From positions 1 to 50,352 of the forward strand of contig CADBNT010000003.1 of assembly GCA_902796125.1 (NCBI GenBank): a DNA stretch of 50,352 bases. Reading direction: 5' to 3'. Numbering within the stretch: position 1 is the first letter of the stretch; every line of letters begins with the position of its first letter. The notes below the pieces were generated by a model, which saw nothing but the letters and a program-made list of their open reading frames with translations, did no database searches and was not told where the DNA came from. Positions 1-50,352 of this stretch are shown here, piece after piece. The position numbers were made by a program, and so were the translations under genes. This stretch comes from an uncultured Erysipelotrichaceae bacterium. GTDB taxonomy: Bacteria > Bacillota_I > Bacilli_A > RFN20 > CAG-826.

Positions 1-324
1 ACGTTCTCCGCTGCAAGCTTTATTGTCCTATTTAGAGTTTGTATGCCGTTTGATATTTATAGAGTTTTACTCTATATAGTGTTAGTTCTTCTTGCTGGCA
101 GTACATTTGTTGCAGATGTTTTTACACCTCACGATCCTCATAGTAATTTGAGCATGATTCTTAAATTAAACTATTCCGTTCTAAATAGTTTTAACTGGTG
201 GGTTCCATTAGTTGGTTTTGTTGGAGCGTTAATTGTATATGCGATACTTGAATTTGTTTCAGTTCGCATTAACTGGATTTTCGAAAGAAAAGAAGAAAGG
301 AAGTTAAAAAATGAAAGTATCTAG
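1..324 (+). CDS. 3' end of a membrane protein, probably a cation-transporting P-type ATPase (truncated by window edge)
   Basis: Frame is open from base 1 (TFSAASFIVLFRVCMPFDIYR...), so ATG 43 is probably internal. Hydrophobic helices; the 'LFRVCMPF..YR' pattern resembles the last helices of Firmicute HAD-IC ATPases. Confidence 0.45.
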   Translation, partial: TFSAASFIVLFRVCMPFDIYRVLLYIVLVLLAGSTFVADVFTPHDPHSNLSMILKLNYSVLNSFNWWVPLVGFVGALIVYAILEFVSVRINWIFERKEERKLKNESI

Positions 325-1210
325 TGAAGTTAAATTCGCATTAAAGAAAGGTCTACCTGTTGTTGCTCTAGAGTCAACAATTATTAGCCACGGTATGCCT
401 TATCCAAAAAATGTTCAAACAGCATTAGCAGTTGAAGCAGTTATCCGCGATCATGGCGCTGTTCCTGCTACCATTGGAATTATTGATGGAGAAGCCATTG
501 TTGGTATGTCTCCAGAAGAAATTGAAGAATTTGGCAAAAGAAAAGGTATCAAGAAAGTCTCAAGAAGAGATTTACCTATTGTATTTGCTAGGAAAGAATG
601 GGGCGCGACAACTGTTGCTGCAACTATGATTTTAGCTAATATGGCCGGTATTGAAGTATTTGTTACTGGCGGTGTTGGCGGAGCACATAGAGGAGCCCAA
701 GAAACCTTTGATATCTCTGCAGATTTAGAAGAATTAGCAAGAACTAACGTCACAGTTGTTTCCGCTGGTGTTAAGGCTATTTTGGATCTAAATCTCACTT
801 TAGAAATTCTTGAAACCAAAGGAGTTCCAGTACTTTCTTATCAAACTGATGAATTTGCTGATTTTTATACAAGGCATTCTGGAATCAAAATGGAAAATGT
901 CATCAACTCACCTCTTGAAGCTGCCAAGATTATTAAAGCCAAAAGAGACAACAAACTTGATGGAGGCTTATTAATCGCCAATCCAATCCCAGAAGAGTTT
1001 GCTATGGACACAAAAGTCATTAATGGAGCGATTGAAAAAGCTCTTAAGATGGCTGATGAGGCTGGTGTTAAAGGAAAAGACGTCACACCATTCTTACTTA
1101 AAACAATTGTTGAACTTACTGGTGGTGATTCTTTAGAATCAAACATCAAATTAGTTTTAAATAATGCTGCATTAGGAGCAGAAATCGCTAAAGAACTTTG
1201 TAAATTATGA
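311..1210 (+). CDS. psuG: Pseudouridine-5'-phosphate glycosidase
   Basis: Motifs VALESTIISHGMPYP, KVSRRD, GATTVAAT, TGGVGGAHRG, DISADL, GKDVTPFLL. Confidence 0.96.
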   Translation: MKVSSEVKFALKKGLPVVALESTIISHGMPYPKNVQTALAVEAVIRDHGAVPATIGIIDGEAIVGMSPEEIEEFGKRKGIKKVSRRDLPIVFARKEWGATTVAATMILANMAGIEVFVTGGVGGAHRGAQETFDISADLEELARTNVTVVSAGVKAILDLNLTLEILETKGVPVLSYQTDEFADFYTRHSGIKMENVINSPLEAAKIIKAKRDNKLDGGLLIANPIPEEFAMDTKVINGAIEKALKMADEAGVKGKDVTPFLLKTIVELTGGDSLESNIKLVLNNAALGAEIAKELCKL

Positions 1211-1737
1211 AAATTGAATCGAAATATCAGGAAGGATTAAAGAAGTTACTCAAAGAAAAACCACTCGATGAGATCAATGTGGTTATGCTTTGTGATGCGA
1301 TTAAATCTAATCGTCAAACTTTCTATTACCATTTCCGTGATATTTCAGATGTGGTTGAATCAATTCTCTTAAAAGAGAAGATTGGATACGGGAAGAAGCT
1401 ATTTGATATTGAATCCGTTAATAAAACATTGATTGCTTATATCAATACAAACTATTCTTTTTTATCTTCTATTCATAATTCATTTGCAAGCGATACGATC
1501 GATCAATTCTTTTACTCGGTCTATTATCAAAAGATAACCGGTCTACTCAAAGAGAATAAAAAGATTACATCTTCTGTAATCCGTTATTTATGCAATTTGT
1601 ATAGCAACGAGCTCGTCTATTGGATTGCATCAAAGAGAAAAGAAAAGCAAGCCCACTTAATTCATAGATTTAATGTTGTTTGGGATTATTTCACCAATCA
1701 ATATTTCATCGATCTTAAAAAGGAGACTTCAAAATGA
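1207..1737 (+). CDS. TetR/AcrR-family transcriptional regulator
   Basis: N-terminal HTH 'KPLDEINV..LC.....NRQTFYYHFRDI'; ATGA overlap with psuG. Confidence 0.85.
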   Translation: MKIESKYQEGLKKLLKEKPLDEINVVMLCDAIKSNRQTFYYHFRDISDVVESILLKEKIGYGKKLFDIESVNKTLIAYINTNYSFLSSIHNSFASDTIDQFFYSVYYQKITGLLKENKKITSSVIRYLCNLYSNELVYWIASKRKEKQAHLIHRFNVVWDYFTNQYFIDLKKETSK

Positions 1738-2909
1738 TAAATTTCGATTTTGTTTCTCCTACTAAAATCTACTTTGGAAAAGGTAGAGAAGATGAATTGG
1801 TAGGCATCGTAAAACAATATGGATTTAAACGCTTATTATTTGTTTATGGCGGTGGTTCAATTAAGAAAATTGGATTATATGACAAACTAGTAAAAAATCT
1901 TGAATCTGCAGGGATTTTCTTTGCAGAACTTAGTGGAATTAGACCAAATCCTTCAAGTGAAAAAGTAGATGAAGGCGTAAAAATTTGTCGTAATGAAAAC
2001 ATTGATTTAATCCTCGCTGTTGGTGGTGGATCTGTCATTGATACCGCTAAAGCAATTGCGTGTGGTTTTTATTATGATGGTGATCCATTTGATTTTAACC
2101 TTCATAAAGTAAAACCAACCAAAGCTTTGCCTCTTGGAGTTATTCTAACTTTATCTGCTTCTGGTTCCGAACTATCTGATTCATGCGTGATTATGAATGA
2201 CAAGACTCTTGTAAAACAAGGCTTCAATGACGATATCGTTAGACCACTATTTGCTATTATGAATCCTGAACTCACTTATAGTGTTAGTAAGTATCAAACA
2301 GGATGTGGAGTTGTTGATATTATTTCTCATTCATTTGAAAGATATTTTTCTAAAAGTGAGAATAATGATGTTGCTGATTCACTTGCCTTAGCAATCATTA
2401 AAGAAACTGTTAGAGCAGGTAAGCTTTGCATTGATAATCCTATGGATTATGACGCAAGAGCTGACATGATGCTTCTTGGTTCATATTCGCATAACGGATT
2501 AACTAGTTTAGGTAAAGCAAAAGCGATGCCTATTCATAAAATGGAGCACGCTTTATCAGCTTATGACGTTAATATTGCCCATGGAGCAGGTTTATCAGTA
2601 TTAATACCTGCATGGATGGAAGTAAGTTATAAAAATGATATTTCCAAATTCTCTCGCTTTGCGAAAGAAGTATTTAATATTGAATGCAATAATGAGGATG
2701 AGTGTGCTAAACTTGGTATACAATCTTTAAGAAACTATTTTCATGAGATTGGAATGCCAATTAGTCTTGGCGAAATTAATTTGAGTAAAAACGATATTCC
2801 TCATTTGGTGGATATGATGACGGATGATGGCACACATGTGATTGGCCCTACGTCAATAAAGCCACTCACAAAAGAGGAAATTATTAGAATGTTAAATTCT
2901 ATCCTCTAG
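1734..2909 (+). CDS. Iron-containing alcohol dehydrogenase (butanol dehydrogenase-like)
   Basis: PTKIYFG, AVGGGSVIDTAK, TLSASGSE; metal ligands D..SH, H..EH and HGAGL. Confidence 0.92.
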   Translation: MINFDFVSPTKIYFGKGREDELVGIVKQYGFKRLLFVYGGGSIKKIGLYDKLVKNLESAGIFFAELSGIRPNPSSEKVDEGVKICRNENIDLILAVGGGSVIDTAKAIACGFYYDGDPFDFNLHKVKPTKALPLGVILTLSASGSELSDSCVIMNDKTLVKQGFNDDIVRPLFAIMNPELTYSVSKYQTGCGVVDIISHSFERYFSKSENNDVADSLALAIIKETVRAGKLCIDNPMDYDARADMMLLGSYSHNGLTSLGKAKAMPIHKMEHALSAYDVNIAHGAGLSVLIPAWMEVSYKNDISKFSRFAKEVFNIECNNEDECAKLGIQSLRNYFHEIGMPISLGEINLSKNDIPHLVDMMTDDGTHVIGPTSIKPLTKEEIIRMLNSIL

Positions 2910-2922
2910 AAGGAGATTTTTT

Positions 2923-4071
2923 ATGAGAAAAGAAGACATTGCTAGTGCAATTATCTATCTAATTATGATTGCCATTGCCCTTGTTGTAGGTTTCACAGCT
3001 ATTTCAGATGCTTTCACAAACCTTTATTCAACATTTAACTCTAAGTTTAATTCTTTTGCTTTTGCAATCGTAGTCATCATTGTTGGTCTTTTATTCAATA
3101 TGATTATGCTTGAAGTTTTCCATGTTTTAGGTGGAAAAATGGGCAAATACAACATCGTTTCAGTCAACGTTGTTGGTTTATGTATTTATAAAGAATCCGG
3201 CAAATGGAAATTTGGTTTTAAAGATTTTGATGGTCTGACAGGTGAAACAAAACTATCACCAAAATCTAAAGATTCAAATCTTAAACCATTCGTTTGGCTT
3301 CCATTATTTATGTACATATTAGAACTTATTGGATGCATTACTTTATATACATTAGGTTCCTCAATGAAAGAAGCAGATCGTTTTAGCCCACTTTGTTGGC
3401 TTGCTGTAGCAGCACTTCTTTGGGTTGTTATTTCTTCCATGATGGCCTTATATAATTTTGTTCCTGTTAAACTCGATTCTATGACTGATGGTTATCGTTT
3501 AATGCTTCTTACAAAGAAGGTTAACGCCGAGGCATTTAACGAAGTTATGAGAATTGAAAATCTTCAAAGAGAAGGTAAACCAGTTGATTCTATTAGAGTC
3601 TTTGACGAGATTACCGATTACACAGCAAGCGTTAACTTGTACTCCGTTTATGAACATCTTGCCAAAGGCGAATTTGAAGATGCAGAAAAATTAATTGATG
3701 CCATCTTAGAACAAAAGGATAAAGTTTCCTCGATTACTGCCAATAGACTTCTTGCTCAAAAACTATATATTAAGATTCTTACTCTTTCTAAAGAAGAAGC
3801 TCAAAAATACTATGATTCTGATGTCGATGATAATGTGCGTCGTTTTATTTCAAACGATCTATCAATGGAATCGCTTAGAGCATACGTATTAATTGCTGGA
3901 ATGCTTGATGAATCTCTTGGTGAAGTTCAATACGCGAATGGCAGAAAATCAAAGGCTCTTAAACGTTCACTTCCTGCCCGTGCAAGTATTGAAGAGAAGC
4001 TTTATGAAGACGCTTTAGCGTTTGTAAAGAAAGCTCATCCAGATTGGGATTTTGCTAAACAAGCTGCTTAA
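2923..4071 (+). CDS. Membrane protein, peptidase M50-like with degenerate zinc motif and helical C-terminal domain
   Basis: RBS AAGGAG; about 4 TM segments; LEVFH in the HExxH position; NFVP...TDG motif. Confidence 0.6.
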   Translation: MRKEDIASAIIYLIMIAIALVVGFTAISDAFTNLYSTFNSKFNSFAFAIVVIIVGLLFNMIMLEVFHVLGGKMGKYNIVSVNVVGLCIYKESGKWKFGFKDFDGLTGETKLSPKSKDSNLKPFVWLPLFMYILELIGCITLYTLGSSMKEADRFSPLCWLAVAALLWVVISSMMALYNFVPVKLDSMTDGYRLMLLTKKVNAEAFNEVMRIENLQREGKPVDSIRVFDEITDYTASVNLYSVYEHLAKGEFEDAEKLIDAILEQKDKVSSITANRLLAQKLYIKILTLSKEEAQKYYDSDVDDNVRRFISNDLSMESLRAYVLIAGMLDESLGEVQYANGRKSKALKRSLPARASIEEKLYEDALAFVKKAHPDWDFAKQAA

Positions 4072-4082
4072 TTAAGCAACAA

Positions 4083-4116
4083 AAAAACATCGCCATTTCG
4101 AGCGATGTTTTTGTTT
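4083..4116. terminator. Bidirectional intrinsic terminator
   Basis: AAAAACATCGC-N8-GCGATGTTTTT between convergent genes. Confidence 0.85.
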
Positions 4117-4120
4117 GCGT

Positions 4121-4450
4121 TTAATCTACTTCTTCGTATCTTGAATTATCTTCCCTTGGATAGTCTTCATATATGAGACTAACAGGTTTGTTCTGATTAA
4201 CTTTTCCAATGCAAGCGTGCTCATCAGCGTATTTGCTTTCATAAGAGATTGATGAATTATCATCCATAAAATCTCCTAGGGACAATCCAAATTGCTCACA
4301 TAAATAAGCAAGGTTTTCCTTTTTAGGAGCAGCTTGACCATTTCTCCATTTCTTTAGAAGAAAGAAAGAAATTTTATATTTCTTTGCAAACTTCATTTCT
4401 GAAAGGTCTAATGCTTTTTCAAGATAGTCAATTTTTTCAAGAACGGTCAT
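4121..4450 (-). CDS. XRE-type helix-turn-helix protein
   Basis: 'LSEMKFAKKYKIS...LKKWRNGQAAPK...L..LCEQFGLSLGDF' fits an HTH_3 pattern; acidic tail; starts 8 nt after mscL. Confidence 0.7.
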   Translation of the reverse strand: MTVLEKIDYLEKALDLSEMKFAKKYKISFFLLKKWRNGQAAPKKENLAYLCEQFGLSLGDFMDDNSSISYESKYADEHACIGKVNQNKPVSLIYEDYPREDNSRYEEVD

Positions 4451-4458
4451 AAATTAAC

Positions 4459-5115
4459 TTATTTCTTTGCTGCAAGAAGATCTCTAATTTGAGTGAGAAG
4501 TTCAGTTTCAGTTGGTGCAGGAACACCTGGTTCAACTGGTGCTGGTCTTTCTTCTGGATGTTTTTGATAGTAAGCTTCTTTGGCTTTTGCTTCAGCTTCG
4601 GCCTTCTTAGCATTGACGGCTGCGACAGTCTTAACAATTGCAAAGAGAACGATAGCGATGATGATGAAGCTGATGACAGCATTAATTAATGCACCCCAGT
4701 TAATGTAAGCAGCACCATTGAAAACCCACTTAGCACCAAACTTGGTGTAGTTGCTGTTTAAAATGTTTGTACCATACATGACTGGATCGGCTGCACCGGC
4801 TTTAGTACCAATTTCAGTAGCCTTAGCAGTGAAATCGACAGCATCGAATTGTTGTCCAACGAATTGTGCGCCTGATTGTGCTTCGTTAGCTGGGTTAACT
4901 GGTAAGACAGTAACTAAGCTAGCAAGACCACCTGGAAGTGGCCAAGAAACGATACTTAACAAAATGTTAACAACGGCTGTGACAATTGCGCTGAAGGCAC
5001 CGCCAATGACGACACCAATAGCCATATCAAGAACATTACCACGTGAGATAAAGGCTTTGAAATCAGCCAAAAGGCCTTTGCCCTTTACCTTAGCTTTCTT
5101 TTCTTTTTTACTCAT
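4459..5115 (-). CDS. mscL: Large-conductance mechanosensitive channel with enlarged extracytoplasmic loop
   Basis: FKAFISRGNVLDMAIGVVIGGAF, G.LINAVISFIII, ELLTQIRDLL. Start moved to ATG 5115, which follows RBS GGAGGT. Confidence 0.93.
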   Translation of the reverse strand: MSKKEKKAKVKGKGLLADFKAFISRGNVLDMAIGVVIGGAFSAIVTAVVNILLSIVSWPLPGGLASLVTVLPVNPANEAQSGAQFVGQQFDAVDFTAKATEIGTKAGAADPVMYGTNILNSNYTKFGAKWVFNGAAYINWGALINAVISFIIIAIVLFAIVKTVAAVNAKKAEAEAKAKEAYYQKHPEERPAPVEPGVPAPTETELLTQIRDLLAAKK

Positions 5116-5136
5116 ATTTACCTCCGATTTAAATTG

Positions 5137-5190
5137 ATTATAAATCACTTTAATTGCTCTTTTCAATGCTAGAAAGTATAAGATATAATA
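5137..5190. promoter_or_regulatory. Divergent sigma-A-type promoters for mscL and the DegV gene
   Basis: Minus strand TTGAAA(5166-61)-N18-TATAAT(5142-37); plus strand TATAAT at 5184-89 upstream of the DegV RBS. Confidence 0.55.
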
Positions 5191-5211
5191 ATTTCCAAGT
5201 GAGGAACTATT

Positions 5212-6063
5212 ATGAATAAGGTAAAAATTATTGTTGATTCCACTGTTGATTTAACCAAAGAACTCTATGAACAATATGACATGGATATTCTTCCATTAAA
5301 TGTGAATTTTGGAACCGATAACTTTAAAGATGGTGTTGATATGACACCAGATCAACTCTACAAAAGAGTTAAAGAGTTTGGCGAGCTTCCTTCAACTGCT
5401 GCGCGTTCACCATTAGACTTTGAAGAAATTTTTAAGAAATATATCGATAAAGGATATGATGTCCTTTATGTAGGTATTGGTTCAAAATTCTCAACTTCAT
5501 TCCAAAGCGCGAATATTGCAAAACAAGAATTCCCAGAAGATAGAGTATATTTGGTTGATTCACTCAACCTTTCAAGTGGTTCTGGACTTCTTGCTATGAA
5601 GGCTGGAAGAATGGCAAAAGAAGGGGCTTCTGCGAAGGAAATTAAGGCAGAACTCGAATCTTTAGTGCCAAATGTTTCATCTAAATTTGCAGTTGAAACT
5701 CTTGAATATTTACATAAAGGCGGACGTTGTTCTGGAGCATCTAAACTCCTTGGACATATCTTCCATATTCACCCGATCATTTCAGTTAAAGATGGTGGAA
5801 TGCTTGTCACCAAGAAACCACGTGGCTTAATGAAGATTGCTATTAATGAAATGGTTAATGAACTTAAAGCAGATCTTCCAAACGTATATCAAGATGACAT
5901 CATGATTACTCATTCCGGATGTTCACAAGACGTAATTGATTATTGTGAAAGCGAAGTTAAGAAACTTGTTGATCCAAAATGCGTAAAAATTACACACGCT
6001 GGTTGCGTTATCTGCACCCACTGTGGTCCAGGAACAATTGGTATCCTTTATATTAAGAAATAA
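5212..6063 (+). CDS. DegV/FakB-family fatty-acid-binding protein
   Basis: IIVDST.DL, PSTAA.SP, VDSLNLS.G, LEYLHKGGR, HCGPGTIG. Confidence 0.93.
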   Translation: MNKVKIIVDSTVDLTKELYEQYDMDILPLNVNFGTDNFKDGVDMTPDQLYKRVKEFGELPSTAARSPLDFEEIFKKYIDKGYDVLYVGIGSKFSTSFQSANIAKQEFPEDRVYLVDSLNLSSGSGLLAMKAGRMAKEGASAKEIKAELESLVPNVSSKFAVETLEYLHKGGRCSGASKLLGHIFHIHPIISVKDGGMLVTKKPRGLMKIAINEMVNELKADLPNVYQDDIMITHSGCSQDVIDYCESEVKKLVDPKCVKITHAGCVICTHCGPGTIGILYIKK

Positions 6064-6073
6064 TTAGCAAAAC

Positions 6074-6104
6074 AAAAGAGGTAACGAAGGTCGCTACCTC
6101 TTTT
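6074..6104. terminator. Bidirectional intrinsic terminator
   Basis: AAAAGAGGTA...TACCTCTTTT between convergent genes. Confidence 0.85.
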
Positions 6105-6112
6105 CATTTGCT

Positions 6113-7360
6113 CTATTGAGCACTTGAAGATGATTTAAGTTGTCTTTTGTATCTGCTCTTAAATACTGTGTAAACAATTCCTAGTGGAATACAAATGAGG
6201 ACTAGAATCGATGGGATAAACATCGATGTAACAACAGACGCGCTCATATTTGCGAATGCGCCACCACCTGCTCCTGATGCAGAGACACGTGCTAATGCAA
6301 CTGCAGTGCCGATTGTTAATACAACACCCAAGATGATTTGAAGAACTCCTGAAATCCAGAATAATGGACCAGTGAAGGTATAAACCTTATCGCCTCCAAA
6401 GAATGTCTTAATGAGTGTCCATACAAGGAAGAAAGCCCAAACAGCAGCAACGACGATTATAACGATAAGCATTACCTTTAAAACTATGGAAATGACGTTA
6501 TAAACATCATCATTAAAGTTTTTCTTAATCATGTCACTAAGTAATGATGGAAGCTTAGCAGCTTTTTGTTCCATTGTTTCACCTTCAGGTGCACTTTCGT
6601 TTCTAATTAAATCAACTAACATTCCATCAACAATTGTGTCAATTGGATAAATGGTTTCTTCATCTTCTTTAAGCATATTAGCGTCGTTAAGCATCGAAGC
6701 GGTGCTCGATCTAATTGATGATTTATATGATGCATCAAATTCTGGGATTTCCATGACACCGGAAGCATTCATTTTGCTAGCAGCATCTTTTAATTGATCA
6801 AACATAACATCACCAACTGTAATAACCGATGCGTTAGGAGCTTCGATAGCACCAAATACTTTGTCTGTTAAACCTTCAAAATATGCGACATCCATACCTG
6901 CTGCAGTTCTAATTTGTTCAGCTGTTCTACTGTCGCTAGAATCTTTATTTTCTTCAATTTTTTCATCAAAGTTCTTGATTAAGGTTTTAACAGCAAGCTG
7001 TTTAGCTAAACCTTTTGCAATTCTATGAATTGGATTTCTTAATGAATCAATAACACTATTGATATTTGGATCCACAAATTCTTCATCAATAACTTTCTTA
7101 GAATCTCCAGTTACAGAGCGGAATAATGCTTTAGGAGTTACTGATAATGAAAGTCCTAAATCAATGGTGTCGCCACCAATAACCTTCTTAACATCTAAAT
7201 CTTCTGTTTCTTCGTTTTTTGGAAGAACTTGTTGAACTTGGTCAGCTGTTACTTTGTAGCCAATGTTTAAAGACATTGTTGGCATAGCGAATAACAAAAT
7301 AATCGCTGTTGCAGCAATGGCCATGAACACAAGGTTAAAAATTCGGATTACGTTCTTCAT
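6113..7360 (-). CDS. Hypothetical membrane protein (1 N-terminal TM, large soluble domain, 3 C-terminal TMs)
   Basis: 415-aa ORF, RBS AAGAGGT, clear hydropathy pattern; no family recognised. Confidence 0.8.
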   Translation of the reverse strand: MKNVIRIFNLVFMAIAATAIILLFAMPTMSLNIGYKVTADQVQQVLPKNEETEDLDVKKVIGGDTIDLGLSLSVTPKALFRSVTGDSKKVIDEEFVDPNINSVIDSLRNPIHRIAKGLAKQLAVKTLIKNFDEKIEENKDSSDSRTAEQIRTAAGMDVAYFEGLTDKVFGAIEAPNASVITVGDVMFDQLKDAASKMNASGVMEIPEFDASYKSSIRSSTASMLNDANMLKEDEETIYPIDTIVDGMLVDLIRNESAPEGETMEQKAAKLPSLLSDMIKKNFNDDVYNVISIVLKVMLIVIIVVAAVWAFFLVWTLIKTFFGGDKVYTFTGPLFWISGVLQIILGVVLTIGTAVALARVSASGAGGGAFANMSASVVTSMFIPSILVLICIPLGIVYTVFKSRYKRQLKSSSSAQ

Positions 7361-7380
7361 ATGTGTTTACCTCTTTCTTA

Positions 7381-7411
7381 ATCATAAAGTATAGACTTTA
7401 ACTTGTCTATA
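7381..7411 (-). promoter_or_regulatory. Promoter overlapped by a 7-8-7 inverted repeat
   Basis: Minus strand TAGACA-N17-TATGAT; TATAGAC-N8-GTCTATA at 7390-7411. Confidence 0.6.
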
Positions 7412-7414
7412 TGA

Positions 7415-8746
7415 CTATTCACCTGTTACAGATAGTTTTTTAACGTAAATACTTGGAGTGGTAACACCACTTTCTATTAAGAATTTGGAGTTATTTGCTA
7501 CGTCTTTAATTCCCATAAAGACATCAACCAAATTGCCTGCAACTGTAATTAAGGAAAGTGGTTCAGCAAGCTTTCCATCTCTAATCATGAATCCTTCAGC
7601 TTGAAGTGAGAAATTGCCTGATTGAGCATTCATTCCTGCGTGCATTCCGTGTAATTCAGTGATGTATACGCCTTCGTTAATTTTAGAGAGGATTTCTTCT
7701 TCACTCTTACGACCTGGTTTAACAACAATGTTAACTATTCCAGCGTGAGTCTTGCCACCTCCGCGGTAGCCATTTCCAGTTGGTTCAACTCCGTCTTTTG
7801 CAGCAGTCTCTAATGTATATAAATATGTTTCAAGATTTCCTTTTTTAATAAGGAATTTTTTATTTGTTGCTACACCTTCATCATCAAAGTATCTGAAGTA
7901 ATAATTCTTTAATAAAGGATTCTCCAAAACTGTTAATTTTTTAGATGCGATTTGTTGATGAAGTTTTCCGATAAACATTGATGATTTCTTTTGAACTTCT
8001 TCAGCGTCAATATTTGATAAGTATGCTTTTAATAAAGATGCAGTGGTGCTTTGGTCAAAGACGACAGGATATTTTTTGCTCTTACATTGCTTTGCGCCAA
8101 GGCGTTTAAGAGCATCATTAGCAACATCACTTACGAATTTATCAACATCAAATTCGCCATCTTTAATAGAAGCAAAAACTTTAAATCCAGTACGGACTTC
8201 GTCTCCATCTTTAGCAGTGACTTCTGCCACAAAATCATAACTGGCGGTTTTGTCTTTTAACTTTAACCCGTATGAATTTGATAATTGAGATTCTGAAATA
8301 CCTTCATCATATGATAAAGTGGCAACTTCATTAATGCGTTTATCATACGCTAATAAGCGTTTTTCAATTTCTAAAAGGAGATCAATCTTTTCACTGATTG
8401 GTTTACCAACAATGTTTTTATCAAAGAGATTTTTCTTGTGATATTTTTCACTGCCTTTAAAGATGATGCTTGGATCATCGCTTTCAACAATAGTGGCAGT
8501 GTCTTTAATAGAATTAATCAAGAATTCAGGAGTATTTTTATCGATAGCTTCAGTAGTAACTGTTCCAAACTTTCCATTAACAATTCCTCTAGCGACTACT
8601 AAGTAGGAATCGCTTTGAGTAAAGGAACTAACTTCTTTATGAAAAATAGAAACTGAAAGAGAATATGAACGATGCAAGTATAAATCTGCAGCTTCAAATT
8701 TATTTTCTTTAGCAAGTTCAAAGAATTTTTTATCATTTAATCTCAT
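7415..8746 (-). CDS. pmbA: TldE/PmbA-family protein
   Basis: FDDEGV, G.NAQSGNFSLQAEG, ITVAGNL, TPSI; no HExxxH; downstream of tldD. Confidence 0.9.
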   Translation of the reverse strand: MRLNDKKFFELAKENKFEAADLYLHRSYSLSVSIFHKEVSSFTQSDSYLVVARGIVNGKFGTVTTEAIDKNTPEFLINSIKDTATIVESDDPSIIFKGSEKYHKKNLFDKNIVGKPISEKIDLLLEIEKRLLAYDKRINEVATLSYDEGISESQLSNSYGLKLKDKTASYDFVAEVTAKDGDEVRTGFKVFASIKDGEFDVDKFVSDVANDALKRLGAKQCKSKKYPVVFDQSTTASLLKAYLSNIDAEEVQKKSSMFIGKLHQQIASKKLTVLENPLLKNYYFRYFDDEGVATNKKFLIKKGNLETYLYTLETAAKDGVEPTGNGYRGGGKTHAGIVNIVVKPGRKSEEEILSKINEGVYITELHGMHAGMNAQSGNFSLQAEGFMIRDGKLAEPLSLITVAGNLVDVFMGIKDVANNSKFLIESGVTTPSIYVKKLSVTGE

Positions 8747-10140
8747 TTTAATTCTCCTCCATTTCCACCCACGGTGATTTCGCTTAAGCGAATTGTTGGT
8801 TGTCCTACGTCAACTGGAATACTTCCACTGACCGAACCACACATGCCTTGAGAGAGCACTAAATCATTTCCGACCATGTCGATATTCTTTAAGATTTCTT
8901 TTCCAGAGCCAATTAATGAAGCACCTCTAACAGGTTCAGCGATTTTTCCATCGCGGATAATGTAGGCTTCGCTACAACCAAAGTTAAATTCACCAGTTGT
9001 AGGATTAACCGATCCACCTGCAAATGATTTTGCGTATAAACCAAGTTTAGTAGCAGCAATAATTTCTTCTGGAGTAGATTTTCCGGCTGCAATATATGTG
9101 TTTGACATACGTGAAGTAGGTTCATATTTATAAGATTCACGACGTGAAGCGCCATTGCCTTTCATGCCCATACGACGTCCGTTGAAATCATCAATTAAGT
9201 AATTGGTTAAAATCCCATCTTTAATAAGGACAGTCTTTTGGGTTGGATTTCCTTCATCATCGATATTGTTTGAACCCCATTCGTTTCCAATGGTTCCATC
9301 ATCGATAGCGGTGACGACATCTGAGGCAATCTTTTCTCCTAATTTGCCTGACATAACAGATAAGTTCTTAGCAACCGATGTTGCTTCAAGAGGGTGTCCA
9401 CAAGCTTCGTGGAATAAGACACCACCAAAAGCATTGCCAATAACTACTGGCATTCTTCCGCTTGGACATTCTTTTGCGTACAAGAATTTGATTGAGGTTT
9501 CTGCGCATTTCTTAGCAAGAGCTTCAATATCGATATTTTTATAGAAATATTCAAAGCCTGCTAAAGCGCCCGGACCTTCAAAAGCAGTCTCAATTTTGCC
9601 TTGATCAGCAGCAATAGACATTAAAAGAAGACGATTTCTTTCCTTTTCGTCATTAAATATGATGCCTTTACTTGTGACTATAGAGATTTTGGAGTGACTG
9701 CTCGCGATTGCGGCTCTTGAACGAACGATTTTTGGATCGAATTCTCTAATAACTTTTTCACCTTTTTTCAAATATGCGACTACTTCTGAACTTGGTACGC
9801 TCAAAAATGGTCTTTCGATTGGGTGATTGTTCTTAACATTTTTAATCTTTAGATTCTCAACGCTTAGAACACGTTTTCCAGAGAATGAATTAGATAAAGA
9901 ATCCGCTAATGTTTTCAAGCTTTTAAACGAAACATCATTCGTGTAGCCGTAAACACTTTGGAGTTCTTTAAGAAGTCTGATGCCTGCACCATGAGTTTGG
10001 ACTATAGTGGATGATTCTACCTTTCCATTTTCAACAAGAATGGATTTAGAAACTTTGTCTTCAATGAAAATTTCGCAATAATCCGCTCCTGAAGAAAGGC
10101 CAGCATTCAAAACTTCGATACATTGTTTTTTACTTATCAT
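8743..10140 (-). CDS. tldD: TldD metalloprotease
   Basis: GVLFHEACGHPLE, DDEG, RMSNTY, GGSVNPTTGEFNF, GMCGSVSG...GQP. Confidence 0.95.
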   Translation of the reverse strand: MISKKQCIEVLNAGLSSGADYCEIFIEDKVSKSILVENGKVESSTIVQTHGAGIRLLKELQSVYGYTNDVSFKSLKTLADSLSNSFSGKRVLSVENLKIKNVKNNHPIERPFLSVPSSEVVAYLKKGEKVIREFDPKIVRSRAAIASSHSKISIVTSKGIIFNDEKERNRLLLMSIAADQGKIETAFEGPGALAGFEYFYKNIDIEALAKKCAETSIKFLYAKECPSGRMPVVIGNAFGGVLFHEACGHPLEATSVAKNLSVMSGKLGEKIASDVVTAIDDGTIGNEWGSNNIDDEGNPTQKTVLIKDGILTNYLIDDFNGRRMGMKGNGASRRESYKYEPTSRMSNTYIAAGKSTPEEIIAATKLGLYAKSFAGGSVNPTTGEFNFGCSEAYIIRDGKIAEPVRGASLIGSGKEILKNIDMVGNDLVLSQGMCGSVSGSIPVDVGQPTIRLSEITVGGNGGELK

Positions 10141-10295
10141 AAGTATGCTCCTTGAATTTGAAATAATTCTAACACCTGATTATAAAAAGTGCATTCAAAA
10201 TGCAAAAACCATAATAAAGAAAACAAATAAGTGCTTTAAAAAACACATATTTATTTATCCGAAAAAATTGAAATCAATACGTATTATTTTGAATG

Positions 10296-10335
10296 AAAAA
10301 GTTTTGCAAAAACTGAATAAAATCTTTGCAAAACT
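10296..10335 (-). terminator. Probable terminator of the FAD oxidoreductase gene
   Basis: AGTTTTGCAAA-N14-TTTGCAAAACT followed by a T run on the minus strand. Confidence 0.5.
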
Positions 10336-10342
10336 CGAATAA

Positions 10343-11893
10343 TTACTTAGTGTAGTTGTACTTGATTGGCTTAGTAAAAGCGAACCATTTATGCTCTTTG
10401 CTTAGTATTCTTTGGATGGCCCATTTGCCAGTCATGAGTGCAATAGGTAATCCGCCTGGCATTAAAGCCCATTGACCAGATACGACAACGTTCTTTACGC
10501 CTTTAATTTTGCCATCATAATAGAACATTGAACCTGTTGATGTGAATGCAAATGGCATATAGGCACCATGATAGGCATTCGTGTATCGGTTAAATGTCTT
10601 TGGAGTAACAATATCTATTATTTCTAACGAATCTTTAAGCGATGGAAACTTCTCGATTATACGTTTTTGAACTTCCAATGCTAATTTTTCTTTTTCGTAA
10701 TTGTAAACAGGCTTTGTTTTATTTAACTCATCCCAATATTCATAGTCTTTATCGCTTTGAAAGATAAGGGTGTTAAGAATTGTTTTTCCATCAACAATGA
10801 AATAAGGATCATAATTATATGCTCTAGTTCTTAATGATTGAACAAATGAAGTTCCTGCTTCAAAAGGTTCAACAGGGAATTCATAGGTAGATGTAATGCC
10901 GAGTTCCCTATATTTCTTCTCATCAACAGAGAAAGTAACAAGAGCACATGATTGGGTCGGATATATTTTTTGAAGTCTTCTTCGCTTTTCAAATCCTTTG
11001 ATAACGTACTTATCTTTCAGAAGATGGGAGATTGTTTCAAATGAATCGCATGCTGCAATGACATAATCAGCTTCAACGATTGTTCCGTCTTTGAGTTTTA
11101 CACCTTTTGCAACACCGTCTTTAATGACAATTTCTTCAACTTCTTTTGCGTAATGGATTTTTCCACCCACGTGTTCATATTCCCTAACCATATTATTAAT
11201 AATGGTTTTTGATCCGCCTTTTGGAACTCCTCCATTTCCAACAGAAACAGTTCCGAAAGCATATAAAGTTGTATAAAGATTTCCATCACCTGGAACAATA
11301 TGGTTTAAAAGATATCTAATTGCAGGAGATTTGAACTTTAAACTATATTTATAGTTACTTTTTTTGCTAGCGTAAAAATAGACATTTAAATAAGGTAATA
11401 AACTAAGGCCAACTTTCATCAATTTCCAAAGTGACATTTCCGATAAAGGAATATCAATTGGAAGATGGAGATTTTGGAACGCTAAAATGAGCTTAATTGT
11501 CTTCTTTATTAATCTTTTATCTTCAGGAGAGATTTCGATTAATTCCTGTTCAAGCTTATTTAAGTCACACCAAAGAGTGATAGGTGTGCCTTCGCAGATG
11601 ATAGTGCCAAAATTATCAGGCTCAATTATATCTTCTTGAGTAAAGGCGCCAACATCCTTCCACATGTAGTTGATTTCGGTTCCTTCTCTAGTGCCGGTAA
11701 GCCAGTGAATGCAGCCATCAACAGTGAAACCTTTTCTAGTCCACGAAGTGCATAGGCCTCCTGCAACAGGATTCTTTTCATAGATTTCAGTTATAAATCC
11801 ATGTTTTTGGCCATATATTCCACTAGATAAACCGGAGATTCCTCCACCTACAATGATTATCTTTTTTAAACTATCGTTTTTAACCTTCTTCAT
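10343..11893 (-). CDS. NAD(P)/FAD-dependent oxidoreductase, phytoene dehydrogenase superfamily
   Basis: IIVGGGISGL...EK..AGG.C..W.RKGF..DGCIHWL; PKGGS; TP.TF.RYT; GQW..PGGLP. Substrate unknown. Confidence 0.88.
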   Translation of the reverse strand: MKKVKNDSLKKIIIVGGGISGLSSGIYGQKHGFITEIYEKNPVAGGLCTSWTRKGFTVDGCIHWLTGTREGTEINYMWKDVGAFTQEDIIEPDNFGTIICEGTPITLWCDLNKLEQELIEISPEDKRLIKKTIKLILAFQNLHLPIDIPLSEMSLWKLMKVGLSLLPYLNVYFYASKKSNYKYSLKFKSPAIRYLLNHIVPGDGNLYTTLYAFGTVSVGNGGVPKGGSKTIINNMVREYEHVGGKIHYAKEVEEIVIKDGVAKGVKLKDGTIVEADYVIAACDSFETISHLLKDKYVIKGFEKRRRLQKIYPTQSCALVTFSVDEKKYRELGITSTYEFPVEPFEAGTSFVQSLRTRAYNYDPYFIVDGKTILNTLIFQSDKDYEYWDELNKTKPVYNYEKEKLALEVQKRIIEKFPSLKDSLEIIDIVTPKTFNRYTNAYHGAYMPFAFTSTGSMFYYDGKIKGVKNVVVSGQWALMPGGLPIALMTGKWAIQRILSKEHKWFAFTKPIKYNYTK

Positions 11894-11946
11894 TTGGACT
11901 AACTATTATAATTGTTTGATTTATTTAATAAAACAAAAAAGATTGT

Positions 11947-12024
11947 TTGCTTTTAACTGATTAATAATGATAAAATCACTATCACAACTTTCTTTAGGAC
12001 CTATAAGGCCTAAGGCGGAAGGAG
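11947..12024 (+). promoter_or_regulatory. rpmE promoter and structured 5' leader
   Basis: TTGCTT-N18-TAAAAT with extended TG; hairpin CTTTAGGACCT-ATA-AGGCCTAAGG (11992-12015) abutting the SD. Confidence 0.55.
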
Positions 12025-12031
12025 TAATGAA

Positions 12032-12235
12032 ATGAAAAAAGGAATTCATCCAGAATCACACAAAATCACAGTTACATGTGTATCTTGCGGAGCAACATTC
12101 GAAACTCACTCCACAAGCAAATCAATCCACGTTGATACATGCTCAAACTGTCACCCATTCTATACTGGTAAACAAAGATTTGTTCAATCAGATGGACGTG
12201 TTGATCGTTTCAATAAAAAATACGGTCTTAAATAA
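12032..12235 (+). CDS. rpmE: 50S ribosomal protein L31, zinc-binding (C+) type
   Basis: [34 protein letters not shown]. Confidence 0.98.
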
Positions 12236-12241
12236 GAAAAT

Positions 12242-12271
12242 AAAAGAGCTCGCGAATGTGCGAGTTTTTTT
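12242..12271 (+). terminator. Intrinsic terminator
   Basis: GAGCTCGC-GAATGT-GCGAGTTT followed by T run. Confidence 0.85.
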
Positions 12272-12368
12272 ATTATTCATAACGCATAATTTTATAGTGG
12301 TTTTAAATTTTATTTAATTGGTTTATAATTAATTTGTTAGCTATTTGGTTAACTAAGGAGAAAACTAT

Positions 12369-13223
12369 ATGAATAAAAATGTCAAATTAGTATTAACCTT
12401 ATCTTCAGTAGCAATTTTACTTTGCTCTTGCCGAGGCGGAAGAGGACGTGGCTCAAGTGTTGTTCCACCAACAAGTGGTGATGTACCAACATCTGTAGAT
12501 CCAGGAACATCTGTTGAACCTGCAACGTCAACTGATCCAGGAGATTATTACGCTTCTATAGATTCAAGCCTCATGGGCCAAGACTTAGTAAATGCTTTAA
12601 ACGCTCTTAATAATACAAAAAGAACGTATCTAGTCGGTTATGATGCTATGTTAAATAAACCTGCTCAAGGTTTTTATGTTACAGATCCAGGAGAATCTCG
12701 TAATAAATATACACTTACTTCTTTCTATTCTGGCACTGAAAGAAAAGGCACAAGTGGAATGAACCGTGAACACGTTTGGCCAAAATCACATGGTGGCAAC
12801 TTAGTTGAAGACGATATTCATATGCCAAGACCAACTATTACAGCTGAAAATGGCTCACGTGGTAATTCTTTCTATGTTGAAGGAATGAAGACAGAACATA
12901 ATGGTTGGGATCCAGCCATGGAAGACTTCGGTCTAGAATCATATCGTGGCGATTCAGCCAGAATTATCTTCTATTGCGCGATTGCTTCAACCCAATTAAA
13001 GATTATTGATTCTGCTACATCTACCGGTTCTAACCAAATGGGCAAATTATCTGATTTGTTAAAATGGAATCTTAAATATCCTGTTTTAGAAAGAGAAAAC
13101 ATTCGTAATGAAGGCGCTCAATCATTACAGGGTAATAGAAATCCATTTATCGACCACCCAGAATACGCATGCCGTATTTGGGGCAATACAAATTCAACAA
13201 CAAAGCAAATTTGTGGGATGTAA
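12369..13223 (+). CDS. Lipoprotein nuclease, Endonuclease I (Bsn/EndA-like His-Me) family, copy 1
   Basis: Lipobox LLCSC; NREHVWPKS, N.SRGN, RGDSAR, QGNRNPFIDHPE; RBS AAGGAG. Confidence 0.9.
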   Translation: MNKNVKLVLTLSSVAILLCSCRGGRGRGSSVVPPTSGDVPTSVDPGTSVEPATSTDPGDYYASIDSSLMGQDLVNALNALNNTKRTYLVGYDAMLNKPAQGFYVTDPGESRNKYTLTSFYSGTERKGTSGMNREHVWPKSHGGNLVEDDIHMPRPTITAENGSRGNSFYVEGMKTEHNGWDPAMEDFGLESYRGDSARIIFYCAIASTQLKIIDSATSTGSNQMGKLSDLLKWNLKYPVLERENIRNEGAQSLQGNRNPFIDHPEYACRIWGNTNSTTKQICGM

Positions 13224-13228
13224 TTAAT

Positions 13229-14302
13229 ATGAAAAAGAACGTTAAATTAATTGTTACAGTTTCATCTATCGCACTTTTATTATGTGCGTGTAGAGGCGGG
13301 CGTGGGAGAGGCTCTGAAAGTTCAATCCCTTTACCATGGGTTAGTAGTTCTACAACCATTGTTCCAACAACCGGAAGTGCACCAACTACCGGTGGTACCA
13401 CTCAAGGTGGATCAAGCGGGACAACTGGCACATCTCAAGCTAGTAGCACAACAGGAACAACACAAAGCGGATCGAGTAGTACGACATCATCTTCACATGG
13501 AACCAGTTCTACTCAATCTAGTTCTTCATCGCATACTACAAGTTCTACCCAGCCAACCTCTATTACTCCTACGTCGCAATCCAGTGATGTCCAAGCATAC
13601 TATGCTTCTATCAGCGATTCACTTTCAGGAACCTCTTTACTAAATGCTCTAAATTCTTTAAATAATTCAAAGAAGACAAGGAATGTAACTTATAACGGGA
13701 TGAAAACATTCGCTGCAAAATGCGATATTGATCCTGATGGTTCAGGCAAAATCATTGGTTTTTATGATAATGCGAAAATCGGCCCGGCTTGGGATAGTGC
13801 CGCCACATGGAATAGAGAACACGTTTGGCCTGATTGTAGAGGAGGAAACCTTGTTGAAGGTGATGCACATATGCCTAGACCTGCATCTGTGTCTGTAAAT
13901 AGTGACCGTGGAAGTAAGGGGTTCGGAACCGAATCATATGACCCAGGACAATATGTGGCTTATTATAGGGGAGTTTGCGCCCGAATTATCTTTTATTGTG
14001 CTATTGCAAACAAAAATTTGAAGCTAATTGAAGACCCGATTAATTACAGTGGTGGAAGTCCAAGTGATTCAATGGGATGTTTAAGCGATATGCTTAGATG
14101 GAATCTTCAATATCTCCCATCAGACACATCTTTTACTGGTGGTAACGATCTTGCACGTCGAGTTGAATTGAATAGAAATGAAGTCATCCAAAAAGATTCG
14201 GCTGGTCAAGGAAATAGAAATCCATTTATTGATCACCCAGAATACGCCTGCCGTATTTGGGGTAATACAAATTCAACCACAAGATCCGTTTGTGGAATGT
14301 AA
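13229..14302 (+). CDS. Lipoprotein nuclease, Endonuclease I family, copy 2 with long Ser/Thr linker
   Basis: Start ATG 13229 (MKKNVKL...LLCAC) parallels copy 1; WNREHVWP, RG..AR, QGNRNPFIDHPE. Confidence 0.9.
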   Translation: MKKNVKLIVTVSSIALLLCACRGGRGRGSESSIPLPWVSSSTTIVPTTGSAPTTGGTTQGGSSGTTGTSQASSTTGTTQSGSSSTTSSSHGTSSTQSSSSSHTTSSTQPTSITPTSQSSDVQAYYASISDSLSGTSLLNALNSLNNSKKTRNVTYNGMKTFAAKCDIDPDGSGKIIGFYDNAKIGPAWDSAATWNREHVWPDCRGGNLVEGDAHMPRPASVSVNSDRGSKGFGTESYDPGQYVAYYRGVCARIIFYCAIANKNLKLIEDPINYSGGSPSDSMGCLSDMLRWNLQYLPSDTSFTGGNDLARRVELNRNEVIQKDSAGQGNRNPFIDHPEYACRIWGNTNSTTRSVCGM

Positions 14303-14332
14303 TTCCGCTTAATAGAACAAGGAGTACCTCAT

Positions 14333-15913
14333 ATGAAAAACAAGTTCTATATTACTACGCCTATTTACTACCCAAGCGCAGAAGCGCATATTGGGCATGC
14401 GTATTGCACAGTCATGTGCGACATTTTAGCTCGTTATAAGAGACTTAGAGGTGTAGAAACCTACTTCTTAACCGGCACTGATGAACACGGCCAAAAAATT
14501 CAAGAGAAGGCCAAAGACAAAGGTGTCACTCCACAACAATATGTCGATGAAATCGCTGCAAAATTCATTGATTTATGGAAAGAATTAAGAATTTCTAACG
14601 ACGATTTTATTCGTACAACTCAAGATAGACACGTTAAAGCAACACAGAAGGTTTTTTCAAAACTTTTTGCTAATGATGATATCTATTTAGGAAAGTATGA
14701 AGGTTGGTATTGTACGCCGTGTGAATCGTTCTGGACTGACACTCAAGTTGGTGAAGATCATCTTTGTCCAGACTGTGGACGTCCAGTTCATAAGGAAGTA
14801 GAAGAAGCCTATTTCTTCAAGACACAAAAGTATCTTCCTCAACTATTAAAAGAAATGGATGAAAATCCAAAATTCATCCTCCCTATCGCTCGTAAAAACG
14901 AGATGATGAATACATTTATTAAACCAGGATTAAATGATCTTTGTGTTTCTCGCACATCATTTGATTGGGGCGTGCCAATTTTAGAAAATCCAAAACATGT
15001 TATGTATGTTTGGTTAGACGCACTCAGTAATTATATTACTGCTCTTGGTTACGGTAGCGATAACGATTCGTTATTTAAGAAATTCTGGGCTGACCCAAAT
15101 TGCGAAATCGTTCATGTTGTCGGAGCAGATATTTCTCGTTTCCATGTTATTTATTGGCCAATGTTTTTAACAGGCTTAGGATTAAGACTCCCAGACCGTG
15201 TATTCGTTCATGGCTTATTAGATTTAAATGGCGACAAGATGTCCAAATCAAAAGGCAATGTTGTTTCACCTCTTCCTTTAATCAAACGATATGGTGTTGA
15301 TGCTGTAAGATGGTTCTTAGCTCGTGAATTTGCATTTGGCTCTGATGGTCGCTTCACTTCTGAACTATTTGCCGAAAGAACAAACATGGATTTAGCGAAC
15401 AACTTTGGCAATCTTGTCAATCGCACATCTGCTATGATTGTTAAGTACTTCGATGGCGTTGTTCCAGAACTTAGAAGTCCAAGTGAAAAAGAAGAAAATA
15501 TTCGAGTTTTGACTGAAAAAACTGTTAAAACATACGAAATCTGCATGGATGATTTAAAGGTTTCTGAAGGATTAACTGCAGTTGGTGAATTACTTAATGC
15601 TGCAAATAAATATATCGAAGAATCTCAACCTTGGGTCTTATCCAAAGAAGGAAGAATTGAAGAATTAGGTAATGTAATGGCTGTGTTAGTTAACTCAATT
15701 GTTACTGCTACAAAACTACTTTCTCCAGTTCTAGTTGAATCAGCGCCTAAAGTTTACGCGCAATTTGGATTAAACAAGGAACAAGAAAAGTACGACCTCG
15801 TTTATGAATTCTGTCCATTTAAAGGCAATAAGGTATCTAGATGTGATCCTTTATTCCCGAGACTTGATATAAAGGTTGAAACTGAATATATTGATTCAAT
15901 CTCAAAACATTAA
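14333..15913 (+). CDS. metG: Methionine--tRNA ligase, short form without C-terminal tRNA-binding domain
   Basis: YITTPIYY, HIGH, TGTDEHGQK, CTPC/CPDC knuckle, YVWLDAL, KMSKS. Confidence 0.97.
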   Translation: MKNKFYITTPIYYPSAEAHIGHAYCTVMCDILARYKRLRGVETYFLTGTDEHGQKIQEKAKDKGVTPQQYVDEIAAKFIDLWKELRISNDDFIRTTQDRHVKATQKVFSKLFANDDIYLGKYEGWYCTPCESFWTDTQVGEDHLCPDCGRPVHKEVEEAYFFKTQKYLPQLLKEMDENPKFILPIARKNEMMNTFIKPGLNDLCVSRTSFDWGVPILENPKHVMYVWLDALSNYITALGYGSDNDSLFKKFWADPNCEIVHVVGADISRFHVIYWPMFLTGLGLRLPDRVFVHGLLDLNGDKMSKSKGNVVSPLPLIKRYGVDAVRWFLAREFAFGSDGRFTSELFAERTNMDLANNFGNLVNRTSAMIVKYFDGVVPELRSPSEKEENIRVLTEKTVKTYEICMDDLKVSEGLTAVGELLNAANKYIEESQPWVLSKEGRIEELGNVMAVLVNSIVTATKLLSPVLVESAPKVYAQFGLNKEQEKYDLVYEFCPFKGNKVSRCDPLFPRLDIKVETEYIDSISKH

Positions 15914-15949
15914 AAAAATGACTCAGGCAAACGCTTGAGTCTTTTATTT
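15912..15949. terminator. Bidirectional intrinsic terminator
   Basis: A7-TGACTCAGGC-AAAC-GCTTGAGTC-TTTT between convergent genes. Confidence 0.85.
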
Positions 15950-18106
15950 ATTTAAGTAGTTATAAAGCAATAGAGATTGGTATGGAGAATAACCATAAAT
16001 ACGGTAAATTATTTCCCCACCTTCTTCAGTTTCTTCAACGTCATCGGTATCGATATAGGCACTTGTATTTTCATTTGCAGAAATCTCCAAATATAAGTTA
16101 TTAAAGAATTCTCCTATATCACCCAAAAGATCGTGTTCTTTCCAGTATTTATTTATATAAGAAGCATCTCCCCAGATTTTGCTATCAATACCTTTAATAA
16201 AATCGGTGTAATCGGATTCAATATTTGTCGCTTTTACTAAATTTCCAAGTGAGAAAAATGTAGCCATATATGCAGAGTATTTGATGTATGAATTATCGCT
16301 ATTTAAACATACATACGCAGCAACTAAATTAGCATCTTCTTCCCTCATTACGCCTTTACTATGCGCTAGCTCGTGAGCGAGTGTTACGGGTATCTCTGCA
16401 GCAGGGGCGTCAATGTTGTAATTAGGCTCATATGTAGCTGGAAATGTAATGCCTGTAATCTGTAATTGGCTATAAAGCCAACTAAGCATATACATAGGTT
16501 TTCCGTTTAAAGTAAATTCATGATAATAATCTTGTCCGTCTAGTAGTTTGAATTCATCTTTTACAAGTCTATTTAATTCATCCCAAGAGTATGGATTAAT
16601 AACAGATCCATCCTCTCTAAATGTAAGTTCGTTTGCTACTTTGTTAAAGTCCTCTTCATAATACATAGCCATTTCTTTATAGATGGATGTACCTTCAAAG
16701 ATTTCTTCGTATTGCGGGACAGGTGGTCTATCACGATAATAGCCTAATCCAAACGTCATTGCATAACATGTAAGAGCGCTTGCAATTACAATGCCTAAAT
16801 CAATGATTCTAGTGAATGATTTTTTAATACCTTTTTTGGAAGTGTGAATAATGAAAAATACTAGCCATAAAATTAAAGAAATTACTATTAAGAAGAGTGA
16901 TATTTCAAATATGGAAAATGGTATCCATGTAAAAGCGTGTCCAAAGATGAAAGCAAAGAACTTTCCAACAGTTCTTGTGTAGCCCTCAGACACACCTGGA
17001 ATATATCTAATTAGGAACAATAAAAGGAATGTAAATAATCCTCCTCCTAAAGTAATTAATCTTCCTCTTAATGTGATCTTTCTTCTTCCTTTAAGACAAC
17101 GTTTATCTTTAGCAATAATGTCGTCGCACATGTCATAAATAGACTCTTCGACAGGACGTGCTTTAAACCCTAATTCGTTTATGGCCTTACTGCTATCGAA
17201 ATAATTGTTGTTTTCAATAGTTCGAATAGCAGTTTTTGTGTATAAAGGAGTGATGTGGAATAGTTTGCAGAAAAATGAATAGATAGGTGCGACGAATTTT
17301 ATAAACCAACACGGCAGTTTTAGGCGCAATTTTTTGCGGTTGTAATGTTCAGCAATAATGTTCAAAAAATCAGATATTTGCATGGATTTTGCACTAATTA
17401 TGTAGTTATTTCCAAGCTTACCTTTATCAAGCGCTTTTAAAGAAATTTCGGCTAAATCTCTGACGTCAATTAAACTATAGGATCCGTCCTTAACTGAGGC
17501 AGGAATATGGCCTTTTAGGAAAGCTTTCACTAATGAAGTAAAATCACCACACTTAGGATCGTCAGGACCAATAATTCCAGATGGATGGATAGTAATTGCG
17601 TTGAGCCCTTTTTCAGCCATTTGCTTGATATACTTTGCAGTCATGGACTTACTAAAGGCATAGCATCCTTTTTCAGGATTATCTTCAAATGGATTAGATT
17701 CATTAATGCTTTGATTCTTGCCTATATTTTTAAAGGCTGTTGTGGAAGATATATAAAGAAACTTTTCTACTTTATTTCTATAAGAAATATCAGCAAGATT
17801 TTTTGTTCCAAAATAGTTTGTGTCGAAAATAGCTTTTTCAAATTTATCATTAATTGAGATATATGCAGCGCAATGAATAACTATTTGTTTAACGTCATCG
17901 GATTTTTTTGTACTTAAAAATCTTTCGCAGGCATCTTTGTCTCGAACGTCTCCAAAAACAAGAGACACTTTATCTTTAATTTTTGAAATACGTTCAGTTT
18001 TTTTTCGAATTAAAAGAACAACTTCCTCATTTTGTTTTAGAAGAAGCTTTAATATTTCGTTTCCAACCCATCCTGTCGCACCAGTAAGGTAATAGATTTT
18101 ATGCAT
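15944..18106 (-). CDS. Fusion: NAD-dependent epimerase/dehydratase (extended SDR) + TM segments + DUF3810-like HExxH domain
   Basis: N-half TGATGWVG, HCAA, YAFSK, HPSGIIGP; C-half PFSIFE, GITFP.T.E.N.N, HELAH..G..REEDAN. Confidence 0.8.
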   Translation of the reverse strand: MHKIYYLTGATGWVGNEILKLLLKQNEEVVLLIRKKTERISKIKDKVSLVFGDVRDKDACERFLSTKKSDDVKQIVIHCAAYISINDKFEKAIFDTNYFGTKNLADISYRNKVEKFLYISSTTAFKNIGKNQSINESNPFEDNPEKGCYAFSKSMTAKYIKQMAEKGLNAITIHPSGIIGPDDPKCGDFTSLVKAFLKGHIPASVKDGSYSLIDVRDLAEISLKALDKGKLGNNYIISAKSMQISDFLNIIAEHYNRKKLRLKLPCWFIKFVAPIYSFFCKLFHITPLYTKTAIRTIENNNYFDSSKAINELGFKARPVEESIYDMCDDIIAKDKRCLKGRRKITLRGRLITLGGGLFTFLLLFLIRYIPGVSEGYTRTVGKFFAFIFGHAFTWIPFSIFEISLFLIVISLILWLVFFIIHTSKKGIKKSFTRIIDLGIVIASALTCYAMTFGLGYYRDRPPVPQYEEIFEGTSIYKEMAMYYEEDFNKVANELTFREDGSVINPYSWDELNRLVKDEFKLLDGQDYYHEFTLNGKPMYMLSWLYSQLQITGITFPATYEPNYNIDAPAAEIPVTLAHELAHSKGVMREEDANLVAAYVCLNSDNSYIKYSAYMATFFSLGNLVKATNIESDYTDFIKGIDSKIWGDASYINKYWKEHDLLGDIGEFFNNLYLEISANENTSAYIDTDDVEETEEGGEIIYRIYGYSPYQSLLLYNYLNK

Positions 18107-18190
18107 GATAATATGATAGCAAATAATTTAATAAGTGTCTTCGTATACGAAAACAAACATTATTACGCTTTGTTATGTTATTCTATTCAT
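18107..18190. promoter_or_regulatory. Divergent leaderless-type promoters with central palindrome
   Basis: Minus TGcTATCAT-N6-ATG; plus TGtTATTCT-N6-ATG; perfect TTCGTATACGAA at 18140-18151. Confidence 0.6.
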
Positions 18191-19120
18191 ATGTCGATAT
18201 TAAAACTCCCTTTAAGCTTTGCGAAAAGAAACATGGCGAAAGGTGAAAAGAAATTTAATAATTCCCATCGAAGCTATGGAAACTATAACGTAAAAAAAGA
18301 TCTTTCGTATGTCGATGATGGTTTAAGAGAACATAAGTTGGATATTTATACCCCAGTCAAAGATTGGAACGGAATAACCATCTTAACTATTCATGGTGGG
18401 GGCTACGTTCATGGTTGGAAAGACACAAACTCAGTTTTTATTTCTTGGTTTGTTAATAAAGGCTTTTCTGTTGTATCGATGAATTATCGCTTAGCAAGCC
18501 AATTTGATGACGTTGCATTTCCGGATCAAGTTAGAGATGTTATTGCTGTTTTAAAGTTTATCGAACATAACTGGAAATATTATGGAATAAGCAAAGATAA
18601 ATTATGCATCATGGGAGATTCTTCGGGTGGGCATCTTTCACTCATAACTGATATAGTCTTCCACGATAAAGAAGCACAAGATTTCTATAAAATAGAAAAA
18701 TTGCCAAACGTCAAGATAAATGCAGTTGCCTTAAACTCTCCGATGTATGACTACGCAGAAGTTGTGAAATTAGGTCAAAAACTATTAACCAAAAAGTCAT
18801 GTAGAGACCTTTTCTCAAAGAACTATTTAGACCAAGAATACGTAAAACTAAATAATCCAAAATATTACCTTCATAAGAAGATTCCTCTTGAGCCATTGTT
18901 TGCTAATTCAGCAGCGAAGGATTTCTTTAATAATCAGACTCGTTTGCTTAAAAAAGATTGTGACAAACTCGGTTATAGTCTTGAATACATTTTTGAGCTT
19001 GTAGCAGATAAAAGAGTAGGCCATGTATACAATCACTTTATTCTCGATGACGAAGAAGGAATTAGATGCAATGAAGCAATGGTTAATTTCTTCATAAAAA
19101 ATGTGAATGTTGATAAATAA
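18191..19120 (+). CDS. Alpha/beta hydrolase, hormone-sensitive-lipase-like esterase
   Basis: LDIY.P, IHGGGY, NYRLA, GDSSGG, late His (GHVY). Start reassigned to ATG 18191. Confidence 0.88.
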   Translation: MSILKLPLSFAKRNMAKGEKKFNNSHRSYGNYNVKKDLSYVDDGLREHKLDIYTPVKDWNGITILTIHGGGYVHGWKDTNSVFISWFVNKGFSVVSMNYRLASQFDDVAFPDQVRDVIAVLKFIEHNWKYYGISKDKLCIMGDSSGGHLSLITDIVFHDKEAQDFYKIEKLPNVKINAVALNSPMYDYAEVVKLGQKLLTKKSCRDLFSKNYLDQEYVKLNNPKYYLHKKIPLEPLFANSAAKDFFNNQTRLLKKDCDKLGYSLEYIFELVADKRVGHVYNHFILDDEEGIRCNEAMVNFFIKNVNVDK

Positions 19121-19138
19121 TTATCAATTTAATAGAAT
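19110..19138 (+). promoter_or_regulatory. Promoter of the polyamine operon with 7-4-7 palindrome over the -35
   Basis: TTGATA-N17-TAGAAT; TTGATAA-ATAA-TTATCAA at 19110-19127. Confidence 0.65.
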
Positions 19139-19147
19139 TATTTGCAT

Positions 19148-21775
19148 ATGAAAAAGCTAGATCAGAGTAAAACACCATATTTAGACGCACTAAAGAAATA
19201 TGTAAGTGCTGATGTACTTCCTTTGGACGTTCCAGGACACCATATGGGAAACGTCTCTAATAAGTTAAAAACATTTCTTGGAAGTCAAACATATAGATGT
19301 GATATCAATGCTCCAATTGGAATGGATAACTTAGCAAACCCATCAGCGGTTTTAAAACAAGCCGAAGATTTATTTGCTAATTTTGCCCATGCGAATCACA
19401 GTTTCTTTTTAATTAATGGCACATCAAGCGGAATCCTCGCTATGATTATGACTGTATGTAAAGCTAATGATAGAATCATTCTTCCACGTAACGTCCATAA
19501 ATCAATTATTAGTGCTTTAATTCTTTCAGGTGCATCGCCTGTGTACATCATGCCTCGCATCGATAGCGCGCTTGAAATCGCAAACCAACCATCTGTGGAT
19601 GATTATGTTAAAGCAATGCAAAAATATCCTACTGCTAAAGCAGTGTTTGTAATTAACCCTACTTATTTTGGTGCTGTCGCTGATTTAAAACGCATTGTTA
19701 AAGAAGCTCACGCTAGAGGAATGAAAGTTCTTGTTGATGAGGCTCATGGTGCGCATTACTACTTCGATAGACAAGGTCCTGTTTCTGCAATGGATGCAGG
19801 AGCAGATATGGCTGCTGTTAGTTTTCACAAAACAGGCGGAAGCCTAACTCAATCTAGCGTTCTTTTACTTAAATCTAACGACATTGATCCAGCTATTGTT
19901 CAAAAGACACTCAATATTATTAACACAACATCTCCATCAACACTTTTAATGGCGTCAATTGATGCAGCACGACAATATGTTGCAACGAAAGGTGCCGAAA
20001 ACATGGCAAGAGTTCATGCTCTTTCCAAATATGTTCGCGATGAGATTGCTAAAATCAAAGGATTTAAGCCATGTAATAAAAGTCATTTCCTTAGTAGAGG
20101 ATGCTTTGACTATGATGATACAAAATTAGTTATTCAACTAGAGCATCTAGATATCAATGGTTTTGATTTATATCATCTCTTAAAAGATCAATACAATATT
20201 CAGATGGAGCTTGCTGAAACATATGTTGTAATGGGAATTTTAGCCATTGGTTCTAGCAAAGCTCAAATGGTTAGACTTGTTAAAGCGTTAAAGGATGTTT
20301 CAAAGAAACACTATAACAAGAAATATGATTATCAACACCATGCTTTTGGTGTCGACTTCCCATTCCAAATTGTACGCCCACGTTCTGCGTATCATGCGCC
20401 AGGAATTAAGCTTCCAATTAGCAAAGCTATCAATACAATTTCTAAAGAATCAATTATGATTTATCCACCTGGAATCCCATTAATTGTTCCAGGAGAAGTT
20501 TTCACTAAAGAACTCGTCGATAGAATAAAAGAATATAAGAAGTTAGGTGTAACCATTTTAAGTGACTATGGTGCTGATGTTATCAATGCCATCGATGTCG
20601 AAAAATGGCCATATTACCACGTTTATAAAAACAAACTTAACGACTATCTTGAAAAGAGACTTACCACACCTCGTGGTGACGATTATGAAATGCCATTTGA
20701 AGGTGGTAAACACAGTGGCACAATTGTTCTTCTTCCATATCGTAAAGATACTTGGAGAAAGAATGCTGAACCAGCCATTAAGAACTATAAAGAAGTCATT
20801 ACAGCTATTGCGAAATATGAGCCTGTTTATGTTGGAATTTCACCAAGAATTTATGACAAAGTCATAAATAGATTTTCAAATATTAAGAATGTTTATCCAA
20901 TAAAGATTAAATACAATGACGCCTGGGCAAGAGATAATTCTCCTATCTTTGTTACAAACGGTAACAAGATGAGAATAGTTGATTTTAGATTCAATGCCTG
21001 GGGTGGCGAAGTCGATGGACTTTATTCTAACTACAAGGATGATGATTTATTAACCAAAAACCTCGCCAAGAAGTTTGGTGTCGAACGTTATTATCTTGAT
21101 GATTTCATCCTTGAAGGCGGAAGTATCCATGTCGATGGAGAAAAGACCTGTTTAGTCACAAAAGCCTGTCTTTTATCCAAAGGTAGAAACCCACTTTTAA
21201 GCCAACTTGAAATCGAAGAAACATTGAAGATTTACTTAGGTGTTAGTAAGGTTATTTGGCTTGATCATGGTATTTATGAAGATGAAACAAATGAGCATAT
21301 CGATAATATGGCATGTTTCATTAGACCTGGAGTTATCGCTTTAGCATGGACCACCGATAGAAGTGATCCTCAATACGCTTATTCAAAAGCAGCATATGAT
21401 GTGCTTAAGAATTCAACTGACGCTATGGGCCGTAAGTTTGAAATCGTTAAGATTAAGCTTCCAAAGCCACTTTATATGTCAAAGAGTGAGGCTAAAGGAA
21501 TTAAGAATAGTAGATATGACGCCAAGCCAAGAACCGAAGGTTCTAGACTTGCTGCCTCATATATCAACTTTTACCAAGGCGAAAAATTCGTTATTCTTCC
21601 AGCCTTTGGAGTTCCTGAAGATGCTCTTGCTAAAAAACAACTTCAAAAACTCTATCCAGAAAAAGACATTATCCAAATCGAATCTAAAGAAATATTGCTC
21701 GGCGGTGGAAACATTCACTGTATCACTATGCAAATTCCATATAATGAGGAGTTTATAAAGAAAAATGAAAATTAA
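19148..21775 (+). CDS. Fusion: PLP fold-type-I arginine (Orn/Lys/Arg) decarboxylase + agmatine deiminase
   Basis: N-half VPGH, NGTS, RNVHKS, VDEAHG, SFHK, TTSPS, YPPGIP; C-half from about codon 506 DAWARD, FNAWGG, LEGGSIHVDG, DET..HID, ASYINF, GGGNIHCIT. Arginine specificity inferred from context. Confidence 0.92.
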   Translation: MKKLDQSKTPYLDALKKYVSADVLPLDVPGHHMGNVSNKLKTFLGSQTYRCDINAPIGMDNLANPSAVLKQAEDLFANFAHANHSFFLINGTSSGILAMIMTVCKANDRIILPRNVHKSIISALILSGASPVYIMPRIDSALEIANQPSVDDYVKAMQKYPTAKAVFVINPTYFGAVADLKRIVKEAHARGMKVLVDEAHGAHYYFDRQGPVSAMDAGADMAAVSFHKTGGSLTQSSVLLLKSNDIDPAIVQKTLNIINTTSPSTLLMASIDAARQYVATKGAENMARVHALSKYVRDEIAKIKGFKPCNKSHFLSRGCFDYDDTKLVIQLEHLDINGFDLYHLLKDQYNIQMELAETYVVMGILAIGSSKAQMVRLVKALKDVSKKHYNKKYDYQHHAFGVDFPFQIVRPRSAYHAPGIKLPISKAINTISKESIMIYPPGIPLIVPGEVFTKELVDRIKEYKKLGVTILSDYGADVINAIDVEKWPYYHVYKNKLNDYLEKRLTTPRGDDYEMPFEGGKHSGTIVLLPYRKDTWRKNAEPAIKNYKEVITAIAKYEPVYVGISPRIYDKVINRFSNIKNVYPIKIKYNDAWARDNSPIFVTNGNKMRIVDFRFNAWGGEVDGLYSNYKDDDLLTKNLAKKFGVERYYLDDFILEGGSIHVDGEKTCLVTKACLLSKGRNPLLSQLEIEETLKIYLGVSKVIWLDHGIYEDETNEHIDNMACFIRPGVIALAWTTDRSDPQYAYSKAAYDVLKNSTDAMGRKFEIVKIKLPKPLYMSKSEAKGIKNSRYDAKPRTEGSRLAASYINFYQGEKFVILPAFGVPEDALAKKQLQKLYPEKDIIQIESKEILLGGGNIHCITMQIPYNEEFIKKNEN

Positions 21776-22622
21776 AGTTGCTATCACTCAAATGAGTTGC
21801 TCATCAAACTACGATGAGAACATTTCTAAAGCAGAAAAATTAGTTGAAGAAGCTGCTAAAAAAGGCGCAAATATCATACTTTTGCAGGAATTATTCTCAA
21901 ATTTATACTTCTGCCAAGTTGAAGATTATGATAAATTTGCCCTTGCAGAAGAAAGAGAAAAATCGCCTCTTATCAAACACTTAAAAGCTGTTGCAAAGAA
22001 ATATGGTGTTGTTCTTCCTATTTCCTTTTTTGAGAAATCTGGAACCAACTATTTTAATTCTTTAGTGATGATTGATGCTGATGGAAAAGATCTCGGCTTA
22101 TATAGAAAGACTCATATTCCAACAGGCCAATGTTATGAAGAAAAATTCTACTTCTCTCCAGGTGATACTGGCTTTAAAGTTTTTAAGACAAAATTTGGTA
22201 GAGTAGGCATCGGAATTTGCTGGGATCAATGGTTCCCTGAAACAGCAAGAATTTTAGCACTTGAAGGTGCAGAAATTATTCTTTATCCAACCGCCATTGG
22301 AAGTGAGCCTGTTTTAGTCAGAGACTCAATGCCACACTGGAGAAATACGATGTGCGGTCATGCGGCTGCAAACATTATTCCTGTCTGTGCTTCCAACAGA
22401 GTTGGAAAAGAAGTAGCTGGTGACTCATCAATGGTCTTCCAAGGCTATTCTTTTATCGCTAACCAATATGGTGAAGTCGTTGAAGAAATGGACCGTAAAG
22501 AAGAAGGTGTGAAAGTTCACGAATTCGACCTAGAAGAAATCGATAAAGAAAGAGTATCTTGGGGTGTGTTTAGAGATAGACGTCCTGAGTGCTATGGAAA
22601 GATAAAAAAGTATTCAAAATAA
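21765..22622 (+). CDS. aguB: N-carbamoylputrescine amidase
   Basis: Nitrilase fold: LQELF, YRKTHIP..CYEEKFYFSPGD, GICWDQWFPE, YPTAIGSEP, FRDRRP. Confidence 0.95.
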   Translation: MKIKVAITQMSCSSNYDENISKAEKLVEEAAKKGANIILLQELFSNLYFCQVEDYDKFALAEEREKSPLIKHLKAVAKKYGVVLPISFFEKSGTNYFNSLVMIDADGKDLGLYRKTHIPTGQCYEEKFYFSPGDTGFKVFKTKFGRVGIGICWDQWFPETARILALEGAEIILYPTAIGSEPVLVRDSMPHWRNTMCGHAAANIIPVCASNRVGKEVAGDSSMVFQGYSFIANQYGEVVEEMDRKEEGVKVHEFDLEEIDKERVSWGVFRDRRPECYGKIKKYSK

Positions 22623-23540
22623 ATGAATAAAAACGATAAGAAAAAAGATATTAATCGTGGAAAGGTAAACCCTAATTCCATCAAAGAATTTAAGGTTAAG
22701 GAGGAGTGCGAACTTCTCCCTTTTCTAATTGAGAAATATCCTCATCTTTCTCGTAACAACGTAAAGTCACTTTTAAGCAACCATCAAGTCGCTGTTGATG
22801 GCGCTCCTGTAAGTCAGTTTAATTTGAAACTAGTGAAGGATGATATCGTTATTGTTTCGAAGTTTAGAATTGCTAAAAAACATCGTCAAAACCTCCCTAT
22901 TTTATTCGAAAATGACGATTTAATCGTTATCAATAAACCTAGTGGGTTGCTCTCTGTTGCAAGCGATACTGAAAAAGGTAGAACCGCTTATCGAATGGTT
23001 ACTGATTATGTTCAACAAAAAGATAAGCACAACCGCATTTATGTTGTTCATAGGTTGGATGAAGACACATCTGGTGTCCTTGTGTTCGCCAAAAATCCAA
23101 AGCTTCAAAAAGAGCTTCAAAACAATTGGTCTGATATTGTTAAGTCTCGTGGCTATTATGCAATTGTTGAAGGCAAGATGAACAAAAAGGAAGATACCCT
23201 TGTGAATTATCTTAAGGAAAACGCATTGAATTTAATGTATGTTTCAAATGATAAAGTAAATGGTAAAAAGTGTATAACTCATTACAAAGTAATGAAAGAT
23301 AATGAAAACTACTCATTATTAGATGTGAATATTGATACTGGTAGAAAGAATCAAATTCGTGTTCAACTTGGCTATTTAGGACATCATGTTATTGGTGATG
23401 ATAAATATGGTGAACCATCTGATCCATTAAAAAGACTTGGACTTCATGCTTACGAATTAATCTTTGTGAATCCAATTAGCAAGAAAGTTTATAAGTTTAT
23501 AGCTCCAATGCCTGAAGAATTTAAAAAATTATTCAATTAA
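22623..23540 (+). CDS. RluA/RluD-family pseudouridine synthase with S4-like N-terminus
   Basis: INKPSGL, VHRLDEDTSG, TGRKNQIRV, GDDKYG, LHA..L.F. Confidence 0.93.
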   Translation: MNKNDKKKDINRGKVNPNSIKEFKVKEECELLPFLIEKYPHLSRNNVKSLLSNHQVAVDGAPVSQFNLKLVKDDIVIVSKFRIAKKHRQNLPILFENDDLIVINKPSGLLSVASDTEKGRTAYRMVTDYVQQKDKHNRIYVVHRLDEDTSGVLVFAKNPKLQKELQNNWSDIVKSRGYYAIVEGKMNKKEDTLVNYLKENALNLMYVSNDKVNGKKCITHYKVMKDNENYSLLDVNIDTGRKNQIRVQLGYLGHHVIGDDKYGEPSDPLKRLGLHAYELIFVNPISKKVYKFIAPMPEEFKKLFN

Positions 23541-23558
23541 TTCCAATACTCGATAAAT

Positions 23559-23587
23559 ACGGATGAGCGAGTGCCCATCCGTTTTTT
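23559..23587 (+). terminator. Intrinsic terminator
   Basis: ACGGATGAGC-GAGT-GCCCATCCGT-TTTTT. Confidence 0.85.
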
Positions 23588-23623
23588 ATCGTTTATCAAC
23601 AAAGTTGTGTTAAAATAAATGAC

Positions 23624-26600
23624 ATGGAAATGAGTGTTGCTGAAAAGCATCAAGTCAAAACTAAACTAAGAAGCATGTTTAGCTTCATATTTGATAGGAA
23701 TTCATTTTTCTATTATGTACTTTTATTAATTGTTGTTGGTTTTGCTTTCTTTACCTACGCCTTATTTACTGAACACTTTACTACTCCATTCAGTGGAGAT
23801 TATTCTCAACAAGCATATCCTTTTTACTATAACTTCTATGACGATTGGTGGACTTTCTTTAAGACTGGTAAGTTCCCATTTTATGATTCAAATACATTTA
23901 TTGGTGCAGATAACGTCTTTGCTAACACCTATTACGGACTCTTCTCACCTTTCACTTTTCCTATTTTGTTCTTTCCAAGAAGCTTCATTCCTCAAGCAAT
24001 GGCTCTTCTTAGTATTGCTAAATTAGTTACTGGTGGACTTTTGTTTCGCGTTTATTTGAAATATATGGGCTGCAAAGAGACAACGGCTCGTATCTTCTCT
24101 ATCGCGTATGCTTTTACCGGCTGGATGGCATATTATTTATGGTTTAACACCTTCTATGAAGTTCTTTCCTTCTTCCCGTTAGTCATTTTTGGCATAGAAA
24201 AGGTTGTTAGAGAAAGAAAGATTTGGGCTGTTAGCCTTGGATTCTTCTTAATTGGAATAGGAAACTATTTCTTCCTTTTAACAATAGGAATTTTTGGCGT
24301 TATTTATGCTGGATTTAGATTTTTCCAAACACTAAAAGATAGAAAATTAAAAGATCATTTTATCGTAATTGGATTAGGAATTGCAGGGTTTTTATTAGGG
24401 TTCATGTTGTGCTCTATTGTAGTAGCACCTGCACTTTTTTCGTCGTTTGGAATTGATAGATCGACTAGTGGAAAATATTGGTCAACTCTTAAGGAAGCTA
24501 TTGGTGAACATAACTGGTTTATGGTTTTGAAAATCATGTTCACTTATTGGCACCCATCAATCGCTAACTGGGGTTATGATCCAACTCGATATTACTTTTC
24601 TTATGGCTTCCCATTAGCATCTTATTTCTTCCCAACCGTTTCAGGAAGATATGTTAACCTCATTCATTACACTGAATTTGAAAACTCTGGAAGCTCATTA
24701 TTCTATTTCACGCCTTGTATCATTCTTCTTTTCGCTTCGTTATTTAGATCGATTAAAAATGGTAAAGTTTCTCACTTTATTGCTCTAGCAATAGTGCTTG
24801 TTTGTTTATTTTGTCCATTCGTTTATTTTTTAATAGGCGCTTTCTCAAACTGCTATGGGCGTTGGGAAATTGTTGTTCCTGTTATTGGTTTAACTTATAT
24901 AGCGCTTAATTTCGATCATAGAGATGAGATGTCTAGACGCTCAATCATTGTTTCAGGCATTTTTGCTTTTGCATGTATGATTGGAGTTTTCTTCCTTGCT
25001 AAATACATGATTAGCGTTTTCGGTAAGAAAAACGACACATCGACTCTTCCTTATATTGATGAATTTGGCGATGTTTGGGGTGTTGTAATATACGAACTTG
25101 TTTTAGTTATTCTTGAAACCTTCCTATTAGGAAAATTCTGGAAGAAATCATTCTTGCCGCTTATTGTTAATTGCTTAATTATTATTGAAGCTATTGTTAT
25201 GGGCAACATGGTTGCTAATATGCATTTCTTACAAAGCATTGAAACAAGTATCAATGGTGGAGAATCTCAATTTGCGACTGAAGTAGCAATTATTCAAGGT
25301 ATTAATAATCAGGATAAGAGTTTCTTTAGAATTCAAAATCCAAGCGTTGATGAATATCATCCAAATCTTCCAAACGCAGAAGGATATAACGGAATCTCTA
25401 CATTCCACACCTTCTATAACAACGAAGTCGATGATTTTGTTCATATGACGCAAATAACAAACCACGATACATCATGGTCTGGCCTCGCATATGGAAAACA
25501 CGCGAATTTAGACGCGTTTTTAGGTGTTAAGTATTATTTAACCCAAGACATGGATACAACCTACTACATCAACTATTCTGACGGTCATAGAGAAACATAC
25601 GTATTTCCTGCGAACGTTCCAATGAACTATGAGTATCAAGAAGAGTTAAGTGGTAGTGGTTACCGCGTATGGAAAAACAAATATCAAATTAATTTTGGAA
25701 CATCTTATGATGTCTTGTATTACAAGCACAGAAATGAAAATAATCCTAAATTTAATGATTTCTATAGAAGCTCATATCTTTATTCTGATTTCGTTAGGAA
25801 CGAAGAAGCTTTATTCTCTGGTGCTATTTTAAATGACTCAGATTTAGAAGAAGTTATTAATAACTATCCTGGAGTGTTTACTGCTAAAACCGCTCCTGCT
25901 AGAGAGGCTAGAGATATTGGAGTTGCTCTACAAGGTATTTATGGAATTCATGAAGAAAACTGTTGGTTTGATCCATTTAATCCAATGCAATATATTGACT
26001 CTGAGCATCTAATCAATCCTAGTGAAAGCGAATTACCAGTTAACAAGTATCAATTAGTCTATAAACCAACTGCGCTTGATTCGTTTGAAATTGGCGCGAC
26101 TGGTGGCTATTACATGTTTGATTATCCAACTAGACAAACTTGGGGTGAAGATTACTCTGCTGCCGTGTTCCTAATTGGAATGGATGACAAAGTCATCAAA
26201 TTTGATGATTTACAAAATGGTGCAAATTCAAATGCAACTGGGCATATCATTCGTGGCTTATATTCAGACGTTAAGATTAAACGAATAATCGTTATACCTC
26301 TTTCTAGTGCTTACTATAAACAATTACCAGCCCTTTATTATGAAGACTGGGGCGATGTCACTGATAGGTTCCAAAACGCTATTGATAATGGTTTAAGCGA
26401 TGTCACATATTCTGTTAATGATTTCACATTCAAAACTAATTATGAGAAAGAAAGATTTGTTATTACTCAAGTAGCGTATACGCAAGGCTGGAAAGTAAAC
26501 GCCATAAATACCCAAGGCGTTAAAACGCAACTAAAAACATATAATGCCCAAGGTGGATTTGTAGGATTTGTTGCACCAAAAGGTGAATATAGATATGAAA

Positions 26601-26734
26601 TGAGTTATATGACCCCAAATCTTGAAAAATGGTTTGCAGTCTCAGTCGCAGGTCTTACAGGAGTGGTAGTTTTTACTGCACTTCCATTCGTGCTTAAGAA
26701 GATAAAAAAAGATTCCAAGAAGGAATCTAAATAA
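23624..26734 (+). CDS. YfhO-family (GT-C-like) polytopic membrane protein
   Basis: GD...Q..PFY, YYGLFSPF, many TMs, FFRI, LGVKYY, Y..GWK, NAQGGFVG, Y.TP, terminal TM. Confidence 0.85.
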   Translation: MEMSVAEKHQVKTKLRSMFSFIFDRNSFFYYVLLLIVVGFAFFTYALFTEHFTTPFSGDYSQQAYPFYYNFYDDWWTFFKTGKFPFYDSNTFIGADNVFANTYYGLFSPFTFPILFFPRSFIPQAMALLSIAKLVTGGLLFRVYLKYMGCKETTARIFSIAYAFTGWMAYYLWFNTFYEVLSFFPLVIFGIEKVVRERKIWAVSLGFFLIGIGNYFFLLTIGIFGVIYAGFRFFQTLKDRKLKDHFIVIGLGIAGFLLGFMLCSIVVAPALFSSFGIDRSTSGKYWSTLKEAIGEHNWFMVLKIMFTYWHPSIANWGYDPTRYYFSYGFPLASYFFPTVSGRYVNLIHYTEFENSGSSLFYFTPCIILLFASLFRSIKNGKVSHFIALAIVLVCLFCPFVYFLIGAFSNCYGRWEIVVPVIGLTYIALNFDHRDEMSRRSIIVSGIFAFACMIGVFFLAKYMISVFGKKNDTSTLPYIDEFGDVWGVVIYELVLVILETFLLGKFWKKSFLPLIVNCLIIIEAIVMGNMVANMHFLQSIETSINGGESQFATEVAIIQGINNQDKSFFRIQNPSVDEYHPNLPNAEGYNGISTFHTFYNNEVDDFVHMTQITNHDTSWSGLAYGKHANLDAFLGVKYYLTQDMDTTYYINYSDGHRETYVFPANVPMNYEYQEELSGSGYRVWKNKYQINFGTSYDVLYYKHRNENNPKFNDFYRSSYLYSDFVRNEEALFSGAILNDSDLEEVINNYPGVFTAKTAPAREARDIGVALQGIYGIHEENCWFDPFNPMQYIDSEHLINPSESELPVNKYQLVYKPTALDSFEIGATGGYYMFDYPTRQTWGEDYSAAVFLIGMDDKVIKFDDLQNGANSNATGHIIRGLYSDVKIKRIIVIPLSSAYYKQLPALYYEDWGDVTDRFQNAIDNGLSDVTYSVNDFTFKTNYEKERFVITQVAYTQGWKVNAINTQGVKTQLKTYNAQGGFVGFVAPKGEYRYEMSYMTPNLEKWFAVSVAGLTGVVVFTALPFVLKKIKKDSKKESK

Positions 26735-26739
26735 ATTTA

Positions 26740-27588
26740 TTAATTTACGTGGAATATCTTATAGATATAGTTTTTGTTTATTCGCGTAATTTCAGATACT
26801 TGTTTAATAGCATCTTTAGTTGATAATCCAGATTCAACTAGGTTTTCAACCATAGAGATTATTTCGTCATTGTTAACGTTAGGTTTTAGCTCTCCTAATG
26901 AACCTTCCACAACGATAACCATTTCCCCTTTTAGCGTCTCAGGATCGATTTCAGATAATTCTTTTAATCCGGCACGGATATATTCTTCATGTTTCTTGGT
27001 AAGTTCTCTGGCGATGCAAGCCTTTCTGTCACCAAGAATGGTAAACATATCAATGAGTGTTTTTTGAATACGATGAGGTGACTCATAAAAGATTAATGTT
27101 TCTTTTCTTTTAAAGAGTTCTCTAAGCTCTTCTAGTCTTACTGATTCTTTAGCATTTAAAAAGCCGTGAAAATAGAAATGATCACTTGCGAGACCAGAAG
27201 CCACTAAAGCATTCAAAGCAGCATTTGGTCCCGAAATTGCAGAGATATTTATATTATTTTCTAAGCAAACTTTCGCTAATCTTGCTCCTGGATCGGAGAT
27301 GCATGGATAGCCAGCGTCAGAGACATAAGCAACACTTTTTCCTTCTAATAAAGCCTTAACAACTTTATCGGAAGCTTCCATCTCGTTATGCTCTCTAAGG
27401 GAGATTAAAGGTTTTGAAATATCGAAGAAACTTAAAAGCTTTCCTGTGTTTCTTGTATCTTCACATGCAATTAAATCAGCATTAGAAAGAACCTCGATTG
27501 CTCTTGGTGTCATTTCGTCAAGATTTCCAATCGGAGTGGCGACAAGATATAACAATGGTTTTTTGCTTTCGAAATTTAAAGATCTCAT
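26740..27588 (-). CDS. rsmI: 16S rRNA C1402 2'-O-methyltransferase
   Basis: LYLVATPIGNL, ACEDTR, VSDAG.P.ISDPG, FYESPHR, RELTKKHEE. Confidence 0.97.
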   Translation of the reverse strand: MRSLNFESKKPLLYLVATPIGNLDEMTPRAIEVLSNADLIACEDTRNTGKLLSFFDISKPLISLREHNEMEASDKVVKALLEGKSVAYVSDAGYPCISDPGARLAKVCLENNINISAISGPNAALNALVASGLASDHFYFHGFLNAKESVRLEELRELFKRKETLIFYESPHRIQKTLIDMFTILGDRKACIARELTKKHEEYIRAGLKELSEIDPETLKGEMVIVVEGSLGELKPNVNNDEIISMVENLVESGLSTKDAIKQVSEITRINKNYIYKIFHVN

Positions 27589-28403
27589 TTTCTAAATTTG
27601 CTTCTATATTCTTTTAAGTCTTTTAAATCGATGAATCGGACATCGTCTTCTGATTCAAGTTTAACAACTCTAGATAAGACATTAATAGCAGTGACCTTAA
27701 ATGACACGCCATCTTGCTCGAATTGATCACCAATTCTTGGGAAGTCTTTCTTTAGTTCGGTATAGGCATCATCTTCATAAAGAAGACAACAAATTAACTT
27801 GCCACAGTGACCACTTAATTTTGGAATATTTAATGAAAGCATTTGGTTCTTTGCTCTATTAATAGAGATACCTTCAGAATTAACTAAAAATGTTGAGCAA
27901 CAAAGTGGAAGACCACATATTCCAATTCCACCTACGAACTTGGCTTTATCACGTGGTCCAATTTGACGTAATTCAATACGGCAGTGGAAACGATAAGCAA
28001 GAACCTTTAATAGTTCACGGAAGTCAACGCGATCATCAGCAACATACGCAATGGTGAGTTTAGTGCCATCAAGAGCATATTCGGCATCAATTGGTCTCAT
28101 CTCTAAACCGAGATTGTTAATCTCAGTCATCGCAATGCGCATTGCTTCTTTAGCTCTTTTAATGTTCTCATCATAGATGAGTAAATCGTCTTCTGTTGCA
28201 ATTCTGATAACCGGTTTTAATTCTAGTTCGGATTTGTATTTAGAAATTGGTTCTGGAATAGTGGTGGCTTCACCAACTTGCATTCCACGGACAGATTCAG
28301 CGACGACCTTTTGGCCGATTTTTATATCAGGAACATCTGTTCCAAAATAATATGATTTTCCGGAGTTAGAAAATTTAATTCCAACATAATGAGTAATATT
28401 CAT
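27585..28403 (-). CDS. ricT: RicT/YaaT (PSP1 domain) Fe-S protein
   Basis: RVDFRELL, RIELRQIG.RD, GGIG.CG..LCC, SG.CGKL.CCL.YE. Confidence 0.93.
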   Translation of the reverse strand: MNITHYVGIKFSNSGKSYYFGTDVPDIKIGQKVVAESVRGMQVGEATTIPEPISKYKSELELKPVIRIATEDDLLIYDENIKRAKEAMRIAMTEINNLGLEMRPIDAEYALDGTKLTIAYVADDRVDFRELLKVLAYRFHCRIELRQIGPRDKAKFVGGIGICGLPLCCSTFLVNSEGISINRAKNQMLSLNIPKLSGHCGKLICCLLYEDDAYTELKKDFPRIGDQFEQDGVSFKVTAINVLSRVVKLESEDDVRFIDLKDLKEYRSKFRK

Positions 28404-29386
28404 TATTTTCCCTCCTTTGTAATTTGATAAACGATGTGATCAAGTAGTAAACCGATATTAACATTTAAATCCAGTTTATTACTTGCAGTCATGATTGTTA
28501 TAAGTGATTTGTCAATATTAGACAAGTGACTTATAAGTTCACGCAGTATTGTATCATAACTTTTTAAAACAATATCTTCACCAATTGAAAGATTTAGTAA
28601 GTTTTGAAATACTTCGGCAAGCATCTTTAAATAAAGCCTTGCGATATCGTTTGTTTTTATCTTTGGAATAATTAGTCTTTCACATGTGAAAATAGCGTCT
28701 TCAGGACTCATTAATAGCGAATTTAATTGATCGTTAAGAGCTTGCTTAGCGATTTGATAATTATCTTCTTCAGAAACTCTTTTAATTGTATTGGAGTCGT
28801 TATAGAAGGCGCTTAATAGCTCTGCGTCTTCGTCTAAAACGCCCATTTCAAGAGATTCGTTTATTACTTCGTTGCGATTAATTGCTTTAAAACGCAATAC
28901 TTGAGTTCTAGAAATAATTGTTGGAAGAACTTTAGATTCGTTTTCTGTTGTTAAAAAAGCATAGATATTTTTACCTGGCTCCTCTAAGAATTTGAGAAGT
29001 GAATTAACAGCGATAGGAGTCATTGTTTCCACTAAATGAAGGACATAAATCATGATGCCTTTTGACTCTAATGCTGATTTATCAAAATTATCGATGATTT
29101 TTTCAATGTCACCTTTTTTAATTTTCCCCGCTTCTCCATCAAAAATCATGAAGTCAGGATAGTTACCTTCATCAACTCTCATGCATGTAATGCAATTATC
29201 GCAAGCGAGAGGATTTGGTTCATCACAAATCAAAGATTTGCCTAAATATATAGCAACGTCTTTTAAAGGCATTCCAACTGAGCCAGATAAAAGATATGCA
29301 TGAGAAAGGTGATCGCCTTTAATAGCGTTTTCAAATGTTCTATATATAACTGGTTGGTGTTTCTTTAAATATTCGTTTATTTGCAT
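28403..29386 (-). CDS. holB: DNA polymerase III delta-prime subunit
   Basis: SHAYL, zinc module C...CDNCITC, NSLLKFLEEP, LPTIISR; conserved position after tmk. Confidence 0.92.
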   Translation of the reverse strand: MQINEYLKKHQPVIYRTFENAIKGDHLSHAYLLSGSVGMPLKDVAIYLGKSLICDEPNPLACDNCITCMRVDEGNYPDFMIFDGEAGKIKKGDIEKIIDNFDKSALESKGIMIYVLHLVETMTPIAVNSLLKFLEEPGKNIYAFLTTENESKVLPTIISRTQVLRFKAINRNEVINESLEMGVLDEDAELLSAFYNDSNTIKRVSEEDNYQIAKQALNDQLNSLLMSPEDAIFTCERLIIPKIKTNDIARLYLKMLAEVFQNLLNLSIGEDIVLKSYDTILRELISHLSNIDKSLITIMTASNKLDLNVNIGLLLDHIVYQITKEGK

Positions 29387-30003
29387 TATTTAATACGAGC
29401 TTTAATAGCCTTATATGCATCTTCTACAACATCTTCAAATGGTTTAGATGCATCAAGGATAACGAAACGATCTTTAAAGCGTTCTGCTAAAGAAAGGAAC
29501 GCTTTACGAACGCTATCGTGAAATTCAATTTTTTCTAAATCTAAGCGATTTACTTCTCTATTTTTATTCGCAGCAATTCTTGCTAAACCGATGCGAGGAT
29601 CAATATCGAATAAAAGAGTGACATCTGGATAATATCCTTCAGTCGCAAACATGTTCATGGCAAGTACTTTATCGATGCCAAGATTTCTAGCTCCACCTTG
29701 ATACGCTAAAGAAGAATCGAGGAAACGGTCTGAAATAACAATTTTTCCTTCTTTAGAAAGTGGCCATACTTTTTCAACTAAATGTTGTCTTCTACTTGCG
29801 GCATATAAAAGTGCTTCGGTAACAGGATCCATAGCAGTGTTTTTCTTATCTAAGATAACGTTGCGAATCTCTTCAGCGATTGGAGTGCCACCAGGTTCTC
29901 TAGTTAAAACAACTTCAAAGCCTTCCTTTTCGAGTCTTTCAACAACTTTTTTGGTAACGCTTGATTTACCTGAACCTTCTGGTCCTTCAATAGTGATAAA
30001 CAT
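29386..30003 (-). CDS. tmk: Thymidylate kinase
   Basis: FITIEGPEGSGKS, TREPGG, DRFLDSSLAYQG. Confidence 0.97.
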   Translation of the reverse strand: MFITIEGPEGSGKSSVTKKVVERLEKEGFEVVLTREPGGTPIAEEIRNVILDKKNTAMDPVTEALLYAASRRQHLVEKVWPLSKEGKIVISDRFLDSSLAYQGGARNLGIDKVLAMNMFATEGYYPDVTLLFDIDPRIGLARIAANKNREVNRLDLEKIEFHDSVRKAFLSLAERFKDRFVILDASKPFEDVVEDAYKAIKARIK

Positions 30004-30014
30004 AATGTTTCCTC

Positions 30015-30611
30015 CTAGATTTTCTTTCTGCCTTCAAGGGCTTTTGAGAGCGTAAGTGCGTCCGCGTATTCAAGATGTCCACCCATTGGGAGTCCATACG
30101 CAAGACGAGTTAAATTAACATCAAAGTTTTCAAGTATCTTTGCAAGATATAAAGCAGTGGTTTCACCCTCTGTTGTTGGGTTAGTAGCAATAATTACTTC
30201 TTTAACCCCATCTTCTTTGATTCTCCTTAAGAGACTATCGATATTTAGATCTTCAATACCAACACCGTTTATGGCGGATAAAGTTCCACCTAAAACATGA
30301 TATTTTCCGTTATAGGAATTTAATTTTTCAAAAGCCACTACATCCTTTGGATATGAAACGACGATGATTTTGGTTTTATCTCTACTATCGTTAGAGCAAA
30401 TGTCACAAATATCATCTTCAGTTAGTGTTCCACAAATAGGACATTTATGGACAGCTTTTTTAGCATCTTTTAAAGCATTTGAAAATAACTCAACATCTTC
30501 ATCAGACATTTCAAGGACTGAATAAGCCATCTTTTCTGCGGACTTATGTCCCACTCCAGGAAGACGAGAGAATGAATCGGTTAATTTTTCAATGCTTTTA
30601 AGTTCTTTCAT
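30015..30611 (-). CDS. recR: Recombination protein RecR
   Basis: LPGVG.KSA, C4 finger, YHVLGG, EVIIATNPT.EGE.TA, G.LEYAD. Confidence 0.97.
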   Translation of the reverse strand: MKELKSIEKLTDSFSRLPGVGHKSAEKMAYSVLEMSDEDVELFSNALKDAKKAVHKCPICGTLTEDDICDICSNDSRDKTKIIVVSYPKDVVAFEKLNSYNGKYHVLGGTLSAINGVGIEDLNIDSLLRRIKEDGVKEVIIATNPTTEGETTALYLAKILENFDVNLTRLAYGLPMGGHLEYADALTLSKALEGRKKI

Positions 30612-30910
30612 TAATATAAACCGCCCGGTCTACCAGTAATCTTTTCGTTAATAGCTTCTTCTTCTTTTGCAATTGCTTGATGCGCTTCATTGATTGCTAA
30701 TGCAATCATTTCTTCAACCATCTCTTTGTTATCAGCGTCAAAAGCATCTTTATCAATGTCGATAGCTTTTACTGATTTATCACCCATAACAGTGACTTTA
30801 ACTGCTCCGCCTTTTGAGATGACGAACTCTTTGGCTTTTAATTCGTCTTGAGCTTTCTTAAGTTCACGTTGCATCTTTTGGGCTTGCATAAGCATTTGTT
30901 GCATGTTCAT
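30611..30910 (-). CDS. ybaB: YbaB/EbfC nucleoid-associated protein
   Basis: MNMQQML.QAQKMQ, GGAVKV; between dnaX and recR. Confidence 0.93.
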   Translation of the reverse strand: MNMQQMLMQAQKMQRELKKAQDELKAKEFVISKGGAVKVTVMGDKSVKAIDIDKDAFDADNKEMVEEMIALAINEAHQAIAKEEEAINEKITGRPGGLY

Positions 30911-30911
30911 A

Positions 30912-32651
30912 TTACTTAATCTCCTCTATGTTGATTTTGATTTCGCTTGGTTTTGGAAGCTGAGATATTTGTCTTAAATTATGATATGCAGTGATAAGTC
31001 TCACCGATTCACTACGTGAAATAGAATAGACAAATACTTCGTGTCCAACCATTTTGTTTATGAGTTCAGATAATAATTTTTGATTTGATTTGATATTAGC
31101 TTTGGATGTTAGTTTTTCGAAGTCGTATTCAAGGACGACAAATTGTTTTGTAACAATAAATGGTCTTCCATCTTTTAAAAGTGAAACAACGCTTCCATAA
31201 GTTGGATGAGAAATATAAGCATTTAAATCACTCCACTTAGCAAGCAAAGCTTTTCTTGCTTCTTTATCTCCTAAAACCATGAGTTTGATAATCATGTCAT
31301 CATCAAATTCATATTGATCACCATCAGATTCAATTTGAGGTTGTTCCTCATCGTCCATGAGTAACCAATCTGGAGCTTTTTCAATTTTTGGTTGTGCAGG
31401 AGCAGGCGCTGGCGCTGGTGCTGGTGCAGGTTCAGACATAGGCTCTGGTTTAATCTCCTCCATTGGAGGGACAGGATCCTCTTTAATAACAATCTCAGGC
31501 TCTTCCGCTTTAGGTGTGGCCTTTGGAGCTTGAACTGGTTTAACTTGAACCTTAGGAGCAGGGGCTTCTTCAGGTTCTTCTAATGTTGATAGTCGTAAAA
31601 CGACTAATTCGAATAAAGTTTTGATATTATTAACGGTTTTGTAATCGATTTGAGCATTGATAAACGAACGAATAAATTCGTTAAGTTTTCTAGCATCGAA
31701 TAATTGGACAAGTTCATCTGCTTCCGCTTCACTTAAAACTGTTAATTCGTGTTCATCTCTAGTTTTTCTTAATATAAGAACATCTTTGAGAATATCGAGA
31801 ATATCGGATGTGAGACGTTTTAAATCCACTCCGCCTTCTGAGAAAGCGTTAATTCTTTCAAGAGTGCGAGAAACATCTCCGTTAGCGATATCTTTGATAA
31901 ACTCAATTTTTTCGCGAGTGGATGCTAGACCAAATAAGGTAAAAACATCATCTTCTGATAATGTGTTTCCTGAATATGCAAGAATTTGATCAAGAATTGA
32001 TAAAGCATCTCTCATTCCTCCATCAGCGAGTGAAATGATGGCTCTAACAGCATCCTTATCATATTGAACGTTTTCTTTTTCAAGAATCTTAATCATTCTT
32101 TCTTCAATATCAGCATCACTTACTTTAGTAAAATCATATCTTTGACATCTAGAAAGGATGGTTGGGAGAATGTTATGAGGTTCGGTTGTTGCAAGGATGA
32201 AAATGACATGTGCTGGTGGTTCTTCAAGAGTTTTAAGAAGAGCGTTAAAAGCGTTCATAGTCATCATATGAACTTCGTCGATAATATAGACTTTGTATCT
32301 CCCTTTAATAGGAAGATAATTAACTTTATCTATTAAATCTCTAACTTGTTCAACACCATTATTTGACGCAGCATCGATTTCAATAACATCTGGATGTGAA
32401 CCTTCGGTTACTTCAACACAGTTAGAGCATTTATTGCATTGATGTCCAATGCCTTCTTCACAGTTGAGTGCTTTAGCAAATAGCTTTGCCATTGTAGTTT
32501 TTCCTGTTCCACGAGGGCCACAGAAAAGATAAGCATGAGCAATCTTGTTAGTTTCTAGTGCATTCTTTAAAGTACGAACAATATGTTGCTGACCTGCAAC
32601 TTCTTCAAAGGTTTGAGGTCTATAAGTTCTATAAAGTGCTTTATATGCCAT
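30912..32651 (-). CDS. dnaX: DNA polymerase III gamma/tau
   Basis: ALYR.YRPQTF, GPRGTGKT, IDEVHM, SRC, GGMRDA; Pro/Ala-rich linker. Start reassigned to ATG 32651. Confidence 0.97.
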   Translation of the reverse strand: MAYKALYRTYRPQTFEEVAGQQHIVRTLKNALETNKIAHAYLFCGPRGTGKTTMAKLFAKALNCEEGIGHQCNKCSNCVEVTEGSHPDVIEIDAASNNGVEQVRDLIDKVNYLPIKGRYKVYIIDEVHMMTMNAFNALLKTLEEPPAHVIFILATTEPHNILPTILSRCQRYDFTKVSDADIEERMIKILEKENVQYDKDAVRAIISLADGGMRDALSILDQILAYSGNTLSEDDVFTLFGLASTREKIEFIKDIANGDVSRTLERINAFSEGGVDLKRLTSDILDILKDVLILRKTRDEHELTVLSEAEADELVQLFDARKLNEFIRSFINAQIDYKTVNNIKTLFELVVLRLSTLEEPEEAPAPKVQVKPVQAPKATPKAEEPEIVIKEDPVPPMEEIKPEPMSEPAPAPAPAPAPAQPKIEKAPDWLLMDDEEQPQIESDGDQYEFDDDMIIKLMVLGDKEARKALLAKWSDLNAYISHPTYGSVVSLLKDGRPFIVTKQFVVLEYDFEKLTSKANIKSNQKLLSELINKMVGHEVFVYSISRSESVRLITAYHNLRQISQLPKPSEIKINIEEIK

Positions 32652-32772
32652 AAACAAATACCAAGAATGATTATACAAGTTTTAGATATCTATTAAAAGA
32701 ACAAATACGAACATTTGATAGTATATCAACGCTTTATTGAGACATGCAGTTATGATATAATCAACTCCAGTT

Positions 32773-33855
32773 ATGGAAAATAGCATGTTAAAACGTCTCG
32801 AGGCTACCAAAATTCGCCTTGAGGAAATCGATAAAGCTCTAATGGATGAGAATATCACAAAAGATATTCGTAAATTTCGTGATTTATCTAAAGAAAGAGC
32901 GAACCTAGAACCAGTCGTAGAATGTTACGAAAAGCATCTTGAAAATGAATCAAATATTAAAGATGCTGAAATGATGATTGGTGATTCTGATCCAGAGATT
33001 TCTGAACTTGGAAGAAGTGAACATAAACGTTTGCTCGAAGAAGAAGCAGAACTTGAAGAAAAGATTAAAATCTTGCTCCTTCCAAAAGACCCTAATGATG
33101 ACAAGAACATTATTGTTGAAATTAGAGGTGCTGCTGGTGGAGATGAAGCCAATATCTTTGCTGGTGACTTATTTAGAATGTACGTTCGTTATGCCGAACA
33201 TAATGGATGGCATGTTCAAATGATTGAAGAAAACATTTCAGAAGCAGGTGGTTTTTCGCTTGTTTCATTCATGATAAAAGGTGATGGTGTCTATTCAAGA
33301 CTAAAATTTGAATCAGGCGCACATCGCGTTCAACGTGTTCCGAAAACCGAAGCATCTGGACGTATTCATACGTCCACAGCAACTGTTTTAGTTATGCCTG
33401 AAATGGAAGACATCGAAGTCGAACTTAAAATGGAAGATATTCAAGTTGATACATATCGCTCTCAAGGCGCAGGTGGACAAAACGTTAACAAAACCGAATC
33501 TGCAGTTCGCATGACACACATTCCAACAGGGGTTGTTGTTTCATGTCAAACTGAAAAATCACAAATTCAAAATAGAGAAATTTGTATGCAGATGCTTAGA
33601 GCAAAAATTTTCGCCAAACTACAAGAAGAACAAGAAGAAAAGTTCGGTAATGAAAGAAAACTTAAAGTCGGAACTGGTGAAAGAAGTGAAAAGATTAGAA
33701 CATACAATTATCCTCAAAATAGAGTCACTGATCATCGCATCGGATTCACCATTCAAAAGCTCGATAGAGTTATGGAAGGCGACCTTGATGAGATTCTCGA
33801 CGCTTTAATGCACTATGACCAAGAAATGAAGATGCTTGGCGAGCAAGAAAAATGA
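32773..33855 (+). CDS. prfA: Peptide chain release factor 1
   Basis: GGDEA, HRVQRVPKT (PxT), GAGGQ, RSEKIRTYN. Confidence 0.97.
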   Translation: MENSMLKRLEATKIRLEEIDKALMDENITKDIRKFRDLSKERANLEPVVECYEKHLENESNIKDAEMMIGDSDPEISELGRSEHKRLLEEEAELEEKIKILLLPKDPNDDKNIIVEIRGAAGGDEANIFAGDLFRMYVRYAEHNGWHVQMIEENISEAGGFSLVSFMIKGDGVYSRLKFESGAHRVQRVPKTEASGRIHTSTATVLVMPEMEDIEVELKMEDIQVDTYRSQGAGGQNVNKTESAVRMTHIPTGVVVSCQTEKSQIQNREICMQMLRAKIFAKLQEEQEEKFGNERKLKVGTGERSEKIRTYNYPQNRVTDHRIGFTIQKLDRVMEGDLDEILDALMHYDQEMKMLGEQEK

Positions 33856-34691
33856 CAATAAAAGACGCTTATCATCAAGCGATACAAAAACTTAAAAATC
33901 CTGAAGTCGAAGAAATTAATATTCGTATACTTTTATGCGAAATAAATGAGCTTCCAAGCATGTCTTCTTTCTATTTTTCTGAAGACGAAGAAGTTAAGGA
34001 TTTGCAGAGATTTAATGAACTTTTTGAGAGATTTTTGAACGGAGAACCTGTTCAATATTTGATTAACAAATCCAACTTTTTCGGCTATGACTTTTACGTC
34101 GATAAAAGGGTACTAATTCCTCGTCAGGAGAGCGAAGAAGTGGTTGCTTTTGCTATTGACAAGGCCAAAGAAAATTTTGAGGAAGATAATTTAACAATTT
34201 TTGATGTTTGTTGTGGCTCTGGATGCCTTGGAATTACCCTTTCGAGGTGTCTAAACGCTAAAAAACTATACCTTTCTGATATCTCAAAAGATGCGCTTGA
34301 TGTTGCTCAAAAAAATCTTGAGCTTAATGGCATTGAAGGTGATGTTTTGCTTAGCGACGGACTCTCAGAACACCTTAAACAAAATCTTAAGTGTGATATT
34401 TTGATTGCTAACCCTCCATATATCGTTAATAAAGATGATGTTGATGCATCTGTAATGAATCATGAACCTCATTTAGCCCTTTTTGCTGATAAAAAATTAA
34501 GCGTATATGATGGCATCATCTCGAATCTAACAAAAGTTGCTAACAAACCTTTCCTCGCCGTCTTTGAAATTGGCTATGATATTGTCTCTATCTTAGAGGG
34601 AATAGTTCGCAAGTATTTACCAAAGGCGCACTATGAAATAATTAAAGATATGAATGGCAAAAATCGCATTTTGGCGGTTATTTTGAAGTAA
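33852..34691 (+). CDS. prmC: Release factor glutamine methyltransferase
   Basis: GEPVQY, VLIPR.E.EE, DVCCGSG, NPPY, EP.LALF. Confidence 0.95.
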   Translation: MTIKDAYHQAIQKLKNPEVEEINIRILLCEINELPSMSSFYFSEDEEVKDLQRFNELFERFLNGEPVQYLINKSNFFGYDFYVDKRVLIPRQESEEVVAFAIDKAKENFEEDNLTIFDVCCGSGCLGITLSRCLNAKKLYLSDISKDALDVAQKNLELNGIEGDVLLSDGLSEHLKQNLKCDILIANPPYIVNKDDVDASVMNHEPHLALFADKKLSVYDGIISNLTKVANKPFLAVFEIGYDIVSILEGIVRKYLPKAHYEIIKDMNGKNRILAVILK

Positions 34692-34692
34692 T

Positions 34693-35304
34693 ATGAAGAC
34701 TTTTAGAAGTAGTGAATTGAAGGCTGCTGCTCAGCTATTAAAAGAAGGTGGATTATTAGCTTTTCCAACTGAAACTGTTTTTGGTTTTGGCGTTGTTTAC
34801 GATAACGAAGATGCGTATAAGAAATTAGTTAATGTTAAAAGAAGACCACCGGAGCAGCCTTTTACAGTGATGTGTTCTGATATTGAAGATTTATCTAAGT
34901 TGGCTTATCTAAATGATAAGGCGATCAAGCTGATTAATAAATTTATGCCTGGTCAAATTACTCTCATTGTAAAAGCTAAAGAAGGCCTTCCTTCGTTTGC
35001 AGTTTCTAAAGACGGTAACGTCGGAATAAGAATCCCAAATTATGATATTGTTCGCGAATTAATTCGCGAAGTTAACAAACCTCTCCTTGTTCCAAGTGCG
35101 AACAGACACGGAGAAAGACCAGCGCTAAACGCTCAAGAAGTAATAGATAACTTTTCTAAAGAAATTGATGGTATTATATTAGGTGATACTATTAGTAATG
35201 TTCCTTCTACGATTGTTCTTATCAATAATGAAGTACGTGTCATTCGTGAAGGATCAATTAGCAAAGATGAAATTAAAAATGTAATAGGAGAGAAAGTATT
35301 ATGA
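34693..35304 (+). CDS. tsaC: L-threonylcarbamoyladenylate synthase, short TsaC/YrdC form
   Basis: FPTETVFG, K.R, GIRIP, PSAN, PST, REG; no SUA5 C-terminal domain. Confidence 0.92.
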   Translation: MKTFRSSELKAAAQLLKEGGLLAFPTETVFGFGVVYDNEDAYKKLVNVKRRPPEQPFTVMCSDIEDLSKLAYLNDKAIKLINKFMPGQITLIVKAKEGLPSFAVSKDGNVGIRIPNYDIVRELIREVNKPLLVPSANRHGERPALNAQEVIDNFSKEIDGIILGDTISNVPSTIVLINNEVRVIREGSISKDEIKNVIGEKVL

Positions 35305-35729
35305 AAATCTCAATTGGATCAGACCACGCAGGTTATGCCTATAAAGAAGAGATAAAAAAGTATCTCTCTAACAAAGGATATGGAGTAATTGATTGTGGCA
35401 CAAACTCATTAGAATCGTGTGATTATCCTGAATTTGGTAAGGAAGCTGCAAGAAAAGTAGCTAATAAAGAGGCTGATTTCGGAATAGTTGTATGTTCTTC
35501 CGGCGAAGGTATTTCAATCGCTGCGAACAAAGTTAAAGGCATTAGATGTGGACTTGCTTACAATGACGATGTCGCTAGACTTATTCGTCAACACAATAAT
35601 GCTAATATGATTGGTTTTGGCGCTTCGTTTATGAAACTTGAAGATGTTTTAAGAAGAATCGACATCTTCCTTGCTACACCTTTTGAAGGTGGTAGACACG
35701 AACGTCGCGTAAACAAAATAGAGGAGTAA
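35301..35729 (+). CDS. rpiB: Ribose-5-phosphate isomerase B
   Basis: GSDHAG, DYP, C.SG.G..I.ANKVKGIR, R.HNNAN, FEGGRH..RV. Confidence 0.95.
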   Translation: MKISIGSDHAGYAYKEEIKKYLSNKGYGVIDCGTNSLESCDYPEFGKEAARKVANKEADFGIVVCSSGEGISIAANKVKGIRCGLAYNDDVARLIRQHNNANMIGFGASFMKLEDVLRRIDIFLATPFEGGRHERRVNKIEE

Positions 35730-35734
35730 ATAAA

Positions 35735-35905
35735 ATGGAAGATAAGAAAAAATTCCAAGTTCGCTGTCCTGTTTGCGGACACATCTATCAGTATGAAGAA
35801 AAAGATTTAGTCTTCACTGAAGAAAATCGTTTAGGTGCAACAATTTGCCCAGTTTGTGGAGTTGAAGTCAATCATACTCTATCTACTCCAGTCGAAGAAG
35901 AATAA
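35735..35905 (+). CDS. 56-aa zinc-ribbon protein (not in ORF track)
   Basis: RBS GAGGAG-N8-ATG; MEDKKKFQVRCPVCGHIYQYEEKDLVFTEENRLGATICPVCGVEVNHTLSTPVEEE; terminator follows. Confidence 0.85.
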   Translation: MEDKKKFQVRCPVCGHIYQYEEKDLVFTEENRLGATICPVCGVEVNHTLSTPVEEE

Positions 35906-35928
35906 TTTATTTAAAAATTATTATTTTG

Positions 35929-35955
35929 AAAAAGCGGATTAAATTCCGCTTTTTT
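35929..35955 (+). terminator. Intrinsic terminator of the prfA operon
   Basis: AAAAAGCGGA-TTAAAT-TCCGCTTTTTT. Confidence 0.88.
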
Positions 35956-35990
35956 GTTACAAAATAATTACTTTTGTCCTAATAAAGGGT

Positions 35991-37133
35991 ATGGATACTT
36001 TTATCTGCCCTAGATGTGGAAACAAAAACCCAAAATACATTGGATATAAAAACGGAGAACCTTATTGTCGTTTTTGTATTTCTATGAAAGGAGAGTCCGC
36101 TTCTTCTTACACTCCAAAAGGCGGACTTGTTGTTCTTGATTTGAAGTACAAACTTTCTAGTGCTCAGGAGTCTATTGCAACTTCTGTTCTTAATAATTAT
36201 ATAAAAGGAATAGATACGTTAATTAATGCAGTGTGTGGTGCAGGAAAGACAGAATTGGTCTATAAGGTAATCGCTCATGCACTATCACAAAGAAAAACTG
36301 TTGGTTTTGCAATCCCTAGGCGTGATGTTGTGATTGAATTATTTCCAAGACTAAAAAGTGCCTTTCCAAATAATTCAATAACGTGTGTTTATGGTGGAAA
36401 TACAAATAAATTAACCGCAGATATTATTCTTTTGACTACTCATCAACTATATAGGTACGAGCACTTTTTTGACTTACTTATCATTGATGAGATAGATGCC
36501 TTTCCTTATAAAGATAACGTTTTATTAAGCAGCATGTTTAAGAGATCTTTAAGGGGCCATTTTGTTATGATGTCCGCCACACCTTCTCAGGACGTGATTG
36601 AATATTTTAAACAGGACGGAAGAGCGATTTTAGAATTAAACGAAAGATTTCATCATCACCCTCTTCCAGTGCCGGTTTTAAAGATAAGACCAGGACCTAC
36701 AAAGCTGTTATTTTTGATTTCAAGTTTGAAACAATTTATAAGTAAAAATAAACCTGTTTTTGTATTCACTCCTACTATAGAAATATGCGAGAGTGTTTAT
36801 AGCATTTTGTCTAAAATCATTCCTTTAGGAATGCTTGTTCATTCAAAGCATCCTAAACGCAATGAAATTATCATGAATTTTAAGAATGGGAAATACAAAT
36901 ATTTAGTGACAACAGCAGTGCTTGAAAGAGGAGTTACAATTAAGGACTTACAAGTCATTATTTATCAAGCTGATCATAAGCTTTATGACGAACATGCTTT
37001 GATCCAAATTTCAGGAAGGGTAGGAAGAAAATATGATTCTCCAGAAGGTGAAGTTATTTTTATCGCAACTAAGGAAACCAAAGCCATTAGAAACGCAATT
37101 GAAACAATTAGAAGTAAGAACCTCTATTTGTAA
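35991..37133 (+). CDS. comFA: Competence helicase-like ATPase ComFA
   Basis: CPRC...CRFC zinc site, AVCGAGKTE, PRRDV..EL, IIDEIDAFP, SATP, LERGVT, QISGRVGR. Confidence 0.93.
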   Translation: MDTFICPRCGNKNPKYIGYKNGEPYCRFCISMKGESASSYTPKGGLVVLDLKYKLSSAQESIATSVLNNYIKGIDTLINAVCGAGKTELVYKVIAHALSQRKTVGFAIPRRDVVIELFPRLKSAFPNNSITCVYGGNTNKLTADIILLTTHQLYRYEHFFDLLIIDEIDAFPYKDNVLLSSMFKRSLRGHFVMMSATPSQDVIEYFKQDGRAILELNERFHHHPLPVPVLKIRPGPTKLLFLISSLKQFISKNKPVFVFTPTIEICESVYSILSKIIPLGMLVHSKHPKRNEIIMNFKNGKYKYLVTTAVLERGVTIKDLQVIIYQADHKLYDEHALIQISGRVGRKYDSPEGEVIFIATKETKAIRNAIETIRSKNLYL

Positions 37134-37731
37134 GATTTGCTTTAACACAATTGAAGAGAAATCAATACACTCAATCCTTTTTGTTGAACCAAAAATTTGT
37201 CACAAGTGTTTTGAGCAATTTAATCCAGTTTTGCGAAGATTTCGAGTGCAAAATATAGATGCAATGCATATTTTTTACTATGATGAAGTCGTTAAAGAAA
37301 AACTGTATCAACTTAAAGGATGTTTTGATTATGAATTAGCACCAGTTTTCCTTGAGTATTTTTTGCCTTACTTGAAGATTGGATACTTTGGCTACTTCAT
37401 TGTTCCAGCCCCATCTTATATTTCTGCTGATGAGGAAAGAGGTTTTAATCATGTTGAAGAGATTTTTAAGCCTCTTGGACTAAAAATGATTAAATGTATC
37501 CATAAAACACAAGCTATAAAGCAGGCGGATTTAAGCAGCGACGAAAGAAAAAACATTAAGAGCTATCTAACTATTGATGACATCGACTTTTCAAATAAGA
37601 AAATTCTTATCGTTGATGATGTGTTCACGACTGGTTCAACTGTAAACGCAATGATCGATTTGATTAAAAGTAAAAACCCAAAAAAGATAAAAATACTTGT
37701 CATGTCAAAAACTAAGGATATTGAGTACTAG
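37099..37731 (+). CDS. comFC: ComFC phosphoribosyltransferase-like competence protein (start uncertain: TTG 37099 or ATG 37033)
   Basis: CKIC...CHKC, RGFNH, LIVDDVFTTGST; overlaps the end of comFA. Confidence 0.88.
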   Translation: MKQLEVRTSICKICFNTIEEKSIHSILFVEPKICHKCFEQFNPVLRRFRVQNIDAMHIFYYDEVVKEKLYQLKGCFDYELAPVFLEYFLPYLKIGYFGYFIVPAPSYISADEERGFNHVEEIFKPLGLKMIKCIHKTQAIKQADLSSDERKNIKSYLTIDDIDFSNKKILIVDDVFTTGSTVNAMIDLIKSKNPKKIKILVMSKTKDIEY

Positions 37732-37753
37732 GACGTTAAATGGAATAATTGGT

Positions 37754-37782
37754 TTGCGATACCATTTTTATAATGGTAATAT
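37754..37782 (+). promoter_or_regulatory. secA promoter with inverted repeat filling the spacer
   Basis: TTGCGA-N17-TAATAT with extended TG; TACCATT-N5-AATGGTA at 37760-37778. Confidence 0.55.
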
Positions 37783-37811
37783 ACATAATTGTTAAGTTAA
37801 GGAGTTTACTT

Positions 37812-40250
37812 ATGGCAAATTTTATTGAAAAGTTATTTAGAATCGACGCTCGAGTCCTAAAAAAATATGAAAAGGAAGCTGATAAAGTCATTGCATTTGA
37901 AGATACAATGAAAGCTTTAAGCGACGAAGAACTTCGTGCTAAAACTCCATACTTTAAAGATTTACTTGCCAAAGGTGCGTCCTTAGATGATATCAAATAC
38001 GAAGCTTTTGCAACTGCTCGTGAAGCAGCTCGTAGAACTTTAGGGCAATTCCCATTCAAAGTTCAAATTATTGGTTCACTTGTTATGCATGATGGCGATG
38101 TCGCCGAAATGAAAACTGGTGAAGGTAAAACCTTAACCGCTACAATGGCCATTTATTTAAATGCTCTTAAAGGTGAAGGCGCTTATGTTGTTACTGTTAA
38201 CGAATACTTAGCAAGTCGTGACGCTGACTGGATGGGTCAAATCTATAGATTTTTAGGCTTAACTGTTGGCTGTAACTTAAGAGAATTATCTCTTGAAGAA
38301 AAGAAACAAGCCCACCTATGTGATATTTGTTATACAACAAACGCTGAACTTGGTTTTGATTATCTTCGTGATAACATGGCGACATCTCCAAACGGACGCG
38401 TTCTTCGTGGGTTAAACTACGCTGTTATCGATGAAGCTGACTCAATCTTAATTGATGAATCAAGAACTCCTCTTATTATTTCTGGTGGAGCCAAAGCGAC
38501 AGCGTCTCAATATACTGTCGCTGACCGCTTTGTTAAAACTCTTAAAAAGGATCGTGACTTTGAAATCGATGTCAAAGATAAGACTTGTAGTCTTACTGAT
38601 GAAGGTAACGCTCGTGCAGAACGTATGTTTGGCATTCGTAACCTCTATGATCCAGAACATCAAGATTTAGTTCATAGAATTCACCAAGCTCTTAAAGCTA
38701 ACTATATTATGGCTAGAGATGTTGAATATATGGTTGATGCTGAAAACCAAATTCAACTTATCGACCAATTTACAGGTCGTATTCTTAAAGGTCGTGAATA
38801 CTCTGATGGTTTGCATCAAGCTATTCAAGCAAAAGAAAATGTCGAGATTAAACAAGAGACTGTTACTCTTGCGACAATCACATATCAAAACTTCTTCCGT
38901 TTATTTAAAAAGATGTCTGGCATGACTGGTACTGCTAAGACCGAGGAAGAAGAATTCCAAAAAATCTATAACATGCGCGTCGTGTGCATTCCAACCAATA
39001 GACCAATTCAAAGAATTGATGCTATGGATTACATTTATGCTCATAAAGATGAAAAACTTAAAGCTCTTGTTGAAGAGATTAAAACTAGACACGCAAAAGG
39101 ACAACCAATCCTTGTTGGTACAGTTTCTGTTGAATCTTCAGAAGAAGTTTCAAATCTTTTAAAAGAAGCTGGACTTCAACACGAAGTATTGAACGCCAAG
39201 AATCACGCTCGTGAAGCCGAAATTATTAAAAATGCAGGCGCTAAAGGCGCGATTACTATTGCTACCAACATGGCTGGTCGTGGTACCGATATTAAGATTG
39301 ATGACGAAGTCAAAGCTCTCGGTGGACTTTGTGTTTTAGGCACAGAAAGACACGAATCACGTCGTATCGATAACCAATTACGTGGTCGTTCTGGCCGTCA
39401 AGGTGACCCAGGTTTCTCTCGTTTCTATGTTTCGTTCGATGATGAACTTTTAAGAAGATTCGCTGCTGAATCAATTCAAAAACGTATTGAATCATTTGGT
39501 CCAGGACCACTTGAATCAAGAATGTTCTCAGCTGTTATTACAAATGCTCAAAAACAAATCGAAGGTCAAAACTTCGATGTTCGTAAAAACTTACTTGATT
39601 ACGACGATGTTATTTCTCGTCAACGTAAGGCTATTTATGAAAAACGTGACCAAATCATGTTCGCGGATTCCATTGATGATTTAATTCAAGAATTCTTTAC
39701 TACTGCGGGTTATGTTTTATGCCGTAAAGCTGTACCTGCAGATTCTAAAGAAGGACTCATTAATGGCGAAGCTCTTCGTAAAGAAGTTGAACCAAGATTT
39801 ATGCCTCAAGGAACATTTAAAGCTGAAGCTTATGATGAAGCACCTTTAGAAGATGCCGGACAAGACCTTGGCGATAATCTTTACGATATTTATCAAATTC
39901 GTCGTAAACAATGGGGACCTGAAATTGCTAACCAAGTTGAACGTGAAATTGCCCTTAGAACAATTGATCAAAACTGGACAAAACAAATCGATACTATGGC
40001 AAGACTTCGTGAGGGTATTCACTTACGTTCATACGCGAATACAAACCCACTTCAAGACTACGTTAATGAAGGTCAAGATCTCTTTAGAGAATGCCTTGAG
40101 AATATTTCACTTGAATCAGCATTTAAATTCTTAAATGTTGTAGTTCAAATTAAAAAGCCAGTCGAACAACCTGCTCCAGAAGTAGCTAAACCTGATGAGA
40201 ATGATGTTGTAGACGTCGAAGCAAAAGACAAAAAGGAAGAAAAGGAATAA
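37812..40250 (+). CDS. secA: Preprotein translocase ATPase SecA
   Basis: EMKTGEGKT, FDYLRD, IDEADSILIDE, ATNMAGRGTD, QLRGRSGRQGDPG; RBS AAGGAG before ATG 37812. Confidence 0.98.
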   Translation: MANFIEKLFRIDARVLKKYEKEADKVIAFEDTMKALSDEELRAKTPYFKDLLAKGASLDDIKYEAFATAREAARRTLGQFPFKVQIIGSLVMHDGDVAEMKTGEGKTLTATMAIYLNALKGEGAYVVTVNEYLASRDADWMGQIYRFLGLTVGCNLRELSLEEKKQAHLCDICYTTNAELGFDYLRDNMATSPNGRVLRGLNYAVIDEADSILIDESRTPLIISGGAKATASQYTVADRFVKTLKKDRDFEIDVKDKTCSLTDEGNARAERMFGIRNLYDPEHQDLVHRIHQALKANYIMARDVEYMVDAENQIQLIDQFTGRILKGREYSDGLHQAIQAKENVEIKQETVTLATITYQNFFRLFKKMSGMTGTAKTEEEEFQKIYNMRVVCIPTNRPIQRIDAMDYIYAHKDEKLKALVEEIKTRHAKGQPILVGTVSVESSEEVSNLLKEAGLQHEVLNAKNHAREAEIIKNAGAKGAITIATNMAGRGTDIKIDDEVKALGGLCVLGTERHESRRIDNQLRGRSGRQGDPGFSRFYVSFDDELLRRFAAESIQKRIESFGPGPLESRMFSAVITNAQKQIEGQNFDVRKNLLDYDDVISRQRKAIYEKRDQIMFADSIDDLIQEFFTTAGYVLCRKAVPADSKEGLINGEALRKEVEPRFMPQGTFKAEAYDEAPLEDAGQDLGDNLYDIYQIRRKQWGPEIANQVEREIALRTIDQNWTKQIDTMARLREGIHLRSYANTNPLQDYVNEGQDLFRECLENISLESAFKFLNVVVQIKKPVEQPAPEVAKPDENDVVDVEAKDKKEEKE

Positions 40251-41366
40251 TGAAAGAGCTAACAGAACTACGCTTAGAACTTGATGAAGTTACTGAGATG
40301 GTTTATAGACTCGGTGACTCTCTTTGACCTTGCTTTCTTAAACGATAAAATTGAAAAACTTGAAGCAGAACAAAATAGAGATAATTTTTGGGACGATCAA
40401 AAATCTGCTTTAAAAGTCATTGAAGAATATAACGATACAAAAGAACAAAGAGATACATATCTTAAAGTTACCAAAGGTAATGAAGAGATAAAAGATCTTC
40501 TTTTTGCTTGTACAGATGAAGATGAAGATATGAAGGCCATGATAGAAGAACTTCTTAATGACTTAAAAAAAGAAGTTAAAGCCTTCAGACAAAAAGTCTT
40601 ATTTAAAGGACAATTCGATAATCTGAATTGTACATTAGAAATTCATAGTGGTGCGGGAGGCACAGAAGCTCAAGACTGGGCAGACATGCTTTCAAGAATG
40701 TATGTAAGATGGTGTGAAAGACATCATATGAAATTCTCTGTTCTTGATTCTCAACCTGGCGAAGAAGCTGGCATTAAGTCAATGGTATTTTCTATCTCAG
40801 GAAAGAATGTTTATGGCTTACTTAAGAGCGAGAAAGGTGTTCATCGATTAGTGAGAATATCACCATTCGACGCTAATAAGCGTCGTCATACATCTTTCGC
40901 TTCAGTTAATGTCGCTCCAATTTTTGAAGACGATATCGATATTAAAGTTGAAGATAAAGACATTCGCGTTGACACATATCGTAGTGGAGGCGCAGGCGGA
41001 CAAAATGTTAATAAAGTCGAAACAGCCGTTCGCATTTCTCATATTCCTACTGGAATCGTTGTCTCTTGCCAAGTAGAAAGAAGTCAACTTCTCAATAGAG
41101 AGATGGCTATGAAAATGCTTAAGAGTAAGCTTTATCAACTTGAATTAGAAAAGAAAGAAGCTACTTTAAAAGATATTGTTGGTGAACAAAAAGATATTGA
41201 ATGGGGAAGCCAAATCCGTTCGTATGTTTTCTGTCCTTATACAATGGTTAAAGATAATAGAACCAATTATTCAACAAGTGATGTTGACGGAGTAATGGAT
41301 GGGGATTTAGATGACTTTATCTTTGCATATCTCGAATATTTATCCAGAAATGCCGAATTAAAATAA
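40250..41366 (+). CDS. prfB: Peptide chain release factor 2, join(40250..40324,40326..41366) by programmed +1 frameshift
   Basis: 25-codon [28 protein letters not shown] ends CTT TGA C (40322-28); +1 frame carries GGTEA, SPF and GGQ. Confidence 0.96.
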
Positions 41367-43342
41367 TGGAAGAACACAAGTTTCAAATAGTATCTAAATA
41401 CAAGCCAACAGGTGATCAACCACAAGCGATTGAAGAACTTGTTAATGGCATTAATGAAGGCAAGAAACTTCAGGTTCTTTTAGGTGCTACTGGTACTGGT
41501 AAAACATTCACAATTTCCAACGTAATCGAAAGGGTTCAAAAACCTACATTAGTGCTTGTTCATAATAAAACATTGGCAGCACAGCTTTATGCAGAGTTCA
41601 AAGAACTCTTTCCAAATAATAGAGTTGAGTATTTCGTATCAAACTTTGATTTTTATCAACCTGAAGCCTATCTTCCGAAGTCTGATACTTACATTGATAA
41701 AAACGCTGTTATGAACGAAGAAATTGAAATGCTTCGTACATCAGCCATTAATTCTATTTTAGAAAGAAGAGATACTATCATCGTGGGCTCTGTTGCATCT
41801 ATTTATGGTCTTACTGATCCTGATGAATATCGCAATCTTGTATTTGATATTAGAGTTGGTGAAGAAATCGATAGAAAAGCTTTTTTTGCAAGGTTAATTG
41901 ATGCTCAATATGAACGAAACAATCTTGATTTAAAACCTGGAACATTTAGAGTAAGAGGCGATGTAATTGAAATATGTCCGCCTCACTTAACTGATAGAAT
42001 CATTCATATCGATACTTTTGGTGATGAAATTGAACGTATTTGTGAAGTGGATTATTTAACTGGTGATGTTATTCATCAATATAAAACTTATCCTATTTTC
42101 CCTGCTTATGATCACGCTTCAACAAGAAGAAGGATAACTGAAGCTGTAGAAACCATATCTGCCGAACTTGAGGAGCGACTCAAATTCTTTAAAGACAATG
42201 GAAAATTATTGGAAGCAGAAAGACTAGAAATGCGTACCAAACAAGACATGGAAAACATGCTTGAATTTGGCATGTGTCCAGGTATTGAAAACTACTCTAG
42301 ACATATTGATAAAAGGCAACCTGGCCAAAGGCCATTCTCTTTAATTGATTACTTTCCAAAAGATTTTTTAATGGTTATTGATGAGTCTCATGTTACCCTT
42401 CCTCAAGTGCGTGGAATGTATAATGGAGATCGCTCGAGAAAAGAGACTCTTGTTGAGTATGGATTTAGACTTCCAAGTGCTTTAGATAATAGGCCTCTTA
42501 ATTTTGAAGAGTTCGAATCACTTATGCCTCAAGTCATTTGCACTTCAGCGACACCAGGCGATTATGAACTTGAAAAGTGTGAACATAAAGTCGTTGAACA
42601 AATTATTCGACCAACCGGTCTTCTTGATCCAGCTGTGGAAGTTAGAAAAACTCTCGGTCAAATTGACGATTTAATCTATGAAATCAAAAAGAGAATCGCC
42701 AATCATGAACGCACTATGGTTGTTACCTTAACTATTAGAATGGCTGAGGATTTGACGGAGTTTTTGAAAGAAAGAGGCATTAAAGTTGCTTATCTTCATA
42801 ATGAAACAAAGACTCTAGAAAGAACTGAAATTATCTATCAATTGCGTAAAGGAAAATATGATGTTTTAGTAGGCATCAATCTTCTTCGTGAAGGCTTAGA
42901 TATTCCTGAAGTTTCCTTGATCGCTATTTTGGATGCTGATAAAGAGGGATTTTTAAGATCAACTCGTTCATTAATTCAAGTAATAGGAAGAGCTGCAAGA
43001 AATAAAAACGGTCAAGTTATCATGTATGCTGACAATATTACAGATTCAATGAAGGAAGCGATTGATGAAACTGATAGACGTCGTTCTATTCAAAAAAGAT
43101 ATAATGATGAAAACGGAATTATTCCTGAAACAATCATTAAAGAAATACGCGCTCCTATTAAAAATTTTGATGATGAAATTGATGTTATTGACTATAAGTC
43201 AAAACATACAACAAGAACAGAATTGCAAAAAGAGATTAAGCGTTTAGAAAGCGAGATGAAAGCTGCTGCTAAGGCGTTCGAATTCGAAAAAGCTGCCGAA
43301 CTTCGCGATATTATATTTGAGTTAAAGGCATCACTAGAATGA
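41366..43342 (+). CDS. uvrB: Excinuclease ABC subunit B
   Basis: [53 protein letters not shown]. Confidence 0.98.
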
Positions 43343-44271
43343 ATGAAGTAAAACACAACAAAAGAATTTGGGAAATTGACTTCGTAAGAGGCGTTTTAAT
43401 TATCGGAATGGTAATTGATCATTTCATGTTCTTTTTAGGTGGATTGGTGCCTAACATTTTTGCTAATACTGTCATTCCACAATGGCTAATTAGTACTTCT
43501 GATTTTGCTTATGCATATTGGACTCATCCAGCCAAACTTGCAATTCGTTATTTGGGGCTTCTTTTATTCTTTACCTTAATTGGGATCAGCTCTAGATTTT
43601 CAAAGAGTAATCTTAAAAGAGGTTTGCTCACATTTGGTTTTGGTGTTGTGATGGCATTAGGATTGCTAATTTTCTCTAGTATCAGTGGTGTTCATTACTA
43701 CGCTTTGTTTCCAATTATTGCTTGTTTAGGTGCAAGCATGCTTATGTACTATGGAGCAAAGCAACTATTTGTTAAGGTAATTAAGATAAAAGAAGAACAA
43801 TGGAAGTGGTGGTCATTAGGAATTGGTGCTGTCATTGTGATAACTGGTTTCACACTAAATCTAGTATTTACAACATATGAATATAGATTTGGTCATATCT
43901 TCTTAACAATGATGGGTCAATATACTCCAGGACCATGGAATTCAGATACGGCTTTGGAGCCAATAAAATATCCGCTTGTTATTCTTGGAATTGAAAAATG
44001 GGGTAATGACTGGTTAGGTCTACTTCCATATTCTGGTTTTACATTTATAGGTGGCTTTATTGGTGAACATTTCTATGCCGAAAAGAAATCATTGTTCTTT
44101 AGAACAAATGAAGAGAAAAATCTTGCATTTAATGATAAGGCAAACGAAGTTACAAAACCTATAAATTGGCTTGGGAATAAAACTATTTGGGTTTACATTG
44201 CTCATCCATTTGTTTTGATACCGCCAATATTTGTCTTGTTCTGGATTGCTACAGGACAGTGGCCATTTTAG
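43339..44271 (+). CDS. DUF1624 / heparan-alpha-glucosaminide N-acetyltransferase-like membrane protein
   Basis: R.WEIDF.RG..I..M..DH; F..L.GIS; D...LLP; LG..T...Y..H; multiple TMs. Confidence 0.75.
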
Positions 44272-44339
44272 AATAAAGCATTTGCTTTAGAAAAAGCATT
44301 GTGGCAATATATTAAAGCAACTTGAAAGGAGTAAAGACT

Positions 44340-44576
44340 ATGCAGTGGTATGATATTGTATTCTTGTTAATCGCATTGATTATCATTGTTTTATCACTCC
44401 TCCAAGGCGGTAAATCAGAAGGTGCTTCTGGCGCTATTACCGGTGGCGGCATGAACGTATTCGTCAAAACAAAGGAAAGAGGTTCTGAAAAGATTATCAC
44501 AATTCTAACCTTTGTATTCGTAGCGGTATTCATGTTCCTCGCTATATTAATTAGCTGCTTACAAGCCGCAGCCTAA
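44340..44576 (+). CDS. secG: Preprotein translocase subunit SecG
   Basis: Two TMs around LLQ.GKSEG.SGAITGG...F.K.KERG.E; RBS AAGGAG before ATG 44340. Confidence 0.93.
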   Translation: MQWYDIVFLLIALIIIVLSLLQGGKSEGASGAITGGGMNVFVKTKERGSEKIITILTFVFVAVFMFLAILISCLQAAA

Positions 44577-44579
44577 GAT

Positions 44580-44601
44580 AAGTCGCCTATTGGCGGCTTT
44601 T
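44580..44601 (+). terminator. Intrinsic terminator
   Basis: AAGTCGCC-TATT-GGCGGCTTTT. Confidence 0.7.
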
Positions 44602-44620
44602 CATTTAAAGGAGATACATT

Positions 44621-45847
44621 ATGAAAAAATCTATATTAAAAAAGTATGCTCATCTTATTTGTAAAGTTGGCGCGAATGTCCAAAAAGGACAAGACGTCAT
44701 TCTTTACATTAATGTTGAACACGAAGACTTAGCAAATTTCATTGTTGAAGATTGCTATAGACTTGGTGCCAACATGGTTACTGTTAGATGGGATAGCGAC
44801 AAAGTTACAAAAACCATTAACAAAAAGGCTAGTTTAAAAGCTCTTTCTACAATTCCAGATTGGGCAATTGAAAGAGAAAAGCATTACAACAAAACTCTTC
44901 CAGCTTACATCTACATTGAATCAAGTGATCCTGATGCTATGAAGGGCGTCAATCAAATGAAGATGATGAAGGTTCATCAAGCTATTTTCCCAATCCTCAA
45001 GCCATTACGCGACGAAAGAGATAATAAATATCAATGGACAATCGCTGGTGCTCCATCTATTCCATGGGCGAAAAAGGTTTTCCCAAATCTTCCAGCTAAA
45101 AAGGCTTATAACAAACTTTGGGAAGCTATTCTTCAAACCTCTAGATTTGGCGATGATCCTGTTAAAAACTGGGAAGAACATAATGCCGATTTAGACAAGA
45201 GAAGAAAATATTTAAATTCATTGAATTTAGATTATCTCCATTATCAATCTAAAAACGGTACCGACTTTAAAGTGTGGCTTATTCCAAATGCTTTATTTTT
45301 AGCGGGTGGAGAAACAACACTCGGCTCAAATGTTTACTATAATCCAAACATTCCAACTGAAGAGTGTTTTACATCTCCAATGAAAGGTAAAGCTGAAGGT
45401 ATTGTTTATTCCAGTAAACCACTTTCTTATAGAGGCGAACTTATTGAAAACTTCTCTGTAAGATTTGAAAAGGGTAAAGCTGTTGAAGTTCATGCTGAAA
45501 AAGGTGAAGAACTTCTTAAACAAATGATTAGCATGGATCCAAATGCTGGTTATCTTGGTGAAGTTGCACTTATTCCATTTGATTCTCCAATTAATAATAC
45601 TGGCATCATTTTCTTCAATACTCTTTATGACGAAAACGCAGCCTGCCACCTTGCTTTAGGCATGGGCTTTACAAACGTTATTAAAGATTATGAAAAATAT
45701 TCAAACGATGAACTTCACGCTATGGGAGTTAACGATGCTTCTATTCACGTTGACTTTATGATTGGCGATAAGGATTTAAACATCACTGGTTATACCCATG
45801 ATGGTAAAGAAGTTGCCATCTTTAGAAATGGTAATTGGGCTTTCTAA
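44621..45847 (+). CDS. pepS: Aminopeptidase, M29 (PepS/AmpS) family
   Basis: NIPTEECFTSP, LGEVAL, LYDENAACHLALG, HVDFMIG. Confidence 0.93.
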   Translation: MKKSILKKYAHLICKVGANVQKGQDVILYINVEHEDLANFIVEDCYRLGANMVTVRWDSDKVTKTINKKASLKALSTIPDWAIEREKHYNKTLPAYIYIESSDPDAMKGVNQMKMMKVHQAIFPILKPLRDERDNKYQWTIAGAPSIPWAKKVFPNLPAKKAYNKLWEAILQTSRFGDDPVKNWEEHNADLDKRRKYLNSLNLDYLHYQSKNGTDFKVWLIPNALFLAGGETTLGSNVYYNPNIPTEECFTSPMKGKAEGIVYSSKPLSYRGELIENFSVRFEKGKAVEVHAEKGEELLKQMISMDPNAGYLGEVALIPFDSPINNTGIIFFNTLYDENAACHLALGMGFTNVIKDYEKYSNDELHAMGVNDASIHVDFMIGDKDLNITGYTHDGKEVAIFRNGNWAF

Positions 45848-45866
45848 AAAAGTCTTAAAACTAAAG

Positions 45867-45892
45867 AAAAACTCGCGATTTGCGAGTTTTTT
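45867..45892. terminator. Bidirectional intrinsic terminator
   Basis: AAAAACTCGC-GATTT-GCGAGTTTTTT between convergent genes. Confidence 0.88.
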
Positions 45893-45893
45893 A

Positions 45894-46211
45894 TTAAAAC
45901 AAATTATCATCAATTACATCAATTATATTGCTTAATGGAATAATTCCTTTGCTTGTTAACAGAGCTCTTTGAGTTGATTCTATTTTGATAATTGATGTCT
46001 TTATTTCAAATAAGTATCCATCATAGTAATATTTGATTCTAATTTCTTGGTCATGATAGTTTTTAAGAATCTCGTTTATCTTATTTGCTCTATCGCTTGA
46101 AATAGATGGCTTATCGATCTTATTTCTTTCGTAGCGCATTTTCTCAAGACATGTGCTTTGTTCGATAAGAGAAGAAAATGGTGCCCATTTTTTCATTCCA
46201 CGTTCACTCAT
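45894..46211 (-). CDS. YolD-like accessory protein
   Basis: RGMKKWAPF signature; 4-nt overlap with the Y-family polymerase. Confidence 0.85.
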   Translation of the reverse strand: MSERGMKKWAPFSSLIEQSTCLEKMRYERNKIDKPSISSDRANKINEILKNYHDQEIRIKYYYDGYLFEIKTSIIKIESTQRALLTSKGIIPLSNIIDVIDDNLF

Positions 46212-47452
46212 TTATGGTGTCCTCCTATCTGGTTATGTCTTTCTTTGGCAGTACTCTCTTCCAAAAGAGATGACCCTCTTAACACTATATTTTTTCCGTA
46301 ACGAATTTTCAATTCATCTGTTACTTTTTGGAGTGCTTTTCTTTCTTCACTAGTTCTATCATCTTCAAATAAAGAGAGTTGATCTCCTTCATCATTCGAA
46401 AACTTGCCAAAGCTTATATAGATGCTTTTTGCATAATGGTTGCCAATATATTTATCGAAGATTGAAGCTATATCTTTAAACAATATTTCTGTGTCATCTG
46501 TAGGAAAATCTAGCGTCACGTGATGTGAAAATCCTCCACCTTCTTTTGATGAAAATCCTACGCCTAAGCCTAAAAGGCTTGTCTTTTGTTTATGTTCCCT
46601 AAGACGCATTGCTAAATCATCAGTCATTTCTTTGACGATCAATCTAGCCTGCTTAGGTGTGTAGTCCTTTATTAAGACTTGTCCTAATGATAAAGATGTA
46701 TCTTCTGGAATATATTTTTCTCTTATGTCTGAATCATCGATTCCATTCGCATGGTTCCAAAGTTGTTCTCCAAGAACACCAAATTTAGCCTTAAGAAGGT
46801 TTTTATCTGTTTTTGCAAGTTGTCCAACGTCATAAATTCCTAAGGCATTTAGTTTTCTTTCATATCCACTTGATATACCCCACATTTTGGAAAGAGGGGA
46901 AAGCTTCCAAAGTTTCTTTTCAATGTCGTCTTTTGTCCAAACAGATATATAAGGAGGTTTCTTTTTAGCGTCGTTATCTAATGCAACCTTTGCTAAAAGC
47001 ATGTTATATGAAACTCCAGCAGTGGTGACTAGTCCTGTTTTCTTAGTAATAGCCCTTTGAATCTTCATAGTTAATTCTCTTGGAGTTGCATTATACATTT
47101 TTAAATATGGACCAAGATTAATAAACATTTCATCTATCGAATAGACGTGGATATCATCTTCGCCTACGAAATCTAAAACAATAGAAACTATTTCGGCAGA
47201 TTTTTCGACGTAGTGTTGCATTCTCGGTTTAGCGTATATCATGCCTTTTATAGGTGGGAGCTCTTTTCTTCTACATCTAGAAGGCACTCCTTTTGCTTTT
47301 AAATAGGGAGAAACTGATAAGACGATTGTGTTATAGCCTCTTTCGGCATCGCACACTACTAAAGGTGTAGTGAAAGGATTGAGTTTACGATCAACGCACT
47401 CAACAAAAGCATAGAAAGCTTTCATATCTATAACTGCAATCGCTTTTTCCAT
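46208..47452 (-). CDS. Y-family DNA polymerase, UvrX/YqjW (PolY2-like) type
   Basis: IDMKAFYA.VE, YSIDE, AKVALD, WGI, H.NGID, C-terminal RH.QIGGH. Confidence 0.92.
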   Translation of the reverse strand: MEKAIAVIDMKAFYAFVECVDRKLNPFTTPLVVCDAERGYNTIVLSVSPYLKAKGVPSRCRRKELPPIKGMIYAKPRMQHYVEKSAEIVSIVLDFVGEDDIHVYSIDEMFINLGPYLKMYNATPRELTMKIQRAITKKTGLVTTAGVSYNMLLAKVALDNDAKKKPPYISVWTKDDIEKKLWKLSPLSKMWGISSGYERKLNALGIYDVGQLAKTDKNLLKAKFGVLGEQLWNHANGIDDSDIREKYIPEDTSLSLGQVLIKDYTPKQARLIVKEMTDDLAMRLREHKQKTSLLGLGVGFSSKEGGGFSHHVTLDFPTDDTEILFKDIASIFDKYIGNHYAKSIYISFGKFSNDEGDQLSLFEDDRTSEERKALQKVTDELKIRYGKNIVLRGSSLLEESTAKERHNQIGGHHK

Positions 47453-47552
47453 ATTGAGATTTTACAACAAATACTTATTCATTATCAGTCTTGATTATAA
47501 ATATTTTTCGTATTGCTATATTTTTAATATAAATAATGATTAAATTATATCT

Positions 47553-48668
47553 ATGGAAGTATTCAATTCTAATACTCTTGTAAATCTATCTAACTCAATT
47601 CTTAAGGCATTTGATGTTCCAACTTTTCATGAAACAATTCCTGAAATTGATGAAGTAATTAAAGGTCACAAGAAAATTGTTTTAGTGCTTTTTGATGGAA
47701 TGGGGCAAAACATTACTCGATATCATTTAAAAGAAGACTCGTTTATTAGAAGTCACTACGTCCATACAATCAATTCTGTTTATCCACCTACAACTGCTGC
47801 AGCAACGACATCAGTGCTAACTGCTAAATTCTCTATTGAGACAGGATGGCTCGCGTGGGCGACATATTTCCCAGAAGTGAAACGTAACATTATCTTGTTT
47901 AGAGGATATGATTACAACACTGGTGAAAAAGTCGATCCAAATATTGCTTATAAAAAGTTTCCAAACACACAAATATTTGACTTAATTAAAGAAAAAGATA
48001 AAGACGTAAAAACTTTCTGTTTACAACGTTTTCCAATTCAACAAAATGGGCCTAAATATCTATGTTCTGCAAAGAAAATGATTAAAAATGAACTTAAAAA
48101 CTCTAGCAAAGCCTTTGGATATTTCTATTGGGATACGCCTGATGTTGAGATGCATGCGAACGGAATATACGCTCCAATTATTAAAAGAAAAGTTCACGCC
48201 TTAAATCGCTTCATGAAAAGGCTAACTAAAGCGGTTCCTGATACCTTATTTATCCTTATTGCTGACCATGGACACGTTAATACCGAATATGTTGATATCT
48301 CAGAGCATGATGATCTTTATTCGTTAATGAGCCAACCAGCTTGTTTGGAAAAGCGTTCTCCTTCATTTTTCGTTAAGGAAGGAAAACAAAACGAATTCAA
48401 AGAACTATTCAACAAATATTATGGTGATGAGTTCGACTTATTAACCAAGGAAGAAGTTGTTAAGTTTAAATTGTTTGGTGAAGGTAAACCACGTGATGAA
48501 GTCCTAGATTCTTTTGGTGATTTTGTTGCATTATCTAGAGGCAAATATTCCTTATATAGTTCTAAAGAATTTAAATCTTCATCAAAACATAAAGGAACCT
48601 TTCCAGGACATCATGGTGGAGGAACAAAAGAAGAAAGACTCATTGATGTCTCGATTTATAATCGATAA
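47553..48668 (+). CDS. Alkaline-phosphatase-superfamily protein (type I phosphodiesterase/nucleotide pyrophosphatase-like)
   Basis: FDGMG, SVYPPTT, D..MH..G, IADHGH, GHHGG; no signal peptide. Confidence 0.85.
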   Translation: MEVFNSNTLVNLSNSILKAFDVPTFHETIPEIDEVIKGHKKIVLVLFDGMGQNITRYHLKEDSFIRSHYVHTINSVYPPTTAAATTSVLTAKFSIETGWLAWATYFPEVKRNIILFRGYDYNTGEKVDPNIAYKKFPNTQIFDLIKEKDKDVKTFCLQRFPIQQNGPKYLCSAKKMIKNELKNSSKAFGYFYWDTPDVEMHANGIYAPIIKRKVHALNRFMKRLTKAVPDTLFILIADHGHVNTEYVDISEHDDLYSLMSQPACLEKRSPSFFVKEGKQNEFKELFNKYYGDEFDLLTKEEVVKFKLFGEGKPRDEVLDSFGDFVALSRGKYSLYSSKEFKSSSKHKGTFPGHHGGGTKEERLIDVSIYNR

Positions 48669-48697
48669 TTGATTTTTGGTATAAATATATCTATTAT
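48669..48697 (+). promoter_or_regulatory. tRNA promoter
   Basis: TTGATT-N17-TATTAT ending 11 nt before the tRNA. Confidence 0.65.
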
Positions 48698-48708
48698 TAT
48701 TACCTAAT

Positions 48709-48784
48709 GGGCCAATAGCTCAGTTGGGAGAGCGCATCGTTCGCAACGATGAGGTCGTCGGTTCGATCCCGATTTGGTCCACCA
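48709..48784 (+). tRNA. tRNA-Ala(CGC)
   Basis: 76-nt cloverleaf: acceptor GGGCCAA/TTGGTCC with G3:U70, D stem GCTC/GAGC, anticodon arm CATCG-TTCGCAA-CGATG, T loop TTCGATC, A73, encoded CCA. Confidence 0.97.
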
Positions 48785-48868
48785 ATAAAAAAACTACTTG
48801 TGTCGTTGTCCAAAGTCACTTATTCGAAGTTGGTTAAAAACATCCATCTGATTAGGACACACATAAGA

Positions 48869-48905
48869 CATAAAGAGATCTATCGAAAGATAGGTCTTTT
48901 TTATG
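48869..48905 (+). terminator. Intrinsic terminator of the tRNA transcript
   Basis: AAAGAGATCTATC-GAAA-GATAGGTCTTTTTT. Confidence 0.9.
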
Positions 48906-48958
48906 ATTTGGTATTTTATTTCTCGTGTTACAATAATTAAAAATAAGGAGATTTGTTT

Positions 48959-50191
48959 ATGCCTAAATTGCCTAAATTTCTCGAGGTAAAAGAAGATGAT
49001 ACCGAAGAGGAAAAGAAGAAAAAGAAATTTCTTTTAATTTTATTCATCATTTTATTCTTTTTAGTATTTGCTGGAATTGTTATTGGCATCATTTTTGGTG
49101 TTAGATCATGTAGCCAGCAAAAAGGTGGTGATCCTACAACTGCTCAAACATCCGAATCTACCACTCAAACAACTGACACAAGTGGCTCTTCTGAACCGGT
49201 TGTTACTGATTATATAAAATATGCTCTTAATAGTGATGGTTTATCTTATAAAGTTATCGGTCTAGTCGAACCTCATCCTGCAGATATTGAGGTGCCAGCA
49301 ACATATTCTGGACTTCCTGTAACAAGGTTAGGGTCACAATCATTTGGTAGTGATTACGCAGTTAAAACAGTCACACTCCCAGATTCAGTAACTTTTATTG
49401 AGTACCACACATTTTACAATTGCAAAAACTTAGAGTCTATTACTTTGTCTAATTCTCTTGAGGAAATTGAATTCAGTGCTTTTATTTACTGTTCTTCTTT
49501 AAAAACTGTTACGTTACCGGAATCGGTTACAAAAATAGGAGACTGCGTTTTTGGCATGTGTACTTCTTTAGAATCTGTAACACTGTCAAACAATATCACA
49601 TCCATTGGAAGCGATTGCTTCGAATATTGTTCTTCTTTAACCCAAATTACATTGCCTAATAATCTTACATCTTATGGAGGAGAAGCCTTTAAAAAATGCG
49701 ACAACTTACAACATTTTAATGAATATGATAACGGTTATTATTTAGGCAGCGAAAGCAATCCTTATATGCTTCTTTTTAAGGCTAAGGATGATTCACTCAC
49801 ATCAGTAAATATTAATAATAATTGTTTATTTGTTGAAGATTCCGCTTTCGAAGATTCTGATTTAGAGTCTGTCACCTTGCCAGATTCTGTTACATTTATT
49901 GGGGATTATTCTTTCCAGGCTTGTTACGATATAACATCAGTTACACTTTCTAATAATTTAACCCATATTGGAGACAGTGCATTTCACCACTGTTATAAGT
50001 TGACCTCTATTGCTATTCCTCATGCCGTTACTTATATCGGAAATTCAGCATTTGAATTATGCGAAGAACTTTCAACCATCACTTATGATGGTACATTAGA
50101 GGAATGGGAAGAAGTCGAGAAAAAGGGTGGATGGGCAGAAGAGTGTCTTGCTACAGTAGTGGTATGTAGTGACGGAAATGCTCCAATTTAG
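48959..50191 (+). CDS. BspA/TpLRR-type leucine-rich-repeat surface protein with N-terminal membrane anchor
   Basis: RBS AAGGAG-N8-ATG 48959; acidic/poly-Lys N-terminus, one TM, S/T linker, roughly 9 repeats of C..L.S.TLP.SV..IG..AF. Confidence 0.9.
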   Translation: MPKLPKFLEVKEDDTEEEKKKKKFLLILFIILFFLVFAGIVIGIIFGVRSCSQQKGGDPTTAQTSESTTQTTDTSGSSEPVVTDYIKYALNSDGLSYKVIGLVEPHPADIEVPATYSGLPVTRLGSQSFGSDYAVKTVTLPDSVTFIEYHTFYNCKNLESITLSNSLEEIEFSAFIYCSSLKTVTLPESVTKIGDCVFGMCTSLESVTLSNNITSIGSDCFEYCSSLTQITLPNNLTSYGGEAFKKCDNLQHFNEYDNGYYLGSESNPYMLLFKAKDDSLTSVNINNNCLFVEDSAFEDSDLESVTLPDSVTFIGDYSFQACYDITSVTLSNNLTHIGDSAFHHCYKLTSIAIPHAVTYIGNSAFELCEELSTITYDGTLEEWEEVEKKGGWAEECLATVVVCSDGNAPI

Positions 50192-50196
50192 GAATT

Positions 50197-50220
50197 AGAC
50201 TCCTTAGGGAGTCTTTTTCT
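50197..50220 (+). terminator. Intrinsic terminator
   Basis: AGACTCC-TTAG-GGAGTCT-TTTT. Confidence 0.85.
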
Positions 50221-50352
50221 TATTTGTACATCAACTTATTAGTTGGTGTTTGCGATGAATACGACAGCCCTAGCTAATAAGCGACAGGCTTTTTTGTTGT
50301 CTTCCCTTACCTGTTTCTTATTCTTATTATTTTTTAATTGTTCTGCAAAATA

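Follow-up and report, generated by a model that had tools for sequence, protein, structure and literature searches.

The three enzyme families that could carry arginine to putrescine by way of agmatine, namely arginine decarboxylase (SpeA), agmatine deiminase (AguA) and N-carbamoylputrescine amidase (AguB), are known in the Firmicutes as the products of separate genes; in S. pneumoniae and many gut Firmicutes the order is speA-speE-CASDH-CASDC-aguA-aguB. The locus described here resembles the separate Firmicutes genes, whose SpeA is an ancestral-form AAT-fold enzyme of the Bacillus subtilis type, in its enzyme families and chemistry, in an N-terminal domain of about 500 aa without a REC wing, and in AguA and AguB sequences that score above the equivalog cut-offs. 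It differs in that a single polypeptide combines the first two enzymes and in that speE, CASDH and CASDC do not accompany them. By its sequence, the fusion would be a new form of a known enzyme set.

Comparison with the aODC fusion of Fusobacterium nucleatum is also informative, as it has the same decarboxylase family and a C-terminal domain of an agmatine-to-putrescine enzyme. According to Li et al. 2021 (PMC8503589), an ornithine decarboxylase (ODC) is joined there to a probably inactive arginase-fold domain, whereas the partner here is a deiminase-fold AguA with its catalytic residues kept. One of our matches (P0137, OKR_DC_1 + Arginase) has an F. nucleatum-like architecture. Other polyamine-enzyme fusions likewise place consecutive or related enzymes in one chain, with different enzymes and steps; AdoMetDC-aminopropyltransferase fusions, for example, were reportedly described by Green et al. 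in 2011. SpeD-SpeD(ODC) fusions are described as well (PMC10407285). A first-pass annotation of this DNA knew of no characterized fusion of the present type, and our literature search likewise found no arginine decarboxylase-agmatine deiminase fusion and no published characterization of one.

The speA::aguA-aguB locus

The window, by which we mean the whole 50,352-nucleotide stretch that was analysed, belongs to the genome of an uncultured Bacilli bacterium that lives in the ruminant gut; this genome measures about 1 Mb and is a draft of 107 contigs. The fused gene speA::aguA and aguB are two consecutive plus-strand genes at 19148–22622, followed by a pseudouridine synthase gene, and gene calls and Pfam searches at the locus found no regulator or transporter gene within the fusion-aguB operon. 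A promoter-like consensus match, TTGATA-17-TAGAAT, lies at 19110–19138 (plus strand) and ends 9 nt before the ATG of the fusion gene, in a region that has 21 promoter consensus sites against 23.1 expected from shuffles. No Shine-Dalgarno sequence is visible upstream of this ATG, so the mRNA may have a short leader or none.

The open frame of the fusion gene spans 19142–21775 on the plus strand, and encodes 877 aa from a TTG or 875 aa from the ATG at 19148 (19148–21775 with the stop codon). Pfam finds OKR_DC_1, OKR_DC_1_C and PAD_porph, in that order, in the 875-aa protein. Thus the frame, Pfam and NCBIfam all bear out the earlier description of an 875-aa product in which a decarboxylase is joined to a complete AguA, and the SFHK and GGGNIHC motifs named in that description are both found (below).

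The first domain, a SpeA-type AAT-fold PLP decarboxylase without a REC wing, occupies residues 1 to about 501 (19148–20650, plus strand). OKR_DC_1 matches residues 9–324 with 226.2 bits (gathering score 27) and OKR_DC_1_C matches residues 377–455 with 31.1 bits (gathering score 24.2). The SFHK motif places K228, which we take to be the PLP-binding lysine, at 19829–19831, and VDEAHGAH places D197/H200, presumably the conserved Asp and His of the cofactor site, at 19736–19747. The N-terminal REC wing, as defined in PMC8503589, is absent, the OKR_DC_1 match beginning at residue 9, and NCBIfam models of extended-form decarboxylases give 63–67 bits on the fused protein against cut-offs of 794–1167. 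The same source places the gene of the YaaO paralogue immediately upstream of tmk. A YaaO-type identity of the N domain was considered and rejected, as its neighbors are aguB and the pseudouridine synthase gene and its nearest homologs outside the order lie in polyamine clusters. Only one homolog was found in the window's genome.

The agmatine deiminase domain occupies residues ~502–875 (20651–21772, plus strand). PAD_porph matches residues 515–864 with 357 bits, and this half scores 441.7 against the NCBIfam aguA equivalog TIGR03380 (cut-off 381.8) and below the cut-off of the subfamily model NF010070 (449.6 vs. 483). Residues D596, E656, H717, D719 and C858 align with conserved motifs of 1vkp, 2ewo and 6nib; we take C858 and H717 to be the catalytic Cys and His, and the Asp residues to bind the guanidinium group. 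C858 lies in GGGNIHC, at 21719–21721. The first-pass annotation had also pointed to DETNEH where DETxGH is usual, and the motif is indeed there (E716/H717 at 21293–21298, with E716 in place of the usual Gly), but it is not peculiar to the fusion. Unfused adjacent genes and one unfused lineage have Glu at this position too, so the Glu predates the fusion, and we reject it as a fusion-specific change.

The third enzyme is encoded by aguB (21765–22622, plus strand; 285 aa). Its product has a CN_hydrolase match and scores 437.3 against TIGR03381, the NCBIfam equivalog for N-carbamoylputrescine amidase (cut-off 410.25), and E42, K115 and C152, presumably its Glu-Lys-Cys triad, are all present. The 11-nt overlap of aguB with the 3′ end of the fusion gene that had been reported is confirmed (21765 vs. 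21775; ATGAAAATTAA).

The junction of the two domains runs from W487 to P516 (20606–20695, plus strand) and consists of the C-terminal helix of the decarboxylase followed by the native AguA N-terminus. Residues 487–501 are the decarboxylase C-terminal tail, which the unfused sister clade (below) also has in its speA genes and which forms a helix at residues 490–501 in the predicted structure; residues ~502–516 are the native AguA N-terminus and align from residue 4–7 of solved agmatine deiminases. The segment 20590–20662, which was at first read as a linker of about 20 aa, does contain neither a stop codon nor an SD-ATG, but no linker has been added there. In all 11 fused loci tested W and P are spaced by exactly 87 nt, and the 30 fused sequences compared, although only 54–100% identical, all share K228, D197, H200, D596, E656, H717, D719 and C858. 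Such invariance and fixed length show that both halves are under constraint. The predicted structure of the fused protein (pTM 0.59) is uninformative about the mutual orientation of the domains.

Spread and origin of the fusion

The best 120 clusters (90% clustering) were all fused; they are 872–900 aa long and 73–98% identical, and contain PF01276 and PF04371. Sampling of 201 genomes of the order and 121 of the family showed the fusion in 29 and 28, respectively. Thirty-one fused loci, counting the window's own, two identical ones and one whose gene is truncated by a contig end, were read as single open frames, and in all 30 loci with downstream flank aguB lies 3′ of the fused gene at −11 to +98 nt.

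The fusion is real and no artefact. That the long frame arose in assembly or sequencing, or that one of its halves is inactive in the window's genome, is a reading largely refuted and very improbable, even though the source genome is a draft and a related representative, P0122, has a decayed AguA half. The same frame occurs at 31 loci in many assemblies. Sequences assembled from other ruminant-gut runs also span the junction, with no indels listed: a goat-gut contig of 1508 nt and a bovine contig of 288 nt pass through it without gaps. The same is true of a 151-nt sequence from a sheep metatranscriptome library, which covers 20547–20697 with nine differences; it may be DNA carry-over, and is too short and weak to speak for transcription. 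As to activity, the window's copy retains every catalytic motif. P0122 itself keeps the decarboxylase, but none of the AguA catalytic motifs survives in it, which shows that decay of the C-terminal half is possible in this family; when metagenomes were scanned with P0122, the only relatives found were those of its N domain, at 54–60% identity. In another match, P0185, a non-homologous AR-fold decarboxylase is joined to AguA.

In a tree of the decarboxylase domain all 31 fused rows group in a single clade (SH-aLRT 99), whose sister consists of five rows in which the two genes are adjacent but separate (support 83). In the AguA-domain tree the fused rows are not one clade; three changes are needed, and there is a polytomy that involves an unfused lineage on a long branch. 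A row of that tree classed as "separate" is in fact the latter half of a fused gene split between contigs. The unfused sister genes (genomes G044, G068, G128 and G116; loci L030 and L047) resemble the fusion in gene order, in a 53–57% identity per domain, in the Glu that precedes the catalytic His and in an aguB directly downstream. They differ in encoding two polypeptides: aguA has its own ATG, preceded by GGAGG, inside the 3′ end of speA and in the +1 frame, and the W-to-P spacing in five unfused adjacent loci is 88, 91, 91, 49 and 49 nt, as against the 87 nt of the fusion. In the nearest unfused relatives speA, aguA and aguB are thus already side by side; in members of the order that are less closely related, aguA and aguB form a pair and speA lies apart from them.

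With a single fused clade beside relatives whose speA and aguA are distinct genes overlapping in the +1 frame, the fusion looks like the outcome of a single event, in which the frames of such an overlapping pair were merged with no linker added. The adjacent arrangement may be ancestral or may be a secondary split, and the tree fits either. The first-pass annotation had instead derived the fusion from loss of the middle spermidine genes. The adjacent and overlapping speA-aguA-aguB genes of the closest unfused relatives speak against this, and we reject an origin by spermidine-gene deletion, as no relative with an S. pneumoniae-type cluster is present among the loci read.

Polyamine gene content and probable function

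Five fused-type genomes (91.5–100% complete) were profile-searched, and the absences given here rest on draft genomes and single family models. AdoMet_dc (speD), Orn_Arg_deC_N (AR-fold decarboxylase) and the deoxyhypusine/homospermidine synthase family were found in none of the five; nspC was not found in the window's genome, and the sole SpeE-like ORF reaches 39 bits where the cut-off is 260. This search for spermidine genes, which had been suggested earlier, agrees with the claim that the route ends at putrescine, and the locus is unlike the S. pneumoniae-type cluster in this respect. Agmatinase, the arginase and ADI families and the AA_permease_2 antiporter (AdiC/AguD/PotE type) were also not found in the five genomes, and OTCace matches occur in only one (G000), not near the operon; the locus thus differs from the catabolic agmatine deiminase system, in which AguA is accompanied by putrescine carbamoyltransferase, carbamate kinase and an antiporter. 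Contig C69 of the window's genome carries a potABCD-like operon (potA, TIGR01187, 359 against a cut-off of 355.6); this importer call is based on the NCBIfam scan of C69, the potA family search being mostly noise from other ABC ATPases.

The fusion protein and AguB would together make up a complete arginine-to-putrescine route on two polypeptides. The wingless SpeA-type decarboxylase most likely converts L-arginine to agmatine, the C-terminal deiminase would convert agmatine to N-carbamoylputrescine and ammonia, and AguB would convert the latter compound to putrescine, CO2 and ammonia. The domain architecture, the intact catalytic motifs and the overlapping aguB of the first-pass annotation are all supported, and so is its reading as a two-gene route. 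Since no spermidine synthesis was found and a PotABCD-type importer appears to be present, the most likely task of the route is to provide putrescine for the cell itself. We consider it quite probable, overall, that a natural bifunctional enzyme and AguB form a biosynthetic route that owes its present shape to one merging of overlapping frames; from the sequences we infer its arginine specificity, both of its activities, its biosynthetic role and any channelling of agmatine.

The preference of the N domain for arginine is deduced from its fusion partner and gene context, and its family has counter-examples. Li et al. (PMC8503589) found the Clostridium botulinum enzyme of the same family to be an ornithine decarboxylase, even though that organism also has genes for AIH and NCPAH. 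In Fusobacterium, by their account, the decarboxylase that carries an arginase-like domain is an ODC and its partner is dead; a 487-aa C. perfringens protein, possibly from the same locus as the one mentioned below, is listed among the closest homologs of that ODC. By analogy, the N domain could be a decarboxylase of ornithine (or of ornithine/lysine) and yield putrescine directly, with AguA and AguB handling agmatine from the gut, but this seems unlikely to us. As no arginase or ADI family member was found in the five fused-type genomes, no internal source of ornithine is seen, and no APC-type transporter was found in the five. The AguA catalytic residues are invariant, unlike those of the dead Fusobacterium partner, and the nearest homologs of the N domain outside the order are paired with agmatinase, in a speD-decarboxylase-speE-agmatinase locus of C. 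perfringens and a decarboxylase-agmatinase locus of Candidatus Izemoplasma. Furthermore, the Bacilli enzymes tested by Li et al. gave only ADC activity (PMC8503589). An N domain that makes agmatine is thus the most likely reading of its homologs' neighbors and of the missing arginase and ADI.

A slightly smaller chance still attaches to the idea that the two genes break down arginine for the sake of pH homeostasis or the release of ammonia, and not to supply polyamines. Decarboxylation consumes a proton and the route releases two ammonia, the habitat is rumen or gut, and in one relative without AguA a ClC-type channel gene follows the separate decarboxylase gene. However, the AguB route yields no ATP, the operon has no regulator or transporter, and the search for the AA_permease_2 antiporter, which found none in the five genomes, lends no support to the acid resistance or cross-feeding that had been suggested. 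Together with the single carbamoyltransferase family match and the potABCD-like operon, this makes a biosynthetic role, and not an energy-yielding one, most likely.

It is doubtful, in our opinion, that one can go further and regard the protein as the first natural bifunctional arginine decarboxylase-agmatine deiminase, a rigid head-to-tail assembly of fixed length that passes agmatine on unreleased, arose by a one-nucleotide frame merge and is independently matched by P0185. Were this so, the recurrence in P0185 would point to selection for low free agmatine in the cell. If both halves are active, two polypeptides would suffice for all three steps between arginine and putrescine, in bacteria with genomes reduced to about 1 Mb. 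The separate overlapping genes of the sisters, the decayed deiminase half of P0122 and the non-homologous decarboxylase-AguA fusion are natural controls, which would permit a clean test of substrate channelling against co-expression only. Public annotation calls the fused proteins plain "agmatine deiminase," and pathway reconstructions for these bacteria of the rumen and gut may therefore miss the arginine decarboxylase.

The fused gene and its distribution

The speA::aguA gene is a single open frame on the forward strand, running from 19142 (TTG) or 19148 (ATG) to a stop codon at 21773–21775 and encoding 875 aa from the ATG. The aguB gene (21765–22622, forward strand, 285 aa) starts 11 nt ahead of that stop. 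In the 875-aa protein the Pfam families OKR_DC_1, OKR_DC_1_C and PAD_porph match residues 9–324, 377–455 and 515–864, respectively, and CN_hydrolase is found on the 285-aa protein. Both proteins pass NCBIfam equivalog models, that for agmatine deiminase (441.7 vs a cut-off of 381.8) and that for N-carbamoylputrescine amidase (437.3 vs 410.25). The 875-aa protein does not reach the subfamily model NF010070 (449.6 vs 483), and its decarboxylase half scores just 63–67 bits with the long "winged" Arg/Orn/Lys decarboxylase models. Compared with solved structures, the C-terminal half matches agmatine deiminases from plants and streptococci (1vkp, 2ewo, 6nib and 2jer) over its full length, and the best structural-database alignment of the N-terminal half is with 2x3l, a protein of the short Orn/Lys/Arg decarboxylase family. 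All of this agrees with the first-pass annotation, which had read a decarboxylase-AguA frame overlapped by aguB.

That annotation had also proposed checking reads across the linker and searching for the architecture elsewhere; contigs from other runs and wider searches now bear it out. The best 120 protein clusters in a 90% identity collection are all 872–900 aa long and carry both domain families (99–100% query coverage, 73–98% identity); two of them are named, both as "agmatine deiminase" from a Bacilli or Bacillota MAG. Matches over both halves occur in 29 of 201 sampled genomes of the window's order, 27 of them among 66 genomes of the window's family and one in each of two other families. 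A 121-genome sample of the family, searched with a different query and a no-match threshold of E 1e-50, gave an open frame of 870–902 aa in 28 genomes, a frame no longer than about 500 aa in 10 and no match in 83. The named-genome collection holds 18 complete fused loci and a further fused gene truncated at the end of its contig, under titles of Bacilli, Bacillales, Bacillota or "Erysipelotrichaceae" bacterium MAGs. On reading, each of 31 fused loci (including the window's own, one identical pair and the contig-cut gene) is a single open frame. Sequencing runs containing the stretch are bovine, goat and sheep gut metagenomes, and the junction is crossed without gaps by a 1508-nt goat-gut contig, a 288-nt bovine contig and a 151-nt contig of a sheep metatranscriptome library (insufficient as evidence of expression), with no insertions or deletions listed there in any of these. 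The clusters, the 31 loci and the junction-spanning contigs together all but rule out an assembly artefact as the source of the long frame. The fusion is confined to part of a single family of uncultured Bacilli with small genomes. We also note that the fused gene of locus L011 (G192:C30), from a genome assigned to another family (74% complete, 3% contamination), nests within sequences of the window's family in both domain trees, suggesting either horizontal transfer or misbinning.

In an alignment of 30 fused sequences, 54–100% identical to the window's copy, decarboxylase residues K228 (the PLP lysine), D197 and H200 and deiminase residues D596, E656, H717, D719 and C858 are invariant, and mean conservation is alike over the full length. 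Both halves therefore look functional as judged from sequence, and AguB has its Glu-Lys-Cys residues.

Junction and origin of the fusion

Four genomes of one genus in a sister family, together with two other MAGs, have speA, aguA and aguB as separate but adjacent genes. In these loci the aguA ATG falls within the final speA codons in the +1 frame, and the GGAGG site ahead of it is made of speA codons; the two genes overlap by about 20 nt in one group and by 8 nt (ATGATTAA) in the other. In all 11 fused loci measured, exactly 87 nt separate the conserved decarboxylase-tail Trp from the Pro of the deiminase PFEG motif. The separate loci have 88, 91, 91, 49 and 49 nt, +1 frame every time, and thus one separate locus lies a single nucleotide off the fused spacing. 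In alignment, the decarboxylase tail of the fused protein runs straight into the native N-terminus of the deiminase, no residues being inserted. An AlphaFold model (pLDDT 79, pTM 0.59) places a helix at 490–501 and coil at 502–521 before the first deiminase strand; it is not reliable for the relative placement of the two domains.

The simplest reading is a single origin from such an overlapping gene pair. The decarboxylase-domain tree groups all 31 fused rows in one clade (SH-aLRT 99), whose sister clade holds the five adjacent rows (95; join 83); separate genes of the same family fall outside both. By the tree alone, the adjacent state may also be a secondary split. The deiminase-domain tree agrees only in part: it leaves the fused rows in a polytomy that also includes a long-branched lineage of separate genes, which requires three changes, and one of its "separate" rows is the remaining half of the fused gene truncated at its contig end. 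The first-pass annotation had instead derived the fusion from loss of the spermidine genes that lie between the two in other bacteria. This finds no support in the loci read: the closest unfused relatives have overlapping speA and aguA, and more distant members of the order have aguA-aguB kept together with speA elsewhere. As a reading of the origin, the overlapping pair is clear and simple.

The same annotation had singled out DETNEH, with Glu in place of the usual Gly ahead of the catalytic His. None of the fused proteins departs from this Glu. The six adjacent-but-separate aguA genes all share it, as do three separate aguA genes from another family, and it therefore predates the fusion. The usual Gly occurs in eight separate aguA genes from a third family (Glu 40, Gly 8, of 48 rows), and all Glu-bearing rows form one clade in the deiminase-domain tree (98). 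On these alignments the Glu is best described as a lineage trait.

Substrate and end product of the pathway

In each of the 30 fused loci whose downstream sequence is available, aguB comes next after the fused gene; provided that the N domain is an arginine decarboxylase, the pair covers the whole arginine-to-putrescine route. Decarboxylases of its family can be ornithine or lysine decarboxylases according to Li et al. (2021, PMC8503589), where the C. botulinum enzyme is an ODC although AIH and NCPAH are in the same genome, and in Fusobacterium the enzyme joined to an arginase-like domain is likewise an ODC, with a partner that is probably dead; arginine specificity is therefore something we infer. 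Here, however, the partner domain needs agmatine and is conserved, and the nearest homologues outside the order sit in a speD-decarboxylase-speE-agmatinase arrangement (Clostridium perfringens) and a decarboxylase-agmatinase arrangement (Candidatus Izemoplasma). In addition, no arginase or ADI family match, as a possible ornithine source, was found in five fused-type genomes (G000, G003, G145, G018 and G153; 91.5–100% complete). These three points argue for arginine as the substrate.

The AdoMet_dc, AR-fold decarboxylase and deoxyhypusine/homospermidine synthase families have no match in the same five genomes, nspC is not found in the window's genome, and the sole SpeE-like ORF there scores far under the cut-off, so the route ends at putrescine, as had been proposed. 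On a separate 8-kb contig (C69), the window's genome has an operon for a potABCD-like importer of polyamines. Two further genera have such an operon on the same strand as the fused gene and aguB, 4–8 kb downstream of them (loci L074, G003:C1, 7172–19188, and L075, G153:C1, 1437–17444). The suggested role in acid resistance fared less well: an AA_permease_2 antiporter is found in none of the five genomes and the carbamoyltransferase (OTCace) family in one, the window's (G000:C104:16110–16544 and G000:C17:49103–49321; none in the other four), which speaks against an acid-resistance or ATP-yielding cycle.

Elsewhere in the window's family, in a genus with no AguA match seen, the gene starting 7 nt after a separate speA-like gene encodes a ClC-type (Voltage_CLC) channel (L054, G094:C2, 4330–7077), a pairing reminiscent of acid-resistance systems. 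Orn_Arg_deC_N has no match in the five fused-type genomes, so no diaminopimelate decarboxylase (LysA) is seen in them, which hints at lysine auxotrophy in these 1-Mb genomes.

Related fusions and neighboring genes

The first-pass annotation cited no characterized fusion of this type, and likewise no published report of an arginine decarboxylase-agmatine deiminase fusion was found in the literature searched, which covered older work incompletely. The closest described case is the Fusobacterium aODC joined to an arginase-like domain (PMC8503589). The fusion of two known consecutive enzymes in the window is real, conserved and apparently uncharacterized, and its main value is as a natural system to test what joining consecutive enzymes achieves.

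Among the best 150 matches in a search of 50% representatives, two span both halves and one is a fragment across the junction. In one of the two, P0122 (863 aa), the decarboxylase half is well conserved and the AguA half has lost its Asp, Glu, His/Asp and Cys motifs (PAD_porph just 28.8 bits). The same search gave P0185 (1051 aa), in which an AR-fold PLP decarboxylase (Orn_Arg_deC_N plus Orn_DAP_Arg_deC, weakly SpeA-like) is joined to a full AguA (TIGR03380, 445 vs 381.8); its decarboxylase is not homologous to that of the window's protein, and the same two steps have here been joined independently. Other AguA fusions among these matches, one each, are P0164, P0269 and P0260: respectively a 5-formyltetrahydrofolate cyclo-ligase domain before AguA (556 aa), an unassigned N-terminal stretch of 400 aa before AguA (754 aa) and AguA followed by DUF4368 (488 aa).

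In the window, a gene two upstream of speA::aguA on the opposite strand (15944–18106) encodes another fusion protein, of 720 aa, with an NAD-dependent epimerase/dehydratase domain (residues 6–236) and DUF3810 (376–677). The esterase gene in between ends just 27 nt before the fused-gene ATG. No Shine-Dalgarno sequence is visible before that ATG and a promoter-like TTGATA-17-TAGAAT (19110–19138) ends 9 nt ahead of it, so the mRNA may be short-leader or leaderless.
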